Below, piece by piece: positions 1 through 64,000 of a stretch of DNA of 64,000 nt. The number at the start of each line of letters is the position of its first letter. The stretch's first letter is position 1. Under the pieces are notes generated by a model. The model was not told the origin of the DNA. It was given only the letters and a program-made list of their open reading frames with translations, and did not search any database. The DNA is taken from NCBI GenBank assembly GCA_963665815.1, contig OY762463.1, forward strand, positions 1,536,001 through 1,600,000, in the 5' to 3' direction. The stretch is from Candidatus Cloacimonadales bacterium. GTDB taxonomy: Bacteria > Cloacimonadota > Cloacimonadia > Cloacimonadales > JAIOQZ01. A program made the translations under genes and the position numbers.

Positions 1-1
1 T

Positions 2-133
2 GGAATTGGGCTAAGCAACATAAATAAACGTTACGAAATAATTGCAGATCAAACCATTGCAATAGAAGATTCCGATGAAACGTTCTCTGTTGCTCTCCCC
101 TTGATTAATGCTAAGCAAGAAATAGGAGAATGA
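2..133 (+). CDS. 3' end of a LytS/YehU-type sensor histidine kinase (partial, runs off the window start)
   Basis: Not in the ORF track. Frame 2 reads GIGLSNINKRYEIIADQTIAIEDSDETFSVALPLINAKQEIGE*, closely matching the C-terminus of the next kinase (GIGLSNLNKRYELLTGRSIEIEDKSDTFSVHIPIVK). ATGA overlap with the start at 130. Confidence 0.85.
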   Translation, partial: GIGLSNINKRYEIIADQTIAIEDSDETFSVALPLINAKQEIGE

Positions 134-1257
134 ACATGGATACAAATAAAAAAAATGCACTGATGAAAATCTTAACTTTGTCAATTCTAATACCAATGAT
201 TTTCTATTTTAACAGACTAAGAGAAATTATACGCTACATGAATTATCCTTACTCCAGAACAATATATTCCAGTATTACAAATAATTGGTATTCCGTCGAC
301 TTTATTAGTAAAATTACTATTGTCCATATTGGACTGACATTTATTATAAATTTATCTGTCCTGACAGCCCTATTTTCAATAAGAAGAAAGAAAATAATTA
401 TGAAAGTAGGATTCCATATTCTTAGCTTGTTATCGGTTACTTTCATTACGCTTTTTTACAATTACTGGGCTTACAGAAGATCCATCTCGATAATCATTAT
501 TGGATCAGTAGCTTACTCCATATGTTCCTACATGATGATATTGGCATCCTCAGTATTAATTGAATCTCAATATACCTATATAGAATCATTAAAACAGAAT
601 TCATTTATTAGAAGACAAAAAACAGAAGTTGAGATTGAAGCATTGAAACAGCAGTTAAGCCCTCATTTCTTTTTCAACACTCTTAGTTCTCTTAGTGCAT
701 TAGTAAGAACCGGAAACAAGAATATTTGTTCTTTATTCGTGAATAGAATAAAACATGTATACAAGTATATAATGGATAGTAGTAAAGAGGACTTTGTATC
801 AGCGATAGATGAAGTAGAGTTTGCCAAATCATTCACTTACCTTCTGGAAAGAAGATTTGAAAACAAATTGAATATTAAGTTCAACTTTGAGAACAGCCTG
901 CTCAATGAATACTTAATCCTCCCTCTATCTATTCAAACCTGCATTGAAAATGCGGCAAAACACAATGTGATTTCCGACTCCGATAACCTTGTGGTTAACT
1001 TGTATATTTTGAATGATTCGGTAGTTATTATTAACAGGAGGAAATTAAAATCACAATCAGCAGGACTTGGAATAGGTCTTTCCAACCTGAATAAAAGATA
1101 CGAACTTCTTACTGGTCGAAGCATTGAAATAGAGGACAAAAGCGATACTTTTTCTGTACATATTCCGATTGTTAAAAACGATATTCTACAGCATAATAAA
1201 TTAGCAAGTACACATACTCAGAAAAGTTTTAAGTTAAATGCGGGGAGTAAACAATGA
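130..1257 (+). CDS. LytS/YehU-family membrane sensor histidine kinase
   Basis: N-terminal TM helices; H-box LKQQLSPHFFFNTL; N-box IENAAKH; G-box GIGLSNL. Confidence 0.9.
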   Translation: MNMDTNKKNALMKILTLSILIPMIFYFNRLREIIRYMNYPYSRTIYSSITNNWYSVDFISKITIVHIGLTFIINLSVLTALFSIRRKKIIMKVGFHILSLLSVTFITLFYNYWAYRRSISIIIIGSVAYSICSYMMILASSVLIESQYTYIESLKQNSFIRRQKTEVEIEALKQQLSPHFFFNTLSSLSALVRTGNKNICSLFVNRIKHVYKYIMDSSKEDFVSAIDEVEFAKSFTYLLERRFENKLNIKFNFENSLLNEYLILPLSIQTCIENAAKHNVISDSDNLVVNLYILNDSVVIINRRKLKSQSAGLGIGLSNLNKRYELLTGRSIEIEDKSDTFSVHIPIVKNDILQHNKLASTHTQKSFKLNAGSKQ

Positions 1258-2360
1258 TATTTTCAAAGTTTGTACATGAAGCATTCAGTAAAAAGGTAAG
1301 ATTTTCAAAGGATACACTAAATAATATTATCAATATAATAACAATATCAATACTTTGTACTTTATTTTCTCGCTTTGAAACTCTAATAAAATTATTTATA
1401 GAAAACGTGACAAAACCCAATAAATCGGATACTTTCTTGCCAACTATCAGTAAATGGGTGTTTGAGAAGAAATTATCATATGCATTAGATGAATTATGGG
1501 AAGCAATATCAGTGTTCATCATTTCTATGATAGTTCTTGGAATTAATTTCTATATAAAAGACAGAGGTAAGAAATTCAGAATACAATGCAATGTTCTATT
1601 ACTAATATTGTATTATATTGTGATCGCCCTGATCTACATATTTATTTATGATAAAGAATTCAGTTGGGTCGTAAGAGCAATCAATTTTCAAGTTATATTG
1701 GAGTATTCAATCCTGTTTATACTGTTTTCAATAATTATAGTTCAGCAAAGACAAAATAAAATATACAAAGATAATTTGGTCTTACTGGAGCAAAAGAAAA
1801 AAATAGAACTTCAATCGTTTAAGCAAAACATAAATTCTGATTTCTTCATAGATAATCTTGATTCCCTTAGTAGTCTTATAGAGGAAGGTAAAGAAGACAG
1901 AATACTGAATTACATTGAATCGATTTCCTACATATATAGATATATTCTTGAAAATGATAAAAGAGATACTATTGAACTTGCTGACGAGTTGAAATATGCG
2001 GAGCACTATTGCCAGCTGTTTGTACTAAGATACAAGCAAAATGTATCCTTTAATTTTGATTTCTCAAATACTGAGAATTACCAGATTCTTCCTCTTTCGA
2101 TACAATACTGTATTGAATGCTCTGCAATATTCCTTAAGAACGAAAATTGCAAAGTATCAAAGATTTCTGCTTTCTTGAAGAATTCATATCTACATTTCTC
2201 AATCGAAGGACAGGGTTTTAGAATGACAGAAGAAATCAGTGAAATTCTGAATAATCTTTCTGATCGCTTCAGAAGCTTGACAGAATGTGAGTTTAATGCC
2301 CTGTTTGACAGCAATCACTTATTAATAAAACTACCGGTACGTAAAAATGAGAACATATAA
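1254..2360 (+). CDS. LytS-family kinase paralog with degenerate catalytic motifs (probable pseudokinase)
   Basis: Colinear with the previous ORF (YRYILE, DELKYAEHY, ILPLSIQ), but the H-box reads INSDFFIDNL, the N-box reads IECSAIF and there is no GxGL box. Confidence 0.8.
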   Translation: MIFSKFVHEAFSKKVRFSKDTLNNIINIITISILCTLFSRFETLIKLFIENVTKPNKSDTFLPTISKWVFEKKLSYALDELWEAISVFIISMIVLGINFYIKDRGKKFRIQCNVLLLILYYIVIALIYIFIYDKEFSWVVRAINFQVILEYSILFILFSIIIVQQRQNKIYKDNLVLLEQKKKIELQSFKQNINSDFFIDNLDSLSSLIEEGKEDRILNYIESISYIYRYILENDKRDTIELADELKYAEHYCQLFVLRYKQNVSFNFDFSNTENYQILPLSIQYCIECSAIFLKNENCKVSKISAFLKNSYLHFSIEGQGFRMTEEISEILNNLSDRFRSLTECEFNALFDSNHLLIKLPVRKNENI

Positions 2361-3132
2361 GGTAATTATTGTAGAAGATGAATCAGGGGCAGCAGATAAC
2401 CTCAAGCTGCTGCTTACTGAAATACAGCATGAGTTTGAGATTATGGCTATCCTGGACACAGTTGAAGCTACTGTTGAGTGGGTAAAATGCCATCCAAAAC
2501 CTGACTTGGCTTTCTTTGACATCCAACTGGCAGATGGTTCGTCCTTCGAGATATTTAAACAGACAAATATTGGATTTCCTGTGGTTTTCACGACTGCTTT
2601 CAGTGAGTTCGCAATAGATGCGTTCAAAGTTAATAGCATAGATTATTTACTGAAACCAATTGTTAAGAATGAACTTGAAAAAGCTATTGAGAAGTTTGAA
2701 ACATTATACATGAATAATGGAAAATTCGATCAGGAAAAAATCATTAATGTCATTCAAGCACTGAGCCATAAACAGAAATCTCAATACAGAAAGGGGTTTT
2801 TGGCTTCACAAGGTAATAAGATCATACCTCTCGATATTGATTCTATTGCGTATTTCTCTCTCGAAAATGAGTTAGTCCATGCTCATACATTCAGAAAATC
2901 AACATATTCACTTGACGAGTCTCTTAAAGACATCATTGATTCAGTAAATCAATCTGATTTTTTCAGGGCGAACAGGCAATTCATTGTTTCTCGCAAAGCT
3001 ATTATCTGTGCTGAAAAATTCTTTAAAGGGAAACTGAGATTGAAACTAAATATTGAGTCACAGGATGAAATTCTAATTAGTAAAGCAAAAACAGCAGAAT
3101 TCAAATCATGGTTAGTCGATTGTGTGTTTTAA
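2347..3132 (+). CDS. LytR/AlgR-family response regulator (REC + LytTR)
   Basis: IVEDE, FFDIQL, FTTAF and DYLLKP receiver motifs; FFRANRQFIV LytTR motif. Confidence 0.95.
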   Translation: MRTYKVIIVEDESGAADNLKLLLTEIQHEFEIMAILDTVEATVEWVKCHPKPDLAFFDIQLADGSSFEIFKQTNIGFPVVFTTAFSEFAIDAFKVNSIDYLLKPIVKNELEKAIEKFETLYMNNGKFDQEKIINVIQALSHKQKSQYRKGFLASQGNKIIPLDIDSIAYFSLENELVHAHTFRKSTYSLDESLKDIIDSVNQSDFFRANRQFIVSRKAIICAEKFFKGKLRLKLNIESQDEILISKAKTAEFKSWLVDCVF

Positions 3133-4320
3133 ACATACATCTTCATGCGAGTTGCTTCAATAAGTACTTCAAGCTCGGGATTATCATTTTATTGCTTCTA
3201 CTATGCTCAGCATGCACCCAAAAGAAGAACTATTCAATTACAAATGAGAATGGTGTTAAAACAATTACTAACACCGGGTTCAACAACACTGATCTTTCTG
3301 TAAAGATCGAACCCATTATGGCGATTAAAGGATATAACGAAAACAACAGAAATACTGATTCCTTCTATGGCATAAAAGAATTTATCTTTGATTCTAAGGA
3401 TAATATTTATATTTCCTGTTCTAATAGTCTGTCTATCACCAAGTGCAACAAAGACGGGAAACGCATTAACTCATTTGTGAAGAAGGGTAATGGTCCCGGT
3501 GAATTTGATCTGTACGATCACTTCCTGATAATTAATGATACGATTATTGTGCATAATAATCAAAAGACAGCTTTTTTCAATACAAATTGTGAGCTGATCA
3601 AAGAAGAGAAAAAGACTACCAGTCTGATTACAGGACAAGGCATCAATTATAATGACAATCTTGTCTTAACTTACATCGCAGAAATGAAGAGAAGAGGTAA
3701 AGAATTTCTGAAAGACACGTTCTTTGTGCAGAAGGTTGGATTTCTTCAATCAAACCTGGAGTCAGATTCCACATACTTTGTAAGAAAGGAATCATGTGCC
3801 GGAGATTTTCTCATTGGTAATCCCGACAGTGGATTCTTTTTCAACTACCTTTATGCTGCAAATGAAAAAATCATTTATATTGCTGAACGTTTAAGGGATG
3901 TTTATCGCATAGAATGTTTTGATGAATCACAAGAGAAAGTAATGGAGATAAACAGGCAGGTCTCCCCTGTTCAATACAAGGCAGAAGAGAAGAATTTTTA
4001 TAGAAAGCAATCTTAAGGACTCATATAATCAGAGAAATTATGAGAATATTTACGATAAAAAATCACAGATAGCACACCTGCATTATGACAGACAAAACAA
4101 TTATCTCTGGGTGGAAAAAGTAATGGATATGAACAATGAAGAAATCGTTTTTGACATTTATAAAGACGGGATTCTGCAGAATGAATATCATTTTAGTATC
4201 TCGCAAGAGAATTTTGAACCGCTGAGAGATTCATCCTTTTTCAGCATTCATAATGGAAAACTATACTATTACAACAAGGAAGAAAATTCCATCGAAGTTT
4301 ATAAATTGAGCTACCTTTGA
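3108..4320 (+). pseudogene. Beta-propeller (6-bladed/NHL-like) lipoprotein split by a one-base frameshift
   Basis: Lipobox LLLLLCSAC and KGNGPGEF motif. The first frame stops at 4016, while the next frame is open from 3952 to 4320. Removing one T from the T5 run at 3995-3999 joins them. Confidence 0.7.
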
Positions 4321-4348
4321 ATCGATACTGAAATCATTTAAAACACGG

Positions 4349-4379
4349 AAGCAGATTGTTTAAACGGCAGTCTGCTTTT
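4349..4379 (+). terminator. Probable intrinsic terminator
   Basis: AAGCAGATTGTT-TAAAC-GGCAGTCTGCTT hairpin with G-U pairs, ending in a short T run. Confidence 0.6.
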
Positions 4380-4544
4380 GTATTGATACCATATTAACTT
4401 TTTATCCGGTAAATGCATCTGCTGACATTGAGAATTGTCATTGTATTATTTTCGAATTCTTTTCTTGCCAAATCAAATCATTAATGCAATATTGATTCCA
4501 AAATAAAGACGAAAGAGTCTTTCAGACTAAGAGAGAATTTCATT

Positions 4545-5054
4545 ATGGATATAAAACTACTAATACTCGACGTTGACGGTGTCTTAAGTGACGGGAGAAT
4601 TATTTACAATAACAACTATATAGAGTCAAAATTCTTTTCTGCGAGAGACGGACTTGGTATCAGATTCGCTCAACTTGCCGGAATTGAAATAGCAATTATC
4701 ACCGGAAGAGAATCCAACTGTGTTGCACAACGAGCCCGAGACCTGAAGATAAAAGAGGTACATCAGGCAATCCACGAAAAACTGGCAGTCGCAGAAGATG
4801 TAATTAAACGACTGGGGATAACCTGGGATAATGTTGCTTACGTTGGTGATGACTGGAATGATTATCCCGTAATGCAGAAGGCTGCATTCAGTGCCTGTCC
4901 TGCAGACACAACAGAAGATTTTCAGAAGACAGCAGATTATGTGTGTAAATTGAAAGGCGGAAAAGGTGCTGTTAGAGAAGCAATTGAAATAATATTGAAA
5001 GATATGAATTTATATGAGAAAACAATACAGAATTTTATCAGCAGTATTTCTTAG
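4545..5054 (+). CDS. kdsC: KDO-8-phosphate phosphatase (HAD family)
   Basis: LDVDGVLSDG, RDGLG and GDDWND motifs; sits upstream of lptCAB. Confidence 0.9.
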   Translation: MDIKLLILDVDGVLSDGRIIYNNNYIESKFFSARDGLGIRFAQLAGIEIAIITGRESNCVAQRARDLKIKEVHQAIHEKLAVAEDVIKRLGITWDNVAYVGDDWNDYPVMQKAAFSACPADTTEDFQKTADYVCKLKGGKGAVREAIEIILKDMNLYEKTIQNFISSIS

Positions 5055-5571
5055 TATTACTGCTTTATTGATAATAACCGCCTGCAGTGATGATTCTGAA
5101 AATTTCCAGAATCTGAACATGAATAATGCGCCGGATGAGCAAAGTGATTCGGTTCATGTTGTAGCAATGAATGGTGACAAACTGGAGTACATTCTTGATG
5201 CGAAGCACTATAGCAGATATCATAAAAAGAAGAAAGTTCTGGCAGATACAATAAGAGTTCAGACCTTTGATGAAAACGGCGTGGAAGAATCAGTACTAAC
5301 AGCTGAGCATGCAGATGTTGATGAGAACAGAGACATTATGATAGCCCGACGCAATGTGAAAATAGTTGCTGACTCCGGTACCCTATTCTGTAATTATCTG
5401 CAATGGGACAGAAAGACAGACAGGATTTATGCCAGAGGCAAAGTAGTACTACAGAGAGGACAAAATACGATTAATGGATATGAGCTGAAGACTGACATAA
5501 ATTTATTTAAAATAGAAATGGTAAAAGTTTCAGCACAAGGGAAAGTAAATGAAGAAAATGTTGATTTTTAG
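5014..5571 (+). CDS. lptC: LPS export protein LptC
   Basis: Position between kdsC and lptA/lptB; beta-jellyroll-like sequence (LFCNYLQWD); N-terminal anchor ending ITAC. Confidence 0.8.
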   Translation: MRKQYRILSAVFLSITALLIITACSDDSENFQNLNMNNAPDEQSDSVHVVAMNGDKLEYILDAKHYSRYHKKKKVLADTIRVQTFDENGVEESVLTAEHADVDENRDIMIARRNVKIVADSGTLFCNYLQWDRKTDRIYARGKVVLQRGQNTINGYELKTDINLFKIEMVKVSAQGKVNEENVDF

Positions 5572-6715
5572 TTTCCTCCTGCTATGCTTTCAGCTTGCGG
5601 CTGTTGATAATACAAAATACGTTGATTATCAGTTAATTAATGCTGATTCCATTGCAATTATGAAGAAAGAAATACTGTATTTATATGAGAACGTTCATTT
5701 TATCTACGATGACAATGAATTCCATGCTGATCGTGCAGTAATTCACGAAGTCCAAAAAACAGTAAAACTTTTTGGTAATGTAAAAATTGAAAACGACTCT
5801 CTTCTTATCTATTCAAATGATGCTTTTTATTCCAAAAACAACAGAGTTGTAAGATTTAACGGTGATATAAAAGCATGGTCCGATTCACTCTATTTCGAGT
5901 GTATTCATGGTGATTATAACTACAACACAGATTTCATTTCATTGAAAGATAAAGTCTACCTGAAAGAAACTCATGCTGATTCGACAATTAGAACATATAA
6001 TGCAGATTTAGTAAACTTCGACAGAAAAAACGGGAAATTATTCAGTTCCGGCAATATAAAAGCTTTTGATGAGAAAGAAAACATTTATATGTCCGGAGGA
6101 GAATTGAATTATGATCTGAATGAGAAGTATGGTTTCCTTAAGATACAACCTCATGTTTATGTTCCGGGAAAAGACTCAATGTCTATCACTGCCAGAAAAC
6201 TTGAATGTATGAATGATTTCAAGAAAATAGTAGCAACTTTTGACGTTGAAACAGCTTCTGCCGACTATTCCATAAAAAGTGATTTTCTTATATATATGAC
6301 TGATACAGAGGAAGCAGTATTCCTTGGAGATCCTCGTTTTGTATCAGATTTTGCTGATGGGAAAGCTGATGAATTCCATATTATGTTTAAAGAAAGAGAA
6401 CTACAGTCAGCCAGATTTACATCAAACTGCAAGGTGAATTTTGCAGAAAAGGAAAACAATCCGAAAGATAACTGGATAACAAGTGAAAAAATGGAATTTT
6501 TCTTCGATGAAGATAACAATATTACTAACTATATAGCAGAAAATAATGTTAAGTCATACTTCAAGCAAATGAAGACAGATGAAAAAGATTATACGGAAAA
6601 TTCTGCAACCGGGGACTACATTGAAGTTTTTCTGAATGACAATAATGAGATGGAATCTATTATTTATAAAGGCAATGTCAAAGGAACTTACAGTTTTGAA
6701 GACAAAAACAATTGA
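5549..6715 (+). CDS. lptA: LptA/OstA-family LPS transport protein with repeated jellyroll units
   Basis: Signal peptide; repeated ADxA/GNV OstA-like units; position before lptB. Confidence 0.75.
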   Translation: MKKMLIFSFLLLCFQLAAVDNTKYVDYQLINADSIAIMKKEILYLYENVHFIYDDNEFHADRAVIHEVQKTVKLFGNVKIENDSLLIYSNDAFYSKNNRVVRFNGDIKAWSDSLYFECIHGDYNYNTDFISLKDKVYLKETHADSTIRTYNADLVNFDRKNGKLFSSGNIKAFDEKENIYMSGGELNYDLNEKYGFLKIQPHVYVPGKDSMSITARKLECMNDFKKIVATFDVETASADYSIKSDFLIYMTDTEEAVFLGDPRFVSDFADGKADEFHIMFKERELQSARFTSNCKVNFAEKENNPKDNWITSEKMEFFFDEDNNITNYIAENNVKSYFKQMKTDEKDYTENSATGDYIEVFLNDNNEMESIIYKGNVKGTYSFEDKNN

Positions 6716-6740
6716 CAATCAACAATGAAAATGGTATTTT
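6712..6740 (+). promoter_or_regulatory. Candidate sigma70-type promoter for lptB-rpoN
   Basis: TTGACA-17 nt-TATTTT with a TG extension. Confidence 0.5.
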
Positions 6741-6774
6741 ATATATCGTATTTGAAATGTGAAAGTGGTAAAAA

Positions 6775-7509
6775 ATGAGAAATAAAGTTCGAGCCGAAAG
6801 TTTAGTAAAATATTATGGCAACAGAAAAGTCCTTAGCAATGTCTGCCTGGATATCGAACAGGGTGAAATCGTCGGAATTTTAGGTCCCAATGGTGCCGGA
6901 AAATCAACAACTTTTTATACAATCCTTGGGCTTACAAAAGCTACATCAGGAGATGTTTACTTTAATGACCAGAACATTACAAATATTCCAATGTACAAAA
7001 GAGCTCAACTTGGTATAGGATACCTTGCTCAAGCTCCGTCAATATTTCATAAACTTACAGTAGAGCAGAATATACTTGCAATTCTGGAGACAACCAGCAC
7101 TCCCAAGAAAGAGAGAAAACAAAAGCTTGAAGAATATCTTTCTGAGCTGAACCTTACAAAACTTGCTAAACAGAAAGCATACACTCTTTCCGGAGGAGAA
7201 CGACGTAAACTTGAGATAACAAGATCTCTTGTTACCTCTCCCTCATTCCTGCTGATGGATGAACCCTTTGCAGGGGTAGATCCGCTTGCTGTTGCTGATA
7301 TTCAGGATATAATTGTGAAGCTGAAAGAAAGAAATATCGGCATACTTATAACCGATCACAACGTTCTGGAAACTCTTAAGATTACAGAACGAGCATATAT
7401 AATTTTTAATGGAGAGATTCTGCTCTCCGGAACGTCGGAAGAATTAGTAAACAATGAAAAAGCCAGAGAAGTGTATCTTGGAGATCGCTTCCTGAACCAT
7501 GTTTTCTGA
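6775..7509 (+). CDS. lptB: LPS export ABC ATPase
   Basis: GPNGAGKST, LSGGERR, DEPFAGVDP, ITDHNV. Confidence 0.97.
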   Translation: MRNKVRAESLVKYYGNRKVLSNVCLDIEQGEIVGILGPNGAGKSTTFYTILGLTKATSGDVYFNDQNITNIPMYKRAQLGIGYLAQAPSIFHKLTVEQNILAILETTSTPKKERKQKLEEYLSELNLTKLAKQKAYTLSGGERRKLEITRSLVTSPSFLLMDEPFAGVDPLAVADIQDIIVKLKERNIGILITDHNVLETLKITERAYIIFNGEILLSGTSEELVNNEKAREVYLGDRFLNHVF

Positions 7510-7517
7510 GAGTCAAT

Positions 7518-8966
7518 ATGTTAAAACTAAATCAGAATTTATCGCAAAAACAAGTTCAGAGACTTGAACTGAGACCTCAAATGCTTCAGTCCCTGCACCT
7601 GTTATCTCTTCCGGTCATGGAACTGGAAACTCACCTTAAGGAAGAATTGGTCAGTAATCCCATGTTGGAGATGAACGAACCTTCAGAGTCAGACAGTAAT
7701 GAAGCTTCTTCCGAAGAATCAAAAGAGAATGATACAGAAGATTCCTACGAAGATGAACTGCAAAAAACGATTGAAGAAGCAAACGAACTGAGTGAAATTT
7801 TGGATCAGTGGAATGATTATCATTCTGATTCCGGTTATGGTGCAAGCAGTGATGAGGATAAACCTAATCCTGAGCAATATCTGAAAGCGGCAGAGGATTT
7901 CAAAGAAGATTTCACAGAACAGCTTTTAGCTTTTGATCTGCCGGACAATGAATACGAGTATGCTTCTGAGCTGATTGACAGCTGCAATGCCCATGGATTC
8001 CTGAATAATCCCGAAGATATTCTTAACATTGCTGTTGAATATGATATATCCGAAGAACGGGCAGAAGAGATTCATCAGCTTATTCTTCATATTCAGCCTA
8101 AAGGTATAACTGCCCGTAATATAGAAGAATGCCTGATAGCTCAACTGTCAGAGAATCAGCTTAATGACCAGCTACTTGTAAATGTTATCAGCAATGACTT
8201 AAATTCTCTTCTGCACAGAAAATATAATCAGATTGCATCAAAATATAATTGCTCATTTAATGAAGTTATAGAATGCAAGGAAATTATATCAAAGCTTGAT
8301 CCTAAACCCGGAATGCGTCTTGTGCAGTCTGAAATAAGTTATATTGTTCCGGACATTATAATAAAGAAAATCGATAAGGAATATGAACTGATAATCAATG
8401 ACAGTTCAACTCCAAACATACGTATAAACAGAAATTACAATAAAATAATTAAATCTTTGAATAAAGATAGAAATGCTATTGGATATGTTCGCAATAAAAT
8501 AAATTCTGCGAAATTCCTTATAAGAGCATTATTCATGAGAAACCGTACCCTGGAAAGAGTTACAAGGGCAATCATTAACCATCAGAAGAACTTCTTTTAT
8601 AATGAGACAGGTATTCTCGAGCCAATGACATATGCTGTTATTGCAGAAGAACTTCAGGTTAACGAATCAACCATTTCAAGAGTAGTACGAACAAAATATG
8701 CGGATACTCCCTTTGGGCTTATGTGCCTGAAAGAGTTTTTCACATCATCTGCCGGAAAAGATAAAAACTATGATTCTGTATCCAGACAGATGGTAGAGAA
8801 AAACATAAGGGAATTAGTTGAAAATGAAGATAGAAAGAAACCCATCAGTGACCAGAATATTGCTAATATACTTAAAGAGAGAGGCATCAGTGTTTCACGA
8901 CGAGTTATAGCAAAGTACAGAGAGGAGATGGGGATTCTTAACAGTAGACTAAGGAGAAAAATGTGA
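7518..8966 (+). CDS. rpoN: RNA polymerase sigma-54 factor
   Basis: Gln/Leu-rich region I; NESTISR HTH; RpoN box SRRVIAKYRE. Confidence 0.97.
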   Translation: MLKLNQNLSQKQVQRLELRPQMLQSLHLLSLPVMELETHLKEELVSNPMLEMNEPSESDSNEASSEESKENDTEDSYEDELQKTIEEANELSEILDQWNDYHSDSGYGASSDEDKPNPEQYLKAAEDFKEDFTEQLLAFDLPDNEYEYASELIDSCNAHGFLNNPEDILNIAVEYDISEERAEEIHQLILHIQPKGITARNIEECLIAQLSENQLNDQLLVNVISNDLNSLLHRKYNQIASKYNCSFNEVIECKEIISKLDPKPGMRLVQSEISYIVPDIIIKKIDKEYELIINDSSTPNIRINRNYNKIIKSLNKDRNAIGYVRNKINSAKFLIRALFMRNRTLERVTRAIINHQKNFFYNETGILEPMTYAVIAEELQVNESTISRVVRTKYADTPFGLMCLKEFFTSSAGKDKNYDSVSRQMVEKNIRELVENEDRKKPISDQNIANILKERGISVSRRVIAKYREEMGILNSRLRRKM

Positions 8967-10363
8967 AAAAAAATAGCGTAGCTGTAATCGGTGGTGGTCC
9001 CGGTGGATACGCCACAGCAATTCGACTTCATCAATATGGGATTGACACCATTATCTTCGAGAAAGAAAGACTTGGTGGAGTATGCCTGAACTGGGGTTGC
9101 ATACCTACAAAAACACTGGTAAAATCAGCAGACATGTTTACAGAGATAAAAAAAGCTGCTGAATTTGGTATAAATGTTAATAATGCAGAAGTTGATTACA
9201 ATAAAGTATATGAGAGAAAAAACGGAGTTGTTGAGCAGCTTGTCAGCGGAATTGAATTTCTTTTCAAGAAAAGAAAAATCCCTGTCATCAACGAAATAGT
9301 AAATGTAGTTGAAAAAACTGAGAATGGCTTTAAAATTACAACAGGATCAGAGCAATACGCTGTTGATTATGTTATTGTTGCAACAGGTTCAAAACCTAAA
9401 GAACTTCCTTTCCTTAAGTTCAATGGAAACACTGTTCTTTCATCCAAAGACATCCTTAAAATGCAGGAGATCCCAAAGAGACTCGGAATAATTGGAGGTG
9501 GTGTAATCGGATGTGAATTTGCATCAATTTTTCATCAGTTCGGATCTGAAGTGGAAATTATCGAAATGCTGCCTGATCTTGTTATAGCTGAAGACAGAGA
9601 CGTAAGTAAGCGTCTGGCAATAGCATTAAAGAAATCAGGTATAAAACTTCATCTCAAATCCGGTGTAGAATCTGCTGAGGTTCTCGAAAATTCTGTGAAA
9701 CTTACAATGAACAAAGGAAAAGAGCTTGAGTTTGACAAAGTTCTGGTCAGTATAGGCAGAGCTCCCGTTTCGAATATTCAGTTCAAGAATTGCAACATTG
9801 AGTTAAATCAGGACGGATCAATCAAAATCAATGAGTCCATGGAAACAAATGAAACAGGTATCTATGCAATTGGTGATGTGACTGCAAAGATGATGCTGGC
9901 ACATACTGCAACAAAACAGGGACTTATTGCAGCGGAAATTCTGAAGAACAAAATTGCAGGAACAGATCACGACCCACATGCTTTAAATTATATGAATATC
10001 CCTCGTTGTACTTTCACTCATCCTGAAATTGGTTCCTGTGGTCTTACTCAAATGCAGGCCAAAGAAGAATATGGAGAAATAACTGTCAGTAAATTCCCTT
10101 TTACAGCTAACGGAAAAGCTCTTGGCATGGGAAATACATTCGGATTTGTAAAGTTCATTGCTCGAAATTCAGATAACTTGTTAGTTGGTGCTCATATAAT
10201 CGGTCCAAATGCTACAGAGTTAATAGCTGAAGCTGCAATACTCATTCAAACCGGTGCCAAAATAGAAACAGCTCATGATCTTGTGTTTGCACATCCTACT
10301 CTATCAGAAACAGTTGGAGAAGCAATTGAGGATCTTGAAAATCTTGCAATACATAAAGCTTAA
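8963..10363 (+). CDS. lpdA: Dihydrolipoamide dehydrogenase
   Basis: GGGPGGY; GGVCLNWGCIP redox disulfide; HPTLSE. Confidence 0.96.
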   Translation: MKKNSVAVIGGGPGGYATAIRLHQYGIDTIIFEKERLGGVCLNWGCIPTKTLVKSADMFTEIKKAAEFGINVNNAEVDYNKVYERKNGVVEQLVSGIEFLFKKRKIPVINEIVNVVEKTENGFKITTGSEQYAVDYVIVATGSKPKELPFLKFNGNTVLSSKDILKMQEIPKRLGIIGGGVIGCEFASIFHQFGSEVEIIEMLPDLVIAEDRDVSKRLAIALKKSGIKLHLKSGVESAEVLENSVKLTMNKGKELEFDKVLVSIGRAPVSNIQFKNCNIELNQDGSIKINESMETNETGIYAIGDVTAKMMLAHTATKQGLIAAEILKNKIAGTDHDPHALNYMNIPRCTFTHPEIGSCGLTQMQAKEEYGEITVSKFPFTANGKALGMGNTFGFVKFIARNSDNLLVGAHIIGPNATELIAEAAILIQTGAKIETAHDLVFAHPTLSETVGEAIEDLENLAIHKA

Positions 10364-10365
10364 CT

Positions 10366-11241
10366 ATGATAAAAAGAAAACCTGTCTGGCTGAAAACCAG
10401 AAGACTGGGTGATCGTAAAACTAGAGAGATTACTCAGGAATTAAGAAAACTGGGGCTGAAAACAGTCTGCGAAGATGCGTTATGTCCAAACAGAGGTGAA
10501 TGCTTCGGAAAAGGAACAGCTACCTTCATGATTCTGGGTAGTAACTGCACCCGAAACTGTCGATTCTGTTCAGTGGAAAAGAATAAAATTTTTCTTCCGC
10601 CAGACCCGAAAGAACCTGTAAAAATAGCCCTTTTTGCCAATAAACTTAAACTTAAACACGTTGTAATTACCACTGTCACAAGAGACGATCTTCCTGATGG
10701 AGGAGCAGATCAATTTGTGAAAGTGATAAACGAAATTCGCAATAAATGTGGAAATGAGACTACTATCGAAGTTCTTATTTCCGATTTGCAGGGAAATCAG
10801 GAAGCTCTGAAATCAATTCTTGATGCAAGCCCCGATATCCTGAATCACAATGTTGAGACAATACAGAGACTGTACCCTGAGATACGTCCGGAAGCGGATT
10901 ATTTCGGATCCTTGAAACTGTTGAAGTTCTCAGCAGAGTACAGCACTGACTATAAAACTAAAAGCGGTTTTATGGTAGGATTAGGAGAGACTAAAGAAGA
11001 AGTTGTTAGTTTGTTAAAGGATCTTTATGATCACAAGGTAAATGTTGTGACAATTGGTCAGTATATGCAGCCAACCAAAGCCCATATTCCGGTAAAGGAA
11101 TATGTTCATCCCGATACATTCAGGTATTATCATGATGTAGGTATGGAAATGGGATTTCTTGCTGTAGAATCAGGACCCTTAGTCAGAAGCTCTTATTTAG
11201 CGGAAAAAACTATGAAAGAAATCCGCAAAATATCGTTATAA
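10366..11241 (+). CDS. lipA: Lipoyl synthase
   Basis: CEDALCPNRGEC auxiliary cluster; CTRNCRFC radical-SAM motif; RSSY. Confidence 0.97.
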   Translation: MIKRKPVWLKTRRLGDRKTREITQELRKLGLKTVCEDALCPNRGECFGKGTATFMILGSNCTRNCRFCSVEKNKIFLPPDPKEPVKIALFANKLKLKHVVITTVTRDDLPDGGADQFVKVINEIRNKCGNETTIEVLISDLQGNQEALKSILDASPDILNHNVETIQRLYPEIRPEADYFGSLKLLKFSAEYSTDYKTKSGFMVGLGETKEEVVSLLKDLYDHKVNVVTIGQYMQPTKAHIPVKEYVHPDTFRYYHDVGMEMGFLAVESGPLVRSSYLAEKTMKEIRKISL

Positions 11242-11304
11242 TAATGATTCATATTCTTTTCAGTATGATTATGTAACTTATTAAAAGAAAGAAAGGGGAA
11301 AATT

Positions 11305-11838
11305 ATGCAAATTACAATCACTGCTCGACACTTTGATCTTACAAAAGCTATTCGCGATTACGTTGAAAACGCATGCGACAAACTTGATAAGTATTTTGAT
11401 CAAATTATCAACATTCATTTAACTCTGTCTCTCGAAAAAGGGAGAAATCGGGTAGAGATGAGCTTGCACGCTTCACATTATAATCTTCATTGTGAAGCGG
11501 AAGAAAGAGATATGTACCTTGCCGTGGGAATAGCCATTGAAAAAATGGAAATACAGCTAAAAAAACTAAAAGATAAAGTTACAGATCATCAGAAAAAGAG
11601 ATTGAAAGAGGAAGCTCACTTTGTATATGCAAATTTATTCCAGAATCAACCTGATGAAAAACCAAAGAAAATGATTAAAACAAAAAGAATCGTTGCTGAG
11701 GTTATGACAGTTGATGATGCAATGAAAAAATTTACTAATCTGAAAGATCCATATCTTATATTCAAGAATGTAGAATCCGACAGGATTAACGTTCTTGTCA
11801 AGAAAGACGAAGAGCACTTCAAATTGCTTGAACCATAA
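11305..11838 (+). CDS. hpf: Ribosome hibernation factor, long form (HPF/RaiA)
   Basis: MQITITARH, DMYLAV, C-terminal MTVDDAM...INVL domain. Confidence 0.92.
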   Translation: MQITITARHFDLTKAIRDYVENACDKLDKYFDQIINIHLTLSLEKGRNRVEMSLHASHYNLHCEAEERDMYLAVGIAIEKMEIQLKKLKDKVTDHQKKRLKEEAHFVYANLFQNQPDEKPKKMIKTKRIVAEVMTVDDAMKKFTNLKDPYLIFKNVESDRINVLVKKDEEHFKLLEP

Positions 11839-11844
11839 TCATTT

Positions 11845-11872
11845 TGCAGATGGGCCTTCGGGCTCATCTGCA
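11845..11872 (+). other. 12-bp RNA hairpin with a C(UUCG)G tetraloop between hpf and hprK
   Basis: TGCAGATGGGCC-TTCG-GGCTCATCTGCA, with no U tract after it. Confidence 0.75.
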
Positions 11873-11890
11873 TAATCCAAAGGAACCAGA

Positions 11891-12844
11891 ATGAAAAACT
11901 TCACAGTAAAAGAATTCTTCGAAGATAAACGAAAAGATTTTACCCTTTCGGTTATTACATCAAGTTCCACTTTGAACAATAAAATCACCGATCCGCAACT
12001 GAACAGACCCGGTCTGGCACTTTCAGGATATCTCGATAGATTTTCATACAACAGAGTACAGATACTTGGTGAAACAGAAATCACCTATATGCAGTCACTT
12101 CAGGATAAAGAACTGTATAATCGTCTCAAGGAAATGTTTGAATACAGTATCCCATGTATAATTGTCACAAAAGGTCTTTCAGTACCTCATCAGATGGAAT
12201 ATCTGGCCAATGAAATGAATATTGCCATACTAATAAGCAGACTTTCTACAGAAAAGCTGTTCAATGGTCTTAACAGATATTTCAGAGCGTACTTTGCTCC
12301 AAGAAAATCAATTCATGGAACTCTGGTAGACGTTTTTGGTGCCGGAGTCCTGATTACCGGTTCCAGCGGTATTGGTAAAAGTGAGTGCGCACTGGACCTT
12401 GTTGAACGTGGTCACAGACTTATTGTTGATGACCTGGTACAGATCGTTCAGTCAGATGAGATGCTGTTTGGAAGTTCTGCCAAAAAGAATATGGGCTGGT
12501 TTATGGAGATTCGTGGAGTTGGTATTGTTGACATTGAAAGAATGTTTGGTATCCAGGCTGTGCGTAGAGAGAAGAAACTTTCAATTCAGATAGAGCTGAT
12601 GCCCTGGCGAGACAACATGGACTACGAAAGAATTGGTCTGAAGAATAACTATGTCAGCTATCATGGTATAAACATTCCGGTAATTTACCTGCCTGTTTCA
12701 CCTGGTAAGAATGTATCTGTGATTATTGAAGTTGTTGCAATGAATCAGATGCTGAAATCCTTCGGATACGATGCAGCAGAAGCCTACGTAAGAAGGCTTC
12801 AGAATGAAATAAAAAAGAAAACTCTGGATAAAAAGGGACTATAA
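11891..12844 (+). CDS. hprK: HPr(Ser) kinase/phosphorylase
   Basis: NRPGLAL, GSSGIGKSECAL, MEIRGVGI. Confidence 0.97.
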   Translation: MKNFTVKEFFEDKRKDFTLSVITSSSTLNNKITDPQLNRPGLALSGYLDRFSYNRVQILGETEITYMQSLQDKELYNRLKEMFEYSIPCIIVTKGLSVPHQMEYLANEMNIAILISRLSTEKLFNGLNRYFRAYFAPRKSIHGTLVDVFGAGVLITGSSGIGKSECALDLVERGHRLIVDDLVQIVQSDEMLFGSSAKKNMGWFMEIRGVGIVDIERMFGIQAVRREKKLSIQIELMPWRDNMDYERIGLKNNYVSYHGINIPVIYLPVSPGKNVSVIIEVVAMNQMLKSFGYDAAEAYVRRLQNEIKKKTLDKKGL

Positions 12845-12846
12845 AT

Positions 12847-13113
12847 ATGACAGAGAAATTATGCAAAGTTGAAAATGAGTTAGGGCTGCATGCCAGACCT
12901 TGTAGTATATTGGTCCAGATATCCAATAAGTTTCGTTCCGATATTAGAATTATCAGAGATGATTTTGAAGTTAACGGTAAAAGCATTATGGGTGTCATGA
13001 CTCTTGCGGCAGAACAGGGAACTGAATTAATAGTAAGAGCTACCGGAGTTGATGAAGAATATGCAATAAGGGAAATATGTAATCTGTTTGAAACAAAATT
13101 CGGTGAGGATTAA
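12847..13113 (+). CDS. ptsH: Phosphocarrier HPr
   Basis: GLHARP (His15) and NGKSIMGV (Ser46). Confidence 0.96.
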   Translation: MTEKLCKVENELGLHARPCSILVQISNKFRSDIRIIRDDFEVNGKSIMGVMTLAAEQGTELIVRATGVDEEYAIREICNLFETKFGED

Positions 13114-14853
13114 ATGGAAAAAATTAAAGGTACAGTTATTTCTACCGGTATCGGAATTGGACCTTCCTATTATATTGAGTCTCAGAAGTTTGATTTTGAG
13201 TGTAATACTATTGAAAAAGATGACATTGCAAATGAAGAACAGAGATTTTACAAGGGCATTGAAAATGTAACTCAGGATATAGATAATTTGATAGAGAATT
13301 TTGCATTCACAGAAGATGATAAAGAAATTTTATATACACATAAACTGATTCTGGAAGATCCTGAATTGAAATCAGGTGTACAGCAGCTCATTGGTAAAGA
13401 ACTGATATGTCTTGAATACGCTATATTCAAGCACTTTTCAAAAATCATTGGTATCTTTGAAAATATGCAGAATGATTATTACTCTCAACGTGCATATGAC
13501 TATAAAGAAGTTGCTCAGAGACTTTTAAACAACCTGACCGGTAAGGAATCATTCAATCTACAGGATATTAGTCCGGGCAATATTATTATAATAAACGAAA
13601 TTCCTGCATCAATGGTCAGCCTTCTCTCAAAGAAAGGCATTGCAGGCATTGTATCCAATAACACCGGTAAAGCCTGTCATGCAGCAATCATCGCCAGATC
13701 ATTATCTATTCCCGTTTTATCAGGGATCAATCTTTGCGGTAAATTACCAAACGGAACAAAGATAATCCTGGACGCACTGAAAGGCTTTATTGTTGTCAGT
13801 CCTATTCAGGATACACTTGATCATTACAAGAAAATTATAAAAAAAGAGGCTGTTGCCAAAGAACATCTGGAACAGATCAAAAATCTGCCTACCGAGACAA
13901 AGGATGGTGACAGAATATTATTGAAAAGCAATATAGAATATCCTTCTGAAGTTGACTCAGTACTTGAAGTTAATTCTGATGGTATCGGATTATTCAGAAC
14001 GGAATTCATGTATCTTAACAGAAGTGAGTTCCCTGCGGAGAATGAGCAATTTGCCGTGTATAAAAAAATTGCAGAGGACATTTACCCAAATCCGGTTACA
14101 ATAAGAACCATCGATATTGGAGGAGATAAACTTTCCAGTCTTATACATTTCAGAAAAGAAAAAAATCCTAATCTGGGAATGCGTGGAATCAGACTTTCAC
14201 TGCAAAATATCGGAATGTTCAAAGTTCAGATGAGAGCCATTCTCAGAGCTTCCGCTTTTGGGAATATCAAGATTCTTGTACCAATGATTTCAATGGTATC
14301 TGAGCTCAGAGAAATAAAGAAGATTATTAATGAGATAAAATCTGAACTGGATGAGAATAACATTCTTTATGGAGAAAATATTCCCCTTGGCATAATGATT
14401 GAAATTCCTGCTGCGGTCATAATTGCAGACCTTCTGGCAAAGGAATGTGATTTTTTCAGTATAGGTACTAATGACCTGATACAGTATTCTCTCGCTGTTG
14501 ACAGAGAAAGTAAAAACATTGAATCATATTACACGCCTTATCATCCTGCGATTCTCAGACTGATAAATCAAACTGTTGACAGTGCACAAAAAGCCGGAAT
14601 TGATGTATCTGTTTGTGGAGAAATAGCTTCGGAATCCAATTTCATACCATTTTTAGTTGCAACTGGAATTAAAGAGCTGAGTGTGTTACCTAGCCTGCAT
14701 CTTAAAACAAAGGCGTGTATTCGTATGATGTCAAATGAAGATAACGAAAACAGATTAAAAGACCTTTTATTGGAAGACAATACAGAAAACATAGAGAATA
14801 TGCTGCATCTATGGTGTAGAGAAATTATAAAAAATAGCGATCCGGAGGCTTAA
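13114..14853 (+). CDS. ptsI: PEP-protein phosphotransferase (PTS enzyme I)
   Basis: CHAAIIARS, GIGLFRTEF, SIGTNDLIQY, VCGE. Confidence 0.96.
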   Translation: MEKIKGTVISTGIGIGPSYYIESQKFDFECNTIEKDDIANEEQRFYKGIENVTQDIDNLIENFAFTEDDKEILYTHKLILEDPELKSGVQQLIGKELICLEYAIFKHFSKIIGIFENMQNDYYSQRAYDYKEVAQRLLNNLTGKESFNLQDISPGNIIIINEIPASMVSLLSKKGIAGIVSNNTGKACHAAIIARSLSIPVLSGINLCGKLPNGTKIILDALKGFIVVSPIQDTLDHYKKIIKKEAVAKEHLEQIKNLPTETKDGDRILLKSNIEYPSEVDSVLEVNSDGIGLFRTEFMYLNRSEFPAENEQFAVYKKIAEDIYPNPVTIRTIDIGGDKLSSLIHFRKEKNPNLGMRGIRLSLQNIGMFKVQMRAILRASAFGNIKILVPMISMVSELREIKKIINEIKSELDENNILYGENIPLGIMIEIPAAVIIADLLAKECDFFSIGTNDLIQYSLAVDRESKNIESYYTPYHPAILRLINQTVDSAQKAGIDVSVCGEIASESNFIPFLVATGIKELSVLPSLHLKTKACIRMMSNEDNENRLKDLLLEDNTENIENMLHLWCREIIKNSDPEA

Positions 14854-14858
14854 AACAT

Positions 14859-16235
14859 ATGAGTGATAATGCTATAAAATTTGATTATGCAAATCTTCTA
14901 TATTCCAATAAGTTCATCAAAGGGCTTAAAATAGAGGATATAAAAAAATATGGAAATATAATAAACTCTGCACATAATGAAATTCTCCTTGATATCGATA
15001 ATGATATTCTTGGTTTTTATTCACTTCCTGAGCAGAATACGGATCATATTACCGATTATATAAATTCTCTTGGAGACAGGTTTGATACATTTGTTGTTCT
15101 GGGAATTGGCGGTTCTGCTCTTGGAAACACTGCCGTTTATAATGCTCTCAGAACACCGGCAGGATTAAAACGCAAACTGTATGTTGCAGATAATGTAGAC
15201 CCTTATCTGTTAAATGATATTTTGAATAAAATTGATATTAATAAAACCCTGTTTAATGTTATAACCAAATCCGGTTCTACTGCCGAAACCATGGCAGTAT
15301 ACATGATTGTTCTTGATATTCTGAAAAAAACTTTCCCTGACAACTTTAAAGAAAGAATCATCATCACAACAGATGCTGAAAAGGGATTTCTCAGACAGAA
15401 GATTAAAGCCGAAGGATTCAAGGACTTCGTTGTTCCTGATAATGTTGGGGGTAGATTTTCCGTTCTCACAGATGTTGGATTAGTATCAAGTGCATTCACA
15501 GGAATTAACATTGATAATCTTCTTGCAGGCGCAGCTATAATGAAAGAGAAATGCCTTAAAGAAGATATCCTGCAGAATCCGGCTTATCTGAATGGGCTTA
15601 TTCACTACGATCTCATGCAGAAAGGTTATAACATATCAGTAATGATGCCATACTCGAATCCATTGATTGATTTTGCTGACTGGTATCGTCAGTTATGGGC
15701 AGAGAGCCTTGGTAAAAAGTACAATGTATCAGGTCAGGAAATTTGTGTTGGTCAGACTCCGGTCAAAGCATTAGGTACAACGGATCAGCACTCTCAGGTG
15801 CAGTTGTATAAAGAAGGACCTGACGACAAGGTATTCACATTCATGACAGTGGAAAACTATAATATAGATTATAAAATCCCGGATATAATGACAGACAGAC
15901 CTGAAGTGAATTATCTGAACTCCAAAATGCTGAGCAGTCTCCTTAATAATGAAAGACTTGCAACCGAAATAGCATTGACAGATTCAGGCAAACCAAATTG
16001 TAATTTAGTATTTCCTGAAATTAACGAGTTCACAATTGGTCAATTTATATTTATGTATGAGGTCCAAACAGTATTCACGGGTAAACTTTTAAAAGTCAAT
16101 CCATTAGATCAGCCCGGAGTTGAAGCCGGCAAAATTGCAACCTATGCATTAATGGAAAAAAAGGGATTTGAGCAGCAAAAAGCTGAAATAGACAATTATC
16201 TTGAAAATAAATCAGAAAGGAAATATATAATATGA
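14859..16235 (+). CDS. pgi: Glucose-6-phosphate isomerase
   Basis: GIGGSALG, VGGRFSVL, QLWAESLGK, DQPGVEAGK. Confidence 0.95.
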   Translation: MSDNAIKFDYANLLYSNKFIKGLKIEDIKKYGNIINSAHNEILLDIDNDILGFYSLPEQNTDHITDYINSLGDRFDTFVVLGIGGSALGNTAVYNALRTPAGLKRKLYVADNVDPYLLNDILNKIDINKTLFNVITKSGSTAETMAVYMIVLDILKKTFPDNFKERIIITTDAEKGFLRQKIKAEGFKDFVVPDNVGGRFSVLTDVGLVSSAFTGINIDNLLAGAAIMKEKCLKEDILQNPAYLNGLIHYDLMQKGYNISVMMPYSNPLIDFADWYRQLWAESLGKKYNVSGQEICVGQTPVKALGTTDQHSQVQLYKEGPDDKVFTFMTVENYNIDYKIPDIMTDRPEVNYLNSKMLSSLLNNERLATEIALTDSGKPNCNLVFPEINEFTIGQFIFMYEVQTVFTGKLLKVNPLDQPGVEAGKIATYALMEKKGFEQQKAEIDNYLENKSERKYII

Positions 16236-17269
16236 GCAGTATAAACTTCGATTATACATTAGATAAAGATGATATGTATCACAAGATCATTCATCTTCCA
16301 GAGCAAATTCTTAAAGCATATAATGAAGTTACTTTCCATAACAAAGATTGCAAATCTGGTGAAATTAATCGAATTGTAATCTGCGGAATGGGAGGATCAG
16401 CCATATCTGCTGACATTGCAAAAACAGCTTTGATTAACAAAATTCCGGTGGAAGTTGTAAAGGACTACTATCCCGGATACATTGACAGTAAAACATTGTT
16501 TATTGCTATCAGTTATTCTGGTAATACAGAAGAAACCGTATCATGCCTTAAAGAAGCAATGAAAAAGACAGATAATATTGCAGCTATAACTTCAGGTGGT
16601 CTTGTGAAAGACATCGTTTGTGATAAGTATACCTGGATAGAACTTATTCCGGGATACCCACCAAGATCAGCTATCGGTTTTCTGTTCTTCTCTCTTGTGA
16701 GATTACTTGAACATTTTTCAATAATGGATGATCAGGCAGAAACTGTTAAGCTTACAGTGGCAAATCTTATTGCAAAGGCAGGTGCAGTCGCTCAAGTTGT
16801 TGAAGACGAAAGAAATCTTGCAAAAACAAGTGCGGCAAAAATTCATGGTAAAGTTCCATTGGTGTATGCAAGTAATCCTACATATAATGCCCTTGCTTAC
16901 AGATGGAAATGTCAAATAAACGAAAATGCTAAATATCCTGCATTTCACCATAGTTTTTCAGAAATGAATCATAACGAAATAGAAGCCTGGGAAAACCAGA
17001 ATATGAATAAATTGTTCATACCTATTTTTCTCTCAGAATTCAAACTCGAAAAACAATATAAAAACAGAACTCAAGCTGTGAAGAAAATATTCGAAGATAA
17101 TAGTGTAGAATATCTGGAATTCTTTGTTGAAGGATCATCATTTATTGAAAAATTCTTCTCTTTGTGCTATCTTGGAGATATTATCAGCTTCTATCTGGCT
17201 CTCCTGGACAAAGCAGATCCAACTGCAATTGAATTCATTTACAGACTTAAAAAAGAAATTACAGCATAA
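16232..17269 (+). CDS. Bifunctional phosphoglucose/phosphomannose isomerase
   Basis: GMGGSA, SYSGNTEET, RWKCQINENAK, EMNHNEI. Confidence 0.92.
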   Translation: MSSINFDYTLDKDDMYHKIIHLPEQILKAYNEVTFHNKDCKSGEINRIVICGMGGSAISADIAKTALINKIPVEVVKDYYPGYIDSKTLFIAISYSGNTEETVSCLKEAMKKTDNIAAITSGGLVKDIVCDKYTWIELIPGYPPRSAIGFLFFSLVRLLEHFSIMDDQAETVKLTVANLIAKAGAVAQVVEDERNLAKTSAAKIHGKVPLVYASNPTYNALAYRWKCQINENAKYPAFHHSFSEMNHNEIEAWENQNMNKLFIPIFLSEFKLEKQYKNRTQAVKKIFEDNSVEYLEFFVEGSSFIEKFFSLCYLGDIISFYLALLDKADPTAIEFIYRLKKEITA

Positions 17270-17280
17270 TGGAGTAGATT

Positions 17281-18453
17281 ATGATTAAAAACAGACATTT
17301 ATTCACCTCGGAATCTGTTACAGAAGGTCATCCTGACAAACTCGCTGATCAGATTTCTGATGCAATACTTGATGCAATTTTTTCTAAAGACAGCTATGCA
17401 AGAGTTGCCTGCGAAACTTTCGTAACAACTGGTCTCGCAATGGTTGGTGGGGAAATAACAACTTGCTGCTATGTAGATATTCCTGATGTGGTTAGAAATA
17501 CGATCAAAGAAATTGGCTATACAGATGCTGATTATGGAATTGATGCAAAAACATGTGCAGTTATAACAACAATAGACAGACAATCTCCCGACATAGCAAT
17601 GGGGGTAGACAAATCCAGTGATCACGAGCAAGGTGCCGGTGACCAGGGAATGATGTTCGGATATGCAACTAATGAAACAGACGTTCTTATGCCGCTTCCT
17701 GTGCACCTGTCTCACAGACTGGCAGAAAGACTGGCTTTCGTCAGAAAAGGGGATGCAAACAATCTTCCTATGCTCAAATACCTGAGACCGGATGGTAAAA
17801 CACAGGTTACAGTCGAATATGAAAACAAAAAACCTCTCAGAGTTGATACAGTAGTAATATCTACTCAACATGATCCTGATGTAACTTTGGAACAAATTCG
17901 TGAAGATATGATAAATCACGTTATAAAGGAAGTTGTCCCTGCTGAGCTTCTTGATGATAATACAAAATTCTTTGTCAATCCAACAGGAAGATTCGTGCTT
18001 GGAGGTCCTCATGCAGACACCGGATTAACAGGGAGAAAAATCATTGTAGACACTTACGGTGGTATGGGACTTCATGGTGGAGGAGCTTTCTCCGGAAAAG
18101 ATCCATCAAAAGTAGATAGATCCGCTGCATACATGGCGCGTTACATTGCTAAAAATATTGTTGGTGCCGGTGTTGCCGATGAATGTGAAGTTCAGCTTGC
18201 TTATGCAATAGGTGTTGCAAATCCTGTATCAGTTATGGTAAACACATTCGGTTCAGGTACAATTGCGGATGAGAAAATCGTTGAGATTATCCGCAAAGTA
18301 TTTCCATTAACACCTGAAGGTATCATTGAACATCTGAAGTTACGCAGACCTATTTATAAAAAGACTGCTGCTTATGGTCATTTCGGTAGGGAGCTTGAAA
18401 ACTTCACATGGGAAAAACTGGATAAAGTAGATACAATTAAGAAGATGATATAA
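17281..18453 (+). CDS. metK: S-adenosylmethionine synthetase
   Basis: [26 protein letters not shown]. Confidence 0.98.
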
Positions 18454-18461
18454 ACTATTTT

Positions 18462-18485
18462 GAGGGAGAGCAATCTCCCTCTTTT
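18462..18485 (+). terminator. Intrinsic terminator after metK
   Basis: GAGGGAGA-GCAA-TCTCCCTC-TTTT (GNRA loop). Confidence 0.8.
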
Positions 18486-18508
18486 AACACAAAAGCAAGC
18501 GGAGCCCT

Positions 18509-19252
18509 ATGCAGTTTTTTGCTTCAACAGATGTTGGCTGTAAAAAGAAAACAAACGAAGACTATATTCTGACATCAGTTAACATTGATGCAGACAGCAA
18601 ACGTGAGAAAGGACAGTTGTTTATACTGTGTGATGGTCTTGGTGGAGCTTCTGAGGGTGATTATGCCAGTAAGTACGTTGCAGAAGAACTGCTTCGCAAG
18701 TACTATGAACAGAAAATCAGAGAACCCTTTAATGAAGCCGTGAGCAACCTGCTTGTAAAGATAAATGAAAACCTCAGAAAACACAGTAAGAGAAGCTATG
18801 GTTTCTACTGTATGGGAACAACTATTGCTTCTGTCGTTGTAAAAGAAAACAGACTATACTATAATTCTGTGGGGGATTCCAGGATTTATATCCTGAGAAA
18901 CGGAAAATTGAAACAGATTAGTGAAGACCACTCTGAAGTATGGAAACTTTACAAACGTAATCTGATTTCCAAAGAGCAGATTAAAGATCATCCATTAAAC
19001 AATATGGTTACCTCAGCACTCGGATTCAGCCAGGAATTCAATATATGCCAAGGTGAACTAAAACTGGAAAACGATGATTTTATTTTACTTTGTAGTGACG
19101 GTCTTACCGATACTATTGACGATATTGACATAGAGAAAAAGCTCAATGAATCATTGGACATTGACGATAAAGTTAACTCTCTTATTGTCTTATCGAAAAA
19201 GCAGGAATGCACAGATAATATATCAGTTATTCTCATTAATCATACAATCTGA
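18509..19252 (+). CDS. PP2C/Stp1-type Ser/Thr protein phosphatase
   Basis: NED, CDGLGG, MGTT, VGDSR, CSDGL, DNIS. Confidence 0.93.
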   Translation: MQFFASTDVGCKKKTNEDYILTSVNIDADSKREKGQLFILCDGLGGASEGDYASKYVAEELLRKYYEQKIREPFNEAVSNLLVKINENLRKHSKRSYGFYCMGTTIASVVVKENRLYYNSVGDSRIYILRNGKLKQISEDHSEVWKLYKRNLISKEQIKDHPLNNMVTSALGFSQEFNICQGELKLENDDFILLCSDGLTDTIDDIDIEKKLNESLDIDDKVNSLIVLSKKQECTDNISVILINHTI

Positions 19253-19344
19253 CAAAGCATGATTTAATTAACAATATTGAAACACAATTTCTCTCAAAAT
19301 TACTTGACACAATAAATCCAACCTTGAAATTATAACAAAGCAGT

Positions 19345-19431
19345 GCCGAAGTGGTGAAATTGGTAAACGCAGTGGATTCAAAATCCACCGTCAGTAATGG
19401 CTTGCCGGTTCGAGTCCGGCCTTCGGTACCA
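19345..19431 (+). tRNA. tRNA-Leu (CAA)
   Basis: GCCGAAG acceptor stem; GTGGA-TTCAAAA-TCCAC anticodon arm; long variable arm; GGTTCGAGTCC T arm; encoded CCA. Confidence 0.97.
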
Positions 19432-19539
19432 TATTTATCAAGGAGTAATATATAAACTTTTGTTATAAAAAAAATACATTTCATAGCTCATAAAGAGTGG
19501 TGTTTATAAACTGTTACAATATCGTGGAGGATAAATAAA

Positions 19540-20646
19540 ATGAGAATAAAAAGAATGATAATTATGTGTATTGCCTTTGCAATATTGCTGCCTGTATCAC
19601 TTTCAGCTATTTCTGAAGCTGCGATGTTATGGATGCTTATTGAACCAAGTGCAAGATCTAACGGTATGGCTAATGCTTATATTGCTCAAGTGGATGACGC
19701 ATTCTCAACCTACTGGTGTACTGCAGCACTTGCATACACTGACAAAACTTCACTTGTATTCCAGCACTCTAACTGGCTGGGTGGAGTGAAAGACATTGAT
19801 GACATTTATCTTGAATACCTTGCAGCATCAACTTATATTCCAGAGATTGGTAATGTTGGTGCTTTCATACACTTTTTAACAACCGGTGAACACATCAGAA
19901 CATCCGAAGACAGCCCTAATGAAGTAAGTAAATTCAAATCCTGGGAAGTTGTATTTGGTGGTTCATGGGCATATCGTGTCAGCAGAGAACTTGCTGCCGG
20001 TGTTAACGTAAAAATACTTTACAGTCACCTTTCTCCAGAAGGAACAGGTGAAACTGAACAGGGTAAAGCAGGAGAAGGATATTCCTGGGCTATTGACCTT
20101 TCTGCAAAATATACACTTCAGAAAAATCAGCAGAATTATGCTCCAGGAACTCTTCCATACTATCTTAACTCATTCAGTTTTGCATGGTCTTTATCCAATA
20201 TGGGACCTGATATTTCCTATATCAATGAAGATCAGGCAGATCCATTGCCAATGAACTGGAGAATGGGAGTTTCTTCCAGAGTACTTCACGACCAGTTTCA
20301 CACATTAGTTATCAACATGGACGTAGACAAACTTCTTGCAACAAGAGATGATACTGTTCTGGAAACTTTCATTAATGCCTGGTCAGATGAGGATCTGCAG
20401 TATGAGCTTGATTCAGCTATTTATCATATTGGTGCTGAATATAAGTATCTTAACATGATCAGCCTCAGAGGTGGTTATATAAGAGATAAAGCAGGTAGCA
20501 TGGAAGGATTATCTTTTGGTGTTGGTTTTGAAGTAAATGCAAAAATTATGGGACCGGATGACAGATTATTTGTTGATTACGGATTACACCATGGTGGTGA
20601 TCTTGTAAACTACAACCATATTCTTTCAATTGGTCTTGATTTCTAA
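19540..20646 (+). CDS. porV: PorV/PorQ-family outer-membrane beta-barrel (T9SS shuttle-like)
   Basis: LLIEPSARSNGMA-like N-terminus, DDAFSTYW, NMGPDISY...ADPLPMNWR, GAEY..LRGGY, terminal Phe. Confidence 0.8.
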   Translation: MRIKRMIIMCIAFAILLPVSLSAISEAAMLWMLIEPSARSNGMANAYIAQVDDAFSTYWCTAALAYTDKTSLVFQHSNWLGGVKDIDDIYLEYLAASTYIPEIGNVGAFIHFLTTGEHIRTSEDSPNEVSKFKSWEVVFGGSWAYRVSRELAAGVNVKILYSHLSPEGTGETEQGKAGEGYSWAIDLSAKYTLQKNQQNYAPGTLPYYLNSFSFAWSLSNMGPDISYINEDQADPLPMNWRMGVSSRVLHDQFHTLVINMDVDKLLATRDDTVLETFINAWSDEDLQYELDSAIYHIGAEYKYLNMISLRGGYIRDKAGSMEGLSFGVGFEVNAKIMGPDDRLFVDYGLHHGGDLVNYNHILSIGLDF

Positions 20647-20649
20647 AAT

Positions 20650-23600
20650 ATGCATTTGAACATAAAGAAAATTGCTTTTGTTTTTCTGTTTCTGCTGACT
20701 TTGCTTTATGCACACAAAATTAAGGTGCAAAAAGGAAATATGAACAGCAGAATAAGAAAAACGAGTATTGTAGAGCAGAAATTCAGTGGACCAAACAGGC
20801 AGAAAAGCAGAACTCTTTCAAGTCCAAGATTAGGAGAAAACCTCCTTGTTATGCTTGTTGACTTTCAGGAAGACGATGACCCGCTCACTACCGGAAACGG
20901 GAAATTTCTTACAGAATCGGATTCTCTTTATCCAATTTCTGTAGGAAAACCTCCCCATGACAGAAATTACTTTGAACTTCAAATTGCTGCATTAAGGACT
21001 TATTATAACAGCGTTAGCTTTGGAGAATACAATCTTGATTTCACTGTCATGCCGAGAGATTCTGCTTACACTTTACCTCATGAAATGAGCTATTACCACC
21101 CTAATACAACAAACGGTGACCTTAAGACAGAACGTTTTGAAGAATATTTTCATGATGTTATTACAACTGTTGATAAAGATCAGCATATTGTCTTTTCGAA
21201 CTACGATCATTTCATGGTGATACATGCCGGTTCAGAATGGCAGCATGATGTTTTAGGTGATACTCCATGTGATCTTCCCTCTTTTTTCCTGCGAATTGGA
21301 ACAGGTAAGGAAGAGTGGGTTGATGACAGTACAAAAGTTGTAACTCATTTCTGTAATGTCCCTGAAATGACATCTCAGGATTTTACTACAACCGAACAGA
21401 ATGGAACTTCGTTCATTGATGGATATGGAGCAGTAAATGCAGTTTATGCTCACGAATTCGGACACTCTTTAGGATTGCCTGACTTATACAATGTCTTTAA
21501 CTTCAGTCCATCTGTCGGCTATTGGGATATTATGGACAGTGGTGGTTCTGCAGAACTGACCCTCGAAGCAGATGCAGGTATTTACTCTATCGAAGGCCCC
21601 ATCCCGGCATTCCCCGGAGCATGGTCAAGAGCATTTCTCTGGAACGATTATTTCAGAGAAAGAGGATTTCTGAAAGATATAACAGAATTTGATCTTTCTG
21701 AACCAATTGAACTTTTTGCAGCTACCAGAAGACCTGGAACTCATGAAGTTCTGGGAAAAAATCAGGCTTATATTGTGAAAATTCCAATAAACGAAGATGA
21801 ATATTTTCTTATTGAGAACCGTCAGACAGATCATGATAAGGATGGTCCAACTTCTCTCGTAACAGCAGATGAACCGGATAGTGCAAGAAGAGTAATTCTT
21901 TTCCCTGCTGGTTTTGATGATGCTTTCAATACTGCAGATGAGTATGACTTCAGTTTACCGGGCTGGGTAGATGATCAAACCCTGGCATACGGTGGAGGAT
22001 TAGTTATCTGGCGTGTTAATGATCGTATCATGTTCCGCGAAGGTATTACTGATGGTGATGAATTCCAGTCCAACTTTGACGCTAACAGAATCAATATATA
22101 TACAAAATACCGAGGAGTTCAGATTGTTGAAGCAGATGGACTTTTCGACTTGGGCAATGCATCCTCCCTCTATTGGAATGGAACAGTTTACGAGCCTTTT
22201 TACAAGTTTAAACCTGATTTAGATGCATATGGTAACTTTACAGGCTGGTCTCTGGATCTATTTAATCCGAGATTTAATCCTTCAACTACCCCTGCATTTG
22301 AAGATGAAAACGGCATACCTATTATGTTCGATTTGTATGACATTGATTCTGATCATTATTACGATCCCCTGAGAGTTGCTCCGGAGATAGTAAGCTTCAG
22401 ATTCAAGAGCTACCTTTTTGATAATACTTATACTGTTGATACGGACAACATTGTACCGTTGAAAATAGGATGCAGCTCTAATACAAACAACAATACTGAG
22501 ATCCCTGTTGTTACAGAAAATGGTGTAAATTTCCTTCAATTCAACGATGGAAGTTTTGAGGATATCTACGGTGATATTGATTATGGTTTTACTCATAAAT
22601 ATGCACCTGCTGCAATACCTGAGAATGGCAACCAATACGTTGCCTGCAGTACTAATGAGCTTTTTCTTATTAATGACTATAGAATAGAGCACCAGACAAC
22701 TCTCAACTCAACTTTACAACAGCAGCCAGTTCCGGTTTTACTGAATAATGAGCTCTTTATTGCAGCATTTCTGGAAGACGGTTTGACGTTATATAATCAT
22801 GACTTTACAGAAACTCTTCTTGAGAATGTTCAAGACGTTAAATACTTGAGTTATTACGAAAATAATTTATATGTGTTTTTCTCTGATAACATTGTCATGT
22901 ACAGCTTGAATGATGGTCTTCTGGAACTGGAAAACGGGCAGCCGGATCTTTCAAATAATCCTGATATCAGGATTGGCAACTACAAACCTGTTGTTTACAT
23001 CGATGAAACTAATACTCACCGCGATGCAATATTCTTTCAGAATGAAAATGGGTATCTTTACATGCTAAAAGACAATAAAACAAAGATGCTTCATGATTAT
23101 TCTAATTTTACTACAGATAAGCCAACTCAAATAGCTATTGGTAAAACTGTTGATAACATGCTTCCTGCAATTACTTATGGGGCAGGCAATTATTGTTTCA
23201 TGCTTGATATCAATGGAACATATTTTGAAAGATTCCCTCTGGAAATGTACAAAAAGACTTTCGAACCGGAATCTCATGTAAGGATAATCAGATTCAATAA
23301 TATTAACTGGACATACCTGAAAACAGATATTGGTGAATATGTAGCTGTAAATCCGGAAGGCTACAGAAACAAATCTTATTCACTTAACTGGCAGAGAAGC
23401 AGTATGTATTCAGATCATATTTTCTGGAATGCTTCTTCAAATGAAATGCTCTATACAACGGTCATTTATGACGGATCAAAACCCGAAATACTTGTCCATG
23501 TTAAAGAAGATGTCTACACTGATCCGATAATATGGAATGGGTCGGATGCCAACAACAATGTATATGTAAATACTGAAGTGTTGAATCCGGAGCAAAGCAA

Positions 23601-23856
23601 TGGAAAACCATTCGTTTTTCCTAATCCCTGTTCTATAAATGAGCTTAGAATCAGAATTGAAAACCTGAACTCTGATGCCATAGTTAAAATTTACGATATT
23701 GCCGGAAATCTGATATTCACTCAGGAATATTCAAACATGAACACTGCTTACCAGGATCTTGTAGTAGATGTATCAGGTAAAAGCAGTGGAATATATATAG
23801 CTCACATAAAATACAATGGTAAAGCTGAAAGACTCAAATTCAGCATTATTAGATAA
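20650..23856 (+). CDS. Secreted M6 (immune inhibitor A-like) metalloprotease with T9SS-type C-terminal domain
   Basis: HEFGHSLGLPDLY, WDIMDSG, EYFLIENRQ; tail VFPNP...IYDIAG...SSGIY...KFSIIR. Confidence 0.88.
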   Translation: MHLNIKKIAFVFLFLLTLLYAHKIKVQKGNMNSRIRKTSIVEQKFSGPNRQKSRTLSSPRLGENLLVMLVDFQEDDDPLTTGNGKFLTESDSLYPISVGKPPHDRNYFELQIAALRTYYNSVSFGEYNLDFTVMPRDSAYTLPHEMSYYHPNTTNGDLKTERFEEYFHDVITTVDKDQHIVFSNYDHFMVIHAGSEWQHDVLGDTPCDLPSFFLRIGTGKEEWVDDSTKVVTHFCNVPEMTSQDFTTTEQNGTSFIDGYGAVNAVYAHEFGHSLGLPDLYNVFNFSPSVGYWDIMDSGGSAELTLEADAGIYSIEGPIPAFPGAWSRAFLWNDYFRERGFLKDITEFDLSEPIELFAATRRPGTHEVLGKNQAYIVKIPINEDEYFLIENRQTDHDKDGPTSLVTADEPDSARRVILFPAGFDDAFNTADEYDFSLPGWVDDQTLAYGGGLVIWRVNDRIMFREGITDGDEFQSNFDANRINIYTKYRGVQIVEADGLFDLGNASSLYWNGTVYEPFYKFKPDLDAYGNFTGWSLDLFNPRFNPSTTPAFEDENGIPIMFDLYDIDSDHYYDPLRVAPEIVSFRFKSYLFDNTYTVDTDNIVPLKIGCSSNTNNNTEIPVVTENGVNFLQFNDGSFEDIYGDIDYGFTHKYAPAAIPENGNQYVACSTNELFLINDYRIEHQTTLNSTLQQQPVPVLLNNELFIAAFLEDGLTLYNHDFTETLLENVQDVKYLSYYENNLYVFFSDNIVMYSLNDGLLELENGQPDLSNNPDIRIGNYKPVVYIDETNTHRDAIFFQNENGYLYMLKDNKTKMLHDYSNFTTDKPTQIAIGKTVDNMLPAITYGAGNYCFMLDINGTYFERFPLEMYKKTFEPESHVRIIRFNNINWTYLKTDIGEYVAVNPEGYRNKSYSLNWQRSSMYSDHIFWNASSNEMLYTTVIYDGSKPEILVHVKEDVYTDPIIWNGSDANNNVYVNTEVLNPEQSNGKPFVFPNPCSINELRIRIENLNSDAIVKIYDIAGNLIFTQEYSNMNTAYQDLVVDVSGKSSGIYIAHIKYNGKAERLKFSIIR

Positions 23857-23868
23857 CGGAGGAAAACT

Positions 23869-24924
23869 ATGAAAAAATACTTACTTCTGCTTTTGGTAGC
23901 CCTCTTTCTGACTCCGGTATTTTCTCAGGAAATCGAACCTTTTACTGAAGACACTGAAGAAAAGGAAAAACCTGTAGTAATTAAAAATGAAAAATCAGAT
24001 GAACAGAAAAAAGAAATGAAACAGGATTTTGAGAAAAAACTGGAAAAGCAAAATGATGAAACTCAGATCATTGGAAGCAGATATAAAAGAAAATCCCCTG
24101 TTGGAGCATTGTTTATGTCAGCGGTTGTACCCGGTGCAGGTCAGTTTTATGTTGATAAAACCAGTGTAAGTTCATATATATTTATGGCTGTTGATGTTGC
24201 CTTGATATACTTAATGCACGATTTTAACAAGAAAGGTGACGATATCGAAGAAGACTATAAACGATATGCTGAATTACATTATAATTCCGTAAGGCAGTTT
24301 AAAGTACAACAGGAATTGATAAATATCATCCCTGCAACGGCTGTGAAAGATGATCACTATAATCAGGCTTTGTACGGTTTAGATACAATTGAAGATAGAC
24401 CTATAAATGAAATTCAACTTATCCACGAAAATGGTGAGTATAGAACTCAACACTTCTACGAAGATATCGGGAAATATAACAGATATATTTTCGGATGGGA
24501 TGACTGGGGAGAAGAATGTATTCAGAATTATGATGAGTTCAAAATTAATCCTGCAACGACAGATCCTTTTGTTGAATGGATATGGAGAAGTTCTGATCCT
24601 GGAGTAGATCCGGAAGACGACCCTGATCATACCTGGATCGGTAATGCAAGTTATACTAATGACCAGGACAATTACAAATATACTGCCAATAGAGCAGTCT
24701 ATATCAGAATGAGACAGGATGCTGAAGAAGAACATGATAAAGCTACAATGTGTAGTTTTATGCTCTTTGGAAATCACCTAGTAAGTTCAATTCATGCAAG
24801 AATAGCTGCAAGAAATTACAATGCTCAACATCTTACAACAAGCACGAAAACAAGGTTTCATATTACTTCAAAAATGTATAACAATAATCTGACCCCTGTT
24901 TTTATGCTCACAAAAAGGTTCTGA
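23869..24924 (+). CDS. DUF5683-like exported/membrane protein, paralog 1
   Basis: Signal peptide; SAVVPGAGQFY; NHLVSSIHA; ends in Phe. Confidence 0.65.
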   Translation: MKKYLLLLLVALFLTPVFSQEIEPFTEDTEEKEKPVVIKNEKSDEQKKEMKQDFEKKLEKQNDETQIIGSRYKRKSPVGALFMSAVVPGAGQFYVDKTSVSSYIFMAVDVALIYLMHDFNKKGDDIEEDYKRYAELHYNSVRQFKVQQELINIIPATAVKDDHYNQALYGLDTIEDRPINEIQLIHENGEYRTQHFYEDIGKYNRYIFGWDDWGEECIQNYDEFKINPATTDPFVEWIWRSSDPGVDPEDDPDHTWIGNASYTNDQDNYKYTANRAVYIRMRQDAEEEHDKATMCSFMLFGNHLVSSIHARIAARNYNAQHLTTSTKTRFHITSKMYNNNLTPVFMLTKRF

Positions 24925-24925
24925 T

Positions 24926-25600
24926 ATGAATCGAAGATTACTCCTTGCTTTTCTCGTTTTAGCAATTGTGTGTTCAATCAGTGCTGAAACTAAATCTGTT
25001 AAAAAGGCAGCTTTGTTGTCCCTGTTAATGCCCGGAGCCGGAGAAGTATATACAGAACGTCATAAAAAAGCGATTTTTTTTATGAGTACAGAAGTAGTAA
25101 TTCTTATGTCATATGCCTACATGAGTTCTGAAGTAGATAATGCAATTGACTCTTATAAAATGTATGCGGAACAATATGCAAACAGTGATTTCAACGAATC
25201 CGATGACTATTTTCAGATTATGCATGATAATTACAGTTTCGATGAGTACAATGCTGATATAGAAAGAAGAGCAAGAAATTATTATCTTCTTTATAAGAAT
25301 GATCCCTCCGAGTATCAAAAATACCTTGATGCTAATCTTATGGCTGAGAATACACGCTGGGAATGGGAAGATAAGGGAAAATGGATAGAGTACAGGGAAA
25401 TGCGTAAAGACAAGCAAAACCTCAAAATTATGGCAAATTTCCTTGTTGCTGCATCTCTTCTGAATAGAGTTGTCAGCACAATTGATGCAGTTGCTTCTGC
25501 CAAAAGATTCAACGCTTCCCAAAGTAGAACTTCCAGAATATATGTAAAACCCGATCTTAAAAAGAGAGGAATAAGGCTTCATTATGAATTCAAATTTTAA
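24926..25600 (+). CDS. DUF5683-like protein, paralog 2
   Basis: SLLMPGAGEVY; NRVVSTIDA; ends in YEFKF. Confidence 0.65.
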   Translation: MNRRLLLAFLVLAIVCSISAETKSVKKAALLSLLMPGAGEVYTERHKKAIFFMSTEVVILMSYAYMSSEVDNAIDSYKMYAEQYANSDFNESDDYFQIMHDNYSFDEYNADIERRARNYYLLYKNDPSEYQKYLDANLMAENTRWEWEDKGKWIEYREMRKDKQNLKIMANFLVAASLLNRVVSTIDAVASAKRFNASQSRTSRIYVKPDLKKRGIRLHYEFKF

Positions 25601-26261
25601 AATCATTATCTTGATATTCCTGCTGTCAGCAATGTGTCTGCATGCAGCTCCATCTCCAAAAGCTAAATCATTCCTTAAATCCATTATTATTCCTGGATGG
25701 GGAGAAGTTTCTAATGGAGATAAAACAGGATATATTCATTTTGCAGCTGAGATACTGCTGTTCTCAACAAAGTACTACTATCAGAATCAGGCAGATGTAT
25801 ACAATACTAATGCCGAAGACTGTGCTCTAAAGTATTCAGGTATAGAATCAATGAACATAACTAATCAACATAAAGTTGATCTCGGTAAATATGATTCTTC
25901 AGGTTATGGACCTAATGGTTATAATGCCTATATTCTTCAATCTATGCATTATGATTATCCTGATTTAACAGAACAGGAACAAATTGATTTCCTTGCAGAA
26001 CATACATATTCTGATGAATTGGGTTGGGACTGGGATTCAGGAGCTCACAGAGCAAAATATCGTGTATACAGGAAAAAAAACATGGATTTCAAAGATAAGG
26101 CTAAAGTGATGACTAGTGCAATTATTATGAATCACCTTGCCAGTGGAATTCATTCAATGTTTTCCTCTGCCAGAAAGGCAAATAAAAATAAACAGGTTAA
26201 GTTTGGTGTAAGTACAAATAAAGACGATAATCTGCTTCTTACTGCAATCGTAAGATTCTGA
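25584..26261 (+). CDS. DUF5683-like protein, paralog 3
   Basis: SIIIPGWGEVS; NHLASGIHS; ends in AIVRF. Confidence 0.6.
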   Translation: MNSNFKIIILIFLLSAMCLHAAPSPKAKSFLKSIIIPGWGEVSNGDKTGYIHFAAEILLFSTKYYYQNQADVYNTNAEDCALKYSGIESMNITNQHKVDLGKYDSSGYGPNGYNAYILQSMHYDYPDLTEQEQIDFLAEHTYSDELGWDWDSGAHRAKYRVYRKKNMDFKDKAKVMTSAIIMNHLASGIHSMFSSARKANKNKQVKFGVSTNKDDNLLLTAIVRF

Positions 26262-26850
26262 TTAACAGAGCAACTGAACTTAAAACTATCAAAAAAAGAT
26301 TATTAATAAAAATTCTGACTTCGAAATTACTCGGAGTCTTTTTTTTTATGCTTATCTCCGCTGCATCCTGAAGACAATTTGTGAATAACTCAGCAATTAA
26401 TGAAATAGATAAATAGTCCTTCAGAGTATATCTGGCAGCACTTTTCCTGATCATGTGAAAATATACTGTTAAATATGCGTAGAACCTCAGAAAGACGTTA
26501 TTTTGAATCAGAACATCATATTCTGTCAGATACTCAAAGCTATGCTGAACAATCAAAGACAGGAATAGAAAATATGATATTTTTACAATCAGTGTAATCA
26601 GAAAGGTAAATCCGTTATCATAGAATATTGAAAGCACTCCAATAGCAATAAATACAGGTAGAATTTTCAATTGCAGTTTAACAAGATCATTTATCTTTAT
26701 CCTTGCAATGATCACAGATAAGATGATAGAGATAACATATAGTGCAGCTAAAAGATGCAGACTGATTCCCCAGATTACGGGAATAGTCATAATAACAAGA
26801 CAGATTGCTGTAAGAAAATTTGCTTTTATCAATCTAAGTTGATTATTCAT
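26239..26850 (-). CDS. Hypothetical integral membrane protein (weak EcfT/CbiQ-like look)
   Basis: 203 aa with several hydrophobic helices; starts 4 nt after the TPR gene. Confidence 0.55.
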   Translation of the reverse strand: MNNQLRLIKANFLTAICLVIMTIPVIWGISLHLLAALYVISIILSVIIARIKINDLVKLQLKILPVFIAIGVLSIFYDNGFTFLITLIVKISYFLFLSLIVQHSFEYLTEYDVLIQNNVFLRFYAYLTVYFHMIRKSAARYTLKDYLSISLIAELFTNCLQDAAEISIKKKTPSNFEVRIFINNLFLIVLSSVALLIRILRLQ

Positions 26851-26854
26851 GATA

Positions 26855-29473
26855 CTATTCGTCTTTCTCTTTCTCCCAATCTTCCTTAATTACTTCTTTA
26901 AAATCTTCCTTGAGATCTTTCTTTTCAGCACTGTCTTTATCTTTCAATTCAGAGTCGCTATCTTTCAGTTTCTCAGCTTCAGATGCTTTCAGACTATCTT
27001 GAATTGCTGCTTCTCTAGCTTCTTCCCACTGCACTATCAGAGGTAATCGATCCAGAGATAGAAATTTTGTTCCATCATAAAATTTATTTATTTCTGTTAC
27101 AAATTCAGTGAATCTGTGGTTAGCCTTAATACTGTCAAAAACGGCCCTTGCCTTTATAGTATCATTCATTACTCTATACAGGCATAATCCTTTTGTATAC
27201 AAAATTCTGGCTTTTTCATCACCGTATGTATTTTCCTCAATTTCTTCAAGTATTGCTACACAACTATCCGGATCATCATACATTTTTACCAAGGCCTCTT
27301 CGTACAATATCTTCCTGTTTTTATCCTCAATAGTTGCAAACTCAATTGTCTCACCACTCATCATATTCTGAATTGCATTTGTATATTTACTGCCAGGGTA
27401 CTGAGAACTCATTAGATTTACAACAGAATCGGTTCTAACCGTATCAAGAATAACATTCTTGTATAGCCACCCTTTAAGGAAGTATGAGAATGGGATAAAC
27501 TCTTTTTCATATAAGCTGATAGCATTTATATACTGATCCTTGATAAGAGTTAATGAATCTATTTTTGCTATGTATATTGAATCCTGCAGCTTTTTAATCA
27601 GTTTAATCTCATTTCTCATGGAATCGATTATTGTTGAAACCGAATCCACTCTGGCAATCATCACAGTATCAATATTCACTCGATTAATCTCAATCAAACT
27701 GTCTACCTGAGATATACTGTCCCTCAATCCGGCTATTCGGTTCACAATATGAATTTGAGATTCTTCAAGCTGTTGTCTCTCAGTTTCCAGAGAATCAACA
27801 CTTTCAGCGGTATTTTCATTACCATTCATTTTCTGCATACTGAGAATATCATTTTCTATTACTCTGATTTTCTGCTTGTTTCCTGTAGAATCAGCAGCAA
27901 CTAAGGAATCAATCTTATTCCTGCGGTCAATAATCATAGAATCTATTGCATTTGCAGCTTTCTGCTTTTTAGCAGCCTGTTCCAGGTTAGCCTGAAGAGA
28001 CTTCTTAGCAGCATTGATTGAGTCCTGCCTGCTGATCAACTCGTTCAGTATTCTGTTAATATCCTCTAAATCGTTCTTATAAGTGCTGTCTTTTTTTACT
28101 GCTAAAGTATCAATAAAGGAATAGAGGCTATCTTTTGTATTTTCTGTTGCTTCAATTGCAATACTTAATGAATCAATTCGCAGATAACTCATTGTATCTT
28201 TTTGAGCTATGAATTCTGATATTTTTGTCTTCAGGGTATCCAGTTTAAGTTTATTCTGATCGTAAAGGAACAGGATGTTGTCATATACTTTCAATGCTGA
28301 ATCCGGAGCTTCCAGAACATCAAAATAATATTCTGCCAGCTTGAATTGTTCTTCTACCAGGTCTTCCAGAGATATGGTTCTTTCACTGTCTCTGAACTGT
28401 AGAATCTGAGAAGCAATTGCACTTCTTGCTTTAGCAAACTTATACAGCTCAAACGAACTGTTCACCTTATTATAAGCTTTCATCGCTTCTTCATAATTCA
28501 AAAGAATAAAAAAGTTAAGCTCTGCTTTGTAGAAATAAGCCATTGAATTGATTTCACCGGATCTATTGGTTTTTATTACATTTTCCAATATTTCACCAGC
28601 CAGTTCTGTTTCATCAGTATACATTAATGCTCTGGCTTTCAGAATCTTTGCCTGTGATACTTTTTCTGGATCAATTTCTTTCTTTATCAGGTAATCTGCC
28701 GTTTTCAGAACTTCATTATAATTCTCAAGTTCAAGATTATTTACAGCTTTTCTGTACATCGCATCAAACTTGATTGATTTCTTTGTTCTTTTCTTCAAAA
28801 GTTCATCAAGCACATTAATTGACTTCACATAATCTTTCTCATTATAGAATGACTCACTGAGCAGAATATAGCTTTCGTTGATATAATCTGATTTTGGATA
28901 ATTATCCAGCAGCTTTCTCAGATATGCTCTTGATTGTAGAATATTCTCTTCTTCCATCTGATAATCTGCTGCAAGAAACAACACTTCAGGGTGATACTTC
29001 TTCAGGTTATCATCAAGCAGATATTCCTTAATCTTCTTGAATGCATCTGATTTATTATCCAACTCATATTCAATTTTGATAATATATATTTTCGCTTCAG
29101 GTACAAACTCGCTTTTAGGATAATATTGGATAAGGTCTTCAAATTTACTCTTGCCATCCACCAGTTTTCTATGTGATTTCTGGTAATACAAACACTTGGC
29201 AAGAAGAAAAAGTGCATCATCTGCTCTGGAACTTTTTTTCAGCTCTGTCAGAATTATTCCGCATTTCTTCATACTGTCATTGTACTTCCTTACTGCTTCA
29301 GAATTTGGTCTGTTATTTCGCAGAGGTATATCCTGAGCTTCCTCAAAGTACTTTACAGCGTTGTAATATGTGTTATAATACGCCATTCTGACGCAGCCTG
29401 CTGTTAACACTAAAATCAGCAGACCAATAATAATTCTTACTCTAGTTCCGGTCATATAATGCACTTTCTCCAA
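26855..29473 (-). CDS. TPR-repeat lipoprotein, PorW/SprE-like, with a long coiled-coil insert
   Basis: Lipobox LTAGC (start probably the second Met); YYNTYYNA; YPKS/YPGSKY TPR motifs; DDALFLLAK. Confidence 0.75.
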   Translation of the reverse strand: MEKVHYMTGTRVRIIIGLLILVLTAGCVRMAYYNTYYNAVKYFEEAQDIPLRNNRPNSEAVRKYNDSMKKCGIILTELKKSSRADDALFLLAKCLYYQKSHRKLVDGKSKFEDLIQYYPKSEFVPEAKIYIIKIEYELDNKSDAFKKIKEYLLDDNLKKYHPEVLFLAADYQMEEENILQSRAYLRKLLDNYPKSDYINESYILLSESFYNEKDYVKSINVLDELLKKRTKKSIKFDAMYRKAVNNLELENYNEVLKTADYLIKKEIDPEKVSQAKILKARALMYTDETELAGEILENVIKTNRSGEINSMAYFYKAELNFFILLNYEEAMKAYNKVNSSFELYKFAKARSAIASQILQFRDSERTISLEDLVEEQFKLAEYYFDVLEAPDSALKVYDNILFLYDQNKLKLDTLKTKISEFIAQKDTMSYLRIDSLSIAIEATENTKDSLYSFIDTLAVKKDSTYKNDLEDINRILNELISRQDSINAAKKSLQANLEQAAKKQKAANAIDSMIIDRRNKIDSLVAADSTGNKQKIRVIENDILSMQKMNGNENTAESVDSLETERQQLEESQIHIVNRIAGLRDSISQVDSLIEINRVNIDTVMIARVDSVSTIIDSMRNEIKLIKKLQDSIYIAKIDSLTLIKDQYINAISLYEKEFIPFSYFLKGWLYKNVILDTVRTDSVVNLMSSQYPGSKYTNAIQNMMSGETIEFATIEDKNRKILYEEALVKMYDDPDSCVAILEEIEENTYGDEKARILYTKGLCLYRVMNDTIKARAVFDSIKANHRFTEFVTEINKFYDGTKFLSLDRLPLIVQWEEAREAAIQDSLKASEAEKLKDSDSELKDKDSAEKKDLKEDFKEVIKEDWEKEKDE

Positions 29474-30997
29474 TTAATCGAGTTTACCTACTGTGTTCTC
29501 TACTTCTTCAAGTATTTCACAAGATTTTACAAGTCTTTTCATTTCTGTATGATCAGGATACAATGGCCTGTCTATTTCAAGAAAATCTACATATTTTCTG
29601 ATTACTTCCTTAGCTTTAGTTACTCCGGTTCCAAAGTTATATTCTCTGAAATCAAGTGCTTGAGCTGCTGCCATAAACTCAATACCAATAATACCGTACG
29701 CATTATCAAGAATCTGGAAATTCTTTATTGCAGTATTCATTCCCATTGAAACAAAGTCTTCCTGATCCGCTGCAGCTGGGATTGACTGAATGCAGGCAGG
29801 AGTACTGAGTATTTTCTGCTCTACAATCTGTGTATCGGCAGTATACTGACTGAGCATAAGTCCTGAGAACATACCGGCACCCTTTGTTAGAAAAGCCGGA
29901 AGTCCAACATTCAATGCAGGATGGTTCAGTCTGTTCATTCTTCTCTCAGAAAGAACACAAACCATTGTAACAGCCATTCCAATCATATCCATTGGTAATG
30001 AAACAGGTGTACCCTGAAAGTTTGCTCCGGAAAGCTGAAGTTCTTCATCAGGGAAGAATATTGGGTTGTCCCCAACTCCATTCAATTCGATCTCAACCTG
30101 TGACTTTGCATAGGCGAGTGCATCATGTGCCGCACCTATTATCTGAGGAGTGGATCTCATTGAATATGCATCCTGAACTTTACATTTAATTTTACTGAGA
30201 AAAAGGTCTCCGCCTTCAACACATTTTCTGATAGCTGCCGCAGATCTTTGAGCTCCGGCAAAACCTCTAACCTCGTGAATACGCTTATCATAAGGTTTCA
30301 TATTGGCTTTTAATGCTTCAAGAGACATGGCACAGGCAATTTCAGCTTGTTTAAGAAGATTATTGGCATCGTGAAGGAATATAGCACTCATTGCTGTGAG
30401 AACATTAGAACCATTAATTGTTGCAAGACCATCCCGTGCCATAAGTCCCGGGATCTCAATTCCGGCTTTCTCCAGTGCTGTTTTACCATCGTAAAGCTCA
30501 CCTTCATAGTATGCCTGTCCTTCCCCCATCATAAGCAAAGCTATTTGTGACATAGGAGCAAGGTCACCACAGGCACCAACGGAACCTTTCTGGCAAACAT
30601 AAGGAGTTACACCTTTATTAAGCATCTCTACAAGTGTAAGAGTAATTTCTGGTCTGCATCCGGAGTTTCCGTGAGCATGAACATTTATTCTTCCGACCAT
30701 AGCACCACGTACATACTCAATTGGTGCAGGATCTCCGATACCGGCAGCATGATTATAAATCAGGTACTTCTGAAACTCTTTAACCTGATCATCATCAAGA
30801 ACGACTTCAGAAAATTCACCAATTCCGGTATTTACTCCATACATGATTTCTTTAGCTTCTATCTTTTTCTCCAGCATAGCTCTGCATTTTTTTATTCGCT
30901 CCAGAGCTTCAGGACAAAGTTCCACTTTTTCATTATGTCTGGCAATCCTGACAAGTTTCTCTACTGTTAAACCTGAACCATTAAGTACTATAGCCAT
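29474..30997 (-). CDS. MIO-dependent aromatic amino acid ammonia-lyase family protein with atypical ACG triad
   Basis: YGVNTG, GSVGACGDLAP, QDAYSMR, ANFQG, QEDFVSMG. Confidence 0.9.
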   Translation of the reverse strand: MAIVLNGSGLTVEKLVRIARHNEKVELCPEALERIKKCRAMLEKKIEAKEIMYGVNTGIGEFSEVVLDDDQVKEFQKYLIYNHAAGIGDPAPIEYVRGAMVGRINVHAHGNSGCRPEITLTLVEMLNKGVTPYVCQKGSVGACGDLAPMSQIALLMMGEGQAYYEGELYDGKTALEKAGIEIPGLMARDGLATINGSNVLTAMSAIFLHDANNLLKQAEIACAMSLEALKANMKPYDKRIHEVRGFAGAQRSAAAIRKCVEGGDLFLSKIKCKVQDAYSMRSTPQIIGAAHDALAYAKSQVEIELNGVGDNPIFFPDEELQLSGANFQGTPVSLPMDMIGMAVTMVCVLSERRMNRLNHPALNVGLPAFLTKGAGMFSGLMLSQYTADTQIVEQKILSTPACIQSIPAAADQEDFVSMGMNTAIKNFQILDNAYGIIGIEFMAAAQALDFREYNFGTGVTKAKEVIRKYVDFLEIDRPLYPDHTEMKRLVKSCEILEEVENTVGKLD

Positions 30998-31008
30998 TTT
31001 TCCTCCGC

Positions 31009-32595
31009 TTATAGTTTTTCGTGTAATAATTTAATAGTCTTCTCTATATCAGGATAAGCCACACGGTCTTTATCCCAGAATGATACATCATTATTTCTTA
31101 GTTTCATCAATAAATTATATGAAGATCCACTCAAGATTTCCTCAAGAGATTTCTCAGATAAATCATCTTCGCATTTCTGTCTTAACTCAAGAGCCTGACA
31201 GGCTACTATCAATTCAATTGCCAGTATTCTTCTTACATTTTCAAGAATCTCTCTTGATTGACGAGCCGCAATTGTTCCCATTGATACATGATCTTCAACA
31301 TCTTCACTGGTTGGAATTGTATCTACGCTTGCAGGATGAGCAATAACTTTGTTTTCGGATGTTAATGCCGCAGCAGTATATTGCATAATCATTACACCTG
31401 AATTAAGTCCCGGATCCAGAGATAGCATTGATGGAAGTCCGTTATTCAGAAATTCTGAAGTCATTTTAAAAATTCTTCGTTCTGAGATATTACCCAGTTC
31501 AGTTAATGCTATCTTAAGAAAATCACTGTATAATGCAACAGGTTCTCCATGGAAATTACCACCTGAATAAAACTTCTGGTCATTCTCAATATCATGAAAA
31601 ATCAGTGGATTATCTGTTACCGCATTTGATTCTCTTTCAAACACATCATGGCACATATCAATTGTATCTTTCACGGCACCTGCAACCTGAGGAAAGCATC
31701 TGAGTGAATAACTGTCCTGTACTTCTCCCGGTCTGGAATCAACAAGCATACTGCCTTTTCTGTATTCATTTATTAAATCAGCAATCTCAAGCTGACCCTT
31801 CTGATTTCTTATCTCGTGTATTTTTCTGAAGTAGGCATGAGAAACACCTTTCAGCGCTTCGAGGGAAGCACAGAATATTTTAACTGAGTTGTGAAGAAGT
31901 ATCTCTGCTTCATGAAGTGATATCGCAGCAATTGCAGTCATCACGTTTGTACCGTTATTAAGTGCAAGACCTTCCTTAGCATCCAGAACAACTCTTTCAA
32001 TCCCGGCTTTTTTCATTGCTTCTTTACCTGAGATTGTCTTGATCTCAGTGTTATCTCTATCAAAATTCTCTTTAATTATTACTCTTCCGCTTTCTTCATC
32101 AACATCATCCGTTTCATCTTTACAGAGAACAAGCATAATATGAGATATCGGAGCCAGATCACCGCTTGCTCCCACGGACCCTTTTTCAGGAACTGCCGGA
32201 TGCACACCTTTATTAAGCATATCAATAAGTGTCTGTAGTGTACTTAATCTTATTCCTGAAAAACCTCTGGATAGAGAGTTAATTCTGAGCAGCATAATTG
32301 CTCTTACGATTTGCACAGGGAGATAGTTTCCTACACCTGTTGAATGGCTGATAATCAGATTTCTCTGCAATTTCTTGAGTTGCTCACGTGCAATTTTACG
32401 GTTCTTCAACGAGCCGAATCCGGTATTTATACCGTAAACAACCTGATCATTATTTACAATTCGTTCAATCTCTTCCCTGCATGTATTAATTCTGCTTTTT
32501 GCTGAATCTGATAAAACTACATTTGCCCTTTGTAATGATATTTCCCAAATTTGTTCAAGGGTTAAATTTGATCCGTCAATTACTATGTTCTTCAT
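31009..32595 (-). CDS. hutH: Histidine ammonia-lyase
   Basis: YGINTGFG; LIISH (His-specific); GSVGASGDLAP; QDSYSLR; GGNFHG; EDHVSMG. Confidence 0.9.
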   Translation of the reverse strand: MKNIVIDGSNLTLEQIWEISLQRANVVLSDSAKSRINTCREEIERIVNNDQVVYGINTGFGSLKNRKIAREQLKKLQRNLIISHSTGVGNYLPVQIVRAIMLLRINSLSRGFSGIRLSTLQTLIDMLNKGVHPAVPEKGSVGASGDLAPISHIMLVLCKDETDDVDEESGRVIIKENFDRDNTEIKTISGKEAMKKAGIERVVLDAKEGLALNNGTNVMTAIAAISLHEAEILLHNSVKIFCASLEALKGVSHAYFRKIHEIRNQKGQLEIADLINEYRKGSMLVDSRPGEVQDSYSLRCFPQVAGAVKDTIDMCHDVFERESNAVTDNPLIFHDIENDQKFYSGGNFHGEPVALYSDFLKIALTELGNISERRIFKMTSEFLNNGLPSMLSLDPGLNSGVMIMQYTAAALTSENKVIAHPASVDTIPTSEDVEDHVSMGTIAARQSREILENVRRILAIELIVACQALELRQKCEDDLSEKSLEEILSGSSYNLLMKLRNNDVSFWDKDRVAYPDIEKTIKLLHEKL

Positions 32596-32799
32596 TTATT
32601 CCTCATGTTCTTTTTTTTGCTACAAAAAACAATTCACTGAATAATTGTCAACAACAGTAAGAAGTATTTACAATCATTTCTGATACATCCGAAAAACAAT
32701 AAAGAACTCAATCTGCTTCAGCATCTTATATTAACAGTAAACACCTGATATGAAACATGTAAAACCTGTTTCCAAAGAAATATTTCTATGATGCTGATA

Positions 32800-33063
32800 C
32801 TACCATCTATCCCAGGTTTTTGCCAGTACTCCTGCCATATGTCCAACAATAACAGAAACCCCAATAGTTATATGCTTAAAAACAGGATTCCCAATTTTAT
32901 CTACTAACGGAAATACGGAAGGAGCAAATTTTGGTGCCATAAAAACAATTACTGCACCAATTGCAGCAAAAACATAGAAACTTCCATTCATCTTCTCATA
33001 CTTGTATGTTTTTACAGTAATGAAAAAAGCAATAACTGCGATAATTAATGTTACAAAAATCAT
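32800..33063 (-). CDS. Small hypothetical membrane protein
   Basis: 87 aa with 2-3 hydrophobic segments; GGAG ribosome site upstream. Confidence 0.6.
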   Translation of the reverse strand: MIFVTLIIAVIAFFITVKTYKYEKMNGSFYVFAAIGAVIVFMAPKFAPSVFPLVDKIGNPVFKHITIGVSVIVGHMAGVLAKTWDRW

Positions 33064-33086
33064 TCAATACTCCACTTCAATAATAA

Positions 33087-34415
33087 TCAATCTGATTCGT
33101 AATTATCAAAAATCAACTCACCGTCAACAATTGAATAAGAAACTTTTTCTCTCTGCTCAACAATATTTACTGATTTCTTCAGAATCCGCAGATATGTTCC
33201 CGGGAAAATCTTTTTAAAAGCTACAATGTGCTTCGGAGCTTCATCGCTTGCAAGCAATGCCTTGTTAATTGACTCCTCGAGCTTTTCTTCATAATCCTGA
33301 ATCAGTTTCTCTACTTTGCTTATCTTATCCGAATTTTCTCCCGGAGATTCCTTTAACTCACTGAGTTTCTTGGATAAAAGCATCATCCTTTCTTTAATAA
33401 AAGGACTTATTGTTATTTCAACTTCTGTTCCTGCTGCAGTGGAATTGCCGATTACAGCTGCTTCGATGTTTTCTCCAGCCTGTACAATACCACCAATTAT
33501 ACAACCCGTTTCCGGGTCTCCTGTTACTGCTTTTTCAGCAACAAGTTTGCAGAAGTTCACTTTGTCCGAAAAGTTTATATTACCTGCAGAATAAATATTT
33601 GAATGATCTGCAGATTGAAAAGTAATTGATTCAGAGGAATATACTCCACCTGATCTACAATTAAGAATGTCACCCTTAACATCTACTTTTCTTTCACATT
33701 GAATATGAGCATCATTAATGTCTCCGAAAACAGTCAATCTACCGGTAAGTTCAATCACAATCTTTTCTTTAATATTACCATTGACTGTCAGATTCCCATT
33801 CATGGAAAAATTGTCGTACTTTAAATCAAGATCATGATGTATAACAAAATTTGAGTATACATTCACTTTGCCATCTGCATCAATATATGGATAGCCGTCA
33901 TCATCAGCAATAAGTTGATGACTGTCAGCTGAGTAGGACACGCCTTCTCCAATGAACTGACTTATGAGGTCATCATCGTTGCTTTCAGTAACAATTTCTT
34001 TTCCCCAGATATCAATACCATTTTTAGAGAATCTTGTTATATAAATATGTGCCAGAGCTTCACCTCTGGAGACACACTCATAATCCTGAAGTTTTGCAAA
34101 GTCATCCTCAAAACCAGCAACATCAATGCTCAATTTCTCATCAAAGAGAAGTTGAAATTCTACCTGTGGTTTAACCGGTGCTTCGCCTTCTGCAATAAGG
34201 AAAGGAACATCAAACTCCTTCGGAATATACTTCATATTCGGGCTCAGGATTTCTTTGTCTATTCCTGCTTCATTCAATAACTGCACAATTTCAGTTTCAT
34301 CTATAAGATGATCTCTTTTGAATAAAGTCATATATGCTTCAGATCCATGATTCCTGATCTCAACCTTTATGAGACCTGATTCACTTAAAAATTCTTTTTC
34401 CATAGTACTATCCAT
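33087..34415 (-). CDS. FapA/DUF342-family protein
   Basis: IAEGEAPV, GIDIWGKEI, beta-helix repeats (GNLTVNGNI), IIGG, IFPGT. Confidence 0.85.
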   Translation of the reverse strand: MDSTMEKEFLSESGLIKVEIRNHGSEAYMTLFKRDHLIDETEIVQLLNEAGIDKEILSPNMKYIPKEFDVPFLIAEGEAPVKPQVEFQLLFDEKLSIDVAGFEDDFAKLQDYECVSRGEALAHIYITRFSKNGIDIWGKEIVTESNDDDLISQFIGEGVSYSADSHQLIADDDGYPYIDADGKVNVYSNFVIHHDLDLKYDNFSMNGNLTVNGNIKEKIVIELTGRLTVFGDINDAHIQCERKVDVKGDILNCRSGGVYSSESITFQSADHSNIYSAGNINFSDKVNFCKLVAEKAVTGDPETGCIIGGIVQAGENIEAAVIGNSTAAGTEVEITISPFIKERMMLLSKKLSELKESPGENSDKISKVEKLIQDYEEKLEESINKALLASDEAPKHIVAFKKIFPGTYLRILKKSVNIVEQREKVSYSIVDGELIFDNYESD

Positions 34416-35046
34416 TATTCTTCAAAGCAATAAAGCTGATTTGTCGTTGATCAGTTTTATCTCTTCTATATGAGTTAAATTTTATATCTTCGAAAGTACA
34501 AATTTCAATATCATCAATATTCTTTTTTGAAATACCATTTTGTAATAATTCATATTCAGCAGCAGCTTTCAAGTTAATCTTACAACCTGTCTGCTTCACT
34601 TCAGTGCATTCAACAAATCGATTGAAAGTCTTTTTATCAACTGAATAATGTTTTTCAGAAACAGCAGGTCCCAATACTGCAATAATATCATCAGAATCTG
34701 TGTTATATTCTTCTTCCATTGCAGAAATAGTTTTTGTCAAAATGTGTTTTTCCAGTCCTGCTCTACCACAATGAACCGCTGCAACCACTTTTTTTCGGGA
34801 ATCGTAAAGAAGAATCGGAATACAGTCTGCTGTTTTAACGCATAACTTAATATTTTTCACCTGCGTTACTAACGAATCGCATTCTTTGACATCAAAATTA
34901 CTTTTTATTATATTAATATCATTCCCATGAACCTGTTTCATAATCACAGTATTCTTATCTGAGACTAACAAGTCAAAGTCATTTCTGTTACCAAAACCAT
35001 GCTCAATAACATCACTGAAATCCGCTAAAAGATCAGAACAGAGCAT
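34408..35046 (-). CDS. pgeF: PgeF/YfiH laccase-domain protein (purine nucleoside phosphorylase-like)
   Basis: QVHG, TADCIPILL, AVHCGR, CT...SYRRD. Confidence 0.92.
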   Translation of the reverse strand: MLCSDLLADFSDVIEHGFGNRNDFDLLVSDKNTVIMKQVHGNDINIIKSNFDVKECDSLVTQVKNIKLCVKTADCIPILLYDSRKKVVAAVHCGRAGLEKHILTKTISAMEEEYNTDSDDIIAVLGPAVSEKHYSVDKKTFNRFVECTEVKQTGCKINLKAAAEYELLQNGISKKNIDDIEICTFEDIKFNSYRRDKTDQRQISFIALKNNG

Positions 35047-35051
35047 AATAT

Positions 35052-36056
35052 TTAGAATGATTCGTCATCAGAATCATCGTTAAACATGACCATTTTAGTA
35101 TTTCCGCCATATTCATCAAACTGGAATGAACCTGAATGCTTAAATTTATCAAGAATTGTTTTTATCCGGTCAACAGCATCTTCAACCCGAGCAATATACT
35201 TCTTGTTCTGATCCGAAATTGTTTCAGGTGAAGATGTTAACTGAAGCATTTCCAAGTTGCCCTTAATAATCATCAATGGCTGATTAATCTCGTGATTAGC
35301 CGTAACGGCCATTGCAAGAACAGAACTTTTTCGTTCAAGACTTAGAATTTCTTCCTGGGCTTCTCTGAGCTGCTTGTAAGACTGCTTCAATCCGAGTTCT
35401 GCTTTCACTCGTTCGTCAATATCAACCAGAATACCAATTATCGAAGAAATATTTCCACGATTATCAAAGATCGCTGAAACGGAATAATCCACCCAGAAAT
35501 ACTTACCATTCTTTTTAACAACACGTTTTTGTATTCTGTAATGATCTATTTTACCATCAACTATTTTCCTGAAATAGAAAGAGCACTGCTCCTGATCATC
35601 AGGATGAGTCACATCCAGAATTTTCTTTTCATATATCTCTGCTTCCGTATAACCAAGCATATCCAGAAAATTGTTGTTTACAAAACTGTATTTTCCTCTG
35701 ATATCAACTTTTTCTATCCCGACAACAGCGTTATCGAATATAGCTCTCAAATTGCTTTCCTGTTCTTCAAGGCGCTCAAGAGCAAGAATTTTCTCCTGAT
35801 GTTCAGATTCAAGATTCTCCTGAACACGAATGAGTTTCATCTGAGCAGCATCACCTACTTTGGTGACCTTCATCATTTTTCTGAGAAGCTTGTAATACTG
35901 CCTGTGGATTTCTCCTGCAAAGGATTTGAAATCATCATCATCCTGCATTGTCTCCAGTTGCTTCAGGAAGTTAGAGTAAATATCATATTCTTTTCTGAAA
36001 AACTTTTTTATCTCATGATCTTTGTTATCTTCATCATGAATGAAACTGTTATCCAT
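35052..36056 (-). CDS. SiaD-like N-terminal helix + PAS/PAC + HisKA dimerisation domain, with no ATPase domain
   Basis: YYKLLRKMMKVTKVGDAAQ; PAS (VNNNFLDMLGY, THPDD, VDIDERV); ANHEINQPL; protein ends about 75 aa after the His. Confidence 0.8.
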   Translation of the reverse strand: MDNSFIHDEDNKDHEIKKFFRKEYDIYSNFLKQLETMQDDDDFKSFAGEIHRQYYKLLRKMMKVTKVGDAAQMKLIRVQENLESEHQEKILALERLEEQESNLRAIFDNAVVGIEKVDIRGKYSFVNNNFLDMLGYTEAEIYEKKILDVTHPDDQEQCSFYFRKIVDGKIDHYRIQKRVVKKNGKYFWVDYSVSAIFDNRGNISSIIGILVDIDERVKAELGLKQSYKQLREAQEEILSLERKSSVLAMAVTANHEINQPLMIIKGNLEMLQLTSSPETISDQNKKYIARVEDAVDRIKTILDKFKHSGSFQFDEYGGNTKMVMFNDDSDDESF

Positions 36057-36068
36057 ATATACTCCGAA

Positions 36069-36443
36069 TTAATATTCGATAAGGTCATAACTGAAATTCA
36101 TATCTTCCAGCAGCTCTTCCCCTGACTCAAGTATTTCTTCATCATCTTCTTCATAATACCATGCCACATGAACCGATCCGCCGACTTCGTGATACCCGTC
36201 AAGAATCTCAAAAAAATCAAGCAGACACTTTGAAGAACTACTATTTAGATAGTTCAGTTTAACCTTTATTTGTAAAGATTTTTTTACCTTCTCTACATAT
36301 TCTTCAATCCAATCATTTAAAGGCTCAAAGAAATTTATTGCATCTTCGGGATAAGAATTACCACTCATTTTCAGAATACCTGATTCAACGTCAAAATTGA
36401 CTTCCATGGTATATTTTGTTCCATCTATTTGTAAATTCTTCAT
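36069..36443 (-). CDS. siaC: SiaC-family (DUF1987) phosphoswitch protein
   Basis: GNSYPEDA, LNYLNSSSSK, VAWYYEEDDE; ATG at 36443 overlaps the siaB stop (ATGA). Confidence 0.9.
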   Translation of the reverse strand: MKNLQIDGTKYTMEVNFDVESGILKMSGNSYPEDAINFFEPLNDWIEEYVEKVKKSLQIKVKLNYLNSSSSKCLLDFFEILDGYHEVGGSVHVAWYYEEDDEEILESGEELLEDMNFSYDLIEY

Positions 36444-37009
36444 GCACATTCCTTTTCAAGTAAAATAAAGAAGCTGACAAACGAATGTTCATCATCAATC
36501 GGCTTTACTTTAACTTCCAGAGGTCCGGACGATTTTCTTACAATATCAATTAAACCGAGCCCTGCACCACGTTGTCCTGCATCCCTGTTTGCTTTCATTT
36601 TCTCTTTTCTCATTACTTTTAACTCATCCGGAGAAAGCGAGTTAAGATAAGTAAACTGTTCAGTTATCCATTTTTCCTTTTCTTTAGTAACAACATTTCC
36701 GGAAATTATATGATATGATTCGGCATATTCATTAACGAGAACAATGCCGGAACCTATCAGTTTTCCGTCAACTTCGTACTTTTCCTCTGAATAACGGTGG
36801 ATATTCTGAGCAAGTTCAACAAATATTGAAAACATTTTCTTTGTTGTTTTTCTTTTCGAATCATTAGACAGATTATTCTTAAGCATTTCTGCAAGAACAA
36901 CCAGAATATCTTGAGTCAATATACCTTTAAACATGAGTATAGTTTTTGCTAACTCAACATGCGAATATAGTTTAAACAAATATGAATCATTATCATTTCT
37001 CTGATCCAT
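36440..37009 (-). CDS. siaB: SiaB-family protein kinase (DUF6272)
   Basis: FSIFVELAQNIHRY, SGN, GAGLGLIDIVRKS. Confidence 0.9.
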   Translation of the reverse strand: MDQRNDNDSYLFKLYSHVELAKTILMFKGILTQDILVVLAEMLKNNLSNDSKRKTTKKMFSIFVELAQNIHRYSEEKYEVDGKLIGSGIVLVNEYAESYHIISGNVVTKEKEKWITEQFTYLNSLSPDELKVMRKEKMKANRDAGQRGAGLGLIDIVRKSSGPLEVKVKPIDDEHSFVSFFILLEKECA

Positions 37010-37082
37010 GCGAACTCCTTATAAGACGTTTTCATATTAAGTCAGGTCTTTTGTCAACCTAACTCTCACAAATATTTATAAT

Positions 37083-40000
37083 TTAATCTTTTTTTATTCT
37101 GATTCCGACGATAGTAATATCATCTCTCTGCTTTTCAGATCCCTTATGTCTTGATAGTGCTTTATTAATTTTTTCTGACTGAATGGACATATCTCTTTCG
37201 TATAACGAAACAAGTAGATCCTTCAATTTACGGGAACCGAATTTCTTGTTATCCGAGTTTGCCTGATCAACATATCCATCGGTTGTCAGATAGAATATAT
37301 CATTATTTTCCAGTGTAATATCAGTATTTGAATACTTTCTTTCCTTTTTCCTGCTGCGACCACCAATTCCTTTTCGGGAGCATTTTATTGTATCAAATTC
37401 AATATGTCCATTACGTTTTCTTACTGCATAAAGAGGTCTGCCTGCACCGGCAAAACATAATGAGTTCCTATTCTTATCAAGTCTTACCAGACATACTTCC
37501 ATACCATCAATAGCTTCTGCGTTATCATTAGTCTGTTTTAGAATACGCTGCATATCCTGATGCATTTTCAACAGAATCTCCGCAGGATCAAAAATTCTTT
37601 CCTGACGAATAATTTCTGTGAGAAGCATGTGTCCTATAACTGATAAAAGAGCTCCTGGAACACCATGGCCTGTACAATCAACTACAACCAGAAAATCGTA
37701 ATCGTCAATCTCTGTTGACCAGTAAAAATCACCAGCAATAATATCTCGTGGTTTATAACATACAAAGCACTCGGAATACTGTTGATTAATTCTCTCTTGC
37801 TGTGGCAGGAAAGCATGTTGAATACGCTCGGAATATCTGATGCTGCTCATAATCTGTTCGTTTTTCTCTTTTACTTCAGCAGTTCTGACAGAAACTTCTT
37901 TTTCAAGTTCCTCAGTTCTTTTCTGCAATGCTTTTGTTCTCTGTCTGAATATTGCTATCACTATCAGAACAGCAGCTGCAATTTCAAACAGAATAAACCA
38001 TATTGTTTTCCAGAAAGGCGGATTAACCTTAAGAGGAATTCTCAGTACTTCACTCTCATTACCTGACATATCAATTGCTTTAAGCATAAACACATAGTGT
38101 CCGGCATTAAGGTTTGTATACCTGATTTTTCTCTCTTCTGTTTTGTCTGACCAGAAACTGTCAAAGTTCAGAAGCTGATATTGAAAACGGACATTCTCAG
38201 GATTTTTATAATCAAGAGCAATAAACTCAAAGGTTAGATTATTATTATCATAGTTAAAAACATATTCTTCATCACTCAATTTTTCCGGGACACCTTTGTC
38301 TGCAGCAAAATTAGTCAATATTACAACCGGTGGAATTGTATCAATAACAACTACTTCCGGATCTATTGTCATAACACCGAAAGAAGAAGAAAACCAAAGT
38401 TTTCCTTCCCTGTCTTTATAAGCTCCGGTTGTTCTGGTTGCATTGGCAATCATTCCGTCCACTTCAGAATAATACGTGTACCTTTCTCCGTCATACTCAT
38501 AAATACCGTTAATTGTACCTATCCATATATGACCATTATCATCCTTGACAAGCGATTTGATAATTTCCGCATTTTCAAAAGGTTCTTTTATCATTTCTGT
38601 ATATGTTTTGCTTTTCTTGTTGAAAACAGCTATTCCTTCACCATAAGTTGCACACCAGATATTTTCTTCATCTATTGAAACAAGACCTACCATTGTTGAT
38701 GTAAAGTATTTCGAGTCAGGACTGTATTCATTCAGAATCTGACCCTGTTTATTCATCTGGATCAAACCTTTGTCGGCTGATGCCATCCAGAGATATCCAT
38801 CCTTATCTTCCTCTATCTGATATATCCCGTAATCCTCACCAAGATCATATACTTTATACCTGTTTCCGTAGAATTTGATCATTTTATCATCACGTTGAGC
38901 CCAGACGCTGCCATCAGAATCAGTAAAAATTTCAGTAACATAAGATGTTGATTCATCCAGTTCGCGAGGAACTCTGTTTACAAATTTTCTCCCATTGAAA
39001 GAGTGTATTCCTCCGTTATATGTACCGACCCAGATTACATTGTTGTGATCAATATCAAGTGCCCAGGCATCATTATGAGTAATTCCATCCCCTGTATTAT
39101 ATGTTTTTATTGATCCATCTTTCATAATTCTGGCAATACCATCATCTGTGGATACCCAGTAACTGCCGTCCTTTCCTTCAACAATGTTATTTGTTCCGGA
39201 ACTAGGTAGCCCATTGATTATCGTATAATTGGATATCTTCCCTCTGTTCATTTTATCAATTCCTGCCCCATTTGTTCCAAGCCAGATATTCTCTTCCCTG
39301 TCGATGAACATCACATTTATATTGTTATTGGAAAAACCATTAGATGTAGTATAAAGACGAGTATCTCCTGTTGCCAGATCACAGGAAAACAATCCTTCCG
39401 AACTTGAAAACAATAATTCGTTTGAAAACACCAGAGCATTTCTGATTACTGCATCTTTGAAAATCTTGTGTCTGATTCTTGTCTTAAGCTTTTCAATTTT
39501 CAAAGTACGAAGATCAAAAGCATAAAGTACCCCATTTTTATCATACATCCATACCCTGTCTTTGTAATCATGAAAAATTTCATTCTTATCCCAGGTATGG
39601 ATAAAGTCACTGTCTGTTGTTTTCAGAAATTCTTTAAAAATTCCCTTCCCCGGATTACAGTATGTCCAGACATTCATTTTTGTATCAGAATCAACTATGT
39701 AATGAAAATACACTGAATCACCATACTGTATGAAGCCTGAATAATCATCTTCATTGTATGAAGTAGCAAAATTCTTTTTATGCCATTCAACAAATTCTTT
39801 TTTACCCAGATCAATCATATATGAATATGTCTTTGCTTCTCTTGTAACATATAATTGTATAATTTCTTTTGTCAGAAATATAACCGATACACTTTCATCC
39901 ACATCTATGCCCATTCCTTCAAAATTAAGAATGGAATCAAATGATTTTGAGTTGTGATTGTATTTCCTGATTTCTCTGGAGGTTGTAACATATACATTAA

Positions 40001-40394
40001 TATAGTTTGAGTCAGATTCTGTAGCAATATCAATAATCTCTTCTTTGAATTCCGTACTGAAATAATTCTGATCATACCTGAAAGAATGATTATTATCCAT
40101 AACTGAAAATGACTCTGAGCCTATGAAATACAGTATTCCATCGTCATCATACATTCTACTGAGAGCATTTTCTGTCAAACCATTGGCAATAGTATAATTT
40201 TCGAAATGCCGACCGTCAAACTTACTGGCTCCCCCCTGGGTTAAAAACCAGATGAATCCTTCTTTATCTTTGTAAATATCCAGAATCTGGTTCTGAGTAA
40301 GTCCATCTTTTGTGTTATAATTTTTCACAGGCAGCATCTGCCCCATCAGACTTGCAACAATGAAACAGAGAGTTATTGTAAGTATTAGACGCAT
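37083..40394 (-). CDS. Membrane sensor phosphatase: periplasmic propeller repeats + Y_Y_Y + TM + SpoIIE/PP2C (SiaA equivalent)
   Basis: Repeated DxEGxIWxGT/GL units; YTNLNAGHYVF; PPFWKTIWF; DCTGHGVPGA, TDGYVDQ, QRDDIT. Confidence 0.9.
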   Translation of the reverse strand: MRLILTITLCFIVASLMGQMLPVKNYNTKDGLTQNQILDIYKDKEGFIWFLTQGGASKFDGRHFENYTIANGLTENALSRMYDDDGILYFIGSESFSVMDNNHSFRYDQNYFSTEFKEEIIDIATESDSNYINVYVTTSREIRKYNHNSKSFDSILNFEGMGIDVDESVSVIFLTKEIIQLYVTREAKTYSYMIDLGKKEFVEWHKKNFATSYNEDDYSGFIQYGDSVYFHYIVDSDTKMNVWTYCNPGKGIFKEFLKTTDSDFIHTWDKNEIFHDYKDRVWMYDKNGVLYAFDLRTLKIEKLKTRIRHKIFKDAVIRNALVFSNELLFSSSEGLFSCDLATGDTRLYTTSNGFSNNNINVMFIDREENIWLGTNGAGIDKMNRGKISNYTIINGLPSSGTNNIVEGKDGSYWVSTDDGIARIMKDGSIKTYNTGDGITHNDAWALDIDHNNVIWVGTYNGGIHSFNGRKFVNRVPRELDESTSYVTEIFTDSDGSVWAQRDDKMIKFYGNRYKVYDLGEDYGIYQIEEDKDGYLWMASADKGLIQMNKQGQILNEYSPDSKYFTSTMVGLVSIDEENIWCATYGEGIAVFNKKSKTYTEMIKEPFENAEIIKSLVKDDNGHIWIGTINGIYEYDGERYTYYSEVDGMIANATRTTGAYKDREGKLWFSSSFGVMTIDPEVVVIDTIPPVVILTNFAADKGVPEKLSDEEYVFNYDNNNLTFEFIALDYKNPENVRFQYQLLNFDSFWSDKTEERKIRYTNLNAGHYVFMLKAIDMSGNESEVLRIPLKVNPPFWKTIWFILFEIAAAVLIVIAIFRQRTKALQKRTEELEKEVSVRTAEVKEKNEQIMSSIRYSERIQHAFLPQQERINQQYSECFVCYKPRDIIAGDFYWSTEIDDYDFLVVVDCTGHGVPGALLSVIGHMLLTEIIRQERIFDPAEILLKMHQDMQRILKQTNDNAEAIDGMEVCLVRLDKNRNSLCFAGAGRPLYAVRKRNGHIEFDTIKCSRKGIGGRSRKKERKYSNTDITLENNDIFYLTTDGYVDQANSDNKKFGSRKLKDLLVSLYERDMSIQSEKINKALSRHKGSEKQRDDITIVGIRIKKD

Positions 40395-40524
40395 AATTTC
40401 CTCTTGACGTAAAAAAGATTATCAATATAAGTAAGAAAACTGTTTTTTTGTAAAGGAATATTTATTTTTTTAAGATTCTATTGTATTAATTAATGGTATT
40501 TTAAAATACTTTACCGGAGGATAA

Positions 40525-41838
40525 ATGAAACAAGTAGATATTTTATTTAGAAATTGTAATATAGTATCAATTGACGATGATATGAAAATTATAATGAGGG
40601 GAAATTTGGCTGTTTCCGGAAATAAAATCTTCGACATTTGGACAAATGAAGAAAATAAGTTCTATGAAGCCGACACTGTTATTGAAGATAAAATTCTTAT
40701 ACCCGGACTTATTAATGCTCATACTCATGTTGCCATGGCATATTTCAAAGGCGTTGCTGATGATATTGAGCTATTCTCCTGGCTAAGTAATTACATCTGG
40801 CCACTTGAAGCAAAGTTTCTTAATAATGATTTTGTGTATGATTCTTCTCTGCATGGTTGTGCAGAAATGATTAAGAATGGTATAACATTATTCAGTGATA
40901 TGTATTTTTATGAAGAATCTACTGCCAGAGCTGCTGAAAAAGCAGGAATCAGAGCTATACTCGGAGAAGGTGTTCTTGATTTTCCGGCAGGACCACACAA
41001 AACACCTGAAGAAATGATAATGTATGCAGTCAAGGCAAACAAAAAATGGAAAGACTCAGACTTAATTGATTTCCAGATTGCTCCCCATGCAATATACACT
41101 TGTGGACCGGAAGCATTAAAAAAAGCTTACAAAGTATCAAAAGAAAACAATATGCTTATGCATATACATGTTTCAGAAACTCAAAAAGAAAACGCTGACT
41201 GTATTGAAAAGTTCGGATGTACTCCTGTACAGCATCTGGAGAATCTTGGAATCCTGGATAAAAATGTAATTCTTGCCCATGCAGTATGGACAACAGATGA
41301 GGATAGAGAGATTATCAAAAACAGAAAATGCGGTATTGCCATTAACACAGAAAGTAACCTGAAACTCGCCTCCGGATTTGCACCTTTAAAGGAATACACA
41401 GAAAAAGGAATAAGATTCGCCTTTGGAACTGATGGTGTAGCAAGCAATAACAACCTCAGTCTTCTGGAAGAATTGTCCACTTCTGCCAAACTCCATAAAG
41501 CATTGAATGCAGACCCAACTTTCCTTCCGGCAAAGGACATTCTCAGAGCAGCTACTTTTGAAGCAGCCTGCATTATGGGAAAGGATGATCAACTCGGTTC
41601 TCTTGAAATCGGCAAAAAAGCTGATATTGTATGTATTGACATGAATTCCATTGAAGCTCAACCATGCTATAATATATATTCACACATTATATATACATTG
41701 CAGACAGAAAACATTAATGATGTTGTAATCAATGGAAAAATTGTGATGCAGAACAGAAAACTTACTAATATTGACGAAGCTGAACTCATCTGTACTGCCC
41801 AGAAATATAAGAAAGAAATTGAAGGAGAAATCAGTTAA
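40525..41838 (+). CDS. Amidohydrolase, MTA/SAH deaminase (MtaD)-like
   Basis: PGLINAHTH, APHAIYT, HIHVSET, SNLKLASG, GTDGVASNN. Confidence 0.85.
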   Translation: MKQVDILFRNCNIVSIDDDMKIIMRGNLAVSGNKIFDIWTNEENKFYEADTVIEDKILIPGLINAHTHVAMAYFKGVADDIELFSWLSNYIWPLEAKFLNNDFVYDSSLHGCAEMIKNGITLFSDMYFYEESTARAAEKAGIRAILGEGVLDFPAGPHKTPEEMIMYAVKANKKWKDSDLIDFQIAPHAIYTCGPEALKKAYKVSKENNMLMHIHVSETQKENADCIEKFGCTPVQHLENLGILDKNVILAHAVWTTDEDREIIKNRKCGIAINTESNLKLASGFAPLKEYTEKGIRFAFGTDGVASNNNLSLLEELSTSAKLHKALNADPTFLPAKDILRAATFEAACIMGKDDQLGSLEIGKKADIVCIDMNSIEAQPCYNIYSHIIYTLQTENINDVVINGKIVMQNRKLTNIDEAELICTAQKYKKEIEGEIS

Positions 41839-42600
41839 ATGCGAAGAATAGTTCTTGATCTGTCTTTTGATGGAACTAATTTCAATGGATGGCAGATCCA
41901 GAAAACAGGTCGGACAATACAACAGGTTCTGGAAAATGCTCTATCTCAAATGGCAAAAGAGAAAATCAATATCACCGGATCAGGACGAACTGATTCAGGG
42001 GTTCATGCGATTCAGCAGATAGCTCATTTCGATTATAAAGGTAATATGAAACCCGAACAGATTAATCTTGCCCTGCACGCTATATTACCGGATGATATAA
42101 GAGTAAACAAAGTTATTGAAGTCGGAAACGACTTCCATGCCAGGTTTGATGCTTTCAGGCGAACATACAATTACCATATTGCGAAAAAAAGGACACCATT
42201 CAACAGATTGTATAAAAGCTGGTATCCTAAAATAGCATTTGAGACTGATTATCTCAGAGAAGCCTGCACTTACTTTTTGGGAGAACATGATTTTTCTTCC
42301 TTCGCAAAACCTAATCCTGATCTTAAACACTATAGATGTACTCTGGAAAAACTTGAACTCATTGAGACTGATGATTCCTATATCTTTGAAATTTCAGCGA
42401 ACAGATTTCTACATAATATGGTAAGAAGAATTGTAGGCTGCATGCTTACGCTGATGCATAAAAGAATCAATCCCGGCAAAATAAGTGAATTTTTAAACAA
42501 TCCACAACATAATCAGGTTCTTGTCCCCACCGCCCAACCTCAAGGGCTTTTCCTTGTAAAAGTGGAATATCCTGAAAACAGCTTTAACAATGAGAATTAA
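41839..42600 (+). CDS. truA: tRNA pseudouridine(38-40) synthase
   Basis: FDGTNFNGWQ, GRTDSGVHA, FHARF, FLHNMVR. Confidence 0.97.
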   Translation: MRRIVLDLSFDGTNFNGWQIQKTGRTIQQVLENALSQMAKEKINITGSGRTDSGVHAIQQIAHFDYKGNMKPEQINLALHAILPDDIRVNKVIEVGNDFHARFDAFRRTYNYHIAKKRTPFNRLYKSWYPKIAFETDYLREACTYFLGEHDFSSFAKPNPDLKHYRCTLEKLELIETDDSYIFEISANRFLHNMVRRIVGCMLTLMHKRINPGKISEFLNNPQHNQVLVPTAQPQGLFLVKVEYPENSFNNEN

Positions 42601-43771
42601 TATGAAACATGTAAAATATTTATTGCTTCTGATTATATGTATTGCTTTCATTACCGGGTGCGATGATGAAAGCAGTAAAAAAGAATGGACAGTCCTTATT
42701 TATATGGGGGCTGACAACAGCTTATCTTATTATGTTGACGATGAAATAAACGAGATTGAGAGATCGGTTTCGGACATGAACATAGTAATCCAGGTCGACA
42801 GAAGCTCTCTCAATTCTGACCTTGAGACTTTAACTTATGAGGTTAAGAATGATTCTACACCTGAAATTAAATCAAAAATAGTGAGAAGCCTTGGAGAAAC
42901 AGATTCTGCTGACTGGAGTAATGTTGCTGAGTTTCTGAAATGGGGTTACTCACGTTATCCTTCGGAAAAGAAAGCATTTATTATCTGGTCACATGGAAAT
43001 GGCTGGTCAAGAAGCAGACCCCATGCAGTTATTACAGACGATGATTTCAACAGCTCAATATCCATTTCCAATGGTGATTTCAGAAGAGTATTTGCCGAAT
43101 ATGGTGGAAATATTGATATACTAATGTTTGATGCCTGCCTGATGCAGACTGTTGAAGTACTGGGTGAGGTTCAGGGATATGCCGATTATGTAGTAGGATC
43201 TGAAGCAGAGATCTATGCTGATGCAGGCTATCCATATGATGAAATCCTCAGTAACTGGAATCAGTTTTCATCTACGAAAGAAATAGCTGCCGATATTGCA
43301 GAAAAAACAATTTTATCCTACCTCCCCGGAGGTTCTCAGCATGGAGGATATAACAATCAGGTTACGTGTTCTGTTGCAGATATGGGTAAGTATGACGAAC
43401 TCATGGCTTCATTATCTGATTTCTCTGAAAACTGGACAGACAGTTCAGCAGTGATGGAATCAATATACAAAACCTGTCTTAAGTTTGACTATGATGACGA
43501 AACAATTGATTTACATGAGTTTTTCACCTTACTTCATGTTGTCTCCGATACTGAAACACAAATCTATATTGAAAACGTTTTAACATGTCTGGAAAATTTG
43601 TTTGTGTATAAATCAAGTATAGGGTACTTCAATAACCTCATTGGGTATTGCTCAATATATTATCCTTCTACTTCAAATTTCTCTACTTCTCCACGTTTTA
43701 CCAGATACAGAAATCTGCTTTTCAACAGTAAATCCGGCTGGAGCGATTTTTTAATCAGAATATACAATTGA
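42590..43771 (+). CDS. Clostripain-family (C11) cysteine peptidase lipoprotein
   Basis: Lipobox FITGC; WTVLIYMGADN; WSHGNGW (His); FDACLM (Cys). Confidence 0.9.
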   Translation: MRINMKHVKYLLLLIICIAFITGCDDESSKKEWTVLIYMGADNSLSYYVDDEINEIERSVSDMNIVIQVDRSSLNSDLETLTYEVKNDSTPEIKSKIVRSLGETDSADWSNVAEFLKWGYSRYPSEKKAFIIWSHGNGWSRSRPHAVITDDDFNSSISISNGDFRRVFAEYGGNIDILMFDACLMQTVEVLGEVQGYADYVVGSEAEIYADAGYPYDEILSNWNQFSSTKEIAADIAEKTILSYLPGGSQHGGYNNQVTCSVADMGKYDELMASLSDFSENWTDSSAVMESIYKTCLKFDYDDETIDLHEFFTLLHVVSDTETQIYIENVLTCLENLFVYKSSIGYFNNLIGYCSIYYPSTSNFSTSPRFTRYRNLLFNSKSGWSDFLIRIYN

Positions 43772-44328
43772 ATGTGGATTGTTTTCAGGACAGATATTAC
43801 TGCATATAAACTAAATCACTGAATTTTATGGAGAAATGAATGTGGATAACTTGTGGATATCTCTTTCTGTACAAATGTAATTATCTCCATAAACCATTGT
43901 ATTTTCTAACTTTACAACATTTGTAACAGCTTTTCTTACATTGTGCATAAATTGCTAATAAATGTAATAAAATCTACCCTTCATTCTTCATTTAGAGCTG
44001 ACTGTTTTCCGTGAATTTATATAATTTCTTTTATTTACAGGGTTTAATCAGATTGGAAAAAGAAATTTTTTTGCAAGAAATATTAACTTTCTTCCATAAT
44101 ATTCCACCTGAAATAAGCACTTAGACGCAGTTCCAATATGGCATGGTTTTCAATGAAAATTCCTGGATAATCAGGCTATCTTTTTCTTAAACAGTTAATT
44201 ATATGTTATTTTCTAAAGATTATTGACACAATTTAATGTCTTATCATTGTAAAGTAATAATTCACCGGAAGAAAAATATCTTGTCCAAAAGTTACTATTG
44301 AATTTTTGTGAAATTGGAGTAAAAGAAA
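43772..44328. other. Candidate replication origin (DnaA-box cluster)
   Basis: 557-bp AT-rich gap containing TGTGGATAA (43841), TGTGGATAT (43852), TGTGCATAA (43942), TGTGGATTG (43773) and TATGGAGAA (43827); directly upstream of mnmG. Confidence 0.7.
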
Positions 44329-46179
44329 ATGATTTATAAATATGATGTTATTGTAATCGGAGCCGGACATGCCGGTATTGAAGCAGCTCTGGCCGCTTCC
44401 AGAATGGGAGTTTCAACTCTGTTGGTTGTAATGAAATACGAACAGATTGGGATTATGTCCTGCAATCCGACTGTAGGAGGTCCGGCAAAAGGACACCTCG
44501 CAAGAGAGATAGATGCTCTCGGTGGAGAAATAGGAAGAGCTGCAGATCTTTCCGGAATTCAATTCAGGATGCTTAACAGAAAAAAAGGACCTGCTGTCTG
44601 GGCTCCAAGAAGTCAGAATGACAGAGCCGGATATGCCAATATCATGCGTGAAACCCTTGAAAACACGGATAATCTTGATGTTAAAGAATTGATAGCAACA
44701 GAACTTTTGATTGAGAAACAGACAGTCAAAGGAATAAACACACATCTCGGAATTAAGTTCTATGCTCCAAGAGTTATCATAGCCAGCGGAACTTTTCTTA
44801 ACGGAAAAATACATGTCGGCAATGTCAATTATTCCGGTGGGAGATCAGGAGAACCTGCCTCTAAAGCTCTCGCGGAATCCCTGAAAGAAATCGGATTACA
44901 GCTTGGTAGATTCAAAACAGGAACACCACCAAGAGTAGATATCAACACAGTCGATATTTCTGCAACAACACTCCAGCCCGGTGATGATAATCCCGAAGGA
45001 TTCTCCTGCTATAGAGATATTGAACTTAAGAACCTTGTTGACTGTTATTTAACATTCACAACTCCAAGAACTCATGAAATCATCAGAAATAATCTTGGGC
45101 TGTCATCATTATATGGAGGTAACATTTCGGGTACAGGACCAAGATACTGTCCTTCAATCGAAGATAAGATCGTGAAATTTGCAGGCAAAGATCAACATCA
45201 GGTATTCATTGAACCTGAAGGTATCCACACTCACGAATGTTATGTTAATGGAGTCTCCAACAGTCTTCCTCCTGCTGTACAGACAGAAATGATTAATTCC
45301 ATACCTTCTCTTGAGAAAGCAAAGATCATCCGCTTTGGGTATGCAATAGAATATGATTATGTAATTCCGTCTGAAATACGTCAAACACTTGAAACAAAAA
45401 AAATTGCAGGTTTATATCTTGCAGGTCAGATTAACGGAACATCGGGGTACGAAGAAGCTGCTGCTCAAGGTCTTGCTGCAGGTATTAATGCTGTAAAATC
45501 ACTATCGGGAGAAGATCCTTTTATTCTGGAAAGATCACATTCCTATATGGGAGTACTGATTGATGATCTTGTTACAAAAGGAACTGAAGAGCCTTATAGA
45601 CTGTTTACTTCCAGAGCAGAATACAGACTGTTTCTCAGACAAGATAACGCAGATGAACGTTTGATGCATATTGGCTACAAACTGGGGCTCGTTTCTGATG
45701 TCAGATGGCAGAGATACAAGAAAATGCTGGAAATAAAAGAACGTGAAATCAACTTCATGAAAAAAGCAAACTGTCTACCAAACAATCTAACTCGTGAACC
45801 TATCAAGTACTACACTCTGTTAAAGAGAAATGAAGTGAACTTTGAGAATCTTCATGAATTCGGTTACACATTTAAACCTGATGTTACATCACAGATAAAA
45901 AATAAAATAGAAATTGAATGCAAATATGAAGGCTACCTTAAGAGACAGCTCTCAGATATTCAGCGCTTCGATTCAATGGAACACCAGAGACTCCCTGAAA
46001 ACATAGACTTCATGTCAATAGAAACAATTGCCTGGGAAGCTCGAGAAAAACTGAAGAAAATACAGCCTGAATCCATAGGACAGGCAGCAAGGATTTCAGG
46101 AGTAAACAGAACAGACATAAATGCTCTGATTGTCTATTTGAAGAAAACGCAATCCGGTGATAAGGAGGATATGAAATGA
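44329..46179 (+). CDS. mnmG: tRNA uridine 5-carboxymethylaminomethyl modification enzyme (GidA)
   Basis: GAGHAGIEAA, MSCNP, GPRYCPSIEDK, GQINGTSGYEEAA. Confidence 0.98.
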   Translation: MIYKYDVIVIGAGHAGIEAALAASRMGVSTLLVVMKYEQIGIMSCNPTVGGPAKGHLAREIDALGGEIGRAADLSGIQFRMLNRKKGPAVWAPRSQNDRAGYANIMRETLENTDNLDVKELIATELLIEKQTVKGINTHLGIKFYAPRVIIASGTFLNGKIHVGNVNYSGGRSGEPASKALAESLKEIGLQLGRFKTGTPPRVDINTVDISATTLQPGDDNPEGFSCYRDIELKNLVDCYLTFTTPRTHEIIRNNLGLSSLYGGNISGTGPRYCPSIEDKIVKFAGKDQHQVFIEPEGIHTHECYVNGVSNSLPPAVQTEMINSIPSLEKAKIIRFGYAIEYDYVIPSEIRQTLETKKIAGLYLAGQINGTSGYEEAAAQGLAAGINAVKSLSGEDPFILERSHSYMGVLIDDLVTKGTEEPYRLFTSRAEYRLFLRQDNADERLMHIGYKLGLVSDVRWQRYKKMLEIKEREINFMKKANCLPNNLTREPIKYYTLLKRNEVNFENLHEFGYTFKPDVTSQIKNKIEIECKYEGYLKRQLSDIQRFDSMEHQRLPENIDFMSIETIAWEAREKLKKIQPESIGQAARISGVNRTDINALIVYLKKTQSGDKEDMK

Positions 46180-46895
46180 AATTTGCAGCAGTAATTCCGG
46201 CACGGTATCAATCTCAGAGATTTCCGGGTAAACCTCTTGCTTTGCTGAATAACAAACCCATAATCCTACATGTCTATGATTCTGTAGTTAAAACCGAATT
46301 GTTTGATTTTGTTGCAGTTGCTACTGATGACGCCAGAATAAAGCATACTGTAGAGAATGCAGGAGGTATTGTAATAATGACTTCTGAATCTCATCAGAGT
46401 GGTACTGACAGGATACATGAAGCAAGTTCAAGTATTGATGCAGATGTAATTATTAATGTGCAGGGTGACGAACCTTTCATAAACATAGATCCACTGAAGA
46501 GACTGGTAGAATGTTTTAGATCTGAAACTGTTGAAGTTGCATCATTGATGCATAAAATCAGTAATGAAGAAGAGATCTTCAATCCTAACATTGTTAAAGT
46601 TATAACTGATGATAATGATTTTGCTTTATACTTCTCGAGATCGGCAATACCATATAACCGAGACAAAATTAATGATGTAACCTATTGGAAACATATCGGA
46701 GTTTACGGTTATACAATTGAAGCTCTGAATGCTTTTGTTGGGTATCCTCAATCCGCGCTTGAGAAAATTGAAAAACTGGAACAACTGAGATTTCTCAGCA
46801 ATGGTTATAAGATAAAAATGATTAAATCCGAGTATAAAGGATTTGGCATTGATACTCCGGAAGATCTGCTAAAAGCAGAAAAAGTATTTGACTGA
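46176..46895 (+). CDS. kdsB: CMP-KDO synthetase
   Basis: IPARYQSQRFPGKPL, SGTDR, NVQGDEP, EKLEQLR. Confidence 0.96.
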   Translation: MKFAAVIPARYQSQRFPGKPLALLNNKPIILHVYDSVVKTELFDFVAVATDDARIKHTVENAGGIVIMTSESHQSGTDRIHEASSSIDADVIINVQGDEPFINIDPLKRLVECFRSETVEVASLMHKISNEEEIFNPNIVKVITDDNDFALYFSRSAIPYNRDKINDVTYWKHIGVYGYTIEALNAFVGYPQSALEKIEKLEQLRFLSNGYKIKMIKSEYKGFGIDTPEDLLKAEKVFD

Positions 46896-46942
46896 GTATC
46901 TTACCAAACAGTATTTTATATTCAATAGTCATTCATAGCCTA

Positions 46943-46958
46943 TGGCATTGATTATGCA
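46943..46958 (+). promoter_or_regulatory. Candidate sigma54 (-24/-12) promoter
   Basis: TGGCATTGATTATGCA has exact GG-N10-GC spacing and ends 22 nt before ATG 46981. Confidence 0.6.
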
Positions 46959-46980
46959 TAAATAATAATTGGAGGAAACT

Positions 46981-47589
46981 ATGAAAAAGTTTTTAATATA
47001 TTTTGTAATGCTTGCTATAGCAGCAACTTTTCTGATTAGCTGTAGTAACAATAAAACCGTCAGAGGCAGTGATGAGTTGATTTCGGGGAATAATAATCCT
47101 AAATGGGTAGATGAACCGGAAAAAGCTTCCACTAAAAAAGAAAAAGCATTTATTGGAGTTTCCAGACAATTCAGTATGGAACAGGATGCAAGATCAGATG
47201 CCAGAAGAGATGCTTACAAACAGGCTGCCGAAGCACTCGGAGTTTATGTAAAAAGTAAAGTCAACGAAGTTGTTTCATCTGTAAACATGAGCGACAATAT
47301 CCTTTCACCTGCTATTGTAAGAGATGAGTTAAGCAGAATTGAAGCTGCGGGAATTACAGTCGGAAATGTAAAAGAATATCATGTTCAGAAGTATCAAAAG
47401 ACTGATGAAGACAAAGTATCATACTATTATGTAGCATATTGCCAGTATCTTGTGGATAAAAATTATTCTAAAGAAGTAATGGAAAATATTGTTAAAAAAC
47501 AAAGGGAAAAAACTGAAAACGAAAAAGATAAAGTTCAATTAGATAGAGCTCTGGAAAAAATCAAAGAACTTGATACATCCGGTTTTTAA
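46981..47589 (+). CDS. Lipoprotein (LPP20-like)
   Basis: GGAGG ribosome site before ATG 46981; lipobox FLISC; PKWV...FIGVS...ARRDA. Confidence 0.7.
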   Translation: MKKFLIYFVMLAIAATFLISCSNNKTVRGSDELISGNNNPKWVDEPEKASTKKEKAFIGVSRQFSMEQDARSDARRDAYKQAAEALGVYVKSKVNEVVSSVNMSDNILSPAIVRDELSRIEAAGITVGNVKEYHVQKYQKTDEDKVSYYYVAYCQYLVDKNYSKEVMENIVKKQREKTENEKDKVQLDRALEKIKELDTSGF

Positions 47590-47619
47590 AATATCCCATA
47601 TTATAAGATATATATAATT

Positions 47620-47651
47620 ACAGGCTGCTGAAATCTCAGCAGCCTGTTTTT
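47620..47651 (+). terminator. Intrinsic terminator
   Basis: ACAGGCTGCTGA-AATC-TCAGCAGCCTGT-TTTT. Confidence 0.85.
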
Positions 47652-47694
47652 CGGGTAATCAGCAGAGTCTGTGAATCAACTGCCAGTCGACTCT

Positions 47695-50600
47695 CTATTT
47701 CAAGAGTACTGCTTTGATTGTGTTATTGAAACTGCCTGACTCAATTCGGATAAAGTATACTCCACTTCCGACCTGATTTCCATGGTTGTTTTTACCATGC
47801 CAGACAACACTATGCCTTCCCGCATCGTTAAAATCACTAACCAGAGTTTTAACCAGTTCACCTTTAATATTGTACACTTTTACTTCCGTATACTTTCCTG
47901 CTTTTAGTGAATATTGTATTCTTGTATCCGGATTAAACGGATTAGGTTGATTCTGTTCAAGACAATCTGTATATACATTTACGTCTCCATCCTCTATTCC
48001 TGTAGAATGCCTGAGGATATCTATTGTTTCGGAAGAAGCACTTTCACCATTCATGTAAAGAGATGTAACATAGTAGTATTCCTGAACTTCTGATTCAACT
48101 TCTTCTGACCAGGTTGAATCAGATGTAGTATCATATAGTCTAAATCCGGAAACATGATCCCATTTATATATCTTGTAATGCACAAAATCGTCTCTGTTTT
48201 CTCCGACAGAATTCCATACAAGTACAGCATCTGCTCCATCAACATCTCCTGAGATTCCTTCCGGTCTCCAGAGGAAGTCAAAGTCAAGATTAAGATTACT
48301 CGCTTCATTACCTGAAGTCACCGTAATATCTTCTAATGTATCATCGGCGTAATCTTTGCATTCTCCATTCAGACTGTATGTTCCCGGAGCGACATAGAAA
48401 CTGAAGTCCCTGTCATCTAAACCGGTCAAACCGTATATTCCACTCTTCAGAATAACATCTCCAACATTCGTGTTATTATTGTTTGAGAAACTCACCTGAC
48501 CTGAAAGAACACTGTAATCACTCGTTGACTGTCCTATTTCCATGTTAATGAAATCAGTATAAGATTCGCCACCATCACAAGTATAATCAAGCTTAAGTTC
48601 AAACTTTTCACCTGCGGACATTCCCATACCTGTAGTGAAGGTTAACTGAGATTGAGTAACACAATTGCGAGCAAGTTCAAGATCATTTACTGCATCAACA
48701 ATAAAAGAAATGTTCGCATTACTGCATGATACTGAGATATCGAGATCATCAATTGATTCAACACCGGAGTTAGTAATATTCAAGACCAGATTAACAGTTT
48801 CACCTGCATCAAGAATATTGTTTCCAGTACTACTTTCTAAAATGAAGTAATCTGTCAATTGAGCAAACTTTTCCGGGGCATTTTTAAGTACAGTTGTAAA
48901 CATTATTGCCGTATTGTTTCCCAATTGAACTGAAGTATCGTCATATTCATTGTTATATGTATACTCCAGACCGGTCACTTCATCATGAGATTCCAATCCA
49001 ACAGTACAGTAATTTCCCATTTTGGGTTCTCCGTCAAGAGTGAAATAACTATCAGAATTATTAAATACTTTGTACTGTATCTTAATATTACCATCTCCCG
49101 TTGGAGTTGAATAATAGTCCGGATCATAAAGTACAATCTGGAATGTTTCTTCAGTACTTCCCTGTTTATTTTTACAGTGTGACCACTCAACAATATATGT
49201 ATTGTCTGTACTATTATAATAGTAGTAAACACCTGCACCATTACCAATATATATATCATCCCAGAATGCGGCAATCATTGGGCTTGGTCCACATGCATCA
49301 GGTATAGGATAGTTTCTGAACATAACTTGTTCAGTCTCATATTCTCCTATATTGGAAAATGTAATCCAACCATTTGAACTGATACCAATTCTTGAATAAT
49401 CAATACCATACATTTTAAATGTAAAAGGTAAATCAAAGTGTTTGATATGCTGAGTCACTCCATTAACCGGATCATGATTTCCGTTATCTATAAGCTGAGT
49501 ATTGGTTCCAGAAAAAGCACCCGGACGAGAAGGATCAATTTCAACCCAGTAATATGTTGGGCTATACTGGTATGAAACATCACCTTGATCTAAGGCAATA
49601 TAACCATAGTTGTCCGGGCCTGTAGAAAAATTCTGTCCTGTGTTAGCTGTGACAGGAATTGTAATTTTCTTTGTCTCGGAATATCCCGAGTAATTGAATA
49701 AATTCAGTGTAAAGTTTATTTCATTTTCATAGATTGCGTTTTGAAGAACTTCAATATTAAATTCATCTCCTGTATTGGAAATTGATTCCATATTCAGGAT
49801 TGATCCCCAGTATCCTGTGTCATCGGTAACAATGACACTGTGATGATCTGACTCAAGTCTTCCATATATGTTTTCCAGGTCTGAGCCGGAATTCAGAATA
49901 TTCATCTTTATACTATAATTGTTTCCTGCCTGAATTTCAGGATTAACAGAATTATCATCTACAAAAACACTGCTTACTTCAAGAGATGGAACAACAACAG
50001 GAACTCTTAGCTTGGAATTCCATACATTTGAATTGTCATCCTCAACTGTAATGTCGAATACAATATCTGTATCTTCCTGAATATCCTCTGAGAAATATAC
50101 TACATATCCATTATTTCCTGTTACAATACCATTAATATAGATTGTAGAGAAATTGTCTTCATTGTCAACGATGTACACACAAGTGTCATCGGAGTTCAGT
50201 GCAACTACCGGATTGAATGCAGCAGCATCACTGAAATTCTTCAAGGTAAGATCAATCTTCACCTTTTCACCAGGATTTATAACTCCATCATTGTTACCGT
50301 TAGTTTCATCAGTTACATCATCATGTATCTGGATAGAATATGGTTTCATAGCATTTGCTGCAGTGACCGGAACACTCTCAATAATTGGTTCGTAATCTGG
50401 TTTTGTCACAACAATATCAAGAGAGCTATCCAAGTTGTTCTCAATAAAAATCTCTGCATTGCCGTCATTATCTGAGTACACTGATTGATGAAAATTATCA
50501 TCATGAATAGTTACCCAGGCATTTTCTATAGGATTTCCATCTGAATCCTGAACAAGTATTTCTATTGAGTTATCAATTGTACTGACAGTTCCCCCATTAC

Positions 50601-52332
50601 TGACAATGCTGTAGCTCATTGATTTCACAGGTTCTTTCCAGACATCTATTGATGGATCTCCCATCAAGTTATTCCATTCAGTAAAATCTTCTGTCGAATT
50701 GGATGAGATATTATAATATGTATTATAGAGAGTAAGTTTCCCTCTCATAATAGCTTCACCCATTGTACTCAAATTATCTTTGTATAAACCGTACATTGTT
50801 CCATTTGTCATACAGTTATTCATTTGAGTATGTGTATGTGTTGTTGCCAGTCCGATCGCAGTTATTGCCCCTTTTGGAGAATTTGGGTATCCCGCTCTTG
50901 TGAGATATTCCGTGTTACTTGTTGATGTAGTGTATGTCCCTGAACTACATGTATTAATAACTGCATTAACTAACTTGTCAGTATTAACAAGATTACCAAT
51001 ATCTGAGCTATCCCATCCGCTCATTCCGGACCAACCTCTGTATATGAAGAAAAGAGCTCCTGCATCAATTGCATTATTCATTAGATTGTTATCCGGATTT
51101 CCATCATATATTTCTGTGAATGTATGTGTCGGATGTCTCTCTAAAATGAGATCTTTGGCATATTTACATGTTACTACACAGGAAAGCCCTGAGGGACTAG
51201 TATCTCCTACAAGTAGAGATTTATCAAACGTATTCAGGTTCAATGATGTATCTCTCTCATACTGATTCATTTTAGCCATATATGTACTGAACTGAGTTAC
51301 ATTGTTAATAGAAATTCTTCCTACAAATGCTTCCGGAAGAATATCATTTCCATCAAGACATGCATAGTAATGATCCCCATATCCCTGTGCTGCAGTGCTT
51401 ATTGATCCTCTTGCATCTCCAATGAGCAAAATATAATCTGGTGGATATGTCGAATTCTGATAAAGGTTTAAAAGATAATTTTTAATTGATGAGGAATTGT
51501 TAGATAGTCCATTTACACCTATCTCGGCAATCTCTACATGAAATCCTTTGTTTCTCTTCCATTCAGCATACATTTCAACTTCAAGAAGTAAGTCACTGTT
51601 TGAAGGGCACATAACTACAATAGATTTTTGCTGATATTCTGTTCTTTCTGAATTTCGAACAGATTCATAATTTAATAGCAAACTGCTGTAAATTTTCTCA
51701 AAAGCTCTTGATTTCTTCCTTTCAGTTGTGATTTCATTTGCTCCATAATCACTGAATCTAGTAATTCTGAATGTGACTTTTCGAGTAATTGTAAGATCTC
51801 CTGTTACAACATCATAAGACATTGGACTTACTGTGAGATTCACAGTTCGAACATCTCTCAATATTGCCGGGCTACTAAGTGTAAGCAATTGCATGGGTTG
51901 ATATCCTTTGACAAAATGCTTATCATAATAGTTGGAATTGTACTGAAACTCCAGTGGTTTTTCTGTATCCTGCACTCCTTGGGCAGGATACACTACAATA
52001 TTATTGAGTTTTTCAGTAGTTTTATCCAACTCCTCAACTTTGTAAGCTCCTGTGTTTCTAACAGCAAACATTGCTGAGAAGTTTAACAGTTCCGGAAATC
52101 CTTTTTGAAGCGAAACACCTGCATCGATATTATAAAAACGAGTAAACTCTTTCCCTTCTGCACTTTCTATCCCAGAAAGATATTCGGGAATATTAAATTC
52201 AACTTCAATGAAGTTTGTACCTTGATTAAGAATTGTAAAAATATCAGATTCTTTGATCTGAGCATTAAGAAAACTGAAATTGAATAACGCAATAAAGATA
52301 AGCCATAAGACCAATATTTTTCTGTCTCTCAT
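47695..52332 (-). CDS. Large secreted C25 (gingipain-like) protein with propeptide, Ig-like repeats and FlgD/T9SS-type tail
   Basis: GGAGG before ATG 52332; EWKRNKGF, YILLIGD, DHYYACLDG..PEAFVGRIS, LMGDPS; tail NQPNPFNP...GSGVYF...KAVLLK. Confidence 0.88.
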   Translation of the reverse strand: MRDRKILVLWLIFIALFNFSFLNAQIKESDIFTILNQGTNFIEVEFNIPEYLSGIESAEGKEFTRFYNIDAGVSLQKGFPELLNFSAMFAVRNTGAYKVEELDKTTEKLNNIVVYPAQGVQDTEKPLEFQYNSNYYDKHFVKGYQPMQLLTLSSPAILRDVRTVNLTVSPMSYDVVTGDLTITRKVTFRITRFSDYGANEITTERKKSRAFEKIYSSLLLNYESVRNSERTEYQQKSIVVMCPSNSDLLLEVEMYAEWKRNKGFHVEIAEIGVNGLSNNSSSIKNYLLNLYQNSTYPPDYILLIGDARGSISTAAQGYGDHYYACLDGNDILPEAFVGRISINNVTQFSTYMAKMNQYERDTSLNLNTFDKSLLVGDTSPSGLSCVVTCKYAKDLILERHPTHTFTEIYDGNPDNNLMNNAIDAGALFFIYRGWSGMSGWDSSDIGNLVNTDKLVNAVINTCSSGTYTTSTSNTEYLTRAGYPNSPKGAITAIGLATTHTHTQMNNCMTNGTMYGLYKDNLSTMGEAIMRGKLTLYNTYYNISSNSTEDFTEWNNLMGDPSIDVWKEPVKSMSYSIVSNGGTVSTIDNSIEILVQDSDGNPIENAWVTIHDDNFHQSVYSDNDGNAEIFIENNLDSSLDIVVTKPDYEPIIESVPVTAANAMKPYSIQIHDDVTDETNGNNDGVINPGEKVKIDLTLKNFSDAAAFNPVVALNSDDTCVYIVDNEDNFSTIYINGIVTGNNGYVVYFSEDIQEDTDIVFDITVEDDNSNVWNSKLRVPVVVPSLEVSSVFVDDNSVNPEIQAGNNYSIKMNILNSGSDLENIYGRLESDHHSVIVTDDTGYWGSILNMESISNTGDEFNIEVLQNAIYENEINFTLNLFNYSGYSETKKITIPVTANTGQNFSTGPDNYGYIALDQGDVSYQYSPTYYWVEIDPSRPGAFSGTNTQLIDNGNHDPVNGVTQHIKHFDLPFTFKMYGIDYSRIGISSNGWITFSNIGEYETEQVMFRNYPIPDACGPSPMIAAFWDDIYIGNGAGVYYYYNSTDNTYIVEWSHCKNKQGSTEETFQIVLYDPDYYSTPTGDGNIKIQYKVFNNSDSYFTLDGEPKMGNYCTVGLESHDEVTGLEYTYNNEYDDTSVQLGNNTAIMFTTVLKNAPEKFAQLTDYFILESSTGNNILDAGETVNLVLNITNSGVESIDDLDISVSCSNANISFIVDAVNDLELARNCVTQSQLTFTTGMGMSAGEKFELKLDYTCDGGESYTDFINMEIGQSTSDYSVLSGQVSFSNNNNTNVGDVILKSGIYGLTGLDDRDFSFYVAPGTYSLNGECKDYADDTLEDITVTSGNEASNLNLDFDFLWRPEGISGDVDGADAVLVWNSVGENRDDFVHYKIYKWDHVSGFRLYDTTSDSTWSEEVESEVQEYYYVTSLYMNGESASSETIDILRHSTGIEDGDVNVYTDCLEQNQPNPFNPDTRIQYSLKAGKYTEVKVYNIKGELVKTLVSDFNDAGRHSVVWHGKNNHGNQVGSGVYFIRIESGSFNNTIKAVLLK

Positions 52333-52539
52333 GAACACCTCCGAATAATTTATGTCGGAGATCTAATAAGATAATAGCAGACACAAAACACAATTTTACC
52401 CTTGCCACAGTTCTTCAAGTCCCAACTTTTAAAAAACTGATTCTCTAATATCTTCAAAGTCTCCAACACCTGTCAAATAAGCAATAAGCGTTCCATTTAA
52501 ATAATTTTTATTGTTGATTATTTTTATTCATTATATATT

Positions 52540-53316
52540 ATGACACATATAAATTCAATTTCAGGAGATAAATTGAAATATATTGAAACTGAAGCAATTG
52601 TGCTGCACAGAAAGCAATACCGCAATTCAAGCCTTATTGTGTCATTTATGACAAAGGATATCGGTAAGATATCACTTATCATTAAAGGAGCTAATCGGGA
52701 AAAATCAGGAATGATTGGTTTTTTTGATCTTTTGAACATTATTCATTTAAGGTTAAAAGAAAGTTCGGAAAGCACTTACACTTTCATTTCAGCAAATTTC
52801 AGCAATCATTTACTTTGTGAAAGCTCCTATGAGAAAAGCCAGTTTCAAATAGCATCAACAGAATTGATTAGACAGTGGACTATACAAGATTTTGAAAGCT
52901 CAGATTATTTTTCATTAACAAAGAATTACATTGAATCTGTTAAGACATTAAATTATCCATCTGCGGTACTATTTCTGAGGTATATTATCAGAATTCTTAA
53001 ACTAACAGGAGTTCCGATAAACTTGTTTGTAAAGGAACCCTTTCTTGATCGAGGTGATACCTACTTGTTTGATATCAAGAACAATACTTTAATGAAATGC
53101 AGTATAAGTAAATCTAAAGATGCTGATAAAATTGTATTAGCAGAACCTGCTCTTCGCTTGATAAATAAAATCAACAATTTCAAATACGATAACAGCACAT
53201 TCCCAACAGAAAAAAAAGTATATTTTTTGCTTTACAATCTATTAAAAAACTTTATTATTTATCATGAAAATAGTAACTTTAAACTAAAGACAGTTTTAAA
53301 TATATTTAGTTCATAA
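52540..53316 (+). CDS. recO: DNA repair protein RecO (divergent)
   Basis: TEAIVLHRKQYRNSSLIVSFMTKDIGKISLIIKGA OB-fold signature. Confidence 0.8.
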   Translation: MTHINSISGDKLKYIETEAIVLHRKQYRNSSLIVSFMTKDIGKISLIIKGANREKSGMIGFFDLLNIIHLRLKESSESTYTFISANFSNHLLCESSYEKSQFQIASTELIRQWTIQDFESSDYFSLTKNYIESVKTLNYPSAVLFLRYIIRILKLTGVPINLFVKEPFLDRGDTYLFDIKNNTLMKCSISKSKDADKIVLAEPALRLINKINNFKYDNSTFPTEKKVYFLLYNLLKNFIIYHENSNFKLKTVLNIFSS

Positions 53317-53469
53317 AAAAGCGTTAAAATACCTAATTTTTAGAAGAATGAAAAAAAATATTGACATCTAATTTAATATTAATTAGTTTTGCAATGTTGT
53401 TATATAATGTATTTTTTTTGGATAGATTAAAATATAAAAGAGAAATAAAAGAGAAATTTGGAGGATTTC

Positions 53470-55326
53470 ATGAAAAAATTTATTTTTTTAACTTTCTTTT
53501 TATGCAGTCTTGTACTGGCTTTTGCCCAGACAGGAGGCAATTCAATTGAGTTTGATGATGCAATTGAGCACATCAGAATCCTTGATCAAGATGCCTTCTC
53601 TGGCTATAATTTCAGTGGGGACTTCACAGTTGAATTCTGGCTTAAGCCAAATAACGTAAATGAATATACACATATCGTATCTAAATGGGACTTAAATGGA
53701 AACAGACAATGGGCAGTTGGAAAAGGCGGAAGCGGTATTGCTTTCAAAGTTTCTACAGACGGTACTGACGAACCTACTAACTGGGGGCCATCCGTACTTT
53801 CAGTTGGAACATGGTATCACGTTGCTGCAGTAAGAAGCGGCAGCAGTCTTATCACTTATGTTAATGGAGCACTTCATAGAAGCTATACCGGACCTTCAAG
53901 TATCAATTCATCAGGCACTGCTGATGTTGTCATTGGTGGTTCCCTGAGTAATGATGCAATTCAGGCGGCCAGATCAGTTGCTGACGAAGTAGACGAAGTA
54001 AGAATATGGAATGTTGCTTTATCTCAAGCAACAATTCAGAACTATATGAATCAGACATTAACTGATGGAACTCACCCAAATTCTGCAGACCTTCAAGGAT
54101 ACTGGAAGCTTAATGAAACTTCCGGTTCAACTGCTGCAGATGCCGTTACTACTGTAAATTCAGGAGGAACTGCTCATGATGGTACATTAGTAAATTGTGA
54201 AAATGATGAATGGGGAACAAGCGGTGCAAGAATGTGGTACGACGTTGAATCATTAAAATGGGACGGAGATGCAACTAATTCTGACGTATCCGGCGACCTT
54301 ACAATGACATGTACTAATTTCGTGAATAACGCTGATGATTTTCTCACTATCGGATACGATAATGACAGCTGGTTATATGAAGTATCAGGTGATCTTCCTA
54401 GCGGTGGAATCGAAGGTGACGGTAATGCTGATAAAAGATTAAACAGAATCTGGTCTATCGAAGGTGCAACAGGTAAAGAAGGATCTCTTTCTTTCGACCT
54501 TAACACTATGACAGGTATTACTGGTTTTCTTGGAGAATCTACTGACTTCTTCCTACTTAAGAAAACCACATTAGGTTCTGCATGGACACAAAAAGCAGCT
54601 ACTGTATCCGTAAATGATCAAATAATTACATTCGGTTCAGTTGGAAGCTATGTAGATCTTGCTCCTGGTTACTATACAATCGGCGCAGAAAGCGACGCTA
54701 CACTTCCTGTTGAATTGTCTACATTTAATGTTGCTGTAACAGCTAATAAATTCGTAAACGTTACCTGGGCTACTCAATCTGAAACAGATATGAATATCTT
54801 CAGAGTATTAAGAAACAATACAACTGATCCTTCAACTGCAATAGTTGTTGGTCAAAGACAAGCATCAAATACATCAGTTTATACTGAGTACCAAATTGAA
54901 GATGAAGATGTTGAAGAAGGAAAAACATACTACTACTGGATTGAATCTATTGATCATGCAAACCAGTCATCACTTTCTAATGTTCAGTCAATTACTATAA
55001 GAATTCAGAAAGATCCGGAAGATGAATTTGTTCCTGAAATTCCTAAAAAATATGGTATGACTAACTACCCTAATCCTTTCAATCCTGAAACAACTATCGT
55101 ATTCAATCTTAAAGAAGACGTTCAAAATGCAGAACTCGAAATCTACAACATTCTTGGTCAAAAAATTCAGACTATTCATGTAGGTCACATTTCTGCTGAG
55201 TCTAATGAAGGAACTCGATGGAATGGTAAAGATATGAATGGAACAGATGTTTCATCAGGTATCTATTTCTTCAAACTTAATACTGGATCAAAAACATATA
55301 TCCGTAAAGGTACATTACTTAAATAA
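53470..55326 (+). CDS. Secreted LamG/concanavalin-like protein with FlgD/T9SS-type tail
   Basis: Signal peptide; FTVEFW, WYHVA, DEVRIWNVAL, GYWKLNE; LPVELSTF; NYPNPFNPET...SSGIYF...KGTLLK. Confidence 0.88.
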   Translation: MKKFIFLTFFLCSLVLAFAQTGGNSIEFDDAIEHIRILDQDAFSGYNFSGDFTVEFWLKPNNVNEYTHIVSKWDLNGNRQWAVGKGGSGIAFKVSTDGTDEPTNWGPSVLSVGTWYHVAAVRSGSSLITYVNGALHRSYTGPSSINSSGTADVVIGGSLSNDAIQAARSVADEVDEVRIWNVALSQATIQNYMNQTLTDGTHPNSADLQGYWKLNETSGSTAADAVTTVNSGGTAHDGTLVNCENDEWGTSGARMWYDVESLKWDGDATNSDVSGDLTMTCTNFVNNADDFLTIGYDNDSWLYEVSGDLPSGGIEGDGNADKRLNRIWSIEGATGKEGSLSFDLNTMTGITGFLGESTDFFLLKKTTLGSAWTQKAATVSVNDQIITFGSVGSYVDLAPGYYTIGAESDATLPVELSTFNVAVTANKFVNVTWATQSETDMNIFRVLRNNTTDPSTAIVVGQRQASNTSVYTEYQIEDEDVEEGKTYYYWIESIDHANQSSLSNVQSITIRIQKDPEDEFVPEIPKKYGMTNYPNPFNPETTIVFNLKEDVQNAELEIYNILGQKIQTIHVGHISAESNEGTRWNGKDMNGTDVSSGIYFFKLNTGSKTYIRKGTLLK

Positions 55327-55347
55327 GTACTGCACGGTTTGATATTC

Positions 55348-55376
55348 AGGGAGCTGTTTTCAGCTCCCTTTTTTTT
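55348..55376 (+). terminator. Intrinsic terminator
   Basis: AGGGAGCTG-TTTT-CAGCTCCCT followed by a T run. Confidence 0.9.
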
Positions 55377-55468
55377 GTGTTTTTTTCTTACTCGCTACAA
55401 AGTACTTGACACTATACTAACTTTTGATGTTTGGTTTTTTGAAATTATAAATGAAAATGAGGTAACCT

Positions 55469-56374
55469 TTGTTAGTTCAAAAATACTTTGATACCAGAAA
55501 AGATTTTTTAGATAAGCATCTGAAATCATATCTTAAGCAACCTGATAAAAAAGAATTCCCTTCTCTAAAAGATAAGACTCTTTATGAAGCTATGAATTAT
55601 TCAGTTTTCAGTGGAGGGAAACGACTTCGACCTATCCTGTTGTTTTCCACATACGAAATGCTCAAGGGGAGAAAAAATATTAATTCACTTCTACCTATTA
55701 TACCTTGTGCATGTGCTCTGGAAATGATTCATTCAGCATCTCTTATTCATGATGACTTACCATGTGTTGATGATTCAGATGAAAGAAGAGGAAAACCCAG
55801 CGTTCATAAAAAATTTAATAATGCTACTGCTATCCTGGCAGGGGATGCACTAATTACTAAAGCATTCGAGTGTCTGACTGATATTAAGGACCAGGAAAAA
55901 GCATTGAGATGTGTTAACACGCTTTCCAGAGCTCTATCTACAAGAGGTATGATTGGCGGACAAGCAGTCGATATCATTTCTACTCGTAAAAGAATACGTG
56001 TAAACGTTCTGAAATATATTCACCTTAAAAAAACAGGAGCTCTTCTTCAGGCATCAATGGACATGGCATGTATAATGTTTGACGCTGAAGAAAACATCGC
56101 AATTACTCTTGGAAACTATGCACTCAATATTGGGCTTGCATATCAGATTATTGATGACATTCTTGATGATGTTGGAGCTTTCGACTTTCTGGGGAAAGAA
56201 CCTTACGAAGATCATAAAAACAGGAAAACAACATATCCTGCACTTATTGGACTTGAAAAATCAAAGAAAACTGCTGAAAAATTACTTAATGATTCATATA
56301 AGTTAATCAAAAGTATGAAGAATAATGAAATACTCGTTGAAGTAATAAATATGGTGAAGGATCGTCTTCCATAG
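55469..56374 (+). CDS. Short-chain polyprenyl diphosphate synthase (GGPP synthase-like)
   Basis: GGKRLRP; first Asp-rich motif ASLIHDDLPCVDD..RRG; KTG; second motif QIIDDILD; TTG start. Confidence 0.92.
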   Translation: MLVQKYFDTRKDFLDKHLKSYLKQPDKKEFPSLKDKTLYEAMNYSVFSGGKRLRPILLFSTYEMLKGRKNINSLLPIIPCACALEMIHSASLIHDDLPCVDDSDERRGKPSVHKKFNNATAILAGDALITKAFECLTDIKDQEKALRCVNTLSRALSTRGMIGGQAVDIISTRKRIRVNVLKYIHLKKTGALLQASMDMACIMFDAEENIAITLGNYALNIGLAYQIIDDILDDVGAFDFLGKEPYEDHKNRKTTYPALIGLEKSKKTAEKLLNDSYKLIKSMKNNEILVEVINMVKDRLP

Positions 56375-57204
56375 TGAAAATCAAGTATTTCATATCTCTG
56401 ACAAGACCTAAAAACCTGATTTTCATCATACTGACAGTATTATTCGGCATATACTATAATAATACATATATTTTCCACTTAAGAAGCATTGCTGCAATCC
56501 TGTCCACAGTATTAATTGCCGGAGCAGGTTATGCAGTAAATGATTTCTTTGACATTCGAGCAGATATTATTAACCGTCCGGATCGAGTTCTCCCATCCGG
56601 TAAACTATCTCCTAAAGCTGCATATATTTTCTCTGTAGCTCTTTTTGTTGCCGGTATTAACATTTCGGTTTTCACTTTTAAGTGGTTGATGTTCATTCTT
56701 GCTTTTGTGAACTCACTTCTGCTCTTCTATTATGCCAGGAATCTTAAAAAAGATTTTCTGACCGGTAATATTCTCGTAGCTTATACATCAGCATCAACAT
56801 TTATTTACGGAGCATTGCTCTCAAATAATCTCAATAACTGTATCTGGATCATTCTTTATGCATTCCTCCTGACCCTGTTGCGTGAGATCGTGAAAGATAT
56901 GGAAGATATAACAGGTGATTCAGCTATTGATGCTAATACTTTACCTCTTCATCTCGGAGTAAAAAAGACCAGTTTTATTGTGTTAATCCTGAGTATTGTT
57001 CCGATGTTAATCAACATCTATTCATACACCTCCCATTACGTTTCGTTTAAGTACTTTATTGTAACAATGTTCTGCGTCTTTATTCCGATTATCTCCCTTT
57101 CTATTTATCTCTTAAAAAGTACTGATGCAAAAAGATTTACTAGTGCATCTGCAATTCTCAAAATACTGATGCTTATTGTTTTAGTCCTTACACTTTTTCT
57201 ATAA
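56374..57204 (+). CDS. UbiA-family prenyltransferase, DGGGP synthase-like
   Basis: LTRPKN, NDFFDIRADIINRPDRVLPSG, GNILVA, REIVKDMEDITGD; multiple TM helices. Confidence 0.82.
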   Translation: MKIKYFISLTRPKNLIFIILTVLFGIYYNNTYIFHLRSIAAILSTVLIAGAGYAVNDFFDIRADIINRPDRVLPSGKLSPKAAYIFSVALFVAGINISVFTFKWLMFILAFVNSLLLFYYARNLKKDFLTGNILVAYTSASTFIYGALLSNNLNNCIWIILYAFLLTLLREIVKDMEDITGDSAIDANTLPLHLGVKKTSFIVLILSIVPMLINIYSYTSHYVSFKYFIVTMFCVFIPIISLSIYLLKSTDAKRFTSASAILKILMLIVLVLTLFL

Positions 57205-57312
57205 TACTGTTTTTTGAAAATAATTTGCCTTTATACTAACATTTTTCTTGAAAAATATGCTATGTTCTTTTTTTCTTGTCCAAAATGAAATATGATTATA
57301 AGGAATTGATTT

Positions 57313-58323
57313 ATGAATAAATTAGGAGCAATAATTCTGGCAGCCGGTAAAGGTACCAGAATGAAGTCCAATAAACCTAAAGTTCTTTTTGAAATTGCCG
57401 GTAAATCTCTGGTTCAACATGTTATTGATGCCGGATGTGCAGCCGGATGTACGGATATTACTGCAATTGTCGGCTATAAAAAAGAAGAAGTAAAAGAATC
57501 TCTATCTGCGAATGAGAACATACTATATGCAGATCAGGATGAGCAGCTTGGAACCGGGCATGCTGTAATGATGGCCAGAGATAATTTTGTTGACTACGAT
57601 GGGGACGTGTATGTACTTTGCGGTGATGTTCCTCTACTTACTTCCGAAACTTTAAAAAAAATGTACGCTTACCATAAAGAAACATCTGCATCCTGCACCG
57701 TTCTTACAGCAGTTATGGAAGATCCTGCCCGTTATGGAAGAATTGTAAGAGATGACTCAGGTAACATCAGTAAAATTGTAGAATTCAAGGATGCCAGTAA
57801 CGAGCAAAGAGATATAAAAGAAATAAATACAGGTATATACATCTATAATTGCAAAGACCTATTCAATTCTCTGAGTAAAATAAATAATAAAAATGCTCAG
57901 GGCGAATATTATCTCACAGATACACTTGAGTTACTCAATGCTGAAAACAAGACAGTATCAGGAATTGTTCTGGATAATGTAATAGAAGCATCAGGTATAA
58001 ATTCACAGAAACAGTTAAGTGAGCTCGAAGTATCATACTATAGAAGCATCAAAGACAAATGGATGGAATCGGGTGTATATATTGAGAACCCTGATACTGT
58101 CATCATCGGTCCGGATGTTGAAATACAAAATGACGTTGTAATAAGAGCGAATACAATAGTTAAAGGCAAATCCGTAATCGAATCAAATACTGAAATTGGA
58201 CCGTTCTCGTTTCTGAAAGATGCTGTTATCAAAAGTCAAACCATCCTGAATGGTTATAATGTAATAATCAGCAGATCAATTGACGCTAATTCCAGAATGC
58301 GAATTATGGAGTCATTATATTAG
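57313..58323 (+). CDS. glmU: GlmU-like N-acetylglucosamine-1-phosphate uridyltransferase with truncated hexapeptide domain
   Basis: LAAGKGTRMKS, QLGTGHA, GDVPL, YGRI, EINTG, EYYLTD; only 336 aa. Confidence 0.85.
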   Translation: MNKLGAIILAAGKGTRMKSNKPKVLFEIAGKSLVQHVIDAGCAAGCTDITAIVGYKKEEVKESLSANENILYADQDEQLGTGHAVMMARDNFVDYDGDVYVLCGDVPLLTSETLKKMYAYHKETSASCTVLTAVMEDPARYGRIVRDDSGNISKIVEFKDASNEQRDIKEINTGIYIYNCKDLFNSLSKINNKNAQGEYYLTDTLELLNAENKTVSGIVLDNVIEASGINSQKQLSELEVSYYRSIKDKWMESGVYIENPDTVIIGPDVEIQNDVVIRANTIVKGKSVIESNTEIGPFSFLKDAVIKSQTILNGYNVIISRSIDANSRMRIMESLY

Positions 58324-58332
58324 CAGGTATAT

Positions 58333-58815
58333 ATGAATAATGTATTATACTCACCATGGAGATTACAATATATATTATCAGAGAAAGAAAAAAAATGTGT
58401 TTTCTGTATAGATGATAATGATGATAAACACTATATTGTATACAGATCAAAGAGCTGCTTTGTAATTCTGAATCTCTTTCCTTATAATAATGGTCATATA
58501 ATGGTCATTCCGAACAGACACTTATCTGAATTGTCGCAGCTATCTGCCGAAGAGCTTCATGATTTATTTGAAACAGTTCAGAAGAGCGAGAAAGTTCTGA
58601 AGGAAGTTTATCAATGCGAAGGAATAAATGTTGGAATCAATCTTGGCAAGGCAGCAGGAGCAGGCGTGGATGAACACCTGCATGTACACCTTGTACCACG
58701 ATGGTCTGGAGATTGTAATTTCATGACTGCTGTTGGTGGAACAAGAGTTATACCGGAAAGTATGAAAAGAACTTACCAAAGAATCAAGGAACAGTTTGAC
58801 AATCTATATGGATAA
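58333..58815 (+). CDS. HIT-family nucleotide hydrolase
   Basis: CVFC, LNLFPYNNGH, HLHVH triad. Confidence 0.93.
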   Translation: MNNVLYSPWRLQYILSEKEKKCVFCIDDNDDKHYIVYRSKSCFVILNLFPYNNGHIMVIPNRHLSELSQLSAEELHDLFETVQKSEKVLKEVYQCEGINVGINLGKAAGAGVDEHLHVHLVPRWSGDCNFMTAVGGTRVIPESMKRTYQRIKEQFDNLYG

Positions 58816-59203
58816 AAAAATCTTGTTTCCAAGTTTTTCAATAATTCTTATACTGGGTATACTGTTTGTAAATTCAGGATGTAAAAAGGAAAAACAAGAG
58901 ATTAACGAAGAAAATTTCCCGGCTATCAGAGTAATTCTTTTAAATGGGTGTGGTTATAAAGGTATTGCTCAGAAAGTTCGGAAAAAAATACTTAGAAAAA
59001 ATATAGATGTTATTTCTTATGGTAATGCTGAGAAGTTTGTTCACAAACGAACTCTTATTGTTGTCAGACAAAATGATGCTGAAGATCTGGAAAGATTAAA
59101 AAGAATGACAGGCATAGAATATGTTGTTTACGCCTGTAAACCAGATACTGATGCACCTTTTGAGATCATACTTGGGAATGACTTTGAACAGTTTTTTAAC
59201 TAA
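58808..59203 (+). CDS. LytR C-terminal-domain membrane protein
   Basis: N-terminal TM; VILLNGCGYKGIA; GNA; IILGNDF. Confidence 0.8.
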   Translation: MDKKILFPSFSIILILGILFVNSGCKKEKQEINEENFPAIRVILLNGCGYKGIAQKVRKKILRKNIDVISYGNAEKFVHKRTLIVVRQNDAEDLERLKRMTGIEYVVYACKPDTDAPFEIILGNDFEQFFN

Positions 59204-59219
59204 AAGAAGGTAAAAATAT

Positions 59220-59585
59220 ATGTTAGATCAAGAAAAATTAAAAGAATTGATAGTAGAATGGCTTACACTTAAAAAAGCCTATAATATTGATGTGATAGAT
59301 GTTGCACAAAAATCTTCATTTGCAGATTACCTTATCATCTGTTCCGGTTCCGGAGAGCCACATCTTAAAGCTATTGCAGAGGATGTTCTCGAAAAATCCA
59401 GAGAACACTCTGTTCATCTTCTCGGAAAAGAAGGCGTCGGGAGCAACACATGGATATTAATTGATTTTGGAACTATCATTCTACATATCTTTGATGAAAA
59501 AACAAGAGAAAAATTCAACCTTGAAGATCTGTGGAAACACAAAAAAATTATTGATATTGAAGAGAATAATTATGATCAAGAATAG
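59220..59585 (+). CDS. rsfS: Ribosome silencing factor
   Basis: KKA..I..IDV, DYLIICSG, WILIDFG, R.KFNLEDLW. Confidence 0.95.
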   Translation: MLDQEKLKELIVEWLTLKKAYNIDVIDVAQKSSFADYLIICSGSGEPHLKAIAEDVLEKSREHSVHLLGKEGVGSNTWILIDFGTIILHIFDEKTREKFNLEDLWKHKKIIDIEENNYDQE

Positions 59586-61224
59586 AATTTTTAAAGATAT
59601 AAAATTCGCTTTTGAAGACTTGAAGCTCGAACTGAATGAGAACTTCACAGTTGAAATACCTAATAGTGTTAATCATGGGGATTTTTCAACTAATGCCTGC
59701 CTTATAAGTGCTAAACCTAATAAAATGTCACCTAAAATTATTGCTGAAAAAGTAATAGAACTACTCAAAACCAAAAAAATGTACAGAGAAATTGAAATTG
59801 CAGGTCCGGGCTTTATAAACTTCCATATTAAGCCTTCGCATTTCAAGAAGATACTCGTGAGTGTTAACGAAGAAGGTGATGATTACGGTCGTACAACATA
59901 TGGTAAAGAAGCAAAGATTCTCATTGAATTTATCAGTGCAAATCCTACAGGTCCATTAAACATTGTAAGTGCCAGAGCTGCAGCTTACGGTGATTCCCTG
60001 TACAGAATAATGAGTTTTGCAGGATTCAGACCTATAAGGGAATTCTATATTAATGATGCAGGTAATCAGGTAGATATTCTTGCAGAATCCGTTGAGCTGC
60101 GTTATCGCGAACTGCACAACGAGGATATTGGTGAATTCCCGGTGGAAGCATATCACGGAGAGTATATCATTGATCTTGCGGCTCTTCTTAACACAACCGA
60201 GGGATCAAAACTGCTTCACATCTCAGAAAGAGACAGACTTACTAAAATGAAAGAATTTGCTTTGGCAGAAATTCATAATATGCAGGTGGAAAGCCTTGAG
60301 AAATTTGATGTGCAATTCGACAACTGGGTTTCAGAAAAATCTCTTCGAGCACAAGGCGTTGTTGAAGAAGTATTGAGTTTCCTTGCAGAAGCAGACTGTA
60401 CTTTCGAAATGGAAGAGGCAATCTGGTTTAATTCCACAAAATTTGGTGATGATAAAAACCGTGTGCTGATGAAGGCAGATGGAACTATTACATATATTGT
60501 TCCTGACCTTGCCTATCACCTGACAAAACTTCAGCGTGGTAACGATGTACTTATAGACGTTCTCGGTCCGGATCACCACGGATATGTACCTCGACTCAGA
60601 GCAGGTATTCAAGCTCTCGGTTATGATGATTCCTGTCTGGAAGTAATTTTCCTCCAACAGGTTAATCTTTTTGATCAGGGAGAAAAGGTTAAAATGTCCA
60701 AAAGACTTGGCAAAATGGTTACAATGGATGACCTTATTGACGAAGTTGGTAAGGATGCGGCACGTTTCTTCTTTATTAACAGAAAACCGAGTGCTCATCT
60801 CAATTTTGATCTTGAACTGGCAAAGAAAAAAACCTCAGAAAACCCTGTTTTCTATTGTCAATATGCTCATGCCCGTATTTGCAGTATCATTAAAAAAGCA
60901 GAAAAAGATAAACTTAAACTTGCTAATTTCGATGAAAAGTATCTCAAAAAGCTCAACAAAGATGATGAAATGCTTATCATGCGTAAACTTGGGGACTTCC
61001 AACATGTTCTTTGTGGAATAGCTGATAGTCGTGAACCTCACAGACTTGCAGAATATCTTATTGAACTTGCCGGTATGTTCCACAAGTATTATCAAAAATA
61101 TACTATATCCAATAAAAGATACAAAGAGCTGTCAATTGCTCGACTTTATCTTATAAATGCTGTAAGGATAGTACTCAAGAATGGACTGAATCTGATTGGA
61201 GTAAGTGCTCCTACATCAATGTAA
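59572..61224 (+). CDS. argS: Arginyl-tRNA synthetase
   Basis: HGDFSTN, AGPGFINF, SANPTGPL, GPDHHGY, KMSKR, QYAHAR; likely ATG at 59572. Confidence 0.96.
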   Translation: MIKNRIFKDIKFAFEDLKLELNENFTVEIPNSVNHGDFSTNACLISAKPNKMSPKIIAEKVIELLKTKKMYREIEIAGPGFINFHIKPSHFKKILVSVNEEGDDYGRTTYGKEAKILIEFISANPTGPLNIVSARAAAYGDSLYRIMSFAGFRPIREFYINDAGNQVDILAESVELRYRELHNEDIGEFPVEAYHGEYIIDLAALLNTTEGSKLLHISERDRLTKMKEFALAEIHNMQVESLEKFDVQFDNWVSEKSLRAQGVVEEVLSFLAEADCTFEMEEAIWFNSTKFGDDKNRVLMKADGTITYIVPDLAYHLTKLQRGNDVLIDVLGPDHHGYVPRLRAGIQALGYDDSCLEVIFLQQVNLFDQGEKVKMSKRLGKMVTMDDLIDEVGKDAARFFFINRKPSAHLNFDLELAKKKTSENPVFYCQYAHARICSIIKKAEKDKLKLANFDEKYLKKLNKDDEMLIMRKLGDFQHVLCGIADSREPHRLAEYLIELAGMFHKYYQKYTISNKRYKELSIARLYLINAVRIVLKNGLNLIGVSAPTSM

Positions 61225-61225
61225 A

Positions 61226-61729
61226 ATGAAAATCATTGTAATCTCAGACACTCATGGAAACCAGAAGTTTCTCAGAAAAGCTTTAAAAAACGAAAACACC
61301 TTCAATTATGTCTTTCACCTCGGTGATAATTTCGATGATATCGATTTTAATGAGGACGTAATTGGAGGTGCTGAAGTTTTAAGAGTACCTGGAATATTCC
61401 ATCCCGGCTATCTTGACAGATCAATTCCCGCAACTCAGACAATTTCCATCAATAAAACATCTTTTCTTTTGATACATAACATTAACGACCTTAACAAAAT
61501 TGATTCTGACGTAAAAGTTGTATTTTACGGTCATACACATAAACCTGCAATAGAATCTTCCGGCGGTGTACACTTTGCTAACCCCGGTCATTTGAAGCAG
61601 GATCATCACAGAGGCAGTGATGCTTCCTATCTTGTTGTTTCGATTGAGGGCAAAGAGATAACATTCTGCTTCAAAAATTTGAACGGATCTACCTGGAGAA
61701 AAGAAAGGATTATTATTGATCATGAATGA
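61226..61729 (+). CDS. YfcE-family metallophosphoesterase
   Basis: ISDTHG, HLGD, GHTH, NPG. Confidence 0.9.
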   Translation: MKIIVISDTHGNQKFLRKALKNENTFNYVFHLGDNFDDIDFNEDVIGGAEVLRVPGIFHPGYLDRSIPATQTISINKTSFLLIHNINDLNKIDSDVKVVFYGHTHKPAIESSGGVHFANPGHLKQDHHRGSDASYLVVSIEGKEITFCFKNLNGSTWRKERIIIDHE

Positions 61730-62177
61730 TAATCCTGATACTTCTGTAATTCAAACTGCCATCTTACTCGTCCTGATAGGACTTATCTTATATCTGGTAT
61801 TCGGCAGAAAACGATTCAATCGAAGCCATCGCAGTCTGAGAATTTCATTTCATCCGGAATTATGGTTTTATTCCAAATGTATCGATATTGAGCTGGAAAC
61901 AGTTAAACCTACATCGGAAAACCTTAAAAAATATTTTGAAGAATATATGATGCACAAATACAAATTAAGCAAGAGAAAAAATATACTGGAGCAAGTAAAA
62001 GAGGTAGAAAAAAATTCTGACTTTGTAGATTACTACGAAAAAATGATGGATGATATAATTTCTTTGAAACATAAAGACAAATCAGAAGTTATACAGTATG
62101 TAAAATTCATTAAGAAAGAATACAATATAAAAGGTGCATCGGACTTGTCAGCAGCAGAAGACTGCAATAACTGCTGA
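61716..62177 (+). CDS. Hypothetical single-TM protein
   Basis: One TM helix followed by a charged domain; lies in an operon context. Confidence 0.6.
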   Translation: MIMNDNPDTSVIQTAILLVLIGLILYLVFGRKRFNRSHRSLRISFHPELWFYSKCIDIELETVKPTSENLKKYFEEYMMHKYKLSKRKNILEQVKEVEKNSDFVDYYEKMMDDIISLKHKDKSEVIQYVKFIKKEYNIKGASDLSAAEDCNNC

Positions 62178-62198
62178 TGCCTGATAATCGGAGGATAA

Positions 62199-63185
62199 AT
62201 GAGTATAGAGCAAATCAACATGAGAGTAATGGAGAAGTCTCCGGTACTCAATGATATCAGAAAAGAAGTTGCCAAAGCAATTGTCGGGCAGGATTATATG
62301 GTTACGAGAATACTCGTGGGCTTGTTAGCTAATGGTCACATCCTTCTGGAAGGTGTTCCCGGACTAGCGAAAACTCTCGCCGTTAATACTGTTGCCAAAA
62401 CTGTTGAGGCCAGTTTTAAGAGAATCCAGTTTACACCTGACCTTCTCCCTGCAGATCTTATCGGAACAATGATATATAATCCTGAATCTCGGGAATTCTA
62501 CCCCAAAAAAGGACCTGTTTTTGCAAACTTTATTCTTGCAGATGAGATAAACAGAGCTCCATCAAAAGTGCAATCTGCTCTTCTTGAAGCAATGCAGGAG
62601 AAACAGGTTACAATAAGTGACAAAACATTCAAACTTCCCAATCCATTCCTGGTAATGGCAACACAGAATCCGCTGGAGCAGGAAGGTACTTATCCCCTGC
62701 CGGAAGCACAGGTTGACAGATTCATGCTGAAACTTGTTGTGAACTATCCAAGCAGAAACGAAGAGAAAATGATTCTCGACAGAATGATTCGTGGAGAAGA
62801 CATCCCTATTAACAGTATTGTCACTCCTGAAACAATTCTGGAACTGCGTGAACTGACTAAAGATATTTACATGGAAGATAAAATTAAGGAATATATTCTG
62901 GATATAGTATTTGCTACCAGAGAACCTGAAAAATACAGAAACCTTAAAAGCATTAAAGATCTTATTGAAACAGGAGCTTCTCCTCGGGCAACACTATGCC
63001 TTGCACAGGCTGCAAAAGCGCACGCACTTCTTGAACAACGAGGTTTTGTAACTCCTGATGATATAAAAGCAATTGGTAAAGACGTTCTCAGACACAGAAT
63101 AATTCTGTCATATGAGGCTGAAGCAGAACAGATAACTCAGGAAGATATTGTATCAAAACTGTTTGATGAAATCGAAGTTCCATAG
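62199..63185 (+). CDS. moxR: MoxR-family AAA+ ATPase
   Basis: GVPGLAKT, RIQFTPDLLPAD, DEINRA, ATQNPLE, LPEAQVDRF. Confidence 0.95.
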   Translation: MSIEQINMRVMEKSPVLNDIRKEVAKAIVGQDYMVTRILVGLLANGHILLEGVPGLAKTLAVNTVAKTVEASFKRIQFTPDLLPADLIGTMIYNPESREFYPKKGPVFANFILADEINRAPSKVQSALLEAMQEKQVTISDKTFKLPNPFLVMATQNPLEQEGTYPLPEAQVDRFMLKLVVNYPSRNEEKMILDRMIRGEDIPINSIVTPETILELRELTKDIYMEDKIKEYILDIVFATREPEKYRNLKSIKDLIETGASPRATLCLAQAAKAHALLEQRGFVTPDDIKAIGKDVLRHRIILSYEAEAEQITQEDIVSKLFDEIEVP

Positions 63186-63194
63186 GACATTATT

Positions 63195-64000
63195 ATGGGT
63201 ACTGCTGATATTATAAAAAAAATCAGAAAAATTGAGATCTCCACCAGGAATATCGTAAGTGAGTTATTCTCGGGTGAATATCACAGTCTTTTCAAAGGAC
63301 AGGGACTGGAATTTTCTGAAGTTAGAGAGTATCAGTCCGGAGACAGCTACAAACAGATAGACTGGAACGTTTCTGCTCGCATGGGTTATCCTCACATAAA
63401 GAAATTTGAGGAAACTCGGGAACTCAACGTAATCTTTCTTGTCGATGCCAGTGCTTCTACCCTTTTCGGAACAACGAGTTCTCTTAAAGCAGAATATATT
63501 ACCGAAGTAACGGCCGTCCTCTCCTTTTCTGCCCTGTCTAACAACGATAAGGTGGGACTGCTCCTTTTTACAGAAGAAATTGAAAAATATTTACCCCCCA
63601 GAAAGGGTAAAAAATACGCTCTGAGAATACTTCGTGATATATTGTATTTTGAGCCGGAACACAAGAGAACTGACTTGAAAAAGGCTATTGAGTACATTTA
63701 CAGATTAATCAAGAAAAAGAGCATTGTCTTTGTTATTTCAGACTTTCATGATGAAAACTATGATGACAGTCTCAAGCTGCTTGCTAAAAAACATGATGTG
63801 ATTGCCCTTAGAGTACTTGATAAAGCGGAACTTGATCTTCCCGCAGCAGGAATAATTGACTTTGAAGATCCTGAAACAGGAAAAACACTGACAGTAAACA
63901 CGAATTCCGGAATGGTGAGAAAACGTTTCAGGAAACTTGTTGAAAAAAGAGAAGCAGATATAATCGAACGTTTCAGAAAAAACCAGATTGATCTCGTAAA
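63195..64000 (+). CDS. DUF58 (VWA-like) protein, partial, runs off the window end
   Basis: Not in the ORF track. ATG at 63195 reads MGTADIIKKIRKIEISTRNIVSELFSGEYHSLFKGQGLEFSEVREYQSGD...IDWNVSAR; usual MoxR partner. Confidence 0.9.
   Translation, partial: MGTADIIKKIRKIEISTRNIVSELFSGEYHSLFKGQGLEFSEVREYQSGDSYKQIDWNVSARMGYPHIKKFEETRELNVIFLVDASASTLFGTTSSLKAEYITEVTAVLSFSALSNNDKVGLLLFTEEIEKYLPPRKGKKYALRILRDILYFEPEHKRTDLKKAIEYIYRLIKKKSIVFVISDFHDENYDDSLKLLAKKHDVIALRVLDKAELDLPAAGIIDFEDPETGKTLTVNTNSGMVRKRFRKLVEKREADIIERFRKNQIDLV

Follow-up and report, generated by a model that had tools for sequence, protein, structure and literature searches.

A natural Ala-Cys-Gly tripeptide in a distinct, slowly evolving branch of probable histidine ammonia-lyases

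Background

Can a protein of the methylidene-imidazolone (MIO) family that carries Ala-Cys-Gly at the site of the textbook Ala-Ser-Gly tripeptide be a working ammonia-lyase and, if so, does it act on histidine? This question is raised by a minus-strand gene (29474..30997) in a 64,000-nucleotide window, the stretch of the genome of a Candidatus Cloacimonadales bacterium analysed here. Its product (P0001) is encoded next to a canonical histidine ammonia-lyase (HAL; HutH, EC 4.3.1.3). PMC3903478 and PMC11432326 trace the MIO cofactor to an Ala-Ser-Gly that is called 'strictly conserved'. Nothing relevant on a natural Ala-Cys-Gly MIO precursor was found in the non-subscription literature searched.

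The lyase gene and its tandem partner

The gene encodes a protein of 507 aa without interruption, the translation of which includes KGSVGACGDLAPM (ORF 29474-30997, minus strand), and the original prediction that the remainder of the reading frame is intact thus holds. P0001 is a full-length match to PF00221 (535.3 bits, E 1.6e-160, positions 1-465 of the 466 in the model), and its score for the NCBIfam HAL subfamily NF006871 (533.7 bits) exceeds the cut-off of 524. The hutH equivalog TIGR01225 gave 506.8 bits, under the curated cut-off of 539.15. The closest solved relatives are HALs, namely 7tqr ('probable histidine ammonia-lyase'; E 5.6e-92) and 1gkm of P. putida (E 6.5e-83).

The MIO-tripeptide site is located at 30566..30574 (minus strand), where the codons GCC TGT GGT (in the sequence gtt ggt gcc tgt ggt gac) specify Ala142-Cys143-Gly144 within the motif GSVGACGDLAP. 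This is precisely where the GACGD motif had originally been placed, in both the translation and the minus-strand sequence. The residue numbering coincides with that of P. putida HAL (1gkm) over residues 9-216 in a gapless HMMER alignment, and numbering is shared with HutH enzymes to approximately residue 216, with the tripeptide at 142-144 in both. The codons for Tyr81-Asn82-His83 occupy 30749..30757 (minus strand; coordinates counted from the first base of the ORF, 30997). In the alignment with the neighbouring HutH, Asn82 replaces the Ser of the 'S-H' substrate-switch motif of HALs and His83 is retained; this motif and the roles of the HAL catalytic and substrate-binding residues are set out in PMC11432326. 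P0001 keeps Y53, H83, N195, Q275, Y278, R281, F327, E413 and M381, of which the P. putida equivalents of Q275, Y278, R281, F327, E413 and M381 are Q277, Y280, R283, F329, E414 and M382, respectively. In comparison with the known HutH enzymes (P. putida HAL, 1b8f/1gkm; 7tqr; G. kaustophilus HAL, PMC11432326), P0001 thus shares the fold family, the length, the catalytic and binding residues and the association with hutU, but differs in having Cys143 for Ser, N-H for S-H, I59 for F, Q328 for H, F415 for H and S282 for C, among others.

The upstream tandem partner (31009..32595, minus strand; 528 aa) has the canonical ASG, S-H, NTGFG, GGNFHG and EDHVS motifs, and scores 569.6 bits against TIGR01225, over the cut-off of 539.15, and 588 bits against PF00221 (model positions 1-454 of 466). 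The two proteins share 38% identity over 515 BLASTP alignment columns. Each of the differences originally listed (YNH, NTGIG, ANFQG and QEDFV) can be seen in this alignment, where LIYNHAAG, NTGIG, SGANFQG, DQEDFVSMG and GACGD of P0001 are paired with LIISHSTG, NTGFG, SGGNFHG, DVEDHVSMG and GASGD of HutH. An intergenic spacer of 11 nt (30998..31008, minus strand) separates the HutH stop codon TAA (31011-31009) from the ATG of P0001 at 30997, and incorporates a Shine-Dalgarno-like GGAGG motif at 31006-31002. No terminator-like site was found between the two genes in a consensus scan, which reports consensus matches only. The short spacer with its Shine-Dalgarno-like motif suggests that the two genes are probably co-transcribed. 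The source genome encodes just these two members of the Lyase_aromatic family, along with hutU, hutI and ftcD.

Authenticity of the cysteine codon

Since TGT (Cys) is just one base apart from TCT (Ser), a sequencing or assembly error at this codon had to be considered, as was acknowledged with the original prediction. The Logan assemblies of three separately assembled runs, which represent one sample that is possibly the source of this genome, contain zero differing letters over 30300-30850 at word depths of 7-15. Furthermore, three proteins from other records and sources (P0002-P0004; 97-99% identical) and three more distant homologs (P0005-P0007; 85-86% identical) all contain GACGD, and a TGY codon occurs at this site in 49 of 81 loci across phyla. 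On these three grounds the error was rejected, and its probability is negligible. The data support an intact gene under strong purifying selection in which the Ala-Cys-Gly tripeptide is natural.

A conserved clade across phyla

P0001 belongs to a monophyletic clade with the signature Y-N-H, NTGIG, GANFQG and QEDFV, members of which, 78-98% identical, come from numerous bacterial phyla as well as from the Thermoplasmatota. Among the best 120 database matches, all 120 contain YNH, NTGIG, ANFQG and QEDFV. The complete catalytic set listed above for P0001 is kept in 81/81 clade sequences. Sixteen fixed clade-specific differences from the canonical HALs could be distinguished, ten of which fall within six residues of a catalytic residue, against 3.1 expected, although two of these ten (positions 82 and 328) served to define the comparison group. 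The active-site pocket of the clade may thus differ in its tuning from that of canonical HALs. No assayed member of the Y-N-H clade was found among the database names, which are automatic annotations, or in the literature searched.

The level of conservation is high relative to other genes of the same pathway. Between the same pairs of genomes, identity amounts to 83% among the Y-N-H-type proteins and to 47% among the tandem HutH proteins; the Y-N-H type is also far more conserved than HutU. Identities of about 80% between phyla could be the product of recent horizontal transfer or of contaminated bins; both were rejected, as the GC3 of the gene tracks that of the flanking sequence (r = 0.97, slope 1.1, n = 72, range 0.22-0.84) and the ML tree of the clade groups largely by phylum. 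In this tree the Thermoplasmatota sequences nest among those of bacteria, and an old transfer of the gene into the archaea is therefore likely. The branch evolves very slowly, and its conservation hints at some constraint on the sequence.

Serine and cysteine exchange at position 143

The original prediction of a monophyletic clade that combines GACGD with an N-H pair is not supported: the N-H pair does define a monophyletic clade, but GACGD does not, with Ser and Cys alternating within it. Position 143 is occupied by Cys in 49 and by Ser in 32 of the 81 loci, and the best 120 database relatives comprise 79 with ACG and 41 with ASG. Cys is also present in 16/20 further clade members from the same phylum as the source organism. 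Cysteine is thus a tolerated and common state at position 143, and within the clade it is commoner than Ser. The ACG tripeptide was also found in three representatives of the canonical S-H type.

When the Ser/Cys states were mapped on an ML tree of 83 rows, constructed with the site masked, 19 changes were needed, at least 11 of which are forced by well-supported (starred) branches. Some close sister pairs are split at the site, such as L071 (AGC) and L085 (TGT), and L066 (AGT) and L028 (TGT). The codons belong to three classes, TGY (49 loci), TCN (22) and AGY (10), and the number of codon-class steps is 19 under both a unit cost and a nucleotide-step cost; every change can therefore be a single-base step through Cys. 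The flanking residues 137-142 and 144-146, including A142, G144 and D145, are 100% invariant in the clade. No column convincingly co-varying with the Ser/Cys state was found in 18 independent pairs, the best showing 7:0 among 506 columns. Free exchange of Ser and Cys amid invariant flanks fits a residue of which the O or S is discarded during MIO formation.

An Ala-Cys-Gly precursor at the MIO position has a laboratory counterpart in the S143C variant of P. putida histidase engineered by Langer, Lieber and Retey (Biochemistry 1994), which reportedly gave fully active enzyme. Maturation of this variant would imply that H2S is lost where H2O normally is. The variant was made in the laboratory from a canonical HAL, whereas in the Y-N-H clade Cys is the natural majority state and has alternated with Ser over evolution. 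By analogy with the Ala-Ser-Gly enzymes, the backbone of Ala142-Cys143-Gly144 would cyclise autocatalytically, with the side chain of residue 143 leaving as H2S rather than H2O to give the same methylidene-imidazolone. Cys- and Ser-encoded proteins would thus be chemically identical once mature. The exchange pattern is what one would expect if both residues mature to the same cofactor, and together with the S143C precedent it makes a Cys-derived MIO probable.

Genomic context of the lyase genes

The Y-N-H type is the sole Lyase_aromatic match in 21 of the 50 carrier genomes, some of which could conceal a canonical copy through MAG incompleteness, and urocanase (hutU) is encoded in all 21 of these and in 46/50 carrier genomes overall. 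Among the sole-copy genomes are G002, the complete chromosome of a member of the Thermoplasmatales, and G001, a Zixibacteria genome that contains a contig of 4.46 Mb; in both, hutU is present and the only family member is the Cys form. In four of the seven Thermoplasmatota loci (L060, L075, L079 and L083), hutU adjoins the Y-N-H gene. In one genome (G034) numerous stop codons disrupt the canonical copy of the tandem, with the Y-N-H type intact and hutU kept.

A second copy in the canonical range occurs in 26/50 carrier genomes. A canonical HutH is encoded within the same locus in 19 of the 81 loci, and tandem pairs of the two types are found in at least four lineages, in both gene orders. A histidyl-tRNA synthetase (HisRS) gene lies upstream in 23/81 loci. 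A conserved accessory operon was rejected on the basis of all-against-all clustering of 972 ORFs from the 81 loci, in which no accessory gene family recurred across lineages other than canonical HutH, HisRS (Bacteroidales) and hutU (archaea), the remaining recurrent neighbours being lineage-specific housekeeping genes.

Substrate and reaction

P0001 is probably a functional ammonia-lyase that depends on a Cys-derived MIO, belongs to a distinct, slowly evolving HAL branch and most likely acts on L-histidine. The most likely reaction would be the conversion of L-histidine to trans-urocanate and ammonia, with the product feeding the HutU-HutI-FtcD pathway alongside that of the canonical HutH. The original prediction of a substrate that is probably not simply histidine is disfavoured by the retained HAL catalytic residues, by the presence of urocanase in 21/21 sole-copy genomes and by the adjacent hutU in the four Thermoplasmatota loci.

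A different view of the tripeptide is that Cys143 is not converted to MIO, such that the Cys forms are dead or use the thiol in a regulatory or binding role, and the Ser forms alone are enzymes. The triad is indeed called a strictly conserved ASG in PMC3903478. However, Ser and Cys forms are interleaved over the tree and show no concomitant differences at other positions, both retain all the catalytic residues and the invariant neighbouring positions within 137-146, and the Cys form stands alone in genomes that encode hutU, such as G001 and G002. The reported activity of the S143C histidase also speaks against such a loss of function, which is considered very improbable.

More weight must be given to the possibility that the Y-N-H clade comprises lyases or 2,3-aminomutases acting beside a true histidase, either on a histidine derivative (methylated or thiolated histidine, or its ester or amide) or on a different amino acid. 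The replacement of S by N in the substrate-switch motif (motif as given in PMC11432326), the clustering of clade-specific substitutions beside catalytic residues and the TIGR01225 score below cut-off all favour such a shift, as does the fact that several lineages, with either gene order, have retained the tandem with canonical HutH. In the Phycisphaerales genome G004 and in genome G040, moreover, hutU adjoins the canonical copy and not the Y-N-H type. A second hutH that can be dispensed with has been described in P. fluorescens, which according to PMC8034625 does not need hutH1 to grow on histidine. There, hutH1 and hutH2 represent two family members in one hut locus, one of them without a clear role, as in the tandem pair of the source genome; the Y-N-H type differs in that many genomes encode it as their sole family member. 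The occurrence of urocanase wherever the Y-N-H type stands alone, its adjacency in four archaeal loci and the invariance of H83 and E413, which function in histidine recognition and catalysis, argue against a change of substrate, and the neighbourhood contains no accessory gene, such as a transporter or a methyltransferase, that is shared across lineages. Likewise, the aminomutase (TAM/PAM) equivalogs all score far under their cut-offs (TIGR03832, 359.2 vs 501; TIGR04475, 339.2 vs 800; TIGR04473, 150.8 vs 1250). A substrate other than histidine is thus regarded as rather unlikely.

Enzymes that convert histidine derivatives to urocanate-type products do occur in the superfamily. Ergothionase (PDB 6s7j) shares the superfamily with P0001 (E 2.8e-61), and histidine-betaine trimethylammonia-lyases are described in bioRxiv 10.1101/2025.08.13.670108 and 10.64898/2026.04.22.720169. 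Trimethylammonia-lyases of the ergothionase type are devoid of the MIO tripeptide, whereas G-A-[CS]-G-D does not vary within the Y-N-H clade, in line with the expectation for a substrate that carries a primary amine. Four of the representative matches lack the tripeptide, with V---GYL in P0168, P0192 and P0204 and VGY---L in P0258.

Some room for altered specificity or kinetics is left by the N-H motif and the clade-specific changes near the catalytic residues, and the maintenance of both types side by side suggests that they are not simply redundant. A more far-reaching proposal is that the clade represents a functionally distinct MIO enzyme, with a new histidine-related specificity or reaction, or with an obligate dependence on HutH or some other conserved partner, for instance in a mixed oligomer, and at the same time the first natural MIO formed by H2S loss. 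The near-frozen sequence, with identities of about 80% between bacterial phyla and archaea, and the repeated pairing with HutH would then reflect this distinct function. As a joint claim this is unlikely.

Conclusions

With the histidine ammonia-lyase reading preferred, the chemistry of the enzyme is expected to be unchanged by the cysteine, and the finding is solid but moderate. A broad Y-N-H branch with an Ala-Cys-Gly majority contrasts with descriptions of a 'strictly conserved' Ala-Ser-Gly, and motif filters or annotation rules demanding ASG would mislabel the Y-N-H genes as inactive. The conservation of the clade, about twice that of the neighbouring HutH, is worth attention. The site also presents a clear case of switching between serine codon families (TCN to TGY to AGY) via a functional intermediate, and the toggling between Ser and Cys amounts to an experiment performed by nature, which indicates that it makes no difference to the mature enzyme whether the heteroatom is O or S.

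The lyase pair and the cysteine codon

The Y-N-H lyase (P0001) is encoded on the minus strand at window positions 29474-30997 by an uninterrupted open reading frame of 507 residues containing KGSVGACGDLAPM, and the minus-strand bases gtt ggt gcc tgt ggt gac place Ala-Cys-Gly codons at 30574-30566, the latter as originally predicted. Directly upstream on the same strand (31009-32595) lies the gene for a canonical HutH of 528 aa with the Ala-Ser-Gly (ASG) triad. The two proteins share 38 % identity over 515 aligned columns, and the motif differences previously listed between them (YNH/ISH, NTGIG/NTGFG, ANFQG/GNFHG and QEDFV/VEDHV in P0001 and HutH, respectively) are all present in the pairwise alignment. 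Both match the Lyase_aromatic family (PF00221) at full length. The upstream protein scores above the NCBIfam hutH equivalog cut-off (569.6 versus 539.15), while P0001 falls below it (506.8) and matches the HAL subfamily model (533.7; cut-off 524). A spacer of only 11 nt separates the HutH stop from the P0001 ATG, with GGAGG four bases ahead of the start, which makes co-transcription of the two genes likely.

Sequencing error at the TGT codon is ruled out by concordant assemblies and by relatives from other records. Over 30300-30850, three Logan assemblies, each of a separate run, match the window letter for letter, although the runs derive from a single sample that may be the source of this genome and are not independent of the window sequence. 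GACGD also occurs in P0002-P0004, which are 97-99 % identical to P0001 and come from other records, and in P0005-P0007. The serine that a misread codon would leave in reads or close homologs is found neither in the assemblies nor in P0002-P0004, all of which carry Cys, and on these sequences the Cys codon can be taken as real. For window positions 30609-30637 the assembly contigs gave a second 29-base match approximately 1.4-1.9 kb away, presumably a homologous patch of near-identical DNA in the neighbouring HutH, despite the 38 % identity of the paralogs.

Downstream of the lyase pair, an ORF (26855-29473, minus strand) that starts one base past the P0001 stop codon encodes an 872 aa TPR/YfiO-like lipoprotein whose long acidic tail is rich in Lys and Glu. 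A FapA-domain protein is encoded upstream (33087-34415, minus strand). Neither recurs beside the lyase in other phyla.

Distribution and conservation of the Y-N-H clade

Among 8000 scored candidates of a word-indexed protein search, the 120 top-ranked share 82-100 % identity with P0001 and have source names spanning Zixibacteria, Krumholzibacteriota, Acidobacteriota, Bacteroidota, WOR-3 and Aminicenantes. YNH, NTGIG, ANFQG and QEDFV are present in 120/120 of these, with ACG in 79 and ASG in 41. A one-genome-per-species scan yielded 357 relatives, and the best 80 loci (78-98 % identical to P0001) occur in Cloacimonadales, Bacteroidales and other Bacteroidota, Zixibacteria, Aminicenantes, Acidobacteriota, Krumholzibacteria, Neomarinimicrobiota (Fidelibacterota), Ignavibacteria, Phycisphaerales, Bdellovibrionales, Clostridia-labelled bins and seven Thermoplasmatota archaea. 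A common gene neighbourhood, consisting of a TPR-repeat Ser/Thr kinase, a DAO oxidoreductase, HutH, the Y-N-H lyase, ApbE and Rnf/Nqr subunits, recurs in six of these loci (L022, L025, L040, L058, L059 and L081), the bins of which carry Clostridia, Acidobacteriota and Aminicenantes labels. The lyases encoded there group together, and some of the taxonomic labels are probably wrong.

The nearest other clusters in an exhaustive search of 50 %-identity representatives are P0121 and P0122 at 59-60 % identity, followed by those at 47 % or less. In a FastTree phylogeny of 232 sequences, the 81 Y-N-H sequences (the window and the best 80 loci) and P0122 form one set with support of 99, and its successive sisters are Y-S-H sequences with ACG (P0121, P0127 and P0145) or ASG (P0124). 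The triads of 133 full-length representatives comprise ASG (111), SSG (10), ACG (6) and TSG (1), and five representatives have none. Three of the six ACG representatives (P0202, P0211 and P0217) are ordinary S-H/NFHG type HALs, and a natural Cys is thus sporadic across the family at large and common in the Y-N-H branch. Of the GACGD clade with a conserved NH pair proposed in the original prediction, the N-H set stands as monophyletic, but ACG and ASG are mixed within it and ACG extends to the three S-H HALs. Four of the five triad-less representatives have an ergothionase-like gap at the triad (V---GYL in P0168, P0192 and P0204; VGY---L in P0258) and altered NF.G motifs, and are probably ergothionase or trimethylammonia-lyase-like enzymes.

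Across the 18 loci with both types (153 pairs), the Y-N-H proteins have a median identity of 83 % (minimum 78 %), compared to 47 % (minimum 41 %) for the adjoining canonical HutH. Similarly, comparing the window with the Thermoplasmatota loci gives about 80-82 % identity for the Y-N-H protein and 36-42 % for HutU. Recent transfer or contamination could produce such identity across phyla, and is ruled out because the GC3 of the Y-N-H gene tracks the flanking genes across a range of 0.22-0.84 (r = 0.97, slope 1.1; n = 72, after exclusion of nine loci where fewer than three flanking ORFs reach 200 aa) and an IQ-TREE phylogeny of 83 rows groups mostly by phylum. The lyase is fully adapted in GC3 to each host, and its conservation is far above that of its neighbours.

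Ser/Cys switching at the predicted cofactor precursor

At codon 143, Cys is encoded in 49/81 loci, including the window (TGC 25, TGT 24), and Ser by TCN codons in 22 (TCA 10, TCC 9, TCG 3) and AGY codons in 10 (AGC 5, AGT 5), while the canonical partners sharing these loci have Ser in 18/18. With site 143 masked, the 83-row IQ-TREE phylogeny requires 19 Ser/Cys changes, at least eleven of which are dictated by well-supported branches (SH-aLRT ≥ 95), and among very close sisters several pairs are distinguished by the Ser/Cys state alone. A three-codon-class coding gave the same minimum of 19 steps with TCN-to-AGY priced at one or two, so that all changes can be explained by single-base substitutions into or out of TGY. 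Placing Cys rather than Ser at the root saves one step, a difference that carries little weight. Residues 137-142 and 144-146 around the site are invariant in 81/81 sequences, in which 199 of the 507 columns are invariant and 297 at least 95 % conserved. No column changed consistently with the Ser/Cys state in 18 phylogenetically independent pairs, the best (7:0 at position 468) not being significant over 506 columns.

Such free switching of a catalytically central residue in a frozen motif without compensation would be expected if the distinguishing atom is discarded during maturation. Ser143 would lose water and Cys143, as originally proposed, H2S, leaving the same methylidene of the MIO cofactor. 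This reading agrees with work of Langer, Lieber and Retey (1994), in which an engineered P. putida S143C histidase reportedly matured to active enzyme. The MIO triad is described as 'strictly conserved' ASG, and S143A as more than 1000-fold less active, in PMC3903478. A literature search, with most subscription journals outside its reach, turned up no account of Ala-Cys-Gly as a natural MIO precursor.

Predicted function of the Y-N-H lyases

The residue numbering of P0001 equals that of P. putida HAL up to approximately residue 216. Y53, H83, N195, Q275, Y278, R281, F327, E413 and M381, the HAL counterparts of which are essential or important by mutagenesis according to PMC11432326, are kept in 81/81 clade sequences. 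The genome of the window, a single 3.96-Mb contig, encodes two Lyase_aromatic family members only, with hutU, hutI and ftcD elsewhere. Of the 80 carrier genomes, the first 50 were surveyed for the family. In 21 of them the Y-N-H protein is the sole Lyase_aromatic match, two examples being a Zixibacteria genome that has a contig of 4.46 Mb and a complete Thermoplasmatales chromosome. In 26 others, another full-length copy scores within the canonical range (589-678 bits). The sole-copy count is less secure because MAGs can be incomplete, yet 21/50 is too many to dismiss on that basis. Urocanase is present in 46/50 of these genomes and in 21/21 sole-copy genomes. Furthermore, hutU directly adjoins the Y-N-H gene in 4/7 Thermoplasmatota loci, histidyl-tRNA synthetase is encoded upstream in 23 Bacteroidota-type loci, and a canonical HutH shares the locus in 19/81. 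As urocanase depends on a supply of urocanate, the Y-N-H clade is most simply read as a probable histidase.

The remaining three of the 50 genomes are odd cases, with two low-range copies (G022), a fragment (G035) or a canonical copy with many stop codons (G034). In the last, a Bacteroidales MAG, the canonical HutH beside the Y-N-H gene (locus L044, approximately 6400-7900; G034:C1:55871-57064) is fragmented by TGA, TAA and TAG stops, with the Y-N-H gene intact and hutU retained.

A difference in substrate, kinetics or partnership appears unlikely, but keeps some weight because of the N-H motif, changes near the catalytic residues, repeated co-retention and a precedent in Pseudomonas. S-H, the substrate-switch motif of HAL according to PMC11432326, is N-H in the clade. 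Sixteen positions are fixed differently from 129 canonical sequences, ten of them no more than six residues away from a catalytic one (3.1 expected), although positions 82 and 328 helped define the canonical comparison group and the fair count is 8/14. Three distinct clades (Bacteroidota, Aminicenantes-type and Cloacimonadota) account for the tandem canonical partners, and the common ancestor of these clades spans 131/232 tips. The Y-N-H type occurs in 40/151 sampled genomes of the phylum of the window, where the Y-N-H type of a family coded f4 is only 67-70 % identical to P0001 but keeps YNH, NTGIG and QEDFV, as well as GANFQG in all but L101 and L103. Twenty same-phylum sequences (19 of this group and that of G173, 83 % identical) comprise 16 with ACG and four with ASG. 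In 10/10 f4 tandem cases examined, the Y-N-H gene is the upstream member of the pair, opposite to the window order. Together with the three partner clades, this shows pairing in both orders and in no fewer than four lineages. The ORFs of these reversed pairs (L093, L094, L096, L097, L103, L104, L106, L107, L108 and L110) often overlap or nearly touch. For P. fluorescens, a second hutH of unclear role in the hut locus is noted in PMC8034625. The original suggestion that the substrate is probably not simply histidine is not supported, given the nine HAL residues, the urocanase of all sole-copy genomes and the hutU adjacency.

P0001 differs from conventional HutH in failing the S-H motif and the equivalog cut-off and in having no ASG triad. 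It is not one of the ergothionase-type MIO-less lyases and does not match the aminomutase models. Its sequence places it in the HAL subfamily as a separate, uncharacterised branch, which most likely works like histidine ammonia-lyase, and its triad can be regarded as a natural variant of the known cofactor-forming motif that departs from the textbook ASG.

Follow-up and report, generated by a model that had tools for sequence, protein, structure and literature searches.

The window, a 64,000-nt stretch of a Cloacimonadota genome, carries a SiaABC-type partner switch in which a sensor protein without a catalytic domain (P4) probably replaces the diguanylate cyclase SiaD, an enzyme of biofilm signalling, as the output; we put the full mechanism at a probability of roughly 0.55. 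No published description of a SiaABC switch with a kinase-less sensor output was found in the literature searched, and a kinase-less DHp sensor in this position points to an undescribed output for the switch.

The siaA-like gene, siaB, siaC and the P4 gene are four co-oriented minus-strand ORFs (35052..40394 in the ORF listing; Table 1). ORF coordinates together with Pfam and NCBIfam matches bear out the original prediction of a phosphatase, SiaB, SiaC and a 334-aa protein in this order. The likely start of siaC, Met3 at 36443, overlaps the siaB stop as ATGA, and the siaC stop lies 12 nt from the P4 start. The next gene, pgeF, starts only 5 nt past the P4 stop and so leaves no space for a catalytic domain. 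A survey of siaBC neighbourhoods, which had been proposed as a check, found siaB-siaC directly upstream of P4 in 12/12 Cloacimonadota genomes in which P4 matched over its full length, 11 of which also showed siaA; the genes 3′ of P4 vary from family to family. The constant upstream pair and the variable downstream genes define siaA-B-C-P4 as the conserved unit, and the recurrence of siaB-siaC-P4 in all 12 genomes means that the arrangement is not due to chance.

Table 1. Features of the siaABC-P4 locus, in window coordinates.
Feature	Coordinates	Strand	Content or basis
siaA-like sensor phosphatase, 1103 aa	37083..40394	-	signal/TM segment, Reg_prop propellers, Y_Y_Y, TM segment, PP2C (SpoIIE)
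siaB, SiaB-family protein kinase, 189 aa	36440..37009	-	NF038262, DUF6272
siaC, DUF1987 phosphoprotein, 126 aa	36069..36449	-	PF09345
P4, 334-aa putative output protein	35052..36056	-	predicted SiaC-docking stalk, PAS, catalytic-domain-less DHp
P4 SiaC-docking stalk module (predicted), residues 12-82	35811..36023	-	HMM, profile A7, complex model
P4 stalk core motif K-x-x-K-V-T-K-V-G-D-A-A-Q-x-K-L, residues 59-76	35829-35882	-	
P4 PAS domain, residues 97-220	35397..35768	-	TIGR00229 92 bits, PAS_3 65 bits
P4 DHp* module, residues 225-334	35055..35384	-	HisKA match, paralogues, AF2

The siaA-like protein matches Reg_prop (86 bits), Y_Y_Y (52 bits) and SpoIIE (79 bits) in Pfam. The SiaA model NF038263 covers residues 815-1100 (the C-terminal 286 residues) and, because only this part matches, its score of 202 bits stays under the cut-off of 700. 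The last 300 aa match the PP2C domain of P. aeruginosa SiaA (6k4e) at E 1.6e-41; the phosphatase is thus of the SiaA type, with a different sensor part. The sole DUF6272 match in the genome, siaB, encodes a SiaB-family kinase that scores 160 bits with NF038262 (cut-off 85) and 132 bits with DUF6272, aligns to the SiaB chain 6kko_A (E 1.2e-16) and reaches 97 with the SiaB equivalog NF038264, under its cut-off of 225. SiaC, likewise the sole match of its kind, scores 136 bits with PF09345 and 116 with the SiaC equivalog NF038265 (under the cut-off of 150), and aligns without gaps to P. aeruginosa SiaC (6k4f/7e6g; E 8e-23). Its phosphorylatable residue, Ser70, sits in a loop of the Y-L-N-T-S-S type opposite Thr68, given as the phosphorylated site of P. 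aeruginosa SiaC in the available text of PMC7647112. The sequence YxNSSSSK, which includes Ser70, is invariant among 12 SiaC orthologues.

P4 comprises, in order, an N-terminal helix region, a PAS domain (AF2 pLDDT about 90) and a HisKA/DHp region, in which HisKA (PF00512) matches residues 253-305 with 33.2 bits at a cut-off of 26.9. Neither GGDEF nor HATPase matched at E ≤ 0.01 in Pfam and NCBIfam, and no Hpt family matched in Pfam. The scan confirms that the fourth protein combines PAS with a His-containing DHp, as predicted: P4 has the phospho-acceptor His of a sensor histidine kinase and lacks both the ATP-binding catalytic domain and a SiaD-type GGDEF output. The C-terminal module, DHp*, is made of a coiled-coil lead-in, helix 1 with His255, helix 2, a short β-hairpin tail (F-x-x-Y...M-V-x-F) and an acidic end. 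His255 (codon 35292-35294) lies inside ANHEINQPL (residues 253-261 of the translation) and is followed by about 75-79 residues that end in the predicted hairpin. The AF2 model of the module has helices at 2-50 and 58-83 and the hairpin at 87-101, with a mean pLDDT of 80.8.

The helix that contains YYKLLRKMMKVTKVGDAAQ (P4 residues 54-72) had been proposed to resemble the SiaD N-terminus. This resemblance holds at the level of a profile but not of a single sequence: the P4 N-terminus as the only query did not find SiaD in the PDB at E ≤ 10, whereas profile A7, built from 21 siaC-linked N-termini and searched against the whole PDB, has P. aeruginosa SiaD (7e6g_A) as its top match (E 2.4e-5, 27.6 bits; next match E 0.092) in an alignment that spans both published SiaC-binding motifs. 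K63, D69 and Q72 of P4 are invariant in 21 orthologues, and Y54, Y55, K56, I64, T65 and G68 are nearly so. The available text of PMC8457831 names K77, D83, Q86, V78 and S82 of SiaD as SiaC contacts; conserved P4 stalk residues fall on these contacts at a constant offset of 14, with K63/D69/Q72 corresponding to K77/D83/Q86. Profile, contact residues and the complex model below agree on a SiaC-binding stalk motif in P4, and sequence comparison supports a relationship between its N-terminal helix and the SiaC-binding stalk of SiaD.

A 2:2 complex model of SiaC and P4, another check proposed with the original prediction, scored 0.77, against 0.39 for the best of three controls; the mark used is reached by 116/157 solved complexes vs 2/215 mismatched pairs. 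Model runs share at least 95% of their contacts, with a partner pLDDT of at least 91. The modelled interface involves residues 18-22, 59-60 and 63-76 of P4 and residues 67-71 (the phosphosite loop), 73-74, 77-78 and 103-116 of SiaC. The solved structure of SiaC with SiaD (7e6g) may be behind this pass, which therefore speaks for likeness rather than binding; the model supports, but does not show, binding of SiaC to the P4 stalk.

A stalk HMM built from Cloacimonadota P4 orthologues only matched P4 alone among the 10,282 ORFs of its own genome. Among the 1768 ORFs of 80 siaC loci the HMM matched 13 at E ≤ 2e-4, all of them at the N-termini of signalling proteins from other phyla, three of which are GGDEF proteins. 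In these phyla the ~60-aa stalk forms the N-terminus of GGDEF cyclases, complete histidine kinases, class III cyclases and a PP2C adjoining siaC; its place in front of such varied enzymes argues that it is a portable SiaC-docking module. Since stalk-bearing complete histidine kinases follow siaC in other phyla, the wiring of SiaC to a histidine-kinase-type protein is not unique to this locus.

The DHp* module is C-terminal in 14 proteins of the genome, P4 and 13 others, none with a catalytic domain after it. The 14 tblastn matches (57-226 bits) are never beside a HATPase match, and ordinary kinases of the genome follow after a gap, at <29 bits; the paralogous modules are 31-47% identical to that of P4. 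The family counts 1025 cluster representatives (E ≤ 1e-10) and occurs only in some families of Cloacimonadota. Of the 150 database representatives that rank best, 148 place the His within 110 aa of their C-terminus and 149 have the H-box H[ED][ILVM]x[QN]PL; within the box, His, Gln, Pro and Leu are invariant, Glu and Asn nearly so. TPR, dCache, CHASE, GAF, Reg_prop/Y_Y_Y, REC and PAS are joined to DHp*, and these sensor-type inputs fit a regulated transmitter.

P4 is not a recent truncation, the outcome expected if close homologues all carried a HATPase: 15/15 metagenomic orthologues of 320-337 aa are without one. Orthologues at 33-92% identity keep the full length, stalk motif, PAS, H-box and tail, and none has internal stops. 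The idea of a PAS-HisKA-only partner applies to most orthologues but not to genus g2 (G115, G116, G118), in which the orthologue runs on, in a single frame of 845-867 aa with no stop, into PAS-PAS-HisKA-HATPase; an intact DHp* module is thus followed by a second, complete kinase core.

In the mechanism that we favor, SiaA would sit in the membrane with its propeller/Y_Y_Y sensor facing outward and dephosphorylate SiaC through its PP2C domain, and SiaB would phosphorylate SiaC on Ser70. Unphosphorylated SiaC would dock 2:2 on the P4 stalk at residues ~59-76, aided by residues 18-22, and, like the SiaC clamp on the SiaD stalk, stabilize or re-register the parallel coiled coil of P4. The PAS domain and coiled-coil linker would then relay the change to the four-helix DHp bundle at the C-terminus. 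P4 is presumably incapable of autophosphorylation, and the most likely target of its DHp, with the invariant His-Glu-x-Asn-Gln-Pro-Leu box, is a response regulator. Candidate roles for a kinase-less DHp are response-regulator phosphatase, phosphotransfer and kinase inhibition. Our first choice for P4 is a SiaC-gated phosphatase of a phosphorylated regulator and our second Spo0B/ChpT-like phosphotransfer; we infer this choice, the direction of regulation and the identity of the partner. The DHp of EnvZ, when isolated, acts as a phosphatase and can also serve in trans as the substrate of a separate catalytic domain. In the classical HisKA phosphatase motif, however, His+4 is Thr/Asn, where P4 has Gln, which counts against a phosphatase role. 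Because the same module ends 13 other sensor proteins, P4 would be one of many sensors that feed into a network, probably with a single partner as its end point; the neighbors of the 13 other DHp* genes revealed no conservation and no partner response regulator.

The alternative that survives best, although we consider it unlikely, is that P4 and the other DHp* proteins are Spo0B/ChpT-like histidine phosphotransferases standing in for HPt, with SiaC gating the relay; His255 would take phosphate from receiver domains of hybrid kinases and hand it to a terminal regulator. A 1168-aa paralogue with the order HisKA-HATPase-REC-DHp*, in which DHp* occupies the HPt position of hybrid kinases, and a genome with 82 REC but just 2 HPt matches, of which CheA accounts for one, favor phosphotransfer over phosphatase activity. 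REC is present in 19/108 DHp* representatives, where REC-DHp* and REC-PAS-DHp* forms are common, and invariance of the His and its box also fits a relay. However, in most members the inputs are classical sensor domains (TPR, Cache, CHASE, GAF) without REC, which is unusual for passive phosphotransfer proteins, the PAS between REC and DHp in REC-PAS-DHp* reads as regulation rather than cis donation, and the HPt count is weak proof since a single HPt protein can be shared by many hybrid kinases.

A split kinase with P4 as its substrate half is improbable; in this reading the P4 His would be phosphorylated in trans (in g2 by the fused core), and P4 would then phosphorylate a regulator. The single-frame g2 fusion would fit phosphorylation of the DHp* His, in trans or in cis, by a real catalytic domain and not a pure phosphatase, and EnvZ offers the precedent; yet no stand-alone catalytic domain was found in the genome as a partner. 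HATPase matches without a HisKA match are ordinary kinases with their own H-boxes, CheA, a HATPase_c_2 anti-sigma-type protein or a 189-aa hydrogenase-cluster protein; the genome has a single SiaB, and the g2 kinase half lacks a clear orthologue in G000 (best match 40%, over the kinase core only). We regard as very unlikely a RetS-like role, in which DHp* would form heterodimers with true-kinase DHp domains or with further DHp* proteins and block or redirect their signalling without chemistry at its own His. RetS, the GacS DHp and their co-complex 7n0e are among the nearest folds (Foldseek, all E-values ≥0.036), and the paralogous modules could heterodimerize, but no complete kinase of the genome has a DHp like DHp* and the conserved H-box argues that the His site is used. 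That P4 is a functionless remnant of a decaying histidine kinase, beside siaABC by chance, is suggested by the missing catalytic domain and is hardly credible given the intact orthologues, the synteny in 12/12 genomes and the 1025 cluster representatives.

More tentatively, some Cloacimonadota families may have a kinase-less two-component branch in which a genome encodes as many as 20 sensors or more, alongside a general SiaC-docking plug-in across phyla. If so, sensors that share a near-identical DHp module would be dedicated phosphatases or phosphotransferases converging on one response regulator, with TPR, Cache, CHASE, GAF, propeller, REC and the SiaC-docked stalk as inputs, and the Ser/Thr partner switch SiaABC would be converted directly into His-Asp signalling. 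The stalk would put proteins of several phyla under SiaC control: diguanylate and class III cyclases, histidine kinases, PP2C phosphatases and small Cys-rich proteins.

The locus shares with P. aeruginosa SiaABCD the PP2C phosphatase, SiaB-family kinase and DUF1987 phosphoprotein in identical order, a conserved phosphosite loop (YLN-S/T-SS) and, as far as the available text of PMC8457831 describes them, the SiaC surfaces used in the predicted 2:2 docking (phosphosite loop, helices 2 and 3). It differs in that PAS and a catalytic-domain-less DHp replace GGDEF, one docking motif is recognizable in P4 instead of two, the acceptor is Ser rather than Thr, Reg_prop/Y_Y_Y propellers take the place of the SiaA sensor part, and SiaA and SiaC equivalog scores are under their cut-offs. 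Like HisKA sensor kinases with a FixL/NtrB-like H-box, P4 has a DHp hairpin with the His in HEINQPL, preceded by PAS and a coiled coil, and the solved sequences nearest to its DHp are LvrB (8vc9), HK853 (4jas) and YF1 (4gcz); unlike them, it has no HATPase_c, and DHp* forms its own sequence cluster far from the kinases of the same genome. Spo0B, ChpT and the RetS-GacS DHp are also DHp-like bundles that work without ATP-dependent autophosphorylation of their own. Spo0B and ChpT, however, lack sensor inputs and still have a degenerate catalytic-like domain, RetS keeps its catalytic domain, and no sequence relationship of DHp* to Spo0B, ChpT or RetS was found. HsbR-HsbA-HsbD and BgrSTUWV-BgrR, cited in the available text of PMC8457831 as partner switches with non-sigma outputs, likewise control a signalling enzyme through direct binding of a phosphorylatable antagonist-like protein; as described there, they use STAS proteins and diguanylate cyclases, whereas here a DUF1987 protein is predicted to act on a His-Asp-type module.

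The complete, 3.96-Mb genome that carries the window (G000) has a single SiaC and a single SiaB, and their genes lie in a block of four tightly packed minus-strand genes. The last 300 residues of the siaA-like product match the crystallised P. aeruginosa SiaA-PP2C (E 1.6e-41); the NCBIfam SiaA model covers its PP2C part only (202 bits, cut-off 700). The third product aligns with P. aeruginosa SiaC without gaps (E 8e-23), placing Ser70 opposite the phosphorylated Thr68, a phosphosite given with its peptide in the available text of PMC7647112. The fourth protein, P4, matched neither GGDEF nor HATPase in a family-model scan, as the original prediction had stated. siaB and siaC overlap, and P4 starts 12 nt past siaC, preceded by GGAG; from P4 to the pgeF start is 5 nt. 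Sequence scanning was uninformative, with 36 promoter-like sites (35.5 expected) and 4 terminator-like sites (3.3 expected). Only G000 and G119, from the same genus, have the pgeF–FapA-family pair behind P4.

Coordinates of the four-gene block and of other features described in the text (window positions unless a contig or locus is named)
Feature	Position	Strand	Description
Four-gene block	40394-35052	-	siaA-like, siaB, siaC, P4
Gene 1, siaA-like		-	1103 aa; Reg_prop propellers, Y_Y_Y, C-terminal SpoIIE/PP2C
Gene 2, SiaB-family kinase		-	NF038262 160 bits (cut-off 85); 6kko_A E 1.2e-16
Gene 3, SiaC		-	PF09345 136 bits
Gene 4, P4	35052..36056	-	334 aa; ~95 N-terminal residues without family; PAS 97-220; HisKA 253-305
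pgeF and FapA-family gene	33087-35046	-	peptidoglycan editing factor; FapA-family gene overlaps pgeF end
Hybrid kinase	G000:C1:1045111-1048617	+	1168 aa; sensor-HAMP-HisKA-HATPase-REC, then terminal DHp module at the usual HPt place
HPt match	G000, 2838470-2838664		124-aa ORF
Stand-alone HATPase_c	G000:C1:3772338-3772907	-	189 aa; between NuoE-like and NuoF-like genes, hydrogenase-type cluster
Tandem TPR-DHp genes	G118:C1 ~3150600-3153900		three in tandem
Tandem TPR-DHp genes	G116:C4 ~2362800-2366100		three in tandem
Stalk-GAF-SiaB-like ORF	L037:3732-4493		254 aa, directly upstream of siaC; stalk, GAF-like stretch, SiaB-like (DUF6272) end; Bacterium UASB14
Cys-rich stalk protein	L139:1867-2328		directly past siaC; stalk, then C-x2-C ... 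H ... C-P-x-C

Full-length P4 matches turned up in 12 of the 232 Cloacimonadota genomes searched, G000 included, from families f1, f13, and f5; Cloacimonadota are the source of all named homologues. siaB and siaC lie directly upstream of P4 in all 12 loci, and the end of siaA is visible in 11; in G102, gyrA precedes siaB. The downstream genes vary: pgeF-fapA (G000, G119), kdtA (G194), or maf (G102). Fifteen metagenomic orthologues of 320–337 aa and 37–92% identity are built as P4 is.

The original prediction had likened the N-terminal helix of P4 to that of SiaD. Searched alone, the first 90 residues of P4 had no related PDB match, SiaD included, at E ≤ 10. A profile of 21 siaC-linked N-termini, searched against the whole PDB, retrieved SiaD (7e6g_A) as its best match (E 2.4e-5) with both motifs aligned, bearing out the likeness; the second match had an E-value of 0.092. 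According to the available text of PMC8457831, the SiaD stalk bears two SiaC-binding motifs, contacts are made by R74, K77, V78, R80, I81, S82, D83, R84, Y85, Q86, M88, R90, and D91, and Thr68 of SiaC is inserted between S82 and Q86. At equal spacing P4 has K60, K63, V64, K66, V67, G68, D69, A70, A71, and Q72. Among 21 P4 orthologues K63, D69, and Q72 never vary, and I64, T65, and G68 hardly do. An HMM of this stalk (residues 12–82), built from Cloacimonadota P4 orthologues only, matched a single one of the 10,282 ORFs of G000, P4 itself, the next E-value being 0.22.

A model of the SiaC–P4 complex, proposed along with the original prediction, was computed from two copies each of P4(1–110) and SiaC. 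It scored 0.77, the best of three controls reaching 0.39, and passed a mark that 116 of 157 solved complexes attained, against 2 of 215 mismatched pairs. Because the SiaC-SiaD complex has already been solved, the pass indicates likeness and is not proof that the pair binds. Contacts agreed to at least 95% between runs, with a partner pLDDT of at least 91. The modelled interface comprises P4 residues 18–22, 59–60, and 63–76 (the motif) and SiaC residues 67–71, 73–74, 77–78, and 103–116 (helices 2 and 3 with the phosphosite loop); the published SiaC-SiaD complex uses these elements too. Homology and modelling give good support to docking of unphosphorylated SiaC on the P4 stalk.

SiaC occurs in 43 of the 232 Cloacimonadota genomes (46 matches), and we tallied its neighbours in 30 of these loci, a survey that the original prediction had called for. 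The gene after siaC is of the P4 type in 12 of the 30 (three of them kinase-fused) and encodes a stalk with a class III cyclase in 11, a stalk with HATPase (301 aa) in two, stalk-HisKA-HATPase-REC in one, and a stalk with a Cys-rich end (153–163 aa) in three; one locus has nothing recognisable. The Cys-rich proteins (L139, L140, and L143, family f17) had no Pfam match. The stalk–cyclase form is as common as the P4 type among the loci examined, which suggests cAMP/cGMP synthesis under SiaC control. Such adenylate/guanylate cyclases of ~320–390 aa lie after or near siaC in L154 and L156–L165 and, in other phyla, in L036, L069, and L073; one carries a hemerythrin domain.

Beyond the phylum, a SiaC-alignment scan limited to one genome per species supplied 80 loci, mostly from Bacteroidota, out of at least 596 relatives. 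The stalk HMM matched 13 of their 1768 ORFs at E ≤ 2e-4 and a fourteenth at 0.014. The matches fall in nine loci, are N-terminal without exception, and precede GGDEF (L035, L038, L041), HisKA-HATPase (L086, L041), HisKA-HATPase-REC-HPt (L038), PAS-HisKA-HATPase (L107), a 1482-aa hybrid kinase (L037), a class III cyclase (L036, L069, L073), PP2C (L036), or GAF with a SiaB-like end (L037). This last ORF may be a SiaC-docked kinase or reflect a frame problem. The fetched flanks of the other 71 loci, mostly from Bacteroidota, contain no stalk-bearing ORF; there siaC often closes the run of co-oriented genes, or unrelated genes follow, such as one for a DeoC-family aldolase. By this survey the SiaC-docking stalk is a general, portable module, which next to siaC heads five or more kinds of output domain. 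Since the docking helix is recognisable from sequence on all of these, targets of SiaC-type switches become predictable from genomes.

The last ~105 residues of P4 make up a terminal DHp module with the consensus ...LERKxxALAMAVTANHEINQPLMxxxGNLEML...RIxxIL...F..Y.....MV.F. tblastn of this module against G000 gave 14 matches (57–226 bits), none adjoining a HATPase match; all others, ordinary kinases among them, stayed below 29 bits. The 14 G000 proteins that end in it have as inputs TPR (five), dCache (two), GAF, CHASE, Reg_prop/Y_Y_Y-PAS, REC, REC-PAS, the SiaC stalk with PAS, and a complete HAMP-HisKA-HATPase-REC kinase. Over 1.84 billion cluster representatives, a profile of the module found 1025 matches at E ≤ 1e-10. 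In the 150 best, the H-box is present in 149 and the His lies at most 110 residues from the C-terminus in 148; of the two exceptions, P0227 is a fusion from genus g2, and P0319 has the order REC-PAS-DHp and then a repeat-like C-terminus that is not a kinase. Counted over the first 108 of the 150, HisKA was matched in 105, TPR_12 in 45, PAS_9 in 24, and REC in 19, and HATPase_c is outside the 25 commonest families, the last of which has five members. In g2 the P4 orthologue keeps the entire module, followed by PAS-PAS-HisKA-HATPase; the kinase core is fused on behind the module and does not form a DHp-catalytic unit with it. That P4 is a recent kinase truncation, the objection raised with the original prediction, is ruled out by the 15 HATPase-less metagenomic orthologues, the 14 G000 copies, and the 148 of 150 representatives that end shortly past the His.

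Among the 232 genomes, 30 carry the module at E ≤ 1e-12, including 7/7 of family f1, 9/9 of f13, 5/5 of f7, 1/62 of f12, 0/98 of f3, and 0/21 of f17; copies number at least 20 in g2. Tandem triplets of TPR-DHp genes (G118, G116) are a sign of recent local expansion. Existing annotations call these proteins 'PAS domain S-box protein', 'tetratricopeptide repeat protein', or 'response regulator', which hides the common module. AF2 models it as helices 2–50 and 58–83 and a short hairpin (87–92/96–101) at a mean pLDDT of 80.8; in the full-length P4 monomer, the DHp and tail are of low confidence. Foldseek neighbours of the model, all weak (best E 0.036), are the DHp domains of FixL chimeras, GacS, RetS, CpxA, and EnvZ. 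The nearest solved sequences are likewise kinase DHp domains (LvrB best, E 9.5e-7), and the nearest ESM Atlas clusters, taken as leads only, are ~100-aa HisKA-only proteins. Proteins with the module make up a large, well-delimited sensor family, which retains from histidine kinases the helix bundle that accepts phosphate and never has the ATP-binding domain.

Several candidate partners were considered. All G000 HATPase matches without HisKA are otherwise assigned: ordinary kinases that have an H-box of their own, CheA, an anti-sigma-type HATPase_c_2 protein, an HD-CE protein, and the 189-aa protein of the hydrogenase cluster, which by its context is unrelated to the family. SiaB is unlikely as a general trans-acting ATPase for 14 modules because G000 has only one. 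The g2 fusion offers no Rosetta-stone partner, as its kinase half has no clear orthologue in G000. The other 13 module genes of G000 have no recurrent neighbours; one lies two genes past an NtrC-type regulator and one directly past an HDOD gene and a PAS kinase gene.

The lack of an ATP-binding domain, the failure to find a stand-alone catalytic partner, the typical sensor inputs, and an H-box invariant among representatives together suggest that the His site acts, under regulation, on a partner common to these proteins. Dephosphorylation of response regulators is our first choice; the isolated EnvZ DHp domain has such phosphatase activity. A role as phosphotransfer module comes second: one hybrid kinase bears the module in the HPt position, and G000 has 82 REC matches against only two for HPt, namely CheA and a 124-aa ORF, alongside many hybrid kinases. 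Phosphorylation of the module in trans and RetS-like inhibition by it are less likely. Should the proteins be regulated phosphatases or phosphotransferases, they would be a simple system, provided by nature, in which DHp chemistry can be studied separately from autophosphorylation, and likewise cross-talk between Ser/Thr and His-Asp signalling.

The available text of PMC8457831 offers the modulation of adjacent proteins by DUF1987 proteins as a suggestion only. In the literature searched, whose coverage excludes subscription journals, a SiaC-regulated kinase-type output is undescribed. Neither the terminal DHp family nor its wiring to SiaC is described there, Cloacimonadota kinases included, and no HisKA/DHp family devoid of a catalytic domain is apparent in those sources as far as their available text extends. 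DUF1987 occurs in a single paper of this literature; DUF6272 is absent from it, and it holds nothing relevant on slr1658/slr1659. To our knowledge, descriptions of SiaABCD have so far concerned Pseudomonas aeruginosa, where it regulates a single diguanylate cyclase. The SiaABC switch itself is thus known; what is new here is its kinase-less, His-type output.
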